From the NCBI GenBank assembly GCA_958009085.1, contig OY253687.1:620001-684000 (forward strand): DNA of 64,000 bases, in the 5' to 3' direction. Positions 1 through 64,000 of this stretch are shown here, piece by piece. Origin of the DNA: Protoeuglena noctilucae. Taxonomy: Eukaryota. The stretch's first letter is position 1. Every line of letters starts with the position of its first letter. The translations under genes and the position numbers were made by a program. The notes under the pieces are model-generated. The model did no database searches. It was given only the letters and a program-made list of their open reading frames with translations, and was not told where the DNA came from.

Positions 1-106
1 AAAGCGCGTACCACCAAGCAATGCGCGGCCGGGCAATGCGCGGCACTGGCTCGCAAAGAGGTCGGCGTTGCAAGTTCGCTGGGTTTTCCCAGCCCCAAAC
101 ACTCAC

Positions 107-250
107 CTCGCGGCGCGCATGGTGTCCGTGACGAAGGCTGGCGACCTTCTTGGCCGCTGAGATGCGCCTCAGATTGAGCGTCGCCGCGCGGTGCACGGCC
201 GTCTCCCACGCCCCGGATTTGCGCCGGCTTTTGTCTGCTTCTTGCGTCAT
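107..250 (-). CDS. First coding exon of a second (tandem) bestrophin-like gene; the rest lies outside the window
   Basis: ATG at 250 reads MTQEADKSRRKSGAWETAVHRAATLNLRRISAAKKVASLRHGHHARRE, followed by a GTGAGT donor. It aligns with exon 1 of the 889-3286 gene (MAQQSENTRRKSGTWLAVEKALHRVATLNLRQITAAKRVASIHGHHARHE|gt) with the same intron position. Missed by the ORF track. Confidence 0.8.
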
Positions 251-888
251 ACGGCTGTGGCTACGGCGGGGCAGCGGCGATGGGCGACGGGAGATTTGAC
301 CCTGCCAGCAATAAAAACCGGGGGCAATCCGCCCCTCGCCACGAGGCAGGCGCACGCGATCACGACGGCAAGCCTCCGAGTGACGATTGCATCGCGGTCG
401 GTGGACCATGTGGGGAACACAGGCCGAGGCTGAGCGCATGTCAGGGCCTCAGTCAGGCGTTGGGTGCGAGTGACCAACCATTCCGCTTTGTCAAGCACAG
501 CATTTTCAAACCCGACATGGTACAGAAGTCCGCAAGAGAACCTTCCCACTAGAAAAGGAAACACAGAGACGAGGAAGTGTCCTATGAAACGAGAAGCTCC
601 CTTCTTTCCAGCCCAGCCGAGCGTGCTACCTCCTCAAAGCACGGTGGCGCTCGCCCGGCTCGGCTGTGTCTCCGATGCCAGGGGCATCCAAAGATGGCGC
701 CCTGGCGTAGCAAACGAGGTCCCGCCCCAGCAAATGCATGGGGCTGCGTTGGTTCGGGGAACCCAAAACCCAAGTCCCGAAACCCGAAAAGCGATCCCTT
801 GTCCCAGGCTCAAAGAGCTGTTGATCGCGCAGAACACGAACCCGTGTCGAGTGGCCGAGTGCCCTGAGTTGTTACGGCGCACCGTGCC

Positions 889-3286
889 TCACTTGGGGGG
901 CGCGGGGGCATTGTTGGCGCCCGATGACACGACGGGAACCCTGCTGGCCGGTCTCGACACGGTAATCACCGTCTCTTCCGCCTCATCCGCCCCGTCGTTC
1001 CACGTGACGGTCCTGCCGTCCCTGGCGCCCGGCTGCCGTGGCTCTGCTGAGTGCGACACGTTGGGGCTGAACCACACTGCCCCTGCCTTGGAGGAGGAGG
1101 GCGCCGTGGGTGGCGTCGTGCCGTCCTTCGCCGAGTGTCCCTCGCCGTGATTGGGCCCGCCCTTCACGTACGAGTGGACTACCTCGTTGATGTCCTCCGA
1201 CGACGCCAGACCCTGCGGCACGAGCATGGGCGGTGTGACGGAGCGTGGTAACCATGTCGACGCATGCCACGCGTGCGTGACTGGCAGGTCAATGCGTGAC
1301 ATTGGTCTGGGCACGCGCCCAGGGCAGCGAGCCAACGCGATGCGAGCCTCCCAGAGCTACCCCCTGAGCGGCCCATCGCTCGCCGTCAATGCCGCTCTCC
1401 AGATGGCAGGGTCTTGCACTTCGCAGGTCATCAGGCAGTAAAGCACTGCCGAGGTCATGCGGGGCTCGAGCTTGTGGTCCGTGGGGTCCAGCCCAAAGGG
1501 ATTCTGCGAATGAGACGATGAGTCGCCTTGCCTTGCTGCCCAGAACACCCGGGCACCCCAACACAAGCTGAGCACGGTGCCTGTAGCTTGGGCCTTGCCC
1601 GACCAACGCAGTGCGCCCTGCGCTGCCCCGCCGTTCACCTCGAGCTGCCACGAGACACGCTCGAGCCCGATCATCGCGAACATCAGGAACAGGCAGTAGA
1701 TAAGCGAAATCCACCCGACGCCCTCCCCCATCAGCACACAGGGCACGGCCAGCAGCCACAGGACAAGCAGCTTCCGAATGTGTGCCATGTAGGCGAACGG
1801 AAGGGGCATCTCAACTAGCTTGAAGCAGTCTGCGAGGTCGCGCATGAGACTGTTGAGGTTTCTGGGGGGGCGAAAGCTCCGAGACGTGATCAGACACTCC
1901 CCTTGAATCCGGCCAAGCAAGGCAGCACGCTCGTTGCGCTGCAGGCCGACTCTCACTTCTCCAAATGGTTGCACATCCTCTCGGAAAGCCACAAGTCCAG
2001 CATGCGCACGAAGGCAGTCTTGTAGATGTTGACCACGCATCCCCAGACCATGCAAGGGCTGACGGTCAGTTGCGCACGCTCCTGCGGCCTCAAGAGCGCC
2101 ACCACAGCGGGAGGAAGGACGGCCACGTTGCGAGACCCATCCGACCGCAGCTTATGCTTGATCAGGTGCGGGATGCACAGCTGCGGCAAGGGCTCGGGAC
2201 GGTCAGCTGAGTGTCGACGCATCTCGGTGCATCCCAGGAGCACGCTTGAGCAGCCAGCGACGACGCCGCTCTCACCATCAGTCTCGTGATGGTCTCGTAG
2301 AGCTCCTGGGTCTCCGGCGTGTCGCGCTTCGTGGCAGAGGCGAAGTGCGCAGCGGCGTTGCGGAACTCGGTCATTGCCTGCACAATCTTTGTGGCCCCCT
2401 CCCACCACCGCTCAAAGGCACAGTTGACCAGGAAGCCCAGCAAGAACGCCACCAGCGTCCTGCGGAGGGGCCAAACAGGTCCGCGAGCGTGACAAGTCGC
2501 AGGGAGCGCAGAGGCAGCGCATCACGCAGCATGTTGCACTCCATCGCGTGCTGCTTGCCAATGCCGTTTCCGCTCACCCCGACGCGTGCAGGTCGCTCAT
2601 GGTCACCATGAGCGAACCAAAGTCGACGAGCCCGGTCTGCTGCAGAGCCGCTACGCCGCACACAAACGCGGCGTACACCAGGATGCCGACCCACGGAACT
2701 CCGCCGCCCTTCAGGCTGCGCGCACAGGACCGGCAGCCACAGCTTGCCTACATCGCCATCCGTGACTGCTGGCCGGCCGCCATCGCCGCGGCGACAGGGC
2801 GCCCGGCTCGAGTGCGTCACAACGGCTGGAATGGGGCCCCTCACCTGGTTGTCGACCGCACCCACGCCGTAAAGGTGTTCGGATTCAATCCATCCAGGCG
2901 CCAGAGCTGCAGGACGTCCTGCAGGCGCAAAAATCCCTTACCGGTCGGCGACTAATTTTTTGCGCCTTCCACCCCATACGGGCTGGCGCGACGCGGAACA
3001 GAAGAAGTTGAAGATGCAGGAGGAGCAAGCGGCCTTCCTCGCCCGGCGGACGCGCGGCCAGAGCCCGTGAGGTCGGCCATCGCAAGCCCAAGCTTTGTAG
3101 AGCCGGGCTGAGGCGGGATGGTCCAGCCAGCGTCACCTCATGGCGCGCATGGTGACCGTGGATGCTGGCGACCCTCTTGGCGGCTGTGATCTGCCTGAGA
3201 TTGAGCGTGGCGACGCGGTGGAGCGCCTTCTCCACCGCGAGCCAAGTGCCCGACTTGCGCCGGGTATTCTCTGACTGTTGTGCCAT
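889..3286 (-). CDS. Bestrophin-like (UPF0187/YneE-type) anion channel, multi-exon
   Basis: Exon peptides FLLGFLVNCAFERWWEG, MPLPFAYMAHIRKLLVLWLLAVP and GLERVSWQLE|NPFGLDPTD match bestrophin motifs; GT-AG introns; low-complexity C-terminal tail. Confidence 0.85.
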
Positions 3287-3609
3287 GCTGCTGGAGCCAC
3301 GGCGGGGGAAAACGGGGAATTCAAACGGGGGAAAACTGGGGCGGTGGCGTCACGAGAAGGCGGGCATGGCGCCGCTCGCTGTACGAGGCGCGAACGCAAT
3401 CTCGACGGCGTATAGCCGAGCAGGTCGGTTTGCCGCAAAGATGGCGTGCGGCTGCTGGGGAGGACCCCACATGTCTGACGTTTCACTCCCTGGCGAGGCG
3501 CTCTTCGACGCCATGCGCTGCAGAGATGGTCGAGATCCTTAAACTGGCGAGCGCGGTGGCTGACCCACCCGAGGGAACGGCAGCCAGATTAGCCGCATAG
3601 CACCCGCCC

Positions 3610-6600
3610 TCAGCTTCCCGTAAGCTTCCCCAGCTGCGCCACTTGCCCGAGCATCTGCTCCCCCGACAGCAAGTCCGTGCATCCGTACAGCACCCGCCGC
3701 CCGCTCTGCGCCCCGCCCCGCCCCGCCCACTCCTGCAGCGCGATGGCCTCGGCGTAGCACCCACCCCCGATCATGAACACCACCACGTCGCGGGAAGGGG
3801 AGCCCTGCGCCGGCGCAGACCCCTTGGGCGCGCAGGGGTCGAACGTCACGTAGCCATCTGCGCAGGGCGAGGACACGTAGCAGAGTGGATAGCGGTGGGG
3901 CGACGCACAGCGGTGAGACGATGTTGTAGAGGAAGCCCGACCACAGCCTGAATGGCAAGCCACAATGGAAATCAAGCCGCTCCATCGAGACGCTCACCGG
4001 TCTCCGGCCCCTTGCGCCCCTCCGCCAGCGCGTCCACCGCGGCCACCGTCGCACACGTGCGTGAGCCTTGCAGCAACGTCTTGACGCCGGCCTTGACTTT
4101 GCTCAGGCCCTGGCCGAACGCCCGCTCCGCCCACCCCGTGAGCTGCGTCAGCCCGTCCCCCGCGGCCCCACGGCCACCCGCACCCGCACCGCTCTCGGCG
4201 CGCCCGCCGCCCTGCCCCGCCAGGTTCAGCCCCACCATCCGCCGCACGTATGCTGCCGCCGCCCACGCGTCCCCGTCCCCCTCCCCGCCCGCCCGCTGCG
4301 TCAGTCTCGCCAGCACGTCCTCCGGGGGTGGCGGCCGCGGCGACAGCAGCGCCACCAGCAGCAGCCGCAGCTTGTCTTGGGGAATACCCCGCCCTGACGT
4401 CAGCATGTCCTCCACCTCCGCCAGTGCCGCCTGCACCACCAGGGGCGAAGACGCGACCGACCTATTTAGGAGTATTTAGGAGTGCAGTGCCACGCTCACA
4501 TCCTCTATGTCTTGACACCCATCCCGTTGCCCTTCTGCCCTCACCTTCCCGGCCATTAAGTCGTTGGCAAGCTCATGATACCGATCCAGCGCCCGGGCCT
4601 TGATCTCCCGGAGCAGAGCCGTGGCGATGTTGGTGTGCTTGTCAAGCACCCGCTTGCGCTCGGTCAGCTCCGGCAGAGACTTGACCGCAGCCATCAGGCC
4701 CCGCGTGCTGTCCTGCAAGTGTGTCAGGTTAACCCGAATGCCAAGCCGCCCCAAAGGCATCTGAAACGCGCGCATCGCGATGGCACACCGCGCACGCAGT
4801 TTCACCTGCAGCATGGCCCCGCCGTCCGCGAAGACGTCCTGTCCCTGCGCGGCGCGCGCGTTGATTTCCTCCACCGCCACCTTGTACGCCTTCAGCTGGG
4901 AGTCGACACGCTCGGCCACGCGCGGGAAGGGCAGCGCACCGCTCTCGACCCAAAAGAAGTCGTCATCCCCCACCTGCGGTGCGTCAATCGAGACGATATC
5001 CACATGTCAGGCATATATGCGTGGTGGAAGAGAGCTCGAAAGGTGAGAGAAAGATGACATCGAGGGTGCAGCGCCGTGCAGACAAACACAGGCGCGGGCT
5101 TGCATCGGGCAAGGCCCTGGAGCGAGGCGAGGCTTGCACATAATCGCGATTGCACATGCGGGCACATGCGGACATAAGGTATAGCGCCTCTCACCTCATA
5201 CTTGTGCCCCTGTGCGGTGGCGCCTTGGGCCCCGTCCGCCGGGACTGACAGGCGGTTCATGTGCATGCCCAGCGTGTCGTGCACCATCGCCTTGTAGTGC
5301 CACGGGTGCCTGCGAGGAGACGACGCTCGCGGGGCAGCTGAGGGCTTCACCAGCACGTTCCACGCATCATGCATCACAGAGAGGACTCGACGCCAAGCCG
5401 TCAGCCACCCAGCGACGCCGGCCACATGTCCCTGTGTTCCGCCGCGCCCGCGCAACGCTCGTTCCGGCTGTCAGCGCAGTGTGTCACTCACGCGAGCGCC
5501 GTCGCGAGGTCGAAATTGCGCTCGAAAAGCACGAGGAGGGGCCGGTGGAGCTGGGAATGCTCTGGGAATACTCCCGTCTTGTTCTTGCGATAGTCCCGGA
5601 TGCGCGTGTCCAGTGCCGCGGCCACGTGCTCTGTGGCGCCTCCCCTGGGGCACTTGATGACAGGGACCTCTCCCAGAGTGGCGATGGCGCAGAAGAGGCC
5701 ATCCACAATGTCGGTCACTGCGGAGGTCAGGGAGGGAGGCGGGGTGGCAGTGAGGGTGGCAGCGGGGGTGGCAGTGAAAGTGGCAGTGCGGGTGGCAGGG
5801 GAGAGGCAGCGGCGGGGCAGGGAGATGCGTGGGCCTGTTGCTGAGATGACGAGGTGATGTAAAAGGGTGCTGGCTAGACCCAACCAAGAGACACACGCGA
5901 TTGCGGGCCGCGGATGGCTTGCTCACCGAGCGCCTCAATGTCGGCGTCTCGCGCCTTGGGGTTGTGCAGGCCCACGTAGCAGTCAGGGAGGTTGAGAGTG
6001 AAGAGGGAAGCCTGCGCGGGTGCCGATGGATTCTGGAGTGAGTGAGCAACGGGGAGTGAGCATGAAGCCATGCCTAGATTTCAAGCACGGCACGCGTGGT
6101 TGCCATGCGGAGTGATGAGCAGGTCGAGGAAGCAAGGCGAACGCCAAGCACAGCCTCACCTCCGGTGCGATGAACCCGAGCATCTGGTCGTGGACCGACC
6201 CTATGCGGTCGACGCACCCCGCCTTGACCGCGTGGTCCGCCATGCTCTCCAGGAGGTCCCGGGGGAGCGGCGTGACGAAGTTGAGGTGGAAGCGGGCGTA
6301 GGTGCCGACGGCGGCGTCCTGGACGGCCCGGGCGACGTTCGCGGGGGTGGGCTTGACCAGGTAAACGGCCGGCACGTCGGGGATGTTCTGACGATCCGTG
6401 TCGAGCAGCAGGTGGAGCGTGACGCCGTGGGAGCGCAGGTCCTTCACGTGCAGGAGCGGCGTCAGCACGTCGCGGCTGAAACGGTCCAGCACCAACACCT
6501 TGTAGCTCTCCTGCATGGCGAGGTCGGCGTGAGGGCGCGTGGAGCGGGTCGCGACTGAGGCCCGGGAGAGCGAGGCAGCCGAGGGCTGGCAGCCCGAGCG

Positions 6601-6853
6601 CCTCCACAAGGCGCACCTCGTTCTCCTCGGCTTTCCATCCGGGCGCCGGGGCCTTGTTCAGGTGCAGCATGCGGACAACCGCATCTGGAGGGGAACGGGG
6701 GAGGGATGTTCAGGCGCATCCGCGGAGAATTCGGCAAAGAACGGGTCAGAACAGACGCTGCAAGGCGACACACGCGGGTCACGCGAGGAGAGGCCGAGGG
6801 CAGGCGAGTTCTCTGCGACGTCGCGCACCGCATTGCTTCCTGCGGATGTCCAT
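3610..6853 (-). CDS. SLY1: Sec1/Munc18-family protein SLY1, multi-exon
   Basis: MDIRRKQC|DAVVRMLHLN; YKVLVLDRFSRDVLTPLLHVKDLRSHGVTLHL; RPLLVLFERNFDL; LPELTERKRVLDKHTNIATALL; VVFMIGGGCYAE; LYGCTDLL. Confidence 0.93.
5741..5800. repeat. Degenerate ~12-bp tandem repeat (GTGGCAG core, about 5 copies) in a SLY1 intron
   Basis: ggggtggcagtg agggtggcagcg ggggtggcagtg aaagtggcagtg cgggtggcaggg. Confidence 0.7.
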
Positions 6854-7198
6854 GGCTTGGAGGGGCCCAACGGGGCACAAAGCGCGTGCTCCTCAGATAA
6901 GGTGTGAACGTGACGCCCTATGACGGCTGGCTGGGGCCAGCGGCCCCACTCCCGGGCGATCGCCACGCGTGAAAGTTCTGGGGGTTCTGCGAGTGCAGGG
7001 GGTCTGAGATGGGCTACGTTCGCTTGCGGATCCCTCGTTTTCGCAGGAAATGCGCGAGCGCGCGGGATCAACGGACCGTTGCGTCGAGAGTTTCTCACGA
7101 CACAGGATACCGACACCGCCTGACGCATCCTGTGCCGCGTCGGGCTGGGCGCGCCCGCGCCCGGGTGTGTCGAGGTGCCGTCGCTCGTTCCGCGATCG

Positions 7199-7483
7199 CC
7201 TTTTTTCCGACGTTGCAAGGGTAGCTGCAGGTGAGCCGGGCGACTCGGGGTGTCGGCGGAGGTTGCTCGGTGCCGTTCGCGGCCGCCGCAGCAGCGCGGC
7301 GCGCGCTGCATATTCCTTCTCTCGCTTCGGTTCGCCGAATGCTCTCGAGCAGCCCGACCGACCCCTCCGCGCCTCGCACCCGGCCCCGCCCTCCTTGTGC
7401 AAGGGCGCCCAGGCACGGGAGCGCCGCGATGGAGAGGGACGCGGTCCGTAGCTGACGTCATGCCCTCCGCGCACCGGACGCAG
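7199..7483 (+). promoter_or_regulatory. Putative oligopyrimidine (TOP-like) start and 5'-UTR intron of RPL35a
   Basis: CCTTTTTTCC at 7199-7208; CAG|GTGAGC donor at 7231; GCTGAC branch-like site near 7451; acceptor CAG ending at 7483, 16 nt before the ATG. Confidence 0.45.
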
Positions 7484-7499
7484 GTGCGGGGTCGGCAAG

Positions 7500-8193
7500 A
7501 TGGCGGGCGAGCGTGTGCGCCTCTACGTCCGCGGCTCCATTCTGGGGTACAAGCGCTCCAAGGTGCAGCAGCACTCTCACACGTCGCTCATCAAGATCGA
7601 CGGGGTGGAGAGCAGGGAGGAGACGGACTTCTACGCGGGGAAGAGGATTGCCTTCATCTACAAGGCCAAGACGCCCAAGAAGGGCACCCTCTACCGCTGC
7701 ATCTGGGGCAAGGTGCGAGCTTGCGGGCCGCCCTCCTCATTCCCCGGCCCGCCGGCATCGCGCGGGCGCGGCAGCCGCCCTCTTGGGCTGCGGCACCCTT
7801 TCGCATTGGCCTGGCAGCCCCGGCCGCCGCCTTCGCCCGCGAGACCGCGCACCGCCATCTTTGTACTCTACAGGTCATGCGTGCGCACGGGAACTCGGGG
7901 GTTGTTCGCGCCAAGTTCCAGAAGAACCTGCCGCCTAAGGCTATCGGGGGCAAGGTGCGTGCCCCCCGCCCAGGCTGGCCCGCGCTTTTGTTCCGGTTCG
8001 CCTGTTCACCCTGCCGAGTGGATGGCAGGCAGTGTCCCGCGTCGGAGGTCCCGCGCGCTCCCCATGATGGCTGCCGCTCGTCGGCCGTGGGGCCTTTGCT
8101 CGCACCCGTCCGCGCGGCTTCGCGCATCCAGCTCAGGTGCGTCGCCCTCCTTTTCTGCAGGTGCGTGTGATGCTCTACCCCTCCCGCATCTGA
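7500..8193 (+). CDS. RPL35A: 60S ribosomal protein L35a (eL33), 3 coding exons
   Basis: [21 protein letters not shown]...[44 protein letters not shown]. Confidence 0.97.
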
Positions 8194-8764
8194 GACGTTC
8201 TTCTCCACGCGAAGGTCCATGCGAAGGTGCTGCCTGCGGCACACGAGCCTGGGAGGCGCTGGCCGAGAGGAGATCCGAGTTGCCTGATTGTCGGGGCTGT
8301 GGCACTCGCGGTAGGCATGGACGGGAGTGTACCCGCGTAGAGGGAGCACCGCAGTATGCTGCACGCTTGCCGTGCCTCCGCTCGCGCGGCAACGGCACAT
8401 TGTGCGTCCCAGCTCGCGCGCCTTTGAAAGTGTGGCCTGCACCGCGACCGCCTCATGCCGCAGGTCCCGCAATGGGGGTCGGAAAGCGAAGGTGACAAGA
8501 CAGAATGTTGTTGCACTTGTACGGCACAAAGGCAACCGCGCCTGCGCTGTTCGGGCTGTGTATCGACATTGCCTGTCTCGAGATCACCGAGGAAGGTCCT
8601 GGGTCGAAGCTATCGCCACCTGCTGTCGAAACGGGGCCCGTTAAGGGTCGCACCGTCGCGCCGAGGGAGCCCGGGGCCCCGCGGCCTGACCCAGTGGTGG
8701 CGAAATGGGGCAGCAAATCTCGAGAGGCGGGGAGGAGTCCGCGAATGTGGCCTGCGCGCCCGCA

Positions 8765-11700
8765 ATGCTGTGCTTGTGTCCCTCCAAAGAGGACGCCGTG
8801 GCCTCGCCCAGCCCGCTGACGCGCCGAGGTGACTGCGGCCCCATGTGACGCGTACCGTCCCGCGCATGCACAGATGCGCCGCCGCCGCTGTTCCCGCCAC
8901 GGATGCGCTGCCCGCCCCTAACTGTCGCGACGCTGCGCCCACGTCTTGGAGCGAGCACGCAATGGCGCATCGTCTTTCGCAGCGAAGCGAGCTAACGTTC
9001 TCACTCTCGATGCCGGACGGCCGAGAGGTGCAGCGTCCGCGCAGAACGCCCACCCATGGTGCCCCGTCCTCGCAGGCCGAAAAGCGGGCGGAGACCGCCG
9101 CCGAATCTATGCTCAGGACCCGATTCGTTATTTGGAGGACATTTCCGCGACGCTCTCCGTGCTTAGCGACTCGGATGGCTACCATCAGCGCTGGGGCCAG
9201 GCGCTCCAAGCTGGCCCGCAGGCACGCCAGGTTAGGGCCCGCGCGGCGTCCCCGCGCAGCTCCCTGGGGCCGCAGCGTCCCTTGCACGCCGAGCCGGTTC
9301 GCCCGTTTCGTGCCGCGCAGAAGTCCGGGTCCAGCAAGCGACCCCGTAAGTCGCCTCGGCCCTGCACAGAGGACGAGCAAGCCCTGCACCGGGCCTTCGC
9401 GTGCGTCCCTCGGGACCTCATCCGCCTCTGCCGCGATGCCGCCATCCACACAGTCCTGGCGCCGCCGCGCATGACCCTCCAGGCCCTGCAGGTCCGTCGA
9501 TGCGCGCTGCCTCGTGTCCCCACGAGCGCTGCGGCGTTTGCTCACCCTGCACACCCTGCGCACTTGCGGCGATGCCGATAGACTCAGACGTGACGTTGCT
9601 GCTCGCAGGACCTCCTCGCGTGCCCCCTGGTGGCCTGCATCGACCTGAACGGGCAGACCGTGAAAGACCGACGCTCATCGGCGCGGCTAGACGTGGACCG
9701 ACCCGTGGAGATCCGAAACGGCACCCTCGACCTGTCCGGCGCCGACGTGAACCTCGAGCGGTACGATCAAAGGCCCTTCTGCAGGTACGGGACGCTTACC
9801 GTGTATGCACTCAGGAGCTGCACAGGAGCTGCATTGCCTCAGCTGCCGCCGCCTGCCTGTCCATTCGGTAGCCCCGCCTCTGACGGTACAACTCCCCTTG
9901 CTTCTGTCGTTCAGGCGGGCCGGCGTCGTGATCCGTGGCCCGAACGTGACCCTCCGGGGCGTCCGCGTGATGGGCTGCGTGGGCTCGGAGGATCGACGCT
10001 CCTACGCCCTCCTCGCCTACCGCGCCCCGGGCCTCTTGCTGGAGAACTGCGAGGTGCAGGACAACGGGTGGAACGGCATCTGGGCGTTCGGGAAGGGCGC
10101 CGACGTCGCCATCGTCAACTGCAAAGTGTCGGGTGAGGGTCGAAGCGGAGAGTAGGGTACCTCGCGCGGGCTGTGGCGGGCTGTGGCAAAGGGCTGTGTT
10201 GCTAGAGGGCTAGGCTGACTGGGACTGACATCTTGCCCGTGCCTGCAGGGTGCCCCGGGAGTGGCGTGGGTGCCTGGGATGGAGCTCGCGTGGTGGCGAG
10301 AGACTGCGTGGTGGAGCACTGCGGATTCCAAGGCTTGGAGGTGAGAAACGAGCACCTGGCGCTGATGTGCTTTCACCGAGTTCCTGCGCCCTGCACAACG
10401 AGTCTGTCACATCGCAAAGTCATTTGGGTAGTGACACGTAATCCACCCCAGCGACATGCTCTTTCGTGCTGCCGCTTACAGGCGGTGCAGGCGGGGACCG
10501 AGTGCCATGTCGTGGGCGGGGTGTACCGAGACAGCCACCTGGGCGTCAACGCCTTTGCTGGGGCACGCATGCGGCTCGAGAATGTGGTGGTCGTGAAGAA
10601 CCGTCAGGTGAGGAGAACAGTGGGGCGATGATGAGGCCGACTGATGATGCACTTGCTATGCCCACGGGCATAGCGAAAAGCGAGGCCGATTGCATCTCGT
10701 GTCTGTGCTGCAGGTGGGGATCCGTGGGGTGCAAACTGGGACGGAAGTGGTCGTGGAGGGCTGCACGGTAGCGGACAACGCCTTATTCGCCATCAAGTCC
10801 GACGAGGGGGCTCGCGTGGTGCTCCGGGATGGCACGCGGGTGGGCCCGCACCAGACGCAGCTCGTGCAGTTAAACGGCGGCACGGTGCACGTCCTCAACG
10901 ACCAGGCGAGCGGAGGGCCCGAGTGGGGCGCAGGCGTGCTGCGCTGAGTTGCACTGCGGCTGCCTGTGGTCTGGGCACCCTGACGTGCTGCACCCTGCCA
11001 AGACTCTTGTGCCGCTTGCCGCGCACCCTCTGCGCGACTCAGGCCAGCCTTTCGTGCAACTTGGTGCACCATCTCCAGCCACCCGGGTCGCTCCGCCTTT
11101 GCTGCTGATAGGACGGCGCTCCGCTGGCCGACCTGGGCTTTGACGGGAAGTGGGAGGCGCCAGTTTTCAGTCCTCTTGAGACCGTCGCTACGGAGCCCCT
11201 TTCCAGCCAACCCACCAGCGAGACGCTACTGCACGCCGTGTCCATCGATGTGGCCGAGGGCGGCATGGGTGGCGCGGTGGACCCTCCGCCACAGCTGCCC
11301 AGGCACAGGGCGGAAGTGGACGGCGCGTTGGAGCTGGTGGCGCGGCCCGCCACGCCGCTGCCGTCGCCGCTGCCGCCCCAATCTTTGAGTCATGGCGTGC
11401 TGTCGGTCGGGCATCTCATGGGTGTGGGGGTTGCCGGCCACGGCACGACTGTGGTGCTGGGGTCTGCCCTGGCACTCCCGGCTGAGGTGCGCACCTCCTG
11501 CGCGTTTGGATCTATCAGGACTCTTGGCAGCACCGGGCGCCGCTCGCAGTCAGCCAGGCGAGTCTCTCCCACGCCGCGTCGCTTCTGCCGTCCTTGTTGC
11601 GATTGACGGCGTAGCGCTGGTTTGGCTGCGAGGGTGTGCCGGCTCTGTGACAAACGCGGCGGTCGGACGTTGCGCCTGCAGGGAGGTCTGGGGTGCCAAG

Positions 11701-11783
11701 GAGGGTGGAGCGGAGAGCCAGGGAGGGTTTGGAAAGGCCCCGTCATCGAGGGAGTGCGATCGCTACCGCTGCAACTGACATAG
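8765..11783 (+). CDS. Right-handed parallel beta-helix (pectin-lyase-fold) repeat protein, multi-exon; termini uncertain
   Basis: Repeats such as LLLENCEVQDNGWNGIWAFG, VVARDCVVEHCGFQGLE, MRLENVVVVKNRQ|VGIRGV and VVVEGCTVADNALFAIKS; phase-consistent introns; proposed start MLCLCPSKED. Confidence 0.65.
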
Positions 11784-12008
11784 GCTAAAGTAGGATCTAA
11801 CGGATCCTTTATCGATTCGCTGAGGATGTTTCACAATGAGTCCGGTTTCATTCGCGCTAGAGAGCAAGCAGGGATGCTTTGTCAAGGGGTAGGTCCGCTT
11901 GGAGTGGAGTTGGAGTAGGCTATTTGGTACTAGTTAGATTCGATTCTCTGAAGCCACAAGCACCGTCGGAACTCAGCAACTTCTGCTGGCGGGTGGCAGC
12001 GGGAGCCG

Positions 12009-13490
12009 TCACGCAGACATCAGCGTGGGCATCGTAGGCGTGGGCGTGGGCCCAGCTGGGACCGCAGGCAACGTCAGGGTTTCTGAGCATTGGTCCGAAT
12101 GGAGGCCAGACACAGTCCTCGACGCCCCGAGTCTCTCTGCGGCCTTCCCGGGGCCTATGGCGCACTCGAAAGGCAGCATGTCTGCGGGGGTGGCCTAAGG
12201 GGTGGGTCTTCAGTCGCACTCGCCCTGCCCACATCTGAATCTCAGACAGGCCACGAGATGACACGCGGGGCTCACAAAGTGGCAGCAAACGGCGCGCCGT
12301 TGTGTCAATGACAACGCACCAATGGAGTTCGTCGTGCAAAGAGGACAGCACCTATCACGCACCTCGGTCGACGCAGAGGTACACCTCACTGAGACGCCCG
12401 GCGGTGCAGGTGAGGACGGGCGGCACGCCAAAGGCGTCCTGGAGGGCAGCAAAGATGTCGCCTGCCGGGAACGTGCCCCCTGCCGAGACATCAATTCCCG
12501 CGTCCGCCAAAGCGGCGTCGATGCTGAAGGCCTCTGCGCGGTGCCAGAAACACATGTGCCTGAGCTGTGCGGAGTCGCGACATAAGGGTGCCTGGATCCC
12601 AGCAGCGTGGGTGATTCGAGCCAAGCAGTGGAGAGCTGAGAGCTCCCTAGACATGACATGCGACACGAGGCCGACGAGCATGGTGCAACCAGGCAACAGA
12701 AGGGCCTTGGGTATCTTACCGTGAAGGTCCAAGGTGGCTGTGAAGAAGTCCTTCTCTCCGGATAGGACGGGTGCAGCGCAGGTGCCGTGCTTGTCCCACT
12801 CGTGTGCCCAGAAGGCCGTGTCCTTACCGGACAAGCTGGGCCAGTCCGTGCGCATGCGATCTGCGAGCGTCGAGCGAGAGACGCTATCGCAGTGCGTGTC
12901 GCTGGCGTGGCTCTGCAGCGGTGGCGCGGCCGTCTGCTGTCATATAAACACGCAGGCAACGCAGCGTGCCTTGACCCCCATCAGGTCATCGACCCACCGG
13001 TCAGGTCATCGACTTGGGCGGGGTCGAAAGGGGCTCCAGGATCGCAATACTCAGGCCACGTGTTGTCGTCGTAGTTGGGCCAAAGGCCGTGCAGGGTGAA
13101 GGAGGGCCGCACGGGGTCCTCCGCGTTGGCACACGAGCCTTCCAGCTCGCAAAAGGTGCCCGGCCACTGCCTGCGGAGGACAAACGCACACCGCACACGC
13201 GAAGTTGTCCGGACAGAAGGCCGCTCCATGGCTCTCCTGCCCGGGCAGGCGCAGCATGGCGTGCCAACGCATGCGTCCCCTTGCACGCGCAGGGAGCTGG
13301 TCCTCAGCTGCCCGACGTGCCGCGTGAAGAGACAGGCACTGCATAATCACCTGACGAGGAAGAAAAAGGAAAGTTCGCGCGGAGGGGTCTCGAGGGGCGG
13401 CGCTGCAGCGAGTGATGGAATCAGGAGCGGGCGTGCATAGGCCCAGCGACTCAGACCACCCAGCAGCAGCAGGGAAACAGCAAAGAACAT
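12009..13490 (-). CDS. Secreted ribonuclease T2
   Basis: Signal peptide MFFAVSLLLLGG; FFFLVR|QWPGTFC; CAS I FTLHGLWP; CAS II FWAHEWDKHGTC; LSEVYLCVDR|DMLPFEC. Confidence 0.92.
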
Positions 13491-14257
13491 GCCGATACTA
13501 ACGCGCCTCCCTGCTGGGCCGGCTGATGAAAACCAAACAGCGCTGACTGCACGGGTCCAATCCAAGCGAGGGGCCCGCGCGGCTGCGAAAGCAGGGACAG
13601 GCAGGTCGCAAACGTCGCATGCGCGTTGAATACGACGTTGAACAGCGACTGTACCGACGTATTCGTTGGCCCGACAGCCCGACACCGGCTGACAGGGCCG
13701 CCAGCTTGTCCCTCGCTGAGACTGCGGCCCGGGACCCCTCCCCCCACGATGCGGACGCCTGTCTCGTTCATCAAACTGCACAAGGTGGGTGCGTGATGGG
13801 GAGGGCTGGGAGAAGAATTGCAAAGACAATTACCACCGTGCCATGAACCGCTGGGTTCACCCGTTGTCACCGTGGCAGTCTCTTTGCGACATGGAAGTCA
13901 GGGCAAGTCAGGCCGACGGGACTCCCTGCCACTTGGCGGGGCCCCCCTTTCCGTCACTCACCGTTACCGCCCTGCAACACCTCCTGCCGCCCCCGGGTGC
14001 GATGAGCCGCTGTCGGAAGAGCTTACTGAACTCATTCTCGCACCGCAGCAGGTGCGTGGCGTTCGCGTGGCCTTCGCACAGGGACAGAACAAGAGGCGGC
14101 TCTGGGAGCGTGGCTGCATGAGCGAGAGCGGGCGCCGCCGGCCATTTCCGAAGTGCGTCTTGAATCCAAAAGAGGCAGCCATGACCTAGCCACAGCGAGG
14201 TCGCGCGAAGCCCGCGCGGCTGCGCGGTGCCGCGCCGGTGGCCGCCGCGCGTCTTCC

Positions 14258-17200
14258 TCAAAACATCCCTCGCCCCGACCAGGATGACCCGTGGTCCCAG
14301 ACGACGACGTCTTGGTCGGGTATGTCCTTCCCCAGCTGCGCCGCGTCTTCCTCGGGCAATGGCCATCTGGGGGTATTGCACAGCATGCCCGTGGCTCAGC
14401 GCTCTAGCTGGGATGCCACCAAAAACCAGAGCTTCACAAATAGCACCCATGCTGCCATCCGCCTCACCTGGAGGTGATGGTCTTGACTTGGGTGTAGAAG
14501 AGCAGACCCTCGCGGCCGTACATGTGGAGGTCGCCCGCGAAGGAGCCCCGCATTCCGGTGAAGCTGAAGAGGGGTATGGGCGTCGGCGTGGCAATGTTCA
14601 CCCCGACCATTCCGACCTCGACGGCGGTCTTAAAACGCCGCGCCGCGAACGGAGAGCTCGTGAAGATGCTGCAGCCGTTGCCGTACTCGTTCTGTGAGGG
14701 GGGTTAAGCGAGAGGGAGGCGGTCAGCGCCCACGACACCCTAATGGTATCAATACCATCTCAGTAACACACCCTAGTACCACCCACGTACCATTGGGGCG
14801 CTACCCTACACTTGCTCAGTCCACGTCAAGCTGACACCCCTCACTGCTCATGTCATGTGCACTCGCTGCAATGTGCATCTCACCTCGTTGATGATCCTGA
14901 TGGCGTCTTCCAGGTCATTCGCCTCCATCTGCACCAACACAGGCCCGAAGATCTCCTGCTTGTACACGTCCATGCGAGGCGTGACGTCCGACAGGACGGT
15001 AGGGCCGATGAAGTTGCCCTCCTCGTACCCTGCGCGCATGCCGTGGGATGGTGAGAGTTGCCGTGAACGTAGAAACCCGCCTCGATTCAGCAACGCTGTG
15101 CCGCAGTTGCAGCTCCGGCATTCCACAGACCTAGCACCCCCTCCCCCCCCCCCCCCCTCCCATCGAGACCCACAGAAGCGCCCACGTCTGTCCCCACGTC
15201 GCCTCACCTGACACCACCACCCCTCTTCCATCAACATCCAATGTAGGGCCCACGCCCCCCCTTTGCCTCACCTGGCACCACGACCCCACGCCCATCCAGG
15301 TCCACGGTGGCGCCCATGTTGATGGCGTTCAGCACGAGCGCCTCGGCCTTCTCCTTGGCAGCCACGGTGGCCACGGGCGCGATGTCCACTCGCGGCTCGT
15401 GGCCCGCGTTGACGCGCAGACGCCGCGCCTGCTCGAGGAGCTTCGGGACGAACGACGCCCTCGCGTTGCCAACCAGCACCACCACTGAAGGAGGAGCGAG
15501 GGGTTTGGGTTATGGTGGCATTGTTATGGCAAGGTTGTTATATCAGGACTGAGAGGTGCGGGGGTTGAGGAGCTGGCAGGTCGCATGTCTTTGACAAACC
15601 CCGCCCCGCTCATCACCGGCGACGGCCATGCTCCTCTGCCCCGCAGCCCCGAACGAGGCGCGTGCGATGGCGTGCGCCGCGAAGTCCATGTCCGCATCGG
15701 GCATGACCACCGCGTGGTTCTTGGCACTCATCGACGCCTGCACACGCTTGCCGTGCATGGACGCCATGCGATAGACCTTGTGGCCCACGCGGGAGCTGCC
15801 CACGAACGACACGGCCTTTACGTCTGAGGGGGCATGTCAGGCAGGATGCGTGACTCTCAGAGGTCGGTGGGCTAGGGATGGGTTAAACTCAAAGCATTCA
15901 TGGGGTTGTGGGTGTCATTGTCATTCGGCAGGCTTCTACCAATCCCATCACAGGTCCATGACACTCCCATCACACCTGGGTGCGTGACGAGGAGATCCAC
16001 CGTGGACTCCCCGCCATGAACGGCGTTGAGGACTCCATTGGGCACGCCCGACTGCAGGGCGAGCTCCGACAGCATGACAGCGGCGGACGGCGCGCCCTGC
16101 GATGAGCGGGCAGAGGTGGGGTCGCATTTCATAACAAGCTGTAAGGGGTCGAGACTGATACTGCTATTGACAGCATCCACACAAGAGCCACCTGCACCAG
16201 CAAACCTTGAGTTGCTACCAACACAATGTCGGCGCATGCGGAATGTGAGATTCCAAGCAAACGCTCCACGCTCCCAGCCCTTGCAGCCCTCACCTCAGAG
16301 GGTTTGAGAACGACGCTGTTCCCGGCGACGATGGCCAAGGGCATGGTCCACAGGGGCAGCATGGCCGGGAAGAGCTGCGGGCACACGCAGGCGCACACGC
16401 CCAACGGGAGTCGCATGGACTGACAATCGACGCCGGGTGCGACGTTGGCCAGGTTCGTGCCGAGCAGTTCTGGGCCTGCCGCGCACGCCTGCTCCACCAC
16501 CTCCAAGCCCCTTCGAGCAGTTGAATGGCAAGGCGGTGATGGTGATGTTCCGTCGGTCCCTGTCACTGGGGAAGTCGCACTTACGAGCCCAGCTCTGCTC
16601 GTCTGTTCATCTGAACCATGTTCACCGTGCTTGTGCCACCAATGACACCTGAGCGCATCGTGCTGTAGCCGCAACTCACCTCAGCACGTCGTGCCTTGCG
16701 TCGGCGATCGTCTTGCCTTGTTCCTGCGTGATGAGCCCGACCAGCTCGTCCAAGTTGTCGCGGATGGCCTCGTGGAAGCGGAACATGACGTACGTGCGGC
16801 CTGACAGCGGCCGCGCCGCCCATTTGGGGAAGGCTTCGATCCCCGACTGCACCGCGGCGTTCACTTCGGCCGCCGTCGACACCGGCACGTGCGCCACGAC
16901 CTTCTGGGTCGCTGGGTTGCGCATGGGGATCCAGTGGGTCGTCCGCGATTCGTGCTGTCGCCCTGTGGGGGCCAAAGAGGGGGCAACAAGGGTGGCTGGG
17001 GTGCGAGGGCAGGGCTGGTCTGCATGGCAGGGGGTCCAAGCCGGTGGAAGGCCATTGCGCATATCACCGTCGAGCATCAGGGGCACTCGGGGAGGCACGA
17101 CGGGGTCGTCGGATGGCGTGTGGCTGGTGGCAGACGACCTCGCCGTCGCCGCGTCGCCAGCGCGCCCCGCCGGGTCGCTTGCGCGCGTCAGCGACGATGC

Positions 17201-17518
17201 CTGGAAGGTCCTTGCGTGTAACGTACCACATATTGCAGCCGCATCCGCCCCCAAGCCCCTCAGACGCGTCGCATGGCTTGCCCTTGATGCGACAATGTCT
17301 GCGGGTCGCGGAGCAATCGTCTGTCGATTACGCAGCTCATCAAGAGAAACGCAACACGCATAGATGGCGATGTTGCTGCAAGAAACGAGCGCGAATCGCA
17401 AGCGAGAGGCCCCAACGACGGGGCAGTTGTCCTCGTGCACCTCACCAGCCCTCCTGGCGCGCCCCTGGGTTGACTCACCGCTGCAGGCAAACGCCCTTAT
17501 CAATCTCCTCGACGACAT
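14258..17518 (-). CDS. Methylmalonate-semialdehyde dehydrogenase-like (ALDH6) protein with substituted catalytic residues; mitochondrial-type presequence
   Basis: [104 protein letters not shown]. Confidence 0.9.
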
Positions 17519-17851
17519 GTCGAATCCGCGAACGGCGCGTCCCGGACCGCCGCCGTCACGCCCCCAGCCAGGCCGCGCGGGGAACAACGCCCCGTTCTGC
17601 GCGCCGGGCTCCGCCAGCCGCGCGCTCGGAACGGCAGTGACTCAATATCGATGGTAAGGTCCTATTGAAGTTGCCGCCCCTCGATTTCAAGGGCAGGGGC
17701 CGCGACTCCTAGCGCAGGCCTCTCCAAAGGATGCCGTATCTCAAGCTGTGAACTAAACAGACGACGGTAACAGCACATACAGACGGCGCGTGCAGACCGT
17801 CACCGGTCAAACGGTGCCAAGTGCGGCACGAGCGCACGTCAGCTCAGCGCG

Positions 17852-20018
17852 TCAGCTGCGCACGACCATGTCCTTCCTCCCAGGCCCGACGCCGATCCAG
17901 GTGATGGGCACCTGCACGAGCTCCTCGATGCGCTCCACGTACTGCAGCCAGGGGAAGCGCACACTCTCACCGCCCAGCACAACCTCAGGCGTCAATCCCC
18001 GCACCCTACCCTGCTGCTGCGGCACCTGCCGGGCCTGGACGGGCAGGTCGCTCCACTTGCGGCACTTGCTGATGTCCGTCTGCCACCCGGGCACCGTCTC
18101 GTACTCCACCGTGACCTTCTCGAGGTCCTCGACGTTCGCGGGCATCCCCGGCAGCACCCGCCCGCTCTCGTCCTTGTACGCCACGCCCAGCTGGATCTCC
18201 GGTAAGTTGGAAAGCACGTCAAGCTGCGGGGGCGGCCATACAGGGCTGAGTGGGTGTGCGGCCGGCGCAACGAGGTCGTGCGTCCGCGACACCCGACACC
18301 GCCTATCATCCGCCGGGCGCTTGCCTTCGTCAGGTTGATGCAGGTGAAGCCATTGATGACGGCCGCGTATCGGAGGGCGGGGATGTCCAGCCATCCGATG
18401 CGCCTGGGCCGACCCGTGGTGGTCCCGTACTCGAAACCTTCCTCCCGCAGCCGCTCTGCCAAGTCCCCAAACACCTCGGTCGGGTACGGCCCAGAGCCCA
18501 CGCGCGTGGTGTAGGCCTTGGCCACGCCAGCCACGCACTGGAGCCGCGAGGGTGCCATGCCTGCGATGGGGCGAGGGGGATCGATGAGGGGTGGAAAAGG
18601 TGCACCTGCTCAGCCAGGCCACTCGCGGTGATGCTTGCTCGCCTAATCCAGTGATGATGCCGCCGATGGACGGATTGGACGACGTGACGAAGGGGTACGT
18701 CCCGAAGTCGATGTCGAGCATGGTCGCGTTGGCGCCCTCCACCAGAATGCGTTTGCCGCTTCGGTACGCGTCGTCTGCGTTCAGGGACAAAGCATTCGTT
18801 AGCCCCAGTTCGCACAATTTGCGTGTACATGTCTTTGCTTGCCCGCAACACAACCGGGAGCGCCACGGACACGATGCGGCACCCATGCAGTCACTGCACG
18901 CGCCCTGCGACGGCTGGCTCACCCAACAGCGTGACCGTGTCGGTAATGTAGGGCTCCAGCCGCGCCGCTAGCTGCTTGTAACGCTCGATCTCCGCCTCCA
19001 CGTCGTACTCCATGTCAGGGAACCTGCACGGAGCGATGCAGAGCGCCTATCATGCCTCATGTGAGCATGTGGGTCCCAGTGAGCGTGGAAGCCCTATGAG
19101 TGTCATGGTCATCCACCCTGGCCTGTCTGAGTCAGCCTGGCCTCCTCGCCTCTTCTTGGCGTCCTCCACCAGGAAGCGCAGTTTGCGGCAGAAGGAGTCC
19201 CAATGGCGGATGTCGCCGACACGCAGGCCGATGCGGTTGGCCTTGGTGGCGTAGGCTGGGCCGATGCCGCGCTTGGTGGTGCCGATCTTGCCTCCCTGCA
19301 GCTCCTCCTCCCGCTTGCCGTCCACCTCCTTGTGCAGGTCGAACAGCAGGTGCGCCCGGTCGCTGATGCGGATGTTCTTGCACGACACTCCTTGGGACTC
19401 GAGCTGCGGCCACGAGCACAGGGAAATAGCAATGGAACCCATCGCATGGTCATGAACAGTATCTCCCGGCGCCAGCGGACCCGCATGCACGGTTGTAAGC
19501 ATGTATCAGCACGCCGGTGCTTGCCATGCCACCTTCCGCAGCACGCCACCATCCATGTCCTCCCGCCACGCACCGATACTGCCTCCCTACAAGCACCCCC
19601 CAAGTATCGCCCCTCTCCTCACCCGATCCACTTCCTCAAAGAACCCCGGCACATGGACCACGACCCCGTTGCCCACCACGCAGATCGCGTCCGGGTTGAG
19701 GATACCCGAGGGCACTAAGTGCAGGGCGTACTTCTTCCCGTTCAGGTCGTAGATGGTGTGGCCGGCATTGGCGCCGCCCTGCGCCCTCGCCACGACGTCG
19801 TACTGCCCTGCCAGAGAATCCACGAGCTTGCCCTTTCCCTCGTCGCCCCACTGCGTCCCCAGCACCACCACGACCTGGTGCTTGTCCACGTCCGCGACCG
19901 TCACGGGCCGGAGCGCGCTCGTCTCGAGGGCGCGGCACACGCGACGGCGGTGGAGGGACGCGCGCGGCGGCGGCGCCACGCCCAGCGGCCCCAGCCGCGC
20001 CGCTTGCAGGCCCGCCAT
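17852..20018 (-). CDS. purA: Adenylosuccinate synthetase with N-terminal plastid transit peptide
   Basis: [89 protein letters not shown]. Confidence 0.97.
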
Positions 20019-21127
20019 CCTAGCGGAAGAAGGGGTCGCGGCGGGAACTCAGTCCGCGCTTATCGATGCCTGAGGGGAGCCGGGGACAGGGCATCGCTCT
20101 CTTTTCGGGGTGACCGGCCTGATGCGACGAGTGCCCCCTCGACGGGCTACAGGGGCGCCGGCGGGCGAGCCATGGCGGCCGACGGGCCAGATCAGCGCCG
20201 TCACGAGCATGGCACAGGACTGGGGTGTCCAGCCGGCCCCAGACAGCTCCGCGCGGTGGAATTGCGACCGTCGCCATGCCGCTCTACCATTCACCCCCCT
20301 GGCCAGGCGCGGTGGCTCAGCGCCGGAGGCCAGCGCCTCGCGCAACCAACGGAGGACAAGGGAACGCCTCGCGAGGCCCGACTGGTGCATGCATGGCCCG
20401 GCGCGCAGAACCGGCGCGTAGGGACGCGGCAGAAAACAGCCCGAGTGCCTCGCCGCTGCGACGCGAGTGCCCTCCAGCGCTCGGGAGCAAACACGTTTTG
20501 GTTATTCAGCCCCGGTCCCCTGCGGAACTCGCCTAAAATTGGTCCAGCGGCCGTCAAGAGGCGAGTGTGGCGTCGGGGGTATCTCGCGCGCGATCGCTGC
20601 GATGCAGGCAGGGACAGGTGCACGGCGGACGCTACGATCGAGGTTTTGGTCGACTCTCTCGCCCCGCTCACGCGGACGCCAGAGCTGGCCCCAGCGCTAC
20701 CCGCCGGCGGCGAGACTGGCAGGGTTTTCTCGGCCGACAAGTCTCACCACCCCGTCTACAGTCCAGGCCATTGTTCTCTTTCTGCTCGCGTGACCGAGCC
20801 CGAGGTTGTGCTGGGCGCTGTTGGTCTGCACCGTCCACGGGGCCAGCCGACGTCTCGAGCGTGCCATCCAGAAAGACAGCGAGGACTGAGGGTTTCTGAC
20901 GTCTGGAGAGACGCGCTAGGAGGCCGACGGGCGTCCTGCCGACGCGAGCTGGGCTAGGCGGCCACATTCCCTAAGCGAGGTGCGGAGGCCCGGGAAGCGC
21001 CGGGCAGTCGCCGTTCTGGCCGGAGCTTCGAGTGCACACGACCTGCGAGTGCACCTGCGCGTTGGGAGGCGCGGCGCCACTGGGGCAGCGGGACAGACCA
21101 GCTTCTGGCCTGGCCGGCGCAGGGAAG

Positions 21128-24100
21128 ATGGGCAAGGCCAAAACGTCGTTCAAGGATTCGCGGAAGGCGAAGCATTCGCTGGATGCGAATCGTGGGGAGG
21201 CCAAGCCGCACATGCGGACGGCCGCGACCGTCAGGCGCCTCAAGGTGCGGCGGCGCCGGAGGGCGGCTGTCTGCGACTTTGGCCCGTCGCGGGCGCCCCG
21301 CGCACCCGCCCCTCGCCCGCCCCCGCCCCGCAGATGTACAAAGAGCGGGCGGTGCGCGATCACAAGGGCCGCCTGATCTACCAGTCGCTCCAGAGCAGCG
21401 AGGTGCCCAAGGCCCGCATCCAGCCCGACCGGCGATGGTTCGGCAACACGCGCGTCATCGGCCAGAAGCAGCTGGAGCGGTTCAGGTGAGCGCGTGCTGT
21501 TCAACCAGCCGCGTTTCTGCCGGAGGAGAGGTCCCTGAGGCGAGCGTTTTGCCAACAGAGCCCATTGCTGCCGCCGTCCTTTGCAGGGAGGAAATGGCCA
21601 GCCACGTGAACGACAACTACACGGTGCTGTTGCGTGAGAAGAAGCTTCCGCTGTCGCTGCTGGAGGATCCCGACAAGGCAGCGCAGAAGGGCGGGAAGGG
21701 CGCACGGGCGGACTTGCTGGCCGTCGAGCCGTTCTCTGACACGTTTGGGAAGGGCGCGCAGCGCAAGCGGCCCAAGCTGCGCGCGGAGGACTACTCGGAA
21801 ATGGTGCAGAAGGCGGAGGAGCAGCAGGTGAGCGGTGCAGGCTCATGCCGGACTACGCCGCACCCTTTTGCCATGCATCCCGCTCGCCTGCCGCGCCCTT
21901 GCGCCCGTTTAGAGAATCTGTCGGGACCAGCAAGTCCTTGAAAATGATTTTTTCCAATCACTTGGTGTTTGCCTTTGTCTCGCTCACAGGAGAACTACGA
22001 CGGTCGCGGTTTCGACACGGCTGACCGTTCCCGCGACGCGGCGTGGGACGAGGCGGCGAAGGCGAACCGGGAGCCGCTGTTCGACAAGGGACAGTCCCGG
22101 CGCATCTGGGGAGAGCTTTACAAGGTCCTCGACTCGTCCGACGTGATTGTCGAGGTGCGGCGTGGGCGCGGCATGGGTAACGACATGGGTGTGGGTATGC
22201 AGTTGTTGCCACAGCCGCCGTGCCTGACTTCCCTACCATCTATTGCCAATCTTCTGGCTGCCAGCGCGCCACCTGCCTCACCACCACCCTCGTGCCTACC
22301 CCACCCTCGCTACACCTGCCACCCCATCTGCCCACCCCTGCCACCTTCACTCCACGACCCCTCTGCCCCGCACTCGCAGGTCCTGGACGCGCGGGACCCC
22401 GAGGGCACCCGCTGCCGCTTCCTGGAGAACCACATCAAGCGCAACGCGCGCCACAAGCACCTCTTGCTGCTCCTCAACAAATGCGACCTCGTGCCGGCGT
22501 GGGTCACCAAGCGCTGGCTCCACCACCTGTCAAGGGAGTTCCCCGTCCTGGCCATGCACGCGTCGCTGACCAACCCGTTCGGCAAGGCGGCGCTCCTGAG
22601 CGTGCTGCGGCAGTTCGCGCGCCTTCGCCAGGACAAACCTGCCATCTCCGTCGGGTTCGTCGGGTACCCCAACGTGGGCAAGAGCTCCGTCATCAACTGC
22701 CTCAAGGCCAAGGCCGTGTGCAAGGCGGCGCCAGTGCCTGGGGAGACTAAGGCGAGTGGGGTGGTGGTGGGACGGAGACGGTGTCAGGGGGGCTGAGGCA
22801 AGCTGGGGTCTCGGGGTTGGGATGGACGGGGGTGTGGGGAGCGTGGGGGGGTTGTGGAAGACAGAGAGAGTAAACGCAAGACGGTGTGACGCAAAAGCCA
22901 TCGGAAGCGCCGTGGCTGACTAGGACAGTCGCAGCAACGACGCAGCCCCGTCCCCCCGCAGGTGTGGCAGTACATCACGCTGATGAAGCGTGTTTTCCTG
23001 ATCGACTGCCCCGGCGTGGTGTACAACAAGACGAAGGATACCGAGGTGGACGCGGTGCTGAAGGGCGTGGTTCGAGTGGAGAACCTCGAGAACGCGGACG
23101 CGTTCGTGCCGTTCGTGGTCGACCGCGTGAAACCCGAATACTTGCGGAGGGCGTACCAGATCCCGCGGTGGGCCGACGCCGAGGACTTCCTGGCGCAGCT
23201 CGCGACGCGGTCGGGGAAGCTGCTCAAGGGAGGGGAGCCGGACCTGGTCACCGGTGAGAGACGTGCTGTGTGCTGGCTTTGGGGGATGGGATGGAATACG
23301 TGCTTTGCTTTCCGGTGCCATGCTTATGCAGCGAGGCGTTGGCAGGGAGCTTGTGTATGGAGGCGTCCCTATCGTGCTTCAGCTATGCGACAGGCGTGTC
23401 GCATCACGTCACGTCTTCCGGGCCCCTCCCTCGCAGCGGCCAAGATGGTGCTGTACGACTGGCAGCGCGGGCGCATCCCGTACTTCACCCTGCCGCCGGG
23501 GCACGAGGGCGCTGCTCCGGAGGAGAAGGGCGCAGAGGAGGAGGGCGCAGCTCAGGGCGACGACGGGGGCAAGGGCGAGGGAGAGGGCGGCGGTGGTGGC
23601 GACGATGGGGTGGGTCACGAGAGCGGGGGCGGAATGGCCGCCCCGGCCGGGCTGGCGGACGCAGAGGCCGCTGCCAGCCTCGAGGGTCCCCAGGCGGGGC
23701 TGGCCGCGACCGCCATTAATGAGGAGCTTGTGCGGGTGTCGCGCCGGCAGCTGCGGCTTCGTCTGCCCGCGCAGCAGGGCTACTTCGACGAGGCAGATCT
23801 GCAGGAGCCGGGAGCGGGGGCGGAGGGGAGCGACGAGGGGTCCGAGAGCGAGGGCGAGGAGTTTTCTGGCACGGAGGGCGACGACAGCAGCGATGAGAGC
23901 GCGGGCACGGGTGGTGACGACAGCGGTGCTGGTGATAGTGACGAGGAGGCGAGTGACGAGGAGGAGGGGGCCAAGGGCAAGGGTGGCGGGGAAAGGGGCA
24001 GCGGCGGTGGCGGTGGCGACCGTGAGGGTGATGCGGGGAAGGCGGGGGAGGAGAGCTCGGAAGACGAGGACGATGCCGCGCTGACGTGGGAGGCGTTGAT

Positions 24101-24485
24101 GCGGGACATGGCGGGGGGCGCGGAGGTGGCGGAAGGGCTGCTGCGTGACGCCAAGCGGGGCGGGGGCCGTGCGGACGGGCGCCAGGGTGGGAAAAGCGAG
24201 GCGGCGGGCGGCTCCAGGCGGGGCCAGGGTCGAAATGCAGCAAACGCGGAGGTCGCGGGGGCGCCCGGAGGAAAGAGCGGCAAGGGAAGGGGCGCGAAGG
24301 GCGAGGGTGCGGGTGCGGGGGCGAGTGCGAAGAGTGCCAAGGGCGCCGGCGCTGCGGGCGGGGCCGGGCGGGTGGGCAAGGCGTCCAGGCCAGAGCCTAA
24401 GGAGGCGTCTGGACGGGCGACGACGACGAAGCGCACTGGGGTTGGGAGCAAGGGCGTCGTGAAGGCCCGGGGCAAGAAACGGTGA
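21128..24485 (+). CDS. NOG2: Nucleolar GTP-binding protein 2 (NOG2/NUG2/GNL2), circularly permuted GTPase with acidic and Gly/Lys-rich tail
   Basis: [88 protein letters not shown]. Confidence 0.96.
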
Positions 24486-24743
24486 CGGGGCGGGGAGCAA
24501 GGGAGGCGGCGTTGATTAGAAAGGTTTTCAATGCACCCGCTGCTGGCGACATCGGCGCGCCTTGAGCTCGATACCACGTTTGTCGGTCGGGAAGTGTGTC
24601 GGACACCCCGGCCGCGCGCTGCGCGATTCCCCGTCCCGCACGGTCGCCGCTGCGTTGAAGAAAATAACGTCGAAGTCGCATGGTCTGAGTGGTTCGGCCC
24701 CATGGTCAAGGGAGCCCGGCCGGCGTGCCCGGCACTGCGAAAC

Positions 24744-25353
24744 ATGGCGCGAGATGTCACGTTCCAGGTGGTCATTCTCCTGCTCCTGGCGACGAGCCTC
24801 GCGTTTGGCTCTGACGGATGGGACTTCCGCGGCCGGGTGCTCTGGGGGGCGCCGGGACAGGGGGGTCCGGCGGTTCCAGCACTTCCCTCGGGCTCGGGGG
24901 GCTCAGGCCCAGGCTCCCTCGGCTACGGCGGCCCGCCGCCGGCGCTGGCGGAGCTGCAAACTTTCGCGAGGTCGGTGCCAGCTGACCCGGCCTCGCAGCT
25001 CCGCAGCCGGCCGTTAGGGCTGTATTCGACGACCCCGACATCCCCCCCACCCGTGAGTGCTTCGCTCTACCAAGGCTCGGAACCGCCGACGGAGCGCGCT
25101 TCGACGCCAGACGCGCCTCCCTTTTTGCGTTGTTTGCAGAGCCCGCTCGATCTCCAGAGCATCGTGGCGTCCTACGACGCGGCACAGCAGCAGCCCGGTG
25201 CGTGCTTTGGTCAACAGGGGATCTCCCGGCAGAGGCAGGTCGCATGCAAGAGCCAGGACTACCATGCGGCTTCGTCGCAACGTGCCCGCAGGGGTTCCGG
25301 GCGCCTTCAGGGTCCCGAGCGGCCCGCTGCCGCCGCCGCCAACGGGAACGTAG
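24744..25353 (+). CDS. Small Pro/Gly-rich secreted protein of unknown function (3 exons)
   Basis: Signal peptide MARDVTFQVVILLLLATSLAFG; phase-consistent introns starting at 25053 and 25198; TAG at 25351-25353. Confidence 0.5.
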
Positions 25354-25648
25354 CTGGGCCGGCGCAGCTATGGGAGAGCGACCGAGTACCGAGGCGACGA
25401 AGGGCATTAAGACGAAGGGGAAGGCGGGGACGGGGTGGATGCGTAGAAGACGGCATTGGAAGGCCAGCACCCAGGCCAGCCAGCCAGGTCGGCCCGATGC
25501 CGGGGAGAGTCCGGCAGCCCCTCAGCGCAGGGCGTTGCCGTATGACACGCCATAGAGCATCTCACCTAGCCTGGACCCCTCATAGCTATGAACTAGACCT
25601 AGGTGGATCCCGCGGCCTTTGCGCCTATGAGCATGGAGCCCTGTCGCC

Positions 25649-27022
25649 CTATCGTTTGGAACCTGTCGCTCGCCCGCCCCCGCCCCTCGCCAAGTACCCC
25701 AGCACAAACCCCGCGGTGAGGGACCCGACGCATATGGCGCCCGCAGCCAGCGCGGCGCGCCACTTGATGACGTCGACCGCCTCCCCAATCGGCTCAAGCA
25801 AACCACCGACGAAAGGGTCGAGGACGGGCTGGATCCAAGGCTGCAGCTGCTCGTAAGCTACCGTCGACGACCCCACCTGCGAAATGGACCCAGGAGCATC
25901 TTGCTTGCATGGGCCAACTCGGTGGGCGGATCGCGTGGGTCAGTGGCTTGGCAAAGATGGCAGATGAGCAAGACAGGACGGCGTGAAGGGACTGCGTGGG
26001 ACACGCCACGCCACTCACGCGGTCCCATGAGCTTGGCAGGCCATAGATTTTAGTCCCGTTGAGCTCCATGTACGCCCTCCCGGCCTCGTCCAGACGCACT
26101 TGCAACGTTGATGCCGTGGCGCCATTGGACCTGCCCGTGTCCGCCGATTCCGCAACTGCGCATGACATCGCACGTATCACGATTCGGCGAAGGCAGGGTC
26201 AGAGCTCAGGGTTTTATCCCCCTCAAGCCAGGGTTGCACCAACCATCGCGCCCGTCGCACCTGAAGGGGCCTTGAAGCCACCACGGTGCTGCGTCCCGTC
26301 CGCAGCCCTCCCGAGAACACACAAGGTGCTGGAGTGCTCCCCCTCTTGCACCGACGCCGCGACAGGCGCCGACCCAGACGCCCGTCCCTGCATCGACACG
26401 ACCCCGCAATGCTCAGGCTCTTCCATACCTGCCCCCCTTTCCTTTCGCTGCCAGGTCGTGCCACTTCTCCGCATCTGTCAGGCCTCACCTGCAGCCCTGG
26501 CCCCAGTGGAAGCCCCACGTAGCCGGACAGATGCCTCAAGACGCCCTCGCCAAAGGTCCTGCCGCGTCGCTTCAGCTCGGGCTCTGCGGTCGACAGCCGC
26601 GCCCGGAACTCAAGCAACGCCCGGAAGTACGCCTCGTTCGTCAGCAGAGCGAAGCTGGTCATCAAATCTCGCTTCGCCTGCGACGCGAGGGGCCACGAGG
26701 CAAGTTTGGGCCCAGAGATGCGGTCGGCACGGTGCGTGCGGCGAGGGACGGCACAGATGCATACCTCAGAGCTCCTCGACCACAGCCCCTCCACAACGTC
26801 ATCCATCTTTTTGCATTGGGCACCCCGCCATTCCGCTAGGTCGTCCAGGAGGCTCGCTGCTGCCGTTTGGAAACCTGTGTTTGGGTACCCGGCGGGCAGA
26901 GATGGCAGAGACACGCTGTCCCAGGAGGACGGGAGGCCCTGGGGCCGAATGGCGTCCCGGACCCATCGCGGCAGGCTGGAGCTGCACGAGGCTGCATCTC
27001 CGTTGCGGGTTTCCGCGCTCAT
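25649..27022 (-). CDS. Orphan tail-anchored membrane protein (5 exons) with a duplicated GLPSSWD motif
   Basis: Phase-consistent GT-AG exon chain running from MSAETRNG to ...WRAALAAGAICVGSLTAGFVLGYLARGGGGRATGSKR*; single C-terminal hydrophobic helix. Confidence 0.65.
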
Positions 27023-27327
27023 CGTCAAAGGCAACTACCAAGCAATGGATGAAATCACTTTAGCGAGCGACAAGCGGCGGCGAGACGAAGCAGCAATCCG
27101 CACCGACGACGACACAGCCAGAGATGGCGGAAAGGCACAAACAACGCGGCGACATGCCGTGCTTGGCATCCACGTTCACCACTGCGAGAGACAATTGCGT
27201 GGACCGTGCTAGGCGCCGCTCAGTGAGAGAGGTTACACGCTTCCTTGGGCGAGACCCTCGCAGCGCGCCGCCCCGCGGCTGTCCGTCGCATGCGCTGCTA
27301 GTTCCTGTTCACAGGGTTGTTGGGAGC

Positions 27328-28747
27328 ATGTCTGTCTCCCGGGCCGCCCGCGGCCTCGGCTTGTGTGGCGGCTTGGTCGCCCGATCACTGCTTGGGGGGG
27401 CTGAGGCGGCCAGGGGCGGCGGCCGCGCCGATCAGGCGTTGCTCGCTAGTCGGATAGCCTCAGCCTCGCAGGCATCCACGTCGTCGCGGCTTGAGGCCGC
27501 GCCGTGCGCCGGGTTCGAGAGGCCATGGCGGCCGCCAGCTTCGATCGCCTGGCCGGCCGGCCCATCGGCGCGTCTCTTCGCTTCCCAGAGCTGTAAGGAT
27601 AGTACGGCGAGAATCGCCGCCAAGACCGGGGCCGCCGGCGGATCCGCTGCGACCCCCGCACAGGCGGCGGCACCGCACCGCAGCAAGCGGCCCCGGGCGG
27701 TGCTGGGCGCTGGCCTGCAGGCGAGTACGGCTGACACAGAGACTAGTTGCTGCTGGACATGGTGCTCGGAGGGGCAGGACTGGCCCAAGGGCCTTGTGGC
27801 GGGTGATCGTACACTTATGCTGACTTCCCAATGAGGCCGGCGCACGCGCCGGCCGTGATTCAACAACTGGATCCAAATTGTATGACGCCACACCCTGGTT
27901 CGCCCTCTGGTGGATGCAATCGTGCCCTTGGCTGGTGTCATGAGCAGCTTCAGCCCGTCGCCCCCGCTACAATTCGCAGAAGTGGGTCGCGCGCGAATCG
28001 GCGAAGCGAGAGAGGGAGAAGCAGAGTCGGGTGTTGAGAGAGACGCAAAAGGTGCGGGAGTTTGGCAGGAATGGGATTGCGCAAGGGCGCAGCAGCCGCC
28101 CTGCACGAATCTCTGTGGCCTGTGTGGCCCTTCTGTTCCCATCGCTTTTACATCGCCTGCTTACAGGCTCGAGAGGGCGCTCCGACGCCGATGGACCTTC
28201 GCGCGGACCACGACGGGTCCCCGGAGTGGGTGCGGACAGGTCGCGTCATGGAGCCCTATTCTTTGTCCATGCAAGACAAGTTCGCGGTCGTCTACCTCAA
28301 GGGCCACCAGTACAAGGTCACCGTCGGCGATCTCATGTACGTGGACCAGATTCCTGAGCTGGACGTCAACGATCGTGTGGACCTGACTCGGGTCATGCTC
28401 CTGGGGTCCCGGCACGACACGATCATCGGCCGGCCGCTCGTGCCCGGCGCTAAGGTCACCGCAGGTGCGTCGGGGTTCGCGTGGCCCGAACATCGCCACG
28501 CGTGATGTGGCCAGAGCTGCGCGCGTCATTCCAGGCACCTGCGTGCGCCTCTGCAGTGGTGGAAGAGCACTTCCTGGACGGCAAGCGCATTATCTTCAAG
28601 TTCAAGCGACGCAAGAACTACAAGCGGTACAAGGGATTCCGCCCGTCGATGACGTCGCTGCGGGTGACGGACGTGGTGGGGATCGAGGTCCGGGCGTCGC
28701 GCGATGGGGCCGTGGAGGCCTCGCAGGAGGAGCAGTCCACGGGATAG
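27328..28747 (+). CDS. RPL21: Mitochondrial 50S ribosomal protein L21 (bL21m), 4 exons
   Basis: Arg/Ala/Ser-rich presequence; KFAVVYLKGHQYKVTVGD; VMLLGSRHDTIIGRPLVPGAKVTA|VVEEHFLDGKRIIFKFKRRKNYKR. Confidence 0.93.
27795..27892 (+). ncRNA. Candidate intronic box C/D snoRNA
   Basis: 7-bp terminal stem TGTGGCG/CGCCACA; C-like GTGATCG; D'-like ATGA; GC-rich internal hairpin; C'-like GTGATT; D-like ATGA abutting the stem; lies in bL21m intron 1 (27721-27979). Confidence 0.55.
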
Positions 28748-28877
28748 CGGCGCTCCACATCAAGCGTAGTCAGACGCACGCAACTTGGCTCGGCTTGAGC
28801 CAGACACTTCCCTATACACTCGCGCGTGCGCTGCACGATCCTAGAGCCCTCTGGCAGCCGCCTGGCAGCCGGGACGC

Positions 28878-31371
28878 TCACGCCGCTGAGAGCCGCGAGC
28901 GGTCCCGGATTTCTTGCTGGGCCGCGTGGCCCATGAGTTGAAGGAACTCGATGGTCGTCGGTGCGCCCGAGCGTGGCGCTAGCGTGTGGGCGAGGAATGG
29001 GAGTTTGCGGAGCAGCCGCCCACTGAAGCCCTCGCACGCCGACGCGACGGCCAGGAGCGCGGCGCTTAAGGAAGGCACGCCCGCGCCGGCAGCGGCCTGC
29101 AGGCACTACGGCGATGAATGGTGGTGACTTTGGCCCGGTCTGCAGCCTCAGGTCACGCGTGCGTGGGAACCCAAACCGCGGCCCAACATCTTGCGCAGCA
29201 GCGCGCGCTCATCCTGTCCCAGCACACCGGGTGACCACCTCACCTGGGCCTCGGTAGCAGCGTGATTGAAAGGCGCCAAGGAGCTCTCTGGGCGCTCCTC
29301 GCTTTCGCTCGACGCCGGCGCGGCGTCCGCCACGACGCCAGCCCGCTGGAGCTCAGCCACACAGGACCGGAGGATCTCGTACCTTGCCTGCGGAGCAAGG
29401 CAGGCGAGGGACTCAGCGCGGCCATGCAGGGGGGAGCAGACGTGGGCGGAATGAATGCTCGTGGTGTGCACGTGAGCGACCTGTAAGGGCGGGTGGCCGA
29501 TAAAGGCCTTGATGTCGGTTCGGTCCACGAAGGCGAGGTCCACGGCCTCGGTGATGTTGGACGTGGTGAGCACCATGACGTTCGACCGAGCCCGCAGGGC
29601 GTCCAGCTGAGTCAGGAGGGCGTTGACGGCGCGGATGGCGTCGCTGGGCTCGGACCCGGACACGGCCGCCTTGCGAGCCGCCGTGAGACTCTCCACCTGG
29701 GGGTAGGACGTGTGATACAGAAGTTGCTGGGAGGGGGGGTTGGCGAGGACTGACGTGCTGTTCACAGAAGATGACCAGCCACGGTGGGTGGTGAGAGCAG
29801 AGGCATGCACATGAGACACTTCACATCTGGCCTCACCTCGTCGATCAGGACAAACACCAGGACGTCTTCCTCCTCCACCATCTCCTGTGCAGGAGGTAGC
29901 GAGGGACACCGTCAGCACTTGCGTGGCGACCAATGCGATGGTCAAGATATGAAGCACCAGGCGAGCGAGGACCTGGATGCGGGCGAACAGCTTGGACACG
30001 AGCTTGCCGGATTCCGAGAACCACTTGCTGAAGAGGCTGTGCGCGTTGACCTCGACCAGCTGGCCCTGGCGGTACCGATGCGAAAGGCGGACCGACAGCT
30101 TCTGCGCCAATGCCTGGCAAAGGCTCGTCTTGCCTGTGCCTGCATGTAGAACGATGAGTCCACAGAGAGGTGTAAACATGTGCATATACTCGTAAGGCAT
30201 GGCCGGGTCAGCGCGACCAGCATGGGCAAGCGACCTGCATGGTCGGTAACGGGTGTGAGCATGAGCGGCAGTTGGGACCCAGCGCGGCAGGCGCACCTGG
30301 TGGGCCGTGGAGGAGCACGACGCGGTTCCAGGATATCAAGCCCGGGTCGACGCCCATGTCACTGAAGAGCATCGCACTCTGGGCGTACCTGCAGTCGTCA
30401 TAACGAGAGGGGTCCGCACGTGCTGCGTGCACCGCGTCAGCTCACATGGACATACCGTCGCAATATCGATAATACAAATCACCTTAGAAGTCGGTCCTTG
30501 ATGTCGATGTCGTAATGCAGGTTCTCCCATTGGCCGTGGAAGTCGCGCGAGGGCAGCTCCCACTCCCGGAACGACGGTACGCCATCCACGGCGCCCTCGT
30601 CGTCATCCGCAGGTCCCTGCGCGCATGGCAGACGCGGTTTGTGCTCGCAGCTACGCGCTATCTCTGCAGACGCGGTTTGTGCTCGCAGCTACGCGCTATC
30701 TCTGGGTGCGATCCCGAGAATGTGCTGCCTTGAAGCTTGGTTAGTATGCCACGCAGCAGGGATGGTGCGGTGTCACGAGGGCTGTGCCCTGCACCACTCC
30801 GTGTTTCCCTCGCCTCCTGTGCGAGCCGGTAGACGATTATACGGTAAGTGACGTCCCATGCCAGGAGCGGGAGCTCCACGGAGACCCTGGCGTCCACGGT
30901 GGCGATGAGCGACTCGACGTGCTCGTCCGCAAAGGGACATGACCCGCGAGGCAGCTGGAAGGGCTTGCCCACGATGCGGAGGGGCGCAGCTTGGAAGTAG
31001 CTTCGTGTGATGCGGACGTGAGAGATAACACAGCGTGGAAGTTCGCGGTTGGCAAGCACGTGGAGGTGGGCCGGACATGGGACTCGCTAGCACATTGGCG
31101 GAGGTGCATGAGGCAGTGCAGGTGCTGCTGAGGCTCACCTCTGGATGGCTGCCACGGCGTCGGCTCGGCGCACGGTGCTGGTGGGCTTCAGCACTACCTG
31201 TTGGGCAAGCGAGAGCGGAGAGCCGTCGCAACGAGAGAACGGGCACACCGCATTCGAGCCTCTGCTTTCTCACATCGCTCTGCGCGCTGCATTGCGTGGG
31301 GCTTGTTATTTCCTGACCTCAAGGTCCACCTCAACCTTGCCGTCCTGCTGACTCGAGGTGTCCATCTTCAT
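28878..31371 (-). CDS. PCH2: Pachytene checkpoint protein 2 (PCH2/TRIP13) AAA+ ATPase
   Basis: [116 protein letters not shown]. Confidence 0.95.
30628..30703. repeat. Perfect 38-bp direct tandem duplication in a PCH2 intron
   Basis: gcagacgcggtttgtgctcgcagctacgcgctatctct occurs twice in tandem. Confidence 0.9.
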
Positions 31372-31906
31372 GGTTCAGGCTATTGTTGCATGCTCATGCT
31401 ATCGCCATGCATTGGCGGATTGGCCCGCGCTGCAGTGCTGCGCTGCAGCTAGGCAAGTAATCGTGGACGGCGAGTCAGGGCCCGAGAGGCGCTGCAGTGC
31501 GCTGGGAATCCAAGTGTTAGTTGAGAATTTTCAAAGCCGTCAACAATTTAAGTCCACTGGGCCTGGAGGTGCAAAGGCGGCGGGCCCCTCGGGACTGGCG
31601 CACGCAAGAACTCGCAATTCCAGTCCTGCATTTTCCCGCGTCTTGGCGCACGCGGGATGGACCAGAATATCTGCTGTCGACTCATCGTCCTCTTCTTGGA
31701 TGATTAGCTCCATCCTCGCTGCCTGTGGCCTTGGACAAAACGCAGCAGCTGTCCCCTCCCGCGCGTTCAAAATTGGCGCTTGACCGGAGGCCATCAGACC
31801 TCCCCACCCCATCATTACCACCTTGCCTTTGACTTGACGCTGCCGGCGGTGGAGGAGGCGGTGCCGGTGGCGAGGGCCCGCGGGGCCCCTCGCGTCGCCA
31901 CGAAAA

Positions 31907-34900
31907 ATGGACTACTCGCGGACCCAGCCCATCACCTGCGAGACCTATGAGACATGCGACCCTATCAGCAACCTGCGCTTCAGCGTCAGCCTGAGAAAAG
32001 TCCGCAGGGCGGCGGAGGTCACCGTGCAGGAGCGCAACACGGTGACGCTCGCGCGCCGCGCGGTGTCGCGACGTCGGCGTGCTTGCGCGCGTCGGCGCAT
32101 GACATACGAGAGCTCTGAGCATGTCTCGCTAGTGTCAGCAGTCGTAAGCGCACTTTCGGGCGTCGGCTTCGCTCAACAGTCTCTCTGAACTTTGCGCCCG
32201 CAGCCCGGCGAGACCTCGCAGCTGGACCCCGCGGCGCTTCGTGCCAAGAACGAGAAGGGCCAGTTCGAAGTGACGCTCAGCTGGCAGCAGAAGTTGAGGC
32301 TCCCGCGGGCCGCGAGTGCCCCATGTGGGCACATCCATCACCCATTGGCGACTTTGGGACGGAGTCCCGGCTAAACATGTGGGCTTCAGCAGGCATTTTG
32401 TACTCGTTGTGCTATCACGCAGATCCTCGGGGCTCGGCACGAGGCGGATGAGGCGGAGGAGCTGCAGCAGGGTCCCGAGGGCGGGGCTCCCCCCGAGCAA
32501 CGCCGAGACCGGCCGCGGGACAGGACTCCGATATTCACGTACATCGACTCGGACGATTTCACGCGCGTCGCGGCCCTCGCGGAGTCTCCCACGACGTCCG
32601 GGCCCCCAAGCTATGTTGCGGAGCAGCTGCGGTACGGGCTGCGGGGCTGGCACGGGGTCGTCAAGTTCCAATCGATGTACGTGATGCTCGACACGGCGGA
32701 GGACGAGAAGGACCCGTCCGAAGAAATCCTCTGCTGCATCCGGGCCTTCACCGACGGCACGTTCGAGATGACGCCGGGGTTCAGCCGGCCGGGGGCTTGG
32801 TACAGGATCGAGTCCAAGCACGGCACGCTGGTGAGGCACCAGCCGGTTCGTGTTTTTGCTGAAGAATGCGCTTGGATGGGGCCCTTCTGTGACGCACCCT
32901 GACCTGCCATGCCCTTTCGAGCCATCCCCATGCTTGTCCATCCATACCTTCCCTCCCCTTCCTCTCCTCGCTCACTGCCCCGTGCCCACCGCCCCACATC
33001 CCGCTCACCCGACACACCCGACACATGAACCTCCCACCCACTCCGCCCACCGCCCCAGTACGAGTTTCGAGTCACGAATGTCTCCCGCGCCGAGCCCAGC
33101 GAGGTGCAGCGGCGGCAGGAGCAACTGGAGGCCGACCTGGTCGACCGCGCCCGGCGCATCAAGAAGTCTCAGATGGGAGGCCGCTTCCAGGCCCCGCCAG
33201 GCGACGAGCGTGGCGCGGCGCAGGTGGCGCTGATGCTGGAGATTGTGAGCGCCACGGGCTTCGATGGGGAGAGCCTCTACGTCAACTACGAGCTGCGGCA
33301 CGACGAGGAGGCCTGGGCGGCCGTCAGCGACCCGGGGGAGGCCCCGCCGCCCGCCTGCGGGTCCACCCAAGTCAGCCGCGCCTGCGCATACCCCCCGGAC
33401 CCCCTTTCCTGCGACCCCGCGCCGCGCGTCGCGCACTTCGCCACCCCCGTGGAGGCCGTGCTGCAGAGCCGGGGCCTGGTGCCCCAGTCCCGCTGGCCCG
33501 TGCTCTACTTACACGTCTGCTCCCTCGACTCGTACGGCCGCTACCGCACCGAGGGCTACGCCCACCTGCCCCTGACTCAGGCCCTCGAGGGGTCCCACGA
33601 CATGCGCCTCCGGACCTGGCGACCGTGGCCGACCCCGCGGCAGAGGCGAGCGGCTGCGCTGCGCTGTGCGACACTGCGTCACAGGGGTAGCAACGGGGTG
33701 CCTGGTGCAGCAGTGGAGGTTGTCAGCGTTACGTGATCCTGCCACCCGCGACTGGACCTTTCTTGACCTCTTTCATGGAGTCACGTCCTCAGCGCAACGT
33801 GGTCCTCGAGCCTCGACGTGACCACACATGCTGTGCTGTGCATCGCAGGCTTGAGGAGTTCTTCATCGGAGGTTCGCTGGAGCTGGAGGACATGTCTTCC
33901 GTGGGGATTCCATCCACATTCCGCGGGACCTTCCTCAGCAAGTTCGGGTTCAAGACGGAGAGCTCAGGGACCGTGCGGGTGCGGGTCAACATGGCTGTGC
34001 AACAGAAGCGCAAGGCGGACAAGAGGCAGATGCGCCTGCAGCAGGTGAGCGTAGTGAAGGGGTGGAGGGTTAGGGTTGGCAGGGTGCATGCCAGGTGCAT
34101 CTGAGGGGCAGTGAGAGGACCAGGGCCGCGGCTGCGGTTCGCTTATGAGCTGGGAAGCAGTGCCGCGCAGTCGTGAACGATCGAGGGTCAGATGGTGCAG
34201 CGACGCAGCGTGTCTCTCCGTACCACGTGCAGGCAGTGGCGCAAGCGTCGCAGCCGCTGGTGGTCACGGCGGCCCGGGCCAAGATTAATGAGGTCGTCGA
34301 GCGCGCGAGGCGGCGGTTGGAGCTGGCGCGTGGCGGCCCGGCGGGGGTGCCCGAGGAGATCATTTCCGAACTAGTACGTCGCAAGTTCGATCCTCCCAAG
34401 ATATACGGCCACCCGCACCCGTGGGTGGGGGCCGAGGGAGAGCAGGCCGTGCTGGAGGTGCAAGCGTACGGGCGCAAGCCCCTACTGTACCAGGCGAGGC
34501 TCACGAGGCGTCATGGGGTGGGGCTGCCTGGTCACCATCCACGCCGCCTGTCATCCAATATGCGGTTGGGCCGATCGGTGTTATCAGCGTCCGTGTATGT
34601 GAGTTAGCAGGTCCACTGATGATGATGTCATTGCGCCATCGTGTCGCAGTGGTTCCTGAACGGGCAGCGCCTGGAGGGCGCGGAGGGCCCGCGGCTGACC
34701 ATCGCCGCGGTGCGGTTGCGGGACGTCGGGGTTTACCACTGCCGTGTGGCCAACGCGGACGGGTCCACCAGCTCGCGCCAGGCCAACGTGCGGCTGCGGA
34801 GGCCCGGGGAGGACGACATCGACGACTGGCTGGCGCGTGCCCGGGCCGCGGGGCGTGCCATGCCAGAGGCGTCTCACCCGCTGCGGGGAGCGTCCAAGGG

Positions 34901-35384
34901 GCCCCTGGCGATGGAGCTAGCCGTGGAGGCGGCGCTGGGGTCCATGGCGTCGGGGTCGCTGCAGCCGCTGCCGCCCTTGAGCGCCGCGTTGGGCGGCGAC
35001 GACCGGCGCGCGTCTACGTCCATGTCCGGGGCGCCCCCGCCGGGGAGCTCTCCGCTGGCCGCAGCGCTGGCGGCCACGTCACAGCCGGCGTCGCGCCCGC
35101 TGCCGCCACTGCCGGGGTCAGGCCCCGGGCCCGCGCCCTTGGCCGTCGCAGCGGCGACGTTGTTACCCGCCGCGAGCATGGCCATGCCGGGATCGCCCCT
35201 CCCACGGCCCCACAGCGCCCTCGGCCTGGCCCCTGGCGTCTCCGCAAGCATCGCGGGCTCTCGGCCGGACAGCCCGGCCCGGGGCGGCCCGCTGAGCCTG
35301 GCTGCGGCGCCCTCCCGGCCGGCTTCGGCGAGCGGTGGCGGAGGCACCTCTGCGCTGGCGGCTGCGCTGGCGAGGGAGCGGTAG
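31907..35384 (+). CDS. MKS1: Meckel syndrome type 1 (B9/C2 ciliary transition-zone) protein with a C-terminal Ig-like domain
   Basis: DPISNLRFSVSL; LSWQQK; IFTYIDSDD; EIVSATGFDGESLYVNY; WPVLYLHVCSLDSYGRYRTEGY; TWRP; LEEFFIGGSLELED; LSKFGFKTESSGTVRVR. Confidence 0.9.
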
Positions 35385-35483
35385 CCAGTCGGCGTCAGAG
35401 CACGTTTCGCTGCCAGTGCCTGCACGGCGTTGTCTTTCGTACATCTGCGTTCAATCACGCGTGAGAAGAGAAAGCCTCTTGCC

Positions 35484-38439
35484 ATGGCACCAGCGAACTG
35501 TGTGGCGCCGGAGCACCCTTCCATGCCAGGCAACTGCACCACGAAAGGCCTCGTTCTGACATTGCAAGACAAGCGAACGATTGCACTTAGCCCTGGAGAG
35601 CGCGTGTCGTTGGGAAGGGCCCACGTCCGGCCGAGCCGGGCTGCACTGCGGACGTCGCGCACCCAGTGCGTTGTCCAGGCGGCTGGCAGCGCCGACTCCG
35701 GGCCTGAGTTGGGAATCGGGCGATTGGAGGTGGAGAAGACTGCGTTGAATGTAACGCGGATCCTTCGCGGAGCGAGGAATGGGCCCGCGGACGCCGTGGC
35801 ATCGATCGAGGTGGTGCCGGGGCATTGCGAGGCGATTTTCGACGGGGATTTGATTGCCCTCATCCCTGGAGACGACAGTGAGGTCATTGAGGTGCACGGA
35901 GCTGACGACGGGCTTCCCATGTCGAAGAGAGCTCGGGCGGGGGCACCCGCACACCCTGTCGACGACGTCGACTGGCTGCCCAGAGGCGCGCGGCCGACCG
36001 GTGGGGGACTCGCCCCCACGAGGTCTCAAGTCGTCAACGCTGCGCCTGCTGGAACCGGTCGCGGGCCGAGCACGAGCACTGAGCGAGGCAAGCCCAGGGA
36101 GTCGGGCCGCAGGCGACTTGGGCACTGTGATGGGCTATGGCTGGTGGCAACTAATCTGCGGTCGTTGTTTGCCTCCCCCGCAGTGATGCTCGTGCTCATC
36201 GGAGCTCCAGGGGCCGGGAAAAGCACGTTTGCCCAGCAACTGCAATCGAGCGGCGCGGCACGGTGGCGGCGAGTCAACCAAGACACCGTGGCGCGTGGCG
36301 GCACGCGGGGAACGCGCAAGCAGTGTCTGCAGGCGGCGCGGAGGGCTCTTACAAGCGGACATTCCGTGACGATCGACCGCTGCAACTTCGACGACCAGCA
36401 GCGGGGGGACTTCCTGGACCTCGCAAGGAGCCTGGGAGTGCGGGCGTGGGCGCTCTACTTCAATCTGCCCCTGTGAGTCATGAGGCACAGCCATGAGGCT
36501 GTTCCCTAGTTTCACTGTTCCCCTGCGCTGGACATAGGATCAGTGTGCTAAGTCCTGTTGTCCCTGTCGTCCCTTGTCAAGCCCAGACGTCTCTGGTCGG
36601 CTGCAGGAAGGACTGTGTCCGCCGCGCCTCATCGAGGGTCGGCCACGAGGGCGGGGTCGAGGGCTTTGGCGCAGCGTCAGTTGTGAGCCGCATGCACAGC
36701 CAACTGCGCGCGCCGACCGTCCACGAGGGCTTCCAAGGCATCACCGTGTGCAGGAGCGACGCGGACATCGACGCTGCTCTCCGACACTGCCAGCAGTGGG
36801 ACGCCTCGGGTGCGTGCGGACCGCAAGCAGGGTCGATGAAGGAGTTGGCCGATGCAGGCGATGGTTCCATCCCACAGGCGGCAGTGGCACTCACTTTCGC
36901 GTCACTTGCCGCATGCAGGGGCTTTCACAATCCCTTCCCTCGGAGCTCCCGGGCCCCTTGCGTCGTTATGGTCCCGCTCAGCACAGGCCAGCCCCAGCAT
37001 CCCAGCGTCGCAGTCACCCTCGTCACTCTGGCCGCTGTCAGGGCATACCATGCCACCCTCAGGGCATACCATGCCACCCTCAGGGCATACTGCGCCTCTT
37101 TTGGGGCATATCGCGCCACCGTTGGGTCACATTGCGCCTCCATCAGGGCATGGGCTCACCCCTTGGAGCCCGGCTGGCATGGTTGGCATTAGCGCGATTG
37201 GGCCAGGCGCAGCGTTTCAGGCGTTGCTGGGTGGCCTTCTGTCCACGGGTGTCCCTGTCCCTTCGGCGGCTCACGTGGCGGCGGTGCCGGACGTCGCTAT
37301 GCCAGGGCCGTCCCCATCCACCGCACAGGGATCCCAAGAAAGCGCCAAGGACGCCTTTGCGGTGCTGATGGGGAGCGCCAGGGCAGCGGCCGCGAGCCCC
37401 GGAGCGAGGAAGGCCGGCCCGGGCGCTGGCGGAGGGGCGACGGGTCCGGGCGGCTGTGGCCAACGGGGGTCGGCGGGGCGCGGAGGCGGTGACGCGATGC
37501 CTGTGTCGCGTGCATCTGTGGGCAACTCGCCGAGGGACGCGTTGAGGCGTTACGCGGCAGACCCGGAGCGCTTCCGCCCTGACGGGGGATTCCTGCGTGT
37601 CACGGACGCCTGGGTGATGCTGGAAGATAAGTACCCCAAGGCCCGGCGGCACGCCCTCGTGGTTGCAAGGGACCTGGCCCTGGGGGACCTCGGAGACTTG
37701 GGCAGGGAGCATGTGGGGCTGATACGGTGAGGAGCGGGGAATAGGCATAGGCTGACTGTGTTGCGAGCGGAAGGGCTTTGTCAGTATATGCGAACGCGGC
37801 ACGCATGATGGGGTTTGTGGTACGCTCCCTGTCAGCATGCACAAGGCACATGGCCAGACTGTGCGTGCAGGGACATGGAGCGTGCGGGGCTGGATTGGGC
37901 ACAGGCGCAGACGCTGGCGAGCCCGGCTGAGGTGCCCCGGGGTTTCCAATTGGGCTTCCATGCCATCCCCAGCATGCCCCAGCTCCACATGCACGTGGTG
38001 TCGCAGGAGTTCGACTCCGCGTGCCTCAAGACCAAGAGACACTATAACACGTTCACCACCAGGTGTGGGTATGCGGCATCAGTATGCGGCATATGGCATC
38101 GGGCCGGGTCACGTGTCACGTGCTCTGCGCCGATGTGGTCTGTGCCAACGTGCTGTGCTGCTGGAACTGAGCCACGTGGCAGCTGGCGACTTTATGCCAG
38201 CATGCAACAGCATATCAAAACTCACCCACGGGCCATTATGAGCCACGCATGCTCGCAGGTTCTTCGTGCCTGTGGCGGAGGTGCTGGAGAGGCTGGAGCG
38301 GGACGGGCACGTGCGGTGGACTCCGGAGGAGCAGGAGGAATACGAGCACATGGAGAAGCGGCCGATGATGTGCCACGTGTGCGGCACGGCCATCCGCAAC
38401 ATCCCGGCCCTGAAGAGCCACCTCCCCTTGCATTTCTAG
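35484..38439 (+). CDS. APTX: Aprataxin-like DNA-adenylate hydrolase: FHA-like domain, PNK-type P-loop kinase, HIT domain and zinc finger
   Basis: VSLGR...TSRTQC (FHA-like); [80 protein letters not shown]...LKSHL. Confidence 0.9.
37038..37160 (+). repeat. Coding 21-bp tandem repeat (about 6 copies; [14 protein letters not shown] heptads) in the APTX linker
   Basis: cagggcataccatgccaccct occurs twice, followed by degenerate copies, in the frame leading into the HIT domain. Confidence 0.8.
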
Positions 38440-38762
38440 TCCTTCTTGTCCAGTTCATTGGCTCCATTTATTCGATGACAGATTTGGCGCGCCTTATCAC
38501 GTTGCCAGCCCTCCTTTGTCGCGCCGCATCCTTTGCCGCGCATCTGACATCACTTGTCAGCTGTTGTCTTCCCAGAGGCGTCAATTGTCCGACGGTGAAG
38601 CGCGCGTATATCACCGGGGAGGACATCTGGTTGGACAAACGCGGCGGTCAGCGACCGGGCCCGGGTCGCATTTGAAGGGGCTGCGTAGCAGTGCCGGCTG
38701 CCTCCGCCGCAGCGCGGACCAGCTGCAGGCCGTCGTGCCGAAATCAAATACTCGGTTCGAAA

Positions 38763-41700
38763 ATGGAACCCATGCAGCATACTTTGCAGCAGAAGGGGAC
38801 GGGGCACTTCCATTTCGCCCCCATCCCCCCCGAGGTGATGCTCGCGCTGCAAATCTCGCGAGGGGGCCGTTTCCGGACTTGCTGCTGCTGCACGCATCTG
38901 TTTCTGCGACAGCTTTCAGGAGGGCTGCATGTCTCGTTTCCGGACGGCCCGCCGGCGCCCAGGGATTCAGTTGTCAGCAGGCCGTCCTCGCCGCCCCGCA
39001 GATCATGAAGCTCAGCGAGGAGCTCAAGTCACTGGGCGCGGCTCGGGCTACGGTCGGCGAGACGACGGTCGTCGCCCGGATCGCCCCCGCGGGCAAGCTG
39101 GAGCGGCGAATCGTGGGCGCCCAGGGCGCCACATCTGTCACCGTGGACGACCCGGACGTGCGCGATACCACGTCCCTGGCGCAGGCCAGGAAGACGTATG
39201 CCCTCGATGCCGCGCTGGGTGCGGACAGCTCTCAGGCGGACGTGTACGGGAAGGTCCAGGTGGGCGTTTGGACGGATTGGTGCCTCTCTCGCCTCCGCGC
39301 CGCCCCTCGCGGCCTGATGTCGCCCGCAGCAAAGACGCGCGGTTTCTGCCTTCGCAGGAGGTGGTTCCCTGGGTCATGCGCGGCCTGAACGCGTCGATCG
39401 TGGCGCTGGGGCAGCACGGAACCGGCAAGACCTACTCGCTCTTCGGCCCGGGCGGGCCGCACTCCGTGGAGCACGTCGGACTCGTTCCCTTGCTTCTCGA
39501 CGAGCTGGCGCGGGCCGCGGACGAGCACCCCGGGCGCTTCGCTCTCGGCCTCAGCGCGTGGGAGATCCAAGGCACGGAGGCTGTCGACCTTTTGGCGACC
39601 GAGGGCGCTGGCGCGGACGACGGTCGTGTCGAGTTCCCCATCGTCCCCGGCACGTGGCTCGAGTTCACCACCGTGGTGAGCCTGCGCTCGCAGATGGGCT
39701 GCCGACGGTGCCCGGTGTGCTTGGGAGCGCCTGCATGCGCGCGGCCCTGCAAGTTTGCGGGCCACGTCGCTCGCCTCTTGCCCCCGCGCAGGCCGTGAAC
39801 GACGTCGACGAGATGCAGCGCGCGGTGGAGATCGCCCAGCACCGCTCGTGCAGCTGGGGCGAGGGGCACGCCCCAGAGGGCCGCACACACGCGCGCCCGG
39901 GAGGCGCGCAGGGCGCCGCGGACGCTCGCTCCGGCCCGCCCGTGCCGCTGCCAAACCGCGCGCACTTCTTCCTGCGCGTCTCCGTCTACGACAGGTCGCG
40001 CAGCTCCCTCTCCGCTCTCCACCTGGTGGACTTGGTCGGCTCCCGCCGCGCCCCCGGCCACGCTGCACCCGCGCCCCCTCCCGACGCCCTCTCCCGCGTG
40101 GAGCTCGAGCGCCGCGCGGCCGCCCAGGACCTCCTGTCCCTCTCCCGCCTCATCCTCGACCTCTCCAAGCGGCCCGACCCCGAGGGTGGCGATGCCCTGG
40201 CGCCCCGCCTGGTCCCAGCAGCCAAGGACTGCAAGCTGACCCGCGCGCTGGCGCCGCTGCTCGGTGGCAACTGCCGCGCGTGGATCCTCTGCACGCTGTC
40301 GCCCCGTCCGGAGGACTACCTGGAAACGATGGACACGCTTCGGCTGGGGGTGCGGGCGCGCGCCATCCGCACCGCCTGCCTGGCCACCTCGGGGATCGAC
40401 GAGTCGGCCGTCGACTTCCTCCCACTCGAGCGCGTCGTCCCGAGTGAGCAGAGCACGTGATGTCGCACGACACACTCGGAACACTGGTGCAGATTGTGAC
40501 TGTGCCAACCCTGGCAACACATTGAGCAAAACTTTCACCTCGTCTTATCCCTGCCCTCCCCGCGCCCTCCTCCCCGCAGCGTCCCTGGGCCTGGCTGCGG
40601 AGGTGGATCGCCTTCTGGACTCCCTCGTACGCTCGGCCGTGGACCCCGCACACGACACCGCCCGGCACCCGCCGCCGCTCGACACGCGCCTGCCGGACCG
40701 CGGCAGCGAGAGGGACGACGGGCGCGACGCCACGGAGTTCTTCTCGGCGCGCGGCACGCCCCTGCCCACGCCGGCACCCTCCATGCGCACCATCCCCGCA
40801 CCTGCACATGCGCCTCCCCCGGCCACCGCGGCGCCCGCCACTGGGCAGGCGCCGTCACGATCACCCCCCACGGACGCTCCGGGGTCTGACGAGGGCCGGC
40901 AGCTGTCGTCCAACATGCGCGCGATGTCTTGGGAGGACATCGTGGCTGCGACAGAGGGGAAGGACGCATTGATTCAGCTGGGAGAGCCCGCGACCGCCGC
41001 GGCGGGTGGGGAGGGTGCGGCCGCGTCTGGCCAAGTGCCGGGACCGAGTGTGCGTGAGGCGGAGGCGGCGGGCGGCGGGGGTGTCGCGGGTGGGGGTCCT
41101 GGCGTGGAGGGGTTGGTGAGAGACGCGCAGGCGAGGTGGGCGGCAGAGGAAGGGGCGCGAGCACGGCCAATTGCGGCGGAGGAGCTGCCGACGTCGACGC
41201 GGCGCGGGGAGGTGGGGGTGGGCATGAGGGAGGGCGGGGCGGAGCCTGGAGGGCTGCCAACGTCGCAGCGTGTCGATGGGACTGCACCCTCTGAGGGAAG
41301 CCCAGGGTCCGATGCGGCAGGCGGTCGGGTCGCTGCTGCAGACGGTGCTCGTGTCGCGCACGCGGATGCCGGTGCCGGTGCGGTCGAGGAGGCGCGTGCC
41401 GCGTTGGCGCCGCCCAGGGTCGCAAATGCCGCACCATTGGCCCAGGCCGTGAGGGACATGCTCCGGGGGCCGGGGGCGCCAGAGACACACGGGACGAGGG
41501 ACCTGAGAGGTCCCTCGGAAGACTCGCAGGAGCCGCGGGGCGGGCAGGCCCAGCCAGCTGCTGCGCCTCAGGCGACGCACCGCGCGATGGATGCGGGCAG
41601 GTCTGTGAGGCGGGGCGACGTCCCGAGGGGCGAGCTTTGGCAGGAACTTGCGTGGCGGGAATACGCGCAGCGGATCCAGGCTTCCGTCGAGGAGCAGCTC

Positions 41701-43836
41701 GCGGGGTTGAGCGGCGCTGGGGCTGCTGGCGCCGGGCCGAGGGGCGCAATCGCGATGCAGCAGGGCTCGCAGCCAAGAGAGGCACGGGCGGCGCCAGGAC
41801 TGCACGAAGCGCAGAGCGGGGCCGAAGGACGCGGGTCCGAGCGCAGGTGAGGCGAATGCGCGTGTGTGCGCATTGCCTGCCTGGGGTTTGCCTCGTGCTG
41901 TCCTGTGCAGCGGGGCGGTGCCTGTGACTCCAGTGATGCATCTGCAATTTGTCTCTATCCTGAGGCGCACGTGCGTCTCGACGTTCCTGCGCGTACAGCC
42001 GATGCGTCGTTTGGACCGCCCCGCAGGGACGTGGGCATCGGCTCACCCGTCAGCCCGGTGGGCGAGCGATCCCTGTGGCGTGACGTCGACACCTCGCGGC
42101 GCTCCGGGGACGCGGGCCCCGCGGTCGCGGTGGCCCGGGAGCTGTCCCTCTCGAACGGCGGGGAGTGCTGGGCCGATCTGGATGCGGTAGCACCGCCTGA
42201 GGTGCCGGGTGACGCGGGGGCTCGGGTGGGGGCGCACGCGCAGGGCTCGTGGCGCGGGCGGGAGGCGGCCGAGCTCGAGGCGGAGCTGCGTGTGGTGATG
42301 CGTGCGCTGGAGTTGGAGAGGACGCGTGGCGACAAGGAGGCTGCGAGGGCCCGTGAGGTGCGTGAGCGGGATGCGATGAGTGCCCCTCCCAGTTGTCCCG
42401 CTCCTGGGCGCACCCGACGGCGTGTCGCAACTCGCGTTGTATCTGCGGCCGGTGCTCATGCGAACCGCGAGTGTTGGCAGGCGGCGTCCGGCACGGCCGC
42501 CAAGCCTCGCTCCGCCAACACGCCCCGCGCCCTCCACCCTGCCCGCAGTTGGAAATGGAGCTGCAGGAGTTCCGTCTGACGCGGGAGCTGGCCGCGGACG
42601 AGACGCGGGTGCAGGCCCTCGCGCTGCGGCAGCAGATGCGGGCGGTGGCGCTGGCGTCCGCAGGAGATGCGGCCGAGGTCTTTGAGGCCTACGAGCGGGA
42701 CCTGGAGGAGGCGATGAGGGAGCGCGACGCGTTGGAGCTCGAAAACCGGCGACTGCGGGTGGCGCAGGCGGGCGAGGCGGGGCCACGGGGGCCGGGGGCG
42801 CCGCTGGCGGCGACGACGTCGGGGCTTCGGCTGGGGCGTGCCGTGGGGAGGGACGCCAAGGTGGACGTGCTCCGGAGGGAGCTGGCGCGCGCGACCGAGG
42901 AGCGCGACGCGCTGCGGCACGACTTGGACGCGGCCAGGAAGGCGCAGCGGGCGCTGCTGGTCAACCGGCGGCAGGCGCGGGCGGCGCACCAGCGGCTGCG
43001 GGAGATGCAGGAGTCGCTGGCGGCGCGGGAGAGGGACCTGGTGGAGCAGGCGCTGGTGAGGGCCGGGGAGGGCGTGGCGCAGCCTCAGATTGCAGCCCGC
43101 GCTTGCACGCAAATGATGGTGCGCTGTGCGCGAGTGCGGCTGCCGTCACGACGCCCGCAGCGGTGCAAGGAGGCAGAGGCGGTAGCAGAAGAGACGTTGG
43201 AGCAGATGGCCAGGATGGAGGAGCACCTGAACGCCATGGCCAGGTGAGAGCGCGAATCACGCGTCACAGCACGTTGCGAGAGTGAGCTGGCTGTGGCAGC
43301 AGGGGACGTGCCGAGTGGTCGCAGATGTTTACACAGACGCCTCTTATTTGTAAGCTTGTTGCTTGCCTACTTGCAGGGAGAACCGCCAGCAGCGGCAGGA
43401 CATCAAGGCGTTGCGGGAGCAGATTTTCAACCTGCGGCTCGCGGGAGACCGCGGTGGGCCGCTGGCGGGGGCGGCGATGGTGCGTCCGATCGGAGAGGGG
43501 CCCCCGCGGGGCGAGACGCGGGCGTTGGAGCTCCTCAAGCAGCTGCAGGGCCACCTGCCGCGGTACACGCGCGCCGAGGAGATCCTGGAGCGGCTCATCT
43601 CGGAGATCAACTACATCGCCAGGGAGAGGCAGGCCATGCACGAGCGCGAGAAGCTCCTCGTCCAGGTGGCTTCGGCCGCCACGGAGCAGGGGATGCAGGT
43701 GTTCACGTCGCAGCGCGAGGCTGGAGCGCCCGCGTCGCCCTACGCTCCCGCGGTCGCCCAGGAGACTCCCTTAGCCACCACACCCCGCGTGCGATACTCG
43801 GGGAGGGGGATGCAGGCCGTGACCGGCCGCACTTGA
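38763..43836 (+). CDS. Divergent kinesin-like protein (N-terminal motor domain, long low-complexity linker, C-terminal coiled coil)
   Basis: YALDAAL..SSQADVY; GLNASIVALGQHGTGKTYSLFG; LHLVDLVGS; CKLTRALAPLLGGN; LETMDTLRLG; E/R/L-rich coiled-coil exons at 42550-43660. Confidence 0.85.
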
Positions 43837-43994
43837 CACGTTTCAGGCGCCGGAAAAACGGCGATGGCAGTTTTGCACTCTCGCGCGAGCAGCGAGAAGT
43901 GCATTGTTTTGAATAGCGGACATTGGAAGCCGGTGCACGCGATATTGGGAATCGGCGGCCAAGGTCGTTAGCAGAACCGTTAGGGCGAAAAGCC

Positions 43995-46226
43995 ATGCGG
44001 GCGGCCCCCTGCGCGGCCGCGGCGCGGCCACTGAGCACGTGCGTGTCACGTGCGTCGGCACGGCAGGTCCAGCCGTCCTGGGTGGCCCGCGCGGCGACGA
44101 AAGACAGGAACTCCTCCCGGCGGTCGATGCCCTCGAAGGACTCCCGCGGCAAGGCCCCGGTTGAGCCGACCCAGGTGACAGTCGCCGTGGAAAGGCGGCC
44201 AGCTTGGACAGGCGCTTTGCCGGGCCGCATCGACGGCGTGGGCGGCCCAACAGTGTGCAGCCCTAACAATGCGCACGTGTGTGCACCTCGCGACGGCATG
44301 GCGTCTTTTCCTTTGCCCAGAACACGTCCGTGCCAGCCCGGCTTCTCGGCGACTACGGGTTCCGCTCTCAGACCGCCCGGTTGCTTCACCAGGAGGGCGC
44401 AGTAGGGGAGGTGCCGGGCAATCTGTGGGAAATGGGCATGGAGAACTTTGCGCGCGAGCTTGCAGGCATCCGGACGTCAACGCGCTTCCAGGACTTCGCA
44501 GTCATGAGGGCAGCTTTGCCGAAGAACGCCCTCGTCTCGGCGCTGTTCGCCGTCCACGTGGCCTTTGCCAAGGGCCTGGGGAAGATCGACCTGATGCTGG
44601 AGGTGAGGCGAGCATGTTGTTTTCTAGCAACCTGTTTAACTCCCGCAAGGCCATGTCACAGCCGCGAAGGCCAGTTGCAGTGCAGCCAACGTGCCATCGG
44701 GGCTGATTGCATCGTCGCCCTGCAAGCGTCCCTCCCTCTGCTGGCCGCAGGAGGCGGGCGCTCTGCCGAAGCTGGAAGCCACCAACTCCCTGGCTGAGTC
44801 GAACCTGTCGAGCGCTTCTGAGGAAAACCGCAAAAAGCTCTTGCAGCTCAAGTGAGGGCCCACACTGCGCCAGCCCTGGCCAGACTGTTGTGGTGGGCCT
44901 GGGGCACTGCAGCTGGCCTCGATTACCACTGCAGGCTGAGCAACGAGGACGTGGCGCGCCGGGACCGGGAGCGTGAGAAGAAGCGAGAGGAGGCGGGGGC
45001 GCAGCCGCCGGCGTTCATCATGGCGAGTGCCTGCGTCACTGCAGCCAACAGCGCTGCAGCATAGCAAGACACTGGAACTCTAAGCAAGACATGATAAGCT
45101 TTTTGTCGCAGGGGTTCTACACCATCCTCTGCGTGGTCTTGGACGTCCTCTACTACAACCGACCCATCCAGGTGCCTGACAGCTGTGCCAAGAAAAGTGA
45201 CTGACTGGCATCCTCATGCCGCGTGCCTGCTGACAGCCCTGCAAGGAATTCCGTGGCCCCTTTGACCCTTCCTCAGAAGTTCTGGGTTCTCGAGACGGTG
45301 GCTAGGATCCCGTACTTCTCCTATATCTCCATCCTCCACCTGTACGAGACGCTTGGCTGGTGGAGGCAGGGTGCGGAGTTGCGCAAAGTGCACTTTGCCG
45401 AGGAATGGTGAGGCGAAGAGAGTGACTTTCCTCGTCAAGTGCCATGAGCATGTCATGCACACACCTGGCTAGGGTGACGCTGACAGGGCGCCCAGCGATG
45501 GACGATGCGCTGGACGAGCTACGCATTGGCCCACACCCATCCCTCGCGCGTCTCTGCAGGAACGAGCTCCAGCACCTGTCGATCATGGAGTCCCTGGGTG
45601 GCGACCAGCTGTGGCTGGACCGTTTCGTGGCGCAGCACGCCGCGGTGGTCTACTACTGGATTCTCGTCCTGACCTACATGGTCTCGCCCAAGCTGTCCTA
45701 CCAGTTCAGCGAGCTCGTCGAGGGGCACGCCACGGGTACGTCGCCACACGCCTGGTGCCATGCGCATGCGCGTCGCGGTGTTGGGATGTGCGCGTGGCCA
45801 CGGGTGCCGGGTGCTTGGGAGATGAAGTTCGCAGCGCCCGTGCATGGTTCCTCGTATCCAAGAGATGGACCCTGTTTCACATCAGGCTATCACACGCGCC
45901 TGCCTGTTGCCGTGCCCGCAGACACCTACGAGGTCTTCCTGGAGACCAACCGCGAGCTCCTCATGTCCCTGCCGCCCCCCAAGTGCGCCGTGGACTACTA
46001 CAAGGGCGGCGACCTGTACATGTTCGACGCGTTCCAGACCGACCAGCTTGCGGGGACCCGGCGGCCGGAGGTCAACAATCTCTACGACGTCTTTTGCAAC
46101 ATCCGCGACGACGAGATCGAGCACGAGAAGACCATGCTGGCATGCCAGGACCCCCAGCAGATCGCCTCGAGCATCAGTGCCCGGCTCAAGAGCGCTGGCC
46201 TCAGCAACCCCAGCCCCAGGCAGTGA
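43995..46226 (+). CDS. PTOX: Plastid terminal oxidase (alternative oxidase family di-iron protein)
   Basis: Transit peptide; [80 protein letters not shown]. Confidence 0.95.
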
Positions 46227-46311
46227 GCGCCCCCCCGCTCACAGCTCGGCCGTGCCGTGTGCTCTCGCCCCTCACATCTAAATGCCCTTCGACGGCCCCC
46301 TTTGCGTCCTT

Positions 46312-48703
46312 TCATTTACCCCTTCCGACACCGGCGCTGGCCCCCGCTGCTGCCCTCGCGCGGTCAAGGAGGTCGGCCTTTTTGCCCCCCACCGGGAGCT
46401 TTGCGTTCTTGAGGAACACCTTGAGGTCCGGGATCGTCAGCTTGGCCTCTGCGGCGCGCTCACGCACACACCGCGCGTTCGCAGTCGCCCTGCTGGGCCA
46501 GTGACCTGCGCTGCACATCTGTTCCGCCGCGATGTTCGCACATGCCTAGGCGCTGTTGGCGTCGCTCACCCGCGCCAGTCTTGAACGCCTCCAGCACCTT
46601 CTGCGCGACCTGCGCCACCTCGGCGGCGGTGGGGGGCGGTGCCCGCTTCGCAGCCTCCTTCTTGGGTGCAGACGGCACAGGCCCAGGCACGGGCGTCGTG
46701 CCGGTCGCCCCAGGCGCTGCCTTGGCTGTCTTCAGAGCCTTGGGCCGGGGGCCCGCCCCGTTCGGGAGCGCCGCCAGCGCTGGGCGCTTGGGTGCGGGCC
46801 GTGCCGTCGCGCCCGCAGACGCCACCGCCGGCGGGGCGAGCGACCGGGCCGGCAGCGTCACCTGCCGCCCCTTCGCGAGGTGCTCCTGCTCCTCCTCTTT
46901 CCTCCTCTGCTCCAAGGTCTGCAGCAGCTTCTGCGTGTACCAGACAGCTACTAGTGCGTCGCTTGCCACGGTTGCCACCTCGCTCGACCAGGTTCAGGTG
47001 CTGTCATCGACCAGCTGAGCCTGTTTCATAAGCTCGCCTCTGATGGTTTGGTCTGGACGGTCCTGCGCACGAACCCCTGTGCTTTCAGCGAAGGGCCACT
47101 GGCAGGGGCCTCTGGGGCGGGTGCTGCCCTCACTGCAGAGGCAGCCGAGCATGTTTCTTGCAACGCTGCGTCAGATGCCTGCCAGAGAGCATCACCGAAA
47201 AGAGCCGACCACTTCCTCCCAGCCCAGCCTGTGAGTCACCCAGCAGCAGCGGCGGGTCACCTGGCTTGGCCTTGCTCAGGTCTCGTGCTGTGGTCCATGC
47301 TGTGCCCACGACTGCCGCGGCCATCGGGCGAGCCGCTTGCGCTTTAGCGGGCTCGCGCCAGGACGGCTCCCCTGCCGTGCAAAAGAGCTTGGCTACACGA
47401 CCCAGGTCGGCAGCGTGGTCAGCCACGGTGCCAGCGAAGGGCGCCTCAAACTGGCTCCCGGGCACGCACACACACGCAGCGGGAGCCCAGAGCTCCTCCA
47501 GCGAATCGCTGGCCCCGCGCAAGCTGCAGGGGACGAGAGGGTATGCATTTATGGACCTCGCCGACCTCCTCTGAGAAGCAAGAGTTGCAAACCCATTACG
47601 TTACGTTGCGCCGCATCCACACACTCGCCTGTCTGCGTCCCGGAGAGGCACAAGTCTGCAGCCCACCGGTAGAACCAGCCCAGCTCCCTGTGCCCACGCC
47701 TTCAGGACCTGTGCGTCCCGCAGCTCCCGCGAACGACCAGGGACGACCTCGACCAAGCGCCGCATGGGCCCAAGGAGCTCCCCGATGACGTCCTCCTCGC
47801 CCTGCGAACCCGGGGCTCGCAGAGTTTTCGCATGGCATGAGAAGTGGGCATCTCAGAGCAAGCCGTCAACGCAAGGGGCACCTGATCGAGCTCCGCCTTG
47901 ATTGCCGTCGCGTGATGAGTCGCCATAGAGCAGAGGATGCGCACACGTCCGTCTTCCGCGACCCGTGGGAGGTGTGCGGTCAGTGCGACGCGCGTCCACT
48001 TCTCCCCTGCGCGGCGGAACCAGCTCTCGGTCCGTTTCAAGCGTGCCGATGCGTATATATCAAACATGTGCAGGTGATGAGCCGTTACTGGAGCTCGCCT
48101 GGGGTCGGGTCGCAAGGGACCGCGGGCGTCAGCACCAGCCTCGCGCCATCGCTGCAGAGGACGGTCAGGCCGGCGTCCTCGGCCTTCCCCGCCGCCGCGG
48201 CCAGCAGCGCCGCCCCCAGCTCCTCCGCCGTGATCCCGCCGACGGTTACGGCCTGCTTGACGGGCGCCCAGTCCAGGCGGAGGCGCCCCTTCAGCTCCTT
48301 GACCCGTGCAAAGGCTGCCGGCAGGTGTCCCTTGGTCGTATACACGCATGCGTTGCCCGGCGGCAGAACTCCTGCCCCCATCTCTGCAAAGCAGCGGACG
48401 CACGGCCAGGGCAGCGCGTCGAATGCCTTCATGACTTCACCGGCGACGAACATGTGAGGCATCTGTGCAGCGTCACTGACCCCGGACGACGTGGAGCGTC
48501 TTCGGGGCCACCAGCACCGGGCCCTTGAGGCATTTGGCGAGCTCAATCCACGCGGGTGCTCGTGTCGGGGCGGGCGCAGGAGCCAGGACCCCATCCACGG
48601 CCACCAGGGTGGGGTCCCCTCGGTCAGGCGAGCTATCACCGACACTGAGGACGAAGCGAACCGCCTCACGCGGCAGAAACGGCAGAGAAAACTCGGCCTC
48701 CAT
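46312..48703 (-). CDS. Protein with a C-terminal SAP domain; upstream exon structure uncertain
   Basis: Last exon AKLTIPDLKVFLKNAKLPVGGKKADLLDRA matches the SAP consensus and follows an Ala/Pro/Lys-rich linker; 5' exons not resolved. Confidence 0.5.
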
Positions 48704-49005
48704 CCAGGGTGGCTATGAAGGCAAAGACAGTGGCCGCGTCATGGGGGCTGCACAGACGATACGAATGTCCTTGCTTTTGCATCACACGCAATCGACAGGC
48801 GCCGCGAGCACTTGCCAGAAAACACGGGGCCCGGGCGCCAGTCGAGCTGTCGAACGTCGAACAGCGTCTCGACCAGGACCAGTACTTGCGTCTTGATCCA
48901 ATCAAACCGCCCGACGACGTATATAGGCCTTCCCCCCGCTCGTTTTCGTGTTCGGACCTGCTACCCTCCCCGCAAAGAATCCCGGTCGCAGGGGCTCTCT
49001 TCCCG

Positions 49006-50009
49006 ATGTCACAGCTCATGGTCGGAAGGTGTTTTGCCACGCATGCATGCGGGGTCCCCTCGGCGGGCCAGGGGATCGGGCAGCGCCAAGCGGGCGCCGT
49101 GAAGCCTGTCTGGGGTCCCGGGCATGTTCGGCGCCAGTGGCCTGCGCGATGTTCCCTCGTTGCGCGCGCGAGTCGTCAGAGCCGAGACGTGAGCGGCCTG
49201 TCGGCCGAGGACGTCCTGCGGCAGATCGCGCGGGAGGCGGGGTTCACGGTCGTGAAAACGAGCGTGGACGAAGACGAGGTGCGGAGTCGCTCGGCCTTGA
49301 GCAGGCGGCCGAATGCCGATCCTGTGTGACCGTCGAACGGTTGGTTTCACTTAACGCCTGGCTTTGCTTCTGGGCGCAGGAGGACTTTGAAGACGGAGAT
49401 GGGTGCGGCGGGGATGCCGGGGACGCTTTTGGGCGCGGCGACGACGCGAAGCCCTCGCCCTACTCGACGCCGATCCCCTCCATCGATCCGCTGCAATTGA
49501 TTCTCAAGGAGATTGTCCCTCGCGCTGAGGAGCGGGAGGGCGCGGCTGAGGCCTCGTCGCGCCCTCGACTTGTCCTTCTGGATGTGCGCCCGTACGAAGC
49601 ATACCGAGAGGGACGCGTTCCCGCTTCCATCTCCATGCCGCTCGCGGGAGTGTCGAGGGTGAGAACCGTGTGGGCATGGCCTGCGCCGCGCTTGGATGGA
49701 ATGTGGCCGGACATGGCGGGCAAACCGCACGCTCAGCGCACATTTCTCTGGCTGACCAGCAACGAGGGATCCGTGCGGCCTGCGCAGGATGCGGTGGAGA
49801 ACGAGCTGGGCCCTCCCAGCTCCCGGGACATGCCCCAGGTGGTGGTCGTGGGGACGGGGACGCGGGGCAGCAACATCCGCACGGTCATGGACGCCCAGCA
49901 GATGTGGGTGCGCCTGACGCGCGTCTATGGCTATCCTGAGGACTCCGTGCAGGTCCTCGATGGCGGATACGAGGCATGGGCCAAGCTGCAGAAGGACTTC
50001 ATGCGTTAA
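49006..50009 (+). CDS. Rhodanese-like domain protein, probably plastid-targeted, lacking the active-site Cys
   Basis: VLLDVRPYEAYREGRVPASISMP; VVVVGTG where the Cys loop is expected; VQVLDGGYEAW. Confidence 0.8.
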
Positions 50010-50061
50010 ATCCAGCAGCGAGTAACGTGTGTCGCATGTCTAGTTATCGCCGCGACCTACT

Positions 50062-50715
50062 TCAGCGATTGAAGGGGTTGTCCTTCTTCTGCTTCCCTAG
50101 CAAGACGTCCTTTGCCTCCTTAACCTTGGTCGCAACGTACTGGCTGCCCCCGAAGTCCGGGTGGTTCGCAATCATGATCTTGCGGTGCGCGTCCTTCACC
50201 TTCGCTTCCGGCGCGCTCTCTCTGCGACGCACATGGGTGGCGAATCATGCAACGGGCGTCCAAAGCACGGGCATCAGGCAGCCTGGGGATGGCGAGCTCA
50301 CCGCAGCCCCAGTATTTGCGCAGCCTCGCGCCGCGTCATCTCTGGAAGAAAGCCCCCACGGTAGAATTGTCGCAGCGCAGCCGGCCGGTTCTGCGAGCGA
50401 CGGGCCACGAGCGAGACCGGGCTCATGGCCGGGACGGGGGAATGGATCGGCGGGAGCAGCGCAAGGCATGGAGATCTTACCCTCAGGTGCTCGAAAGCCA
50501 TGATACCGCCCCTTGCCGCCATCATGGCGGCCCCCACGACCAGCCCGGCCACCAATGGCGTCGTCTGCGATGTGCGAGAGCGTGCGGGCTCTCAGTAGCC
50601 GTTCCTGTGGCAGCTCCTCGTCGCAGCGGATTCCTCGCACACCCCCTCTGCTAACTTATGCAGCGGGAAGCGGCGGCGCAATATCTGTTGTTGGCGGCGC
50701 TGCTGCACGCACCAT
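50062..50715 (-). CDS. TIM14: Mitochondrial import motor J-protein TIM14/PAM18
   Basis: M|TTPLVAGLVVGAAMMAARGG; FYRGGFLPEMTRREAAQILG; AHRKIMIANHPDFGGSQYVATK. Confidence 0.95.
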
Positions 50716-51142
50716 GGCCCCTTCAGCGATCCCCCCTGCAGTCGCTCGTGGATAGCCTGGCAGGCAAATCAGCCGTGTGGATCGGCAGTCACTCTTGAAT
50801 GCGCTCGCGAGGAACGCTCGCGTGCGCAGCCTTCGTGCTTGCTTGGCGGGGGCGGGCTGTTCTGCTCTACCACGACTAGCGGGTTGCAGGCCGGCGCGGG
50901 ACGAGAAGCAGAGAGACTGGGGGAATATGATGTTCTGCTCACACACATTCCTGCGCAAGAAGGTCTGGGAGCTCGCGCCCGGTCGCCAGAAGCGCAGAGA
51001 CTTGCAAACCATTCCTTCTCTTCCAGCAGCGCCGAGGCCAGTACGTGCTCCATTACGAGCACCTGCCGCGGTACCTGGCGCCGGGTGGGTGGCGCGGCGT
51101 CGGCCCATTCGCATTTGCGCTCCCTCACCGGTTGCTCCGGAC

Positions 51143-52309
51143 ATGGCGGAAGCCACGCCCTTCCCGGCCGTCGTGCCGCAGGAGACGCTCGAAGCCGAGG
51201 CTTTCCAGGTTTGTTAGCGCAGGCAGGGCCCGTGGCTATCAGCGGCTGGGGTCTGGGCATGAAGGCCGCCCTGCAAATTGATGGAGCAGCGATTCTGCCC
51301 GCCGCGCAGAAGCTCTATCCGGACCTGTACTTGGAGCGGTTCCTGGAGGCGGGGGTGCGGCCGGACGGGAGGCCTCTGGGCCAGGCCCGGCCGACGAGCG
51401 TGGCGACGGGCGTGGTCACGACGGCCAACAGCTCGGCGCTGGTCAAGTTCGGCAACACGACGGCGCTGGCCGGGATCAAGCTGGAAGTCGGTATTCCGGG
51501 GGACAGCGCTCCCGGCGCGGGGCGCCTCGTGGTGGCGGTGGAGGCCCCTCCGCTGTGCCACCCCGACGTGCGCCCGGGGCTCCCTCCTGAAATGGCCATG
51601 GTGGCTGCCGACCATGTCCAAGAATGCATCCAAGCGTCCGGTGAGCGCTGTGGCCCGCCAGGGCGCGCGCGATCTCGTGCGTGCACTCCAGTCACCGCTA
51701 ATGCTCACTCCCGGCGACTGCGCTGTAAGCAGGCATGCTCGACTTGGCCGCCCTGTGCATCGAGCCGCGGCGCGCCATGTGGGTCGCGTACCTCGACATT
51801 TACATCCTGGACGCGGACGGAGGGGTGCAGGACGTCGCGCTGGCGGCGGCAGCGGCGGCCATCGCGACGCTCGCCCTGCCGCGGGTGGAAGTGGACGAGA
51901 CCGGGAACGTCCGGAGCGCGGACGGTGGCCCTGCGCCTAGCCTTACGCCCCTCCGAACGTCCGGGTTTCCCTGCAGCATCACCTGCGGGCTTTTCCGGTG
52001 AGGTTTGAGCACTCACTCCAGGCTGATAGGACGCACGACTACCCATGCTCAGTGCTAAATGCAGCACCCATGTCATGCCATTGCAGGGACAAGGTGCTGG
52101 TAGACCCAGCGTCTGACGAGGAGGTGGTGGCGGACACGCGGGTGACCGTTTGCGTGGACGGCGCCGGCCGCGTCCTGCGTGTCTACGTCCCCGGGGGCAG
52201 CGCCGAGCTGGACTTAGTGACCATCAGCGCCGTGGTGGAGATCTCCAAGGCCCGACATAAGGAGATCTCGGGTCTGCTGGCACAGCACATCCCTTCAATG
52301 CCAGCCTAG
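51143..52309 (+). CDS. RRP43: Exosome complex component RRP43 (EXOSC8), RNase PH fold
   Basis: LEAEAFQ|KLYPDLYLERFLEAGVRPDGR; SALVKFGNTTALAGIKLE; LCIEPRRAMWVAYLDIYILDADG; LVDPASDEE. Confidence 0.92.
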
Positions 52310-52328
52310 CCCACGCTCGTGCCAGGCC

Positions 52329-53330
52329 CTAGTACACAGCCGCGGGGCCGTACAGGCCCGCCTGCCAGCTCAGCGGCGCCCGCCATGCTTCCTCCGCCGC
52401 CCCAGGAGCTGTCCCAACCAGTCCCCCGACTTGCGCAGCCACGCTTGCCACAGCAAGAGCGTCCTCACGGTTGTCCCCCTCGGCGCTCACGATCTTGAAC
52501 AAGACAGCCACCGGTATCCCCGCCGCCGACAGCTCTCTGCAGGGACAGGTGTTGCCGGGATGCGTACCCATCGCAAGTCCCGCACACATGCTCTGCTGCA
52601 ACAGCTTGCGCTGCGTCTCGCCTGATCAATGGCCACGGCTGCGTCCTCCGCTCCGCCTCGGGCCTGTCGCTGGCCGTCGCCTGGTCGAGCTCAGAGCAGC
52701 CAGCGCCCTCGCACGCCGCTCGCAGCGCTTCGTCACCCTGGCACCAGAAGCGCAGCGACCGCGACCCGGTGACGCTGTCCGGCCTAGACTGCTCGCGACT
52801 CGTCACGCTCGCGAGGACGACCACCTGACGAACGCCCCGCCCTTGGACCCACTGTGCAACGCGGTGCGCGTGCTCCCGCTGGCAGCCCGGCACCACCTCG
52901 CCACGGACTTGCAAGCACGACACGTCGTTGCCGATGCGGAACAGCTCCATCGCAGAACTGCGGGGATCGCGAGGCGAGCCCAGAGATGGCGAGACGGGAA
53001 CACCAGCGCACGGCGACCGCTTGCACAAGCAGATCTGTGTTCACCTGAGGCGTCCGGATGCCTGCAGCCCGACGGCATCGTTCCCAACGCAAGGCAGCAT
53101 CGTGTCGTCCTCCAGGACCCCCTGTCGCGTGTGCTGCGGGCAGCACGGATGCGGAGTTGACGGCCGTGTCCTGATGCCGCCACCGGCGCGGCCTCCCGCC
53201 ACTCGCTGACCTCCCGATTCGTCAGGAGCAAGTCGACGGCCAGCTGCCCCACGTTCCCGTGGCAAATGGCTGGGACGATGAGCGTGCTCGCCGCGGCATC
53301 GCCGGGCGGGTCCAGCAAGGAGAAAAACAT
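52329..53330 (-). CDS. PAC2: Proteasome assembly chaperone 2 (PAC2/PSMG2)
   Basis: TLIVPAICHGNVGQLAVDLL; LPCVGNDA; SAMELF; CLQVRGEVVPG; SAEGDNREDA; WRAPLSW..LYG. Confidence 0.9.
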
Positions 53331-53564
53331 TCCCGACCCCGCTTTGGCCCCTCAAGTTTCTCCTCGTGTTCCTGTAGAGCTGCTTGACTGCGCAATCAGC
53401 GCCAGGGAAACAAGTGACGTGCTTGAAGACTGGCGACCGACCCACACAAGCCTGCGGGTGCCTGCGGTCTCTGCCTGTTTCCGCGGACGCGACTGTCGCT
53501 AGACCAGCCGCCTGTGTATCCTTCCGCGCCTCTCGGGTAGTGATCATCCTGTGAGCCGGCAGCC

Positions 53565-54214
53565 ATGCCCGGTGAGGCTGTGAACCCGAAGGCGTACCCC
53601 CTCGCCGACGCTGAGGTGACTGCCGCGACATGTGCTGGCAGCTGCGCCGCGCCTCTCCCCGCTGACTGGCCCGGCCGCCGGGGAAGGCGCTGGCTGCTGG
53701 GTGGGCAGCTTTTGCTCCGGCGGGCCCGTAACGGCGCGCTCCTCCCCCTCCCGCAGCTCAACAACAAGATTCTCGACCTGGTCCAGCAGGCGGCGAACTA
53801 CAAGCAGCTCAAGAAGGGCGCGAACGAGGCCACCAAGGTGCGGCGGCAGCCTCGGCGCGACGCGCGTCGCGCTGGCGCTCCCCGGGGCCGCCGGTGCCAT
53901 CAACTGCCGCCGATACTCTCTTACGACACGGGAAGCTCGCGCCGCCGCCGTCTCCGCAGACCCTGAACCGCGGCATCGCCGAGGTGGTCATCATGGCGGC
54001 CGACACGGAGCCCATTGAGATTCTGCTGCACCTCCCCCTGCTGGCGGAGGACAAGAACGTCCCTTACGTCTTTGTGCACTCCAAGCAGGCCCTCGGCCGC
54101 GCGTGCGGGGTCTCCCGGCCCGTAATCGCATGCTCCGTCACGTCGAACGAGGGCTCCCAGCTCAAGGAGCAGATCAACAAGCTCAAGCTGTCCATCGAGA
54201 AGCTTCTCATCTAG
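53565..54214 (+). CDS. SNU13: SNU13/15.5K (NHP2-like protein 1), kink-turn-binding protein
   Basis: [47 protein letters not shown]...[29 protein letters not shown]. Confidence 0.97.
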
Positions 54215-54311
54215 TCCGTTTCTCCCGCCGACGCCGTGCCCTCCACCCCGCGTTTCCCCGCGCAGCCTGGCTGGACGTCGTCTAGGCGCTAGGCGCGTGC
54301 CTGTTGAATCG

Positions 54312-56045
54312 CTAGTTCTCCACTACAAGGTCCACGCTCGGAGCGCCGATGACCCACTCGAGCCCCAGCTTCGCGGCTGCGGCGTCTAGCGCCTGCGCCA
54401 CCGTGAAAGGGTCCGTGTGCCCGATGGACGCACCCGCGAAGACCTCCAGGCCTCCAAAGTCCGACGCTTGCACGGTCAGCTTCCCACGGCTCACCACCCG
54501 GACCCACACGGGCTCCCACGGCACCCCCGCGGCCCTGGAGCCAGTCCCGTCGGCTGCGCCGAGGTTGAGCACTCCGACGTTGAAGCTCCGGGCGCCAAGC
54601 TCGTCGATGAGACCCCTCAGCACCGCGTGCAGGGCCACGGCCGCGGGCGACGCGAGGGCGTCCGCCAGCACAGAGACCTCCATGTCCTTGTAGGGGCATA
54701 GCGACACGAGCACCCACGCCCGCTGCACCCCTGGCCCCACGCCGGCGGGCCACGCGAGCTCCCGGGCGAGCCCCACGTGTCGGTGCGCTCGCACGAGGTC
54801 CGTGAAGTAGCAACCATCCCTTGGGTGCTCTGCCTCGTAAGCAGCACGCGCGGACGCGAGCTGGGAGGTCGCCGGGAAGGGCACACGTGAGGCCACCGTC
54901 TGCGCATGGCCGTGAAACTGACTTGCGCCCGCTCGGTGGAGACAGTTCTGCGGCAAGAGGCGGTTATGCTGTAGTAGTGGTGGAGGCAAGCAGGGCGTCG
55001 GTACGAGCTGTGGGCAGCGGGGGGTGTGCAGCCTTGTGGGTGTCGTGGCCAAACACTCACCCAGAGGAGGAGGGCGTGTCGTGCGTCGGGGTCGGCCTCC
55101 ATGGCCTTAAGGAACCACTGGCGGCTCGCCTCGAACAGGTCTCTGCGGATGATAGAAGCTAGAATGTCACAGGAAAGGGTACTGGAGGGGACTAGTGACC
55201 TATGTGCAAAGGGCGCACTGTGCTCACATGACGTTGTCGCGGCTAATGTCGAGGGGGTCATGGTGCTGGAAGATGATGAGGCCGTGGCTGCCGGCGTATT
55301 TGAACAAATTGGACGCCGTCACGACCGATCCAACGTGGATGCGGCCCCAGGTGTCCTCCGCCGTCAGCTCCTCCCATTTGCAGAAGTCACTGGCAGATGG
55401 CGGGGACACAGGTCGGGTCAGGGAAGGCGCGCAGGCAGAGGGCAGCGGGCCTGCGTAGCACATTCGCTTGGCTGCTCACCAGTTGGCGCCATGGTCCGTG
55501 GGATCGGTCACGTGCCCCGCGGCCTTGAAGTTCTGGGGCTTACTTCCTCGCGCCTGGTTGAACCACACTTGCGTGTGCAGCACCTTGTTGGTCACGCTCA
55601 CGACCAGCTGCTCGCTCGGGGCGCCATACTTGGCCGTCAGCGCCTTGCCCGGCCTCGCGATCCCCTGCGGGACCAGGACGGCGGATTCGGTCCCATCCGG
55701 CGGTAGACCGCTGCCAGAACTGATCACCGACGCAGCTGCTTTACCGGGACCGAATCGATGCGAAAGATGCGGTGAAAGGCCCGGCCATCCCGAGTGCTCG
55801 CCGTGGAGCCGCTCTGCTGCCTGGCAGCGAGGTCGAATATATTCATGCCGGGGCTGCGATGACGAGAAGGGTCAGGTGTCAAGGAATGTGTGGCGATATC
55901 GGGGCTGGATCAACGCAGCGCGTCATTTTAGTGCCTGCTCTGACAACGCATACCTGCAGCTGATGGCAGTGATGCTTGAGCCGCCTTCCGCATCGCCCGC
56001 GCGTACAGATAGCTTTGTTGTGAGCCTACGTTTGCTGCAGGACAT
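54312..56045 (-). CDS. Uncharacterised HIT-superfamily (GalT/Apa-like, HxHxQ) nucleotidyltransferase/hydrolase; start uncertain (56045 or 55847)
   Basis: W|NCLHRAGASQFHGHAQ motif; DFC; WGRI..ASNLFKYAGSHGLIIF..HDPL; SLCPYKDME; SFNVG; SDFGGLEVFAGASIGHTDPF. Confidence 0.75.
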
Positions 56046-56211
56046 CTAGTTCAGTCCGCCTGTCCGCTGCACGATGAGTGCTCATTTATCCAGCCCGGTC
56101 GCCGCACCATGCGCTGTGACGGCGCGAGCATGCTGTTGGGCATCAAGACCTGCATATGGGACGCATCATGTGGCTCATCCGTTCCCATCGCGGGGTGCGG
56201 CGCCCCGGGGC

Positions 56212-58176
56212 ATGGTATCCACGTGCTTGCGTGCCGTTCGGGAGCCTGCGTCGAGAAGCAGCCCGCAGAAGGGCGCGCGCGCGAGCGAGGATGAGGGCGG
56301 CCACAGCCACGGACAGGCCCACGCGCACGGGCACGAGCATAAGCACGCCCACACGCATGATGAGGGCCACGGCCACAGCCACGACCACGACCACGACCAT
56401 GCTCACAGCCACAGCCACAGCGGCCATGACCACAGCCACGGTCATGCACACAGCCACGGCCATGCTCATAAATTCAGGGCCCAGGCAAGTGTCACTTTGT
56501 GGAACTGGGCGCTGCTCCTGACGTGTGCCGCTGCAGTTGTGACATCGCCACCGCTGAGCGGAGTCCCCTTGCCGCAGGCGTGGGTGGCTGGTAGTCGCAA
56601 CGCGGTCTTGCCCAGAGGAGCTCTGGACGGCAAGGTGCTGTTCCTCGACGCCATGACGGCTGGGATGGCGGGAGACATGACGCTGGCGGCTTTGCTGGTG
56701 AGCCCCATGACACACCGCAGGCGTTGCTAGTCCCATGCAGCAAGGCTGACGGTCAAGGTGGCCATTGATGTTACCAACCATGATTCCTGGTGGTGATGGC
56801 ACCTTGGGCGGCCTCATGATAACCCCGCCATCGCCAGGCCTTATGGATGCGCTTGAGTCGCCTTACTCGCCTTGGCGCCCACAGGACCTCGGCGTTCCTC
56901 TGGACGTTGTCCGCACCGGCTTGGACGCTCTGAAGCTCGGTGATTTCGACTTGAACGTCACCCAGCGCTCCCACTCTGGCATCGTCGCGCCCTACTTCTC
57001 CGTGGTCGAATCGAAGGTGAGCGATGCAGTGAACTGAAGACACTCAATGGTTGGCCATCTCATGTAACGGTCTGGGTCCATGGAGACACCTAGAATTCCT
57101 GTAGCACGTGTCTCTCGCGCTGCTCCAATGCGGGCCGGACCAACCTGTTTTTCATGCGAGTGGCCGTCGGATGCCCAGGCAGGCCCGGCGCTTCAATACA
57201 CACTCGTCGACGCCCTCATACGCCCTCAGGACCCCGTGTTCCGGGACTGGCGCGCCATCAAGCGGATCATCGGGGACGGTGTGCAGCGGGGGGGCGCCCT
57301 CACACCTGGTGCGGCCATGCTGGCTCTCGATGCCTTTGGGAAGCTCGCGGTGGCCGAGGCCGCATGCCACGGCCTGCCCGTCGACGACGTCCATTTCCAC
57401 GAGGTGGGTGCGCGTGCTGAGTGCGGCACACCTTTCTCCTGCACTCGCGAAAGCGCCGTGGGCTGGGCTTTGCTTGCGCAGTCGAGTCGCCTGTGGCAGG
57501 CAACGTCGGCGCGACCATCACTTGTGCTCTCTGGTACCCGAGTGCACAACGATCGCATCTTGTCACTTGCCCCCACATCGTGTCGCATCACAGGTGGGCG
57601 CGGTGGACTCGATCGTTGACATCGTTGGCGTGGCCATCGCCGTAGATTATCTGGCACCCCGCGAAATCTGGGTCAGTCCCCTGCCCATGGGACGTGGCAT
57701 CATCCGCGGTGCAGCACACGGGCCGCTCCCCAGGTGCGGAGCGCAAGCGTGGTCCACATCCACGCCACGCCACGCCACCAGGCGCCCCTCCAGGACGGCC
57801 CTTCCTTAGCCATTGCTTGCTGCAAGTCTTACCGCCCCGTCTGTCCTGCGTGGCGTTGGCCACTACAACGTTGCGCCTGGCTGGCCTCAACAAACCCGTG
57901 CTTGTGTTGCGTCGCAGCCCTCCGCCCGCCACGGTCGGGGTGCTCGCCGGGAGCGGCATTCCCACGTTCGACGCGGGCGTGGATGGCGAGTTCGTGACCC
58001 CGACGGGCGCCTGCCTGGCTGCGGCCCTGGCGGGGGGCCGTGTGGCGCGGTGGCCATCGCTGGTCGTCGACCGGGTGTCCTATGGCGCGGGCACCAAGAC
58101 CTGGCCCGACCGACCCAACCTGCTCCGGGTCGTCGCGGGGACCGCAGCGGGGGAAGTCAAGGGCCGCGGAGCTTGA
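56212..58176 (+). CDS. larC: LarC (DUF111) nickel-pincer cofactor Ni-insertase, N-terminal domain only, with an N-terminal His-rich tract; start uncertain (56074 or 56212)
   Basis: LFLDAMTAGMAGDMTLAALL|DLG; FGKLAVAEAACHG..VDDVHFHE|VGAVDSIVDIVG; AHGPLP|SPPPAT; GEFVTPTGA; YGAGTK...PNLLRVV; TGA at 58174-58176. Confidence 0.9.
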
Positions 58177-58379
58177 GAGTGCCAGTAAGGGAGTGGGCAG
58201 TAGGAATGTGACCTGGTCGTGACCGACTGTGACCTTCCTTGCCCTTTGCGATCGCTAAGGAGTCTCATTAGCTCATTTAAAGCAGCTGCTCGTCTTTCTT
58301 CAAGCCATGAGGGTGCGCCACGTGCAGTCTCTGATCACTGACGCGGTGCACCCTGACCCTGCATATGGAAACTCACGCG

Positions 58380-59646
58380 TCAGCCGCAGGCGCAGAGGCG
58401 GTGGAAGTTGGGCCTCTTCGCCTCCCTGTCCGACTCCTGGAAAGCCTTGGGGTTGCCCGCGGCGTCCACAGACACGAGGCACATGGCGGGCGACCCGGTG
58501 CGCCCCACCGACCCCGACACGTACCCCGGGGCAGCAGCGTCCTCCACGCGCTCGCACCCGGCCTCGCAGTTAAAGTGCCGCGACAGCTCGTTGCAGGTGT
58601 TGACGGAGGCCATGCCCCGGGGAGAGAACGTGAGGCTCCCGCACACTTCCCGACACGCCTTGCCCACGTCGCCCTTCACAGCCTGCACCCCCGCTGGGAA
58701 CGCCGGGCCGTTCTCCGCTGGGTCTCGCGGCCGAGCATCCTGCGGAAGGGAAGCGTGGCAGACGTGCGCTGTCATGTGCACGACGCCCCGGGCACCGCGG
58801 GGGAAGGAGCAAGCAAGGCCTTGCCTTGGAGAAACAGTGTTTGTGGGAGCGCTCGATGTAGTCGTTCTCGTGCGCGGTGCTCCTCGCGTGGACGCGGCAC
58901 CGGTACGTGCAGAACTCGAAACGGCTGCCCCAATCGTGACGCGACTCGGTCCTGGGGCCGAGGCAAAGCACGCGTATCGTGCCGCAGCCAGTCGAGACGG
59001 GTGCTGTTGATGCCACTCCGTCATGGGTCCCTGCGCAACTCACCGGAGCTGTGTGAAGGAAGACCACCACTTCTCCACGCCCGACCCAGGGGCCATGCAA
59101 CACGATACGCACGCCTCGTGGGTCTCGCAGCAGTCGTCGCTGTCCGCTCGGCCCGTCCGGCAACGGCTGCAGTCGAATTGGGTGCCGCGGGCACAGCAGC
59201 CGGTCTGAGAGACGCGGGGAGACGCGGGGCAGAGCCCAAGTGAGAACCACAGCGAGCGAGAGGGCCGCGAGCTCGCGCGTGGGCATCCTGGGCACCTGCC
59301 AGTCGATGTCCCCACGCGAGCACAGGTATCCCTTGTCGTCCGTGACCTCCGACGCTCCGCTCGCGGTGGTCTCGCACGTGTTTGGAAACACTGCAGTTGC
59401 GCGCGTGGTTTCCCGGCGATGAGGAGGAGCGCACGCACGTTGGCGTCACGCAACGCAATCTCATGCATGAAAGCTGCGTTGGACCAACCGAAACCGCCGC
59501 GGAATGCGAGCGCGCGGACCTGCGGGATCCCCGTAGTACTTGGGGCGTGTCGCCTGGGCCAGCGCCCGCTCGGAGGCCGCCTGGGACGCCAGCGATGCGC
59601 CCACGAGGCCGAGGATCAGCGCCGCCCGAAGCGCCCGCCCCGGCAT
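58380..59646 (-). CDS. SPRING1/C12orf49 (UPF0454)-like Cys-rich secretory-pathway protein
   Basis: Signal peptide MPGRALRAALILGLVGASLA; CETT..VTDDKGYLC; TGCC..FDCSRC..CCETHEACVSCCM; CRVHARSTAHENDY; plant-type Cys-rich C-terminal domain ending RLCACG*. Confidence 0.8.
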
Positions 59647-59796
59647 TCCTCCGAAAGCCCGCGCCTCACTAGCTGCGAGCTCTACTCCCTGCCGACTCTC
59701 GTTCGTTTCGCGAGGTTGCAATGGCAGCTGTGTCTGGGGTCGCAGAGCAATTCACCGCATTTTTCGAGAATGAGCGCCCTGCGTGACGCTGCAAAT

Positions 59797-61538
59797 TCAC
59801 AGCACGTCTGGCACGCCTGGGTACGCCCCCGCGAGGTGCTCGGTGGCTAACGCGTAGACATCATGGAAAAGAGCGCGGTCAATGGCCAGGCGCGCAGCCA
59901 TCGCTTCGTGGGAGCTCAAGACATGGGCCTCTTGCAATGCGCTCGTCAATCTCAGGCACTCGTGTACTCTAAGGGCTGGCCGTGGCAGGCCGTGGCGCTC
60001 GGCAACGTCGCCCAGTACCTGCGCCAACCCTTCCACGATTGCCGATGCATGACCGGATGCCCAGGACGAGAGGCATAGCAACAAGGCTCGCTGTCGTGCG
60101 GCATCACTGCGAGCGAGCAGCCATCACAGGAGTGTCGGCCCATCTGCGCCTGCATGCACATGCACTGAACAAACCACCGGGCGTCCCTCGCCTTCTCGTT
60201 TCTCGAAACGCTCTCATGCTCTTCCACCCGAACTGCTCAACCAGGCTTGCAAGCACCACCTCCGCGCGGCCCTCGGATGCCGCATCGCTCTCAAGGCCAT
60301 CCGACACCACCGTGGGGTGTTTGTCCCAGAATCTCGAGGAGAGAGCTCTGCGCAGGGCCGGCGGACTGAGCTGGACGCCGGTCAGCCCTGCGTCCGCGAT
60401 GACGGCGTCCGGGCACACGACGCAATCGGGGTTGCCTGGGTCGAAAAACCCGTACTGCGCCCACATGTCCAAAGATGGCTTGGAGCCGTAGGAAATGACG
60501 ACCTCCTGCGGGCCAACACACGGCAGCCTGTTTAAAGGGACGTTGCCTGTGCGTCGGGGCACCAGCACAGCTCGTAAGCGCTGCCCGCACCTCTCCCAGG
60601 GCGATGCGCCTCATGGCGCGCAAGCACACCCGCGCATCGCTCGTGGCCCAATCATCGCTCTCGGGTCTCGCTGGGAACTCCTGCGCTCTTGGAAACGGGA
60701 TCTCGTCATGCATGTGTTGTGCATGCTGGGCGAGCATGAGGTAACACCACGAACGCACCACGCTTGCGTTGGGATCGGCGGCGTGGTTGCACATGTCGAC
60801 GAAGGGAAGCATGAACGCCTCACGAGCCCAGCCGTGAGGGCCGTGCGCCTGGAAGGCCCGCGACTCCACACTTGCGGCCGCCCAGCGAAGCTCGTCAGCG
60901 GACCGGCAGCCGAGGTCAGGGCGATGGGCCAAGTGCATGGAGAAGACCTCGTCGATCTTGCGCCGACGGCTCTCCAGCGAGGCGACCAAATGGGGGGCTC
61001 GCGTCAGTGCGAGAGCGAGGTCAGATGCGACGAGGCCGGAGCACCCCTCGCTCGCAGGCGGCAACAGCCGCACGTAGCGGCGCCAGAGACGGCGGAGGCC
61101 AGGAGGACTGCGAGGGAGACGACAGAGTTGCGGTGTCGTTGTGAACGAACGACCCGGCATAGCCGGCTGAACGAACGGGAGTGAACCGGCTGGGCCCTCG
61201 CACCCTGCTCGAGCTGCCCAAAGCATGGTGGCGCCGAGTCGCACCTCCCATGACTCCTGGAGACATAAGAGTGCAGGTGTGTGGGAGGCGGACAAGGGGC
61301 ATTGCGCGATTGCGAAGCATCGGCCATTTACCTCACGAACCGCGGCGGGCAGTGGACAGCGACATCCGTCGATAATGGCGGCGTCCGACAGCGTATACCG
61401 CAACCTGATAGCCAGAATGTCGTCCCCCTCCGCAACAGGGGACCCAGCGACGACCAGACCCCGCCGACCGGGTGCGGAGCTGGCGAGCTTGACGGCCCTG
61501 CTCCCCCCGATTACCGGGGGGTGCACGAGGGCCCCCAT
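59797..61538 (-). CDS. SET-domain (Rubisco-LSMT/SETD3-like) protein methyltransferase; 5' end uncertain
   Basis: GRRGLV; LWRRYVRLLP; LRWAAASVESRAF; MLPFVDMCNH; IALGE|EVVISYG; QYGF. Confidence 0.8.
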
Positions 61539-63320
61539 GCACGCCCCAGCCCCTGGGTTCGCTCACGCGTCGCTAGCGAGGGCGGCAGCACCAAAGCGCC
61601 TCCTTTGCCCGCTGCCAGTAAACCGCGTCCGACCGAGGCGCTCCAAAGCGAAACGTGGGGCGAAACGGGATCGCACTCCACACGCGACTGCAGCGTTGCC
61701 CTCCACACACCATCTCGTGGGTCTCCGACTCAGCCTCAGGTCGACGGGAGTCGCGCTGACCCGCTCAAGGGCAGGGTGGAGAGCGCCTGGCCCCTGCCGT
61801 GGGCGGAGCTGTCGAGTATTACGAGCTGGTGAACGCGGCGAGGTGAGGCGCGTCCCGCCCGCGGTCTCTCTGCTCGGCAAAGCGATTGGATAGTTTCTTC
61901 CTCCAGCGTTGGCGGGCGCCTCGGCCTTTTGGCGGGAGTCGCCTCGAATGATGGCCTTTAAGCTCCTCGAGCCGTTGCGGGCCGAGACGTGGCCTCCTGG
62001 TTTCGCCGGCGCCTCGCATGCCCTGGCATTTCACCGCTCGCACTCCTCGTCCGGGCGCGCGAGGCCCAGGCCATTCAGTTGGCAGCAAAGACACCGTGGA
62101 CTCACGCTCGGGGGCTTTGCGTGTCTACCTTGCAGGTCACGTTGCGCATCCTCCTCCTGAGGAGCGCTGACGAGGGAAAGCGAGCGCGCTGGCGAGAGCG
62201 TGACACATGCAGTCCTCTGGTGCGTGCAGTGGGCGGGCTTGCTCGGGGGATCGGCCGGAGGACACCCCTTGGGCCCTGCGTGGCAAGAGGGAGGCCGCCA
62301 TGGCATTTAGAGAGCCTGCCGACCCATTGTTTGGGATATTGAGTGGTCATGATGGCGGCAATGTGGCAGGCGAGTGCGCGCAACCGCGCGCGTGGGTTTT
62401 GCGCCCGAAGTGCGCGTCCACCCATCGCGCTCCCCACAGCGCCCTGCGCGCTGCCGCCCGAGCCACTGGGACGCCCTATCGGTCCTGACGCAGCGGTTTA
62501 TCTGTGCTAGTGGAATCGCTGTTCCGGCGTGGCCTAGCTCGCCGATCGCGCGGCATTTCTGCGACTTCCCTAAAAGGGCGCTTGCTTGCAGGGCATCGCA
62601 CGGACGCCGGCCTGCTGGGCGCGACGATATCGAATGCGAAACCGGTGAGGGACCTATCGCGCCCTTCCGTGCCTTTTCTGAATCCCCCGCGCGGACGAAC
62701 GGCTCAGCGCACGACGCGTGCCCCCTCGTCGTGCCCTGCAGGCCAACGCCGTCGCGCCGAGACCCTTCCCGCTCGCGGCACCGCCGTCTCTGACCATCCC
62801 AGCGCCCAACCCGCCGCTGTCAGCGCTCATCCTGCAGGGTCTCCGGCAGAAAATTGCCGATTTGCCGCCACTGGACGCCCCGCGTGGGCCCGTGCCCGTC
62901 CCCGCGGAGGGGCCACTAGAGGCCGTCCTGCGCCTCCTCGCAGCCGGCTGCGTTCCCCGCAGCCCCCCCGCCAGCGCCGTCGTCCCCCTGGCGCCGCCCA
63001 CCACCCTGGCCACCCTCCCGGTGCTGCCGCCCCTGCCCGGCGTGCCCCTCCCCGCCTTCTCAGGCGCCCACCTGCCCCTGGGCCTCGCCGGCGCTGCTCT
63101 CGGGCTGCAGGATATGCGGCTGCCGGTCCTCCCGGACGTGTTCGACCATCACAACCCCATCCCAATGGTGAGCCTACACAGGCGTGGCGCCGCATTGGTG
63201 GGGTCGCACAGACCGCACGCGCGTGGGTGCAGCGCGGAGAGCGCGGCCGGCGAGCGCGAGCCCGACGGACCCCTCCCGCCCGTCGCAGGCCAACCCCACC
63301 CGGGCCAAGGGTTCCCCTGC

Positions 63321-63520
63321 NNNNNNNNNNNNNNNNNNNNNNNNNNNNNNNNNNNNNNNNNNNNNNNNNNNNNNNNNNNNNNNNNNNNNNNNNNNNNNNN
63401 NNNNNNNNNNNNNNNNNNNNNNNNNNNNNNNNNNNNNNNNNNNNNNNNNNNNNNNNNNNNNNNNNNNNNNNNNNNNNNNNNNNNNNNNNNNNNNNNNNNN
63501 NNNNNNNNNNNNNNNNNNNN
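63321..63520. other. Assembly gap (200 N)
   Basis: Run of N characters. Confidence 1.
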
Positions 63521-64000
63521 GTCCACGCGGCCCAACAGCGCGCCACGATCCGGGCCTCGGGCCGCGCCTGCCCTCTGCGCCCACCCCCGGGGACGACCAG
63601 GTGGCGCTGATGATCGCCAGCGCGAGCGGCGCCGCCGCCGCCGCCGCCGCGTGCGTCCTGGCGGTCCTGCGTGGCCAGGGCCTGGACGCCAGCATCATGG
63701 GCGCCGGACCGGGGCCGTGTTCTGCGAGACATGGCGCGGCAGAACCCGTCCGGGGTCCCGCTCCACTCGCCCACGCCCGCGCGGAGCCGCCGCGGGGCCC
63801 TGTCGCACCCCTCGGGGGCGCCCGACACACGGGGCGAACCTGGGAGGTGGCTCGAGGGATCGGACGGGGAGCGGGGGGGCCACCGGGCAGGCGGACACGG
63901 ACGCGGGCCGCGGCACGGTCGGGAGCGGCGGGTCGCTCGTCAGCAACAACGCCGCGCAGGGCGGCAGCTCCACGGCCGGCGCCGTGGCGGCGTTGCGCCC

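Follow-up and report, generated by a model that had tools for sequence, protein, structure and literature searches.

The window analyzed here, a stretch of 64 kb of DNA from Protoeuglena noctilucae, carries an expressed nuclear gene of six exons, with five introns that are spliced, and the protein that it encodes consists of the N-terminal domain (LarC1) of LarC behind a leader and a His-rich tract. LarC is, to our knowledge, the only known biological cyclometallase. Our phylogenetic analysis showed the algal LarC1 to descend from the Myxococcota type of LarC, which is full-length and His-led.

RESULTS

The LarC1 gene is transcribed and spliced

The motifs of the LarC N-domain all lie on the plus strand in collinear exons. 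The gene model has GT-AG borders at 56697/56885, 57016/57230, 57403/57594 and 57733/57918, and these four joints were reproduced exactly by RNA contigs in all three RNA runs (X1 to X3, from one marine metatranscriptome study), whereas the DNA run X5 contained none of them and kept the introns. Since the RNA contigs are intron-free, carry-over of DNA is excluded. The contigs of all three RNA runs also lacked a fifth, GC-AG intron of 93 nt at 56485 to 56577, whose joint (56481 to 56575) has 5 ambiguous letters and whose borders read cag/gcaagt ... ccgcag/gc. This intron is in frame; splicing takes out 31 hydrophobic residues that retention would add.

The assembled transcript runs from 56030 to 58255 on the plus strand, with contigs of X1 and X2 that extend from 56030/56033 to 58254/58255 and include five joints; X3 covers parts of it. 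Because the contigs start at 56030/56033 and have the first ATG at 56074, in frame and preceded closely by a stop, the LarC1 protein is more likely a product of 411 aa than one starting at 56212. An earlier note on this DNA, made from the letters alone, had left the first exon undivided, which did not hold, and had begun the gene at 56212, which is less likely than a start at 56074.

Coding exon 1 (56074 to 56484), counted from the first AUG of the transcript, specifies a leader of 74 residues and then the His-rich tract. Exon 2 (56578 to 56697) follows the GC-AG intron and encodes a conserved W, the motif RN..LPRGA.DGKVLF.DA and the GDM motif, the Asp of which is the equivalent of D15 in the Moorella thermoacetica enzyme. 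The translations of the remaining exons gave collinear matches to the Pfam profile PF01969 (Ni_insertion; 375 positions): exon 3 (56885 to 57016) to positions 20 to 59; exon 4 (57230 to 57403), which has the equivalents of R71, E104, H108, H116, H118 and E119 and ends with the HFHE motif, to positions 70 to 118; exon 5 (57594 to 57733), with VGAVDSIVD (equivalents of D124 and D128) and HGPLP (equivalent of H160), to positions 120 to 163; and exon 6 (57918 to 58176), with GEFVTPTGA (E187 equivalent), YGAG and PNLLR, to positions 165 to 236. All six exons are on the plus strand. The frame is intact, has a GC3 of 79% and closes at a TGA at 58174 to 58176, 15 residues past PNLLR.

That the motifs are spread over spliceosomal exons had already been read from the DNA and is borne out by the four GT-AG introns confirmed in RNA. 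Moreover, the gene is flanked by eukaryotic ones (SPRING1-like, L7Ae and RNase PH). Because the introns are spliced in RNA and the neighbors are eukaryotic, the gene is nuclear, as the earlier note had argued, and bacterial contamination is rejected.

Neither the gene nor the window encodes a detectable LarC2

The stop codon just after PNLLRVV, from which the end of translation had been predicted, is kept in the RNA contigs, and the transcript ends at 58254/58255 with the same stop and without LarC2 exons. The CTP-binding domain LarC2 is thus absent from the LarC1 polypeptide. On the other strand lies a convergent gene for a Cys-rich, SPRING1-like protein (58263 to 59755, minus strand; PF10218, E value of 6e-12) with four introns (CT..AC joints). 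The last of its long frames on the minus strand reaches to near 58380, some 200 bp past the LarC1 stop, and its RNA contigs start at 58263, so that the two transcripts end about 8 nt apart. Therefore, there is no space for more LarC exons at this locus, in agreement with what had been concluded from the frames before. Upstream, a divergent gene (55500 to 55881, minus strand; intron at 55664 to 55743) is covered by RNA contigs, and its transcript and that of LarC1 start about 150 bp apart; no Pfam family was found in its frames.

We searched the 64-kb window over its full length, in all six frames and with filters off, with a LarC2 profile made from 85 bacterial C-domains. Nothing was found (best E value of 1.6), and the matching N-domain profile recovered every LarC1 exon frame in the window with E values of 4e-27 to 2e-6. 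A Pfam scan of the long frames between about 50.6 and 64 kb of the window yielded no Lar family, so neither LarB nor LarE is encoded there.

The protein keeps the residues tied to nickel insertion

The product of 411 aa consists of a transit-like leader, the His tract and a complete LarC1 domain, in this order. The leader is rich in Ala, Arg, Ser and Pro, with its first acidic residue at position 57; we infer from this composition and from the leaders of the orthologues that it is a putative organelle-targeting peptide. The His tract, which had been put at about 55 aa (56298 to 56469), is real: it comprises 59 residues (residues 75 to 133, about 56296 to 56472 on the plus strand), 26 of them His, in repeats of the HxH, HGH and HDH types.

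The spliced product (P0001) matched positions 1 to 236 of the 375 positions of PF01969 with an E value of 1.8e-66, in accord with the earlier reading of an N-domain-only LarC. NCBIfam TIGR00299 (LarC1) matched the translations of the last three exons. Also, the solved Moorella LarC chain 12bi was matched over its LarC1 part only (E value of 3e-34, residues 20 to 262 of 414). Compared with the full-length LarC of M. thermoacetica, a CTP-dependent nickel cyclometallase (PDB 12bi to 12bl), the algal LarC1 aligns end to end and shares those residues of the His cluster and the acidic pocket that activity requires, but the linker and the CTP-binding LarC2 domain (PF01969 positions 237 to 375) are missing, an N-terminal leader and the 59-residue His tract are added, and the gene is a nuclear, intron-bearing, eukaryotic one.

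Mutagenesis of the Moorella enzyme tied the His cluster and the acidic-pocket residues to nickel insertion (PMC13510736). In the alignment to the Moorella chain, the window's protein has the equivalents of the whole His cluster (H108, H116, H118 and H160) and of the whole acidic pocket (D15, R71, E104, E119, D124, D128 and E187); all 11 residues tied to nickel insertion are thus present in the algal protein. Across an alignment of 20 sequences (A1), D15, R71, E104, H108, H118, E119, D124, D128, H160 and E187 were either invariant or conserved to at least 90%, and H116 to 90%. H53, H70, H72 and H226 of the Moorella enzyme are absent. Substitution of H53 or H226 was moderately debilitating in Moorella (about 60% activity) and H72A had no effect; no result is given for H70 (PMC13510736).

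The algal gene is of the Myxococcota type and belongs to one eukaryotic clade

In the LarC tree, the eukaryotic clade is nested within full-length LarCs of the Myxococcota type. Its closest relatives, with 47 to 51% identity, are the full-length LarCs of Polyangiaceae, other Myxococcota and one Thermoanaerobaculia metagenome-assembled genome (loci L001 to L005, L007 and L008), and the eukaryotic clade and its bacterial sister sequences together form a clade of 23 rows (SH-aLRT of 98). In L001, larB and larE adjoin larC; in L007, larB does. The earlier note had proposed a phylogeny against cyanobacterial and other bacterial LarC. A cyanobacterial, i.e., endosymbiotic, origin was rejected by the tree and by an AU test on a 43-row subset of the 95-row alignment, and the gene is of the Myxococcota type instead.

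The Myxococcota relatives carry a His/Asp tract at the N terminus, immediately ahead of the motif L.RGAG.GK.LF.DA, and the alga shares both features with them; the bacterial proteins differ in that they keep a fused LarC2 and have neither a targeting leader nor introns. Since these full-length relatives are already His-led at the N terminus, the tract was inherited, and the previous view that it had been moved there has to be given up.

The 14 eukaryotic rows formed a single clade (SH-aLRT of 98) that spans named chlorophyte (Mantoniella) and streptophyte-algal (Mesostigma and Mesotaenium) sequences. One conserved clade over such distant algae argues that the catalytic site has long been under purifying selection. 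The position of the stop is the same in orthologues across distant algae, some of which lie on Mb-scale contigs, and orthologues are frequent in marine metagenomes. An equivalent His tract is present in 10 of the 12 eukaryotic orthologues with complete N termini, as well as in the bacterial sister group; P0043 and P0121 are members of the clade that keep the domain without the tract. Judged by sequence collections, LarC1-only is the common, standard form of the protein in eukaryotes and occurs in many green algae, so it is not peculiar to this alga. A literature search found no paper describing a eukaryotic LarC1-only form. A further candidate, P0109, was rejected as a eukaryotic LarC1-only protein, as the tree showed it to be a Polyangiaceae-like fragment. 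In the ESM Atlas, nothing beyond bacterial LarC clusters was found.

Among the 80 loci of a metagenome scan for genomic context, one (L081) was eukaryotic; its neighbors (Sec63/DnaJ, DDRGK, IFT52 and ribosomal L11) are unrelated to the pathway. A search for LarB among proteins of >291 aa gave 3443 matches, swamped by bacterial ones, with no eukaryotic label among the 120 listed. In the papers searched, eukaryotic LarA homologues are assigned to the GntE branch alone, for which an oomycete is the example and no algae are named (PMC11770544); the supplement of that paper contains no list of eukaryotes.

LarC1 and LarC2 are encoded apart in other organisms

A stand-alone LarC2 was found in the green alga Chlorokybus atmophyticus (P0344, EukProt, 209 aa). 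It has an N-terminal leader of 53 residues without similarity to LarC1, and residues 55 to 194 matched the LarC2 crystal chain of Lactiplantibacillus plantarum (6bwo) with an E value of 6e-29. P0344 is a single gene model of a single species and may be incomplete; no LarC1 of Chlorokybus was found. In the LarC2 tree, the rows nearest to P0344 by path are of the same bacterial lineages that form the sister group of the algal LarC1, a placement without starred support. The protein was detected by an exhaustive search. An earlier word-index search for stand-alone LarC2 proteins of 97 to 312 aa, with the LarC2 of L001 as the query, had returned 63 matches, none labelled eukaryotic, and had thus given a false negative.

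Two Chloroflexota genomes (G002 and G003) encode LarC1 (profile positions 1 to 235) and LarC2 (237/240 to 374) on different contigs, and their stand-alone LarC2 was detected with E values of 1e-50 to 1e-52. In L. plantarum, LarC is encoded by two reading frames, larC1 and larC2, that are joined by a programmed frameshift (PMC13510736). As in these split LarCs, the algal LarC1 stops just past PNLLR, and in the bacteria LarC2 comes from a separate frame or gene. However, the active form in L. plantarum is the frameshift fusion (PMC13510736), whereas the alga has no linked LarC2, and the only eukaryotic LarC2 seen belongs to another species, Chlorokybus.

LarC1 without a fused LarC2 also occurs in archaea. 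In the Thermoplasmatales-type order that includes L063, 20 of 41 genomes had a match to PF01969, and every one of the 20 matches was confined to the LarC1 part, ending no later than profile position 253. The LarC2 part of PF01969 was found in none of the 41 genomes; the search was sensitive enough, because the same search detects the stand-alone LarC2 of Chloroflexota. At all five loci inspected (L063 and L161 to L164), where LarC1 is a protein of 240 to 273 aa, the genes are arranged as larE-larB-larC1, and a deoxyhypusine-synthase-like gene lies immediately upstream. The archaeal genes resemble the algal one in their lack of a fused LarC2, but they have no His leader and lie in an operon, beside the deoxyhypusine-synthase-like gene and NikR. 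Moreover, L063 branches elsewhere in the LarC tree, so that descent from the archaeal LarC1-only lineage was not borne out. Because the algal LarC1 is nested in full-length LarCs of the Myxococcota type and is unrelated to the archaeal genes, it is an independent truncation.

DISCUSSION

What might a LarC1 without LarC2 do in an alga? We give about an even chance to the view that it is one subunit of a LarC that has been split into two genes, which is the most likely reading because of the stand-alone LarC2 of Chlorokybus and the unlinked genes of Chloroflexota. LarC1 would be imported into an organelle, where Ni(II) collected by the His tract would be passed on to the His cluster. With nucleotide-activated pyridinium-3,5-bisthiocarboxylate bound in the acidic pocket, the LarC1 domain would make both the Ni-C and the Ni-S bonds of the nickel-pincer cofactor. 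CTP-dependent activation, the step of LarC2 in bacteria, would be supplied by a separately encoded LarC2 protein, and the activated intermediate would travel between the two, much as MogA and MoeA share nucleotidylation and metal insertion. Against this stands that no LarC2 is present within the 64-kb window. Also, the length, flexibility and composition of the linker between LarC1 and LarC2 matter for activity according to PMC13510736, which argues that tethering helps.

The archaeal order with LarC1 and no detectable LarC2 makes a LarC1 that works without any LarC2 a real alternative to the split enzyme, if a rather unlikely one. LarC1 would then insert nickel into a precursor that already has a nucleotide handle, such as the adenine dinucleotide P2TAD, and either a cofactor of the nickel-pincer adenine dinucleotide type would be formed or the nickel-pincer nucleotide would be released. 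The 20 of 41 archaeal genomes with LarC1, none of them with LarC2, and the larE-larB-larC1 order at all five loci inspected speak for it, as do the conversion of the AMP-carrying analogue P2TAD to cofactor by L. plantarum LarC (PMC13510736, citing Vucko 2024) and the nickel-pincer adenine dinucleotide cofactor in ornithine cyclodeaminases cited in PMC13524815 (Desguin 2025). However, the algal clade is unrelated to these archaeal genes, and at least one green alga has a stand-alone LarC2. A bolder form of the idea, to which we assign a still lower probability, is that the green algae and the archaeal order run LarC1 without LarC2 or CTP, that an organelle-targeted, His-led LarC1 puts nickel into an adenylylated dinucleotide that keeps its AMP, and that the product, a nickel-pincer adenine dinucleotide, replaces NAD in some algal enzyme. 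If so, an organometallic Ni-C cofactor would operate in the plastid or mitochondrial metabolism of abundant marine phytoplankton.

The loss of the substrate-activating domain could also mean that the protein was repurposed as a nickel-binding protein or metallochaperone, with the His tract and the His cluster binding Ni (or else Zn or Co) in order to store it or to deliver it to another enzyme, for example, urease or Ni-SOD, and with no pincer cofactor made. Long His tracts of this kind resemble the His-rich tails of nickel chaperones, and the restriction of eukaryotic LarA homologues to the GntE branch, with no algae named, in the papers searched (PMC11770544) would fit as well. But the substrate-pocket residues D15, R71, E104, E119, D124, D128 and E187 are invariant or nearly so in the clade, which is unexpected for a mere metal carrier, P0043 and P0121 keep the domain without the His tract, and a eukaryotic LarC2 exists; we consider this role improbable. 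The missing LarC2 half could finally be taken as the mark of a transferred bacterial gene that survives as a decaying relic, of a bacterial contaminant or of an assembly artifact. This is hardly credible given five introns that are spliced in the RNA of three runs and kept in the DNA run, eukaryotic neighbors, an intact frame with a GC3 of 79%, the same stop position in distant algae (in part on Mb-scale contigs) and conserved catalytic residues.

In bacterial molybdenum cofactor synthesis, nucleotidylation and metal insertion are split between MogA and MoeA. The parallel with MogA/MoeA and with Cnx1 is one of analogy and not of homology: these two steps are separate in some organisms and fused in others, but the folds, the metal and the cofactor differ from those of LarC. 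The comparison of LarC with Cnx1 is made in PMC13510736 itself, where the cooperation of the two LarC domains is an open question of current structural work. Natural LarC1-only proteins offer a direct test of whether LarC1 suffices by itself as an insertion module and of whether the activated intermediate moves between free proteins. Their conservation extends from prasinophytes to streptophyte algae, and in archaea they had an independent origin.

Urease and Ni-SOD are the usual explanation for the nickel demand of marine picoalgae. The LarC1 gene points to nickel-pincer chemistry as a possible addition in these abundant algae. It also shows clearly how a gene of bacterial (Myxococcota-type) origin was turned into a spliced, leader-bearing nuclear gene.

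Structure and expression of the LarC1-only gene

When the sequence from 55800 to 59200 was read and its frames were translated, the LarC motifs were found on the + strand in separate frames joined by GT-AG borders. With the start proposed in the earlier note, the exons of this initial model are 56212-56697, 56885-57016, 57230-57403, 57594-57733 and 57918-58176 (+ strand, GT-AG borders), and the frame is open to a TGA at 58174-58176, 15 residues past PNLLR. Exons 2 to 5 match Pfam PF01969 collinearly (positions 20-59, 70-118, 120-163 and 165-236 of 375), and the last three match TIGR00299, the NCBIfam LarC1 model. The gene has a GC3 of 79%, against 66% G+C for the window; its flanking genes are SPRING1-like, L7Ae and RNase PH. 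We then searched with a LarC2 profile derived from 85 bacterial C-terminal domains and a companion N-domain profile as the control. The latter picked up every exon frame of the gene (E 4e-27 to 2e-6), and LarC2 was not found in the six frames of the whole 64-kb window (best E 1.6, filters off).

All RNA evidence for the gene rests on one marine metatranscriptome study, of which four RNA runs contained 41 to 56% of the words sampled from 55900-59400; in four runs of another study, of a kind not on record and treated as DNA, the share was 100%. Contigs were compared across the gene for three RNA runs (X1 to X3) and one run treated as DNA (X5). The RNA contigs of X1 and X2 span 56030/56033 to 58254/58255. 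All four predicted GT-AG joints were present in 3/3 RNA runs and none in X5, and the spread of the LarC motifs over spliceosomal exons, claimed earlier, is thereby borne out. At the 3' end, where the earlier note had proposed an RNA check, the contigs keep the stop codon; together with the negative profile search, this confirms that translation ends soon after PNLLR in a gene without LarC2. The contigs of the convergent neighbor, also predicted to lie close downstream, indeed begin at 58263, and therefore the two 3' ends nearly touch. Gene spacing is very compact, with about 8 nt (58255-58263) between the 3' ends of the LarC1 and SPRING1-like transcripts and about 150 bp from the 5' end of LarC1 to that of the divergent gene upstream.

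The uninterrupted first exon of the initial model did not hold, and a start upstream of 56212 is more likely. The first ATG of the transcript is at 56074, in frame and with a stop just upstream, and the RNA contigs drop 93 nt inside exon 1. This fifth intron, at 56485-56577 (+ strand), is of the GC-AG type (borders cag/gcaagt ... ccgcag/gc; RNA joint placed within a 5-letter ambiguity) and is in frame; its splicing takes out a hydrophobic stretch of 31 residues. Retention would keep the frame and add these residues, a form that contigs cannot reveal. Over the His-tract codons (56255-56405), the contigs of the DNA run reached a summed depth about 30-fold higher (9505 versus 298), with numerous short contigs matching, so similar CAC-rich repeats are present at many sites in that data set.

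Protein and catalytic residues

The revised product has 411 residues, of which 141-411 are identical to P0001, a database protein predicted from a Logan contig of 1358 nt. Ala, Arg, Ser and Pro abound in residues 1-74, where the first acidic residue is at position 57; the His tract follows (residues 75-133, 26 His in 59 residues) and then the LarC1 domain. The sole match among solved structures was LarC of Moorella thermoacetica (chain 12bi, E 3e-34), and it covers the LarC1 part, 20-262 of the 414 residues of the chain. Residues were mapped with the numbers of PMC13510736 and an 18-residue tag offset read from the alignment. D15, R71, E104, H108, H116, H118, E119, D124, D128, H160 and E187 (Moorella numbering) are all present; according to PMC13510736, their substitution left activity markedly lower or nearly abolished. 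H53, H70, H72 and H226 are not conserved; in that paper, substitutions of H53 and H226 were moderately debilitating (about 60% activity), H72A was without effect, and H70 has no stated result.

Origin of the gene and its His tract

The best genome matches were MAGs of Thermoanaerobaculia and Polyangiaceae/Myxococcales (47 to 51% identity); Cyanobacteria reached about 40%. In a LarC1-domain tree of 95 rows (IQ-TREE quick search, SH-aLRT support only), all 14 eukaryotic rows group together (98), and with seven Myxococcota, one Thermoanaerobaculia and P0109, a bacterial fragment, they make up a clade of 23 rows (98). Cyanobacteria, a comparison suggested in the earlier note, are represented by three rows that lie across the tree, and a clade of eukaryotes and cyanobacteria was rejected by the AU test (p 6e-5, 43-row subset). 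The sister bacterial LarCs are full length, with LarC2 fused, and their N-terminal His/Asp tract stands immediately ahead of the RGAG.GK motif that the algal protein also has. Since these bacteria are already His-led, the algal His leader was inherited and not, as had been proposed, moved to the N terminus. Among these loci, the gene order is larC-larE-larB in L001, and larB precedes larC in L007. In a Polyangiaceae MAG (L004:6574-9789), the genes immediately upstream of the His-led larC belong to the mevalonate pathway (diphosphomevalonate decarboxylase-like, GHMP kinase and HMG-CoA reductase) and are not lar genes.

Distribution among eukaryotes

A search with exon 6 gave 829 proteins. Among the best 120, which were examined, 31 aligned to the LarC1 part only of a full-length reference, including proteins of Mantoniella antarctica (UniRef), Mesostigma viride and Mesotaenium endlicherianum (EukProt). 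In a Pfam scan of 11 proteins, 10 ended at PF01969 position 234-237, and the one bacterial control covered 1-375. In the alignment, the leader of the orthologues is followed by a His tract, then by a conserved "W ... RN.PL.RGAG.G..LF.DA" stretch and the LarC1 domain, and the proteins end 8 to 36 residues past PNLLR; the His tract is present in 10/12 with complete N termini and absent in P0043 and P0121. Clusters of LarC1-only proteins at 90% identity have up to 66 members, on contigs of up to 2.7 Mb, from Tara, MMETSP, JGI, ENA and Logan. On metagenome contig L081, a LarC1-only gene without introns is surrounded by Sec63/DnaJ, DDRGK, IFT52 and ribosomal L11 genes. Thus, the form is not peculiar to this alga, and LarC1-only is, judged by these sequences, the norm among eukaryotes. 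One single-member protein (P0013, 450 aa, 2.7-kb ENA contig) joins a truncated histone-deacetylase-family domain (PF00850 positions 2-201 of 298) directly to LarC1-only; it may be a genuine fusion or an artifact of gene calling or of chimeric assembly.

LarC2 in prokaryotes and eukaryotes

In nearly all of 160 fetched loci, LarC2 shared the frame of LarC1 or occupied an adjacent one. Counting as exceptions LarC1 genes that end in a stop codon and are followed by >1 kb without LarC2, we found only the prokaryotic L028, L063 and L072 and the eukaryotic L081. Whole-genome searches of the two Chloroflexota located LarC2 on another contig: the LarC1 region is at L028:6780-9898 and L072:6374-9368, LarC2 at G002:C121:7875-8291 (E 1e-52) and G003:C246:213-620 (E 1e-50). 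In both, where the two genes are unlinked, an aldehyde:ferredoxin oxidoreductase family gene directly follows LarC1.

The whole-genome search of the archaeal MAG (G001) gave no LarC2. In its order (Thermoplasmatales-type), PF01969 is present in 20/41 genomes, all 20 with the LarC1 part only, and the LarC2 part in 0/41, a sample of the order whose genome completeness is not reported. All five loci examined in this order (L063:1841-7454, L161:2923-8669, L162:4020-7407, L163:6571-9998 and L164:4153-7547) have larE-larB-larC1 with a deoxyhypusine-synthase-like gene (NF002699 type, NAD-using family) upstream; NikR is downstream in two, and HypA and an Mrp-type ATPase are upstream in one. The pattern suggests a nickel-pincer system that does without LarC2 and may supply the deoxyhypusine-synthase-like enzyme.

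A word-index search with the L001 LarC2 gave 63 short proteins, none labelled eukaryotic. An exhaustive search gave 6614 matches; among the 150 listed, eight were without a LarC1 part and had an N-terminal extension of at least 30 residues. One of these, P0344, is a 209-residue gene model of Chlorokybus atmophyticus (EukProt): a basic, Ser-rich stretch makes up residues 1-53, and residues 55-194 match the crystal chain of L. plantarum LarC2 (E 6e-29). In the LarC2 tree, the rows nearest to it by path are Polyangiaceae and the Thermoanaerobaculia MAG, with no starred branch there. A second stand-alone LarC2, P0349 (210 aa, 33-kb contig, NCBI and ENA), has an Ala/Ser-rich N-terminal extension of 60 residues and is nearest to an Armatimonadota row.

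Function of the algal protein

Because a stand-alone green-algal LarC2 and bacterial precedents exist, a LarC divided over two genes is the best explanation for the algal gene. We give it about even credence, since the eukaryotic LarC2 comes from Chlorokybus and LarC1-only from other species, since the interdomain linker matters for LarC activity (PMC13510736) and since the archaeal LarC2-less operons are a real alternative. These operons would fit a LarC2-free route via an adenylylated precursor, as would the conversion by LarC of P2TAD, an AMP-carrying precursor analogue (cited in PMC13510736), and a published dinucleotide pincer cofactor (cited in PMC13524815); such a route is plausible, if distinctly the weaker candidate. 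That LarC1 was repurposed as a nickel chaperone is rather unlikely: the catalytic pocket is conserved, which speaks against a plain metal carrier and also against a relic of a transferred gene.

Searches for LarC, nickel-pincer or DUF111 with eukaryotes, algae or picoalgae found no description of a eukaryotic LarC1-only form; subscription papers were mostly outside coverage, and absence from print is unproven. PMC11770544 reports nickel-pincer pathway genes in some unicellular eukaryotes and places all eukaryotic LarA homologues in the GntE branch, with an oomycete as the example. A DUF111 transcript is mentioned in passing in one diatom paper. Two LarB-like proteins, P0187 (383 aa) and P0189 (395 aa), have a hydrophobic and then Arg/Ser-rich N terminus resembling a eukaryotic signal or transit sequence and bit scores unusually high relative to identity; they may be eukaryotic forms of LarB.
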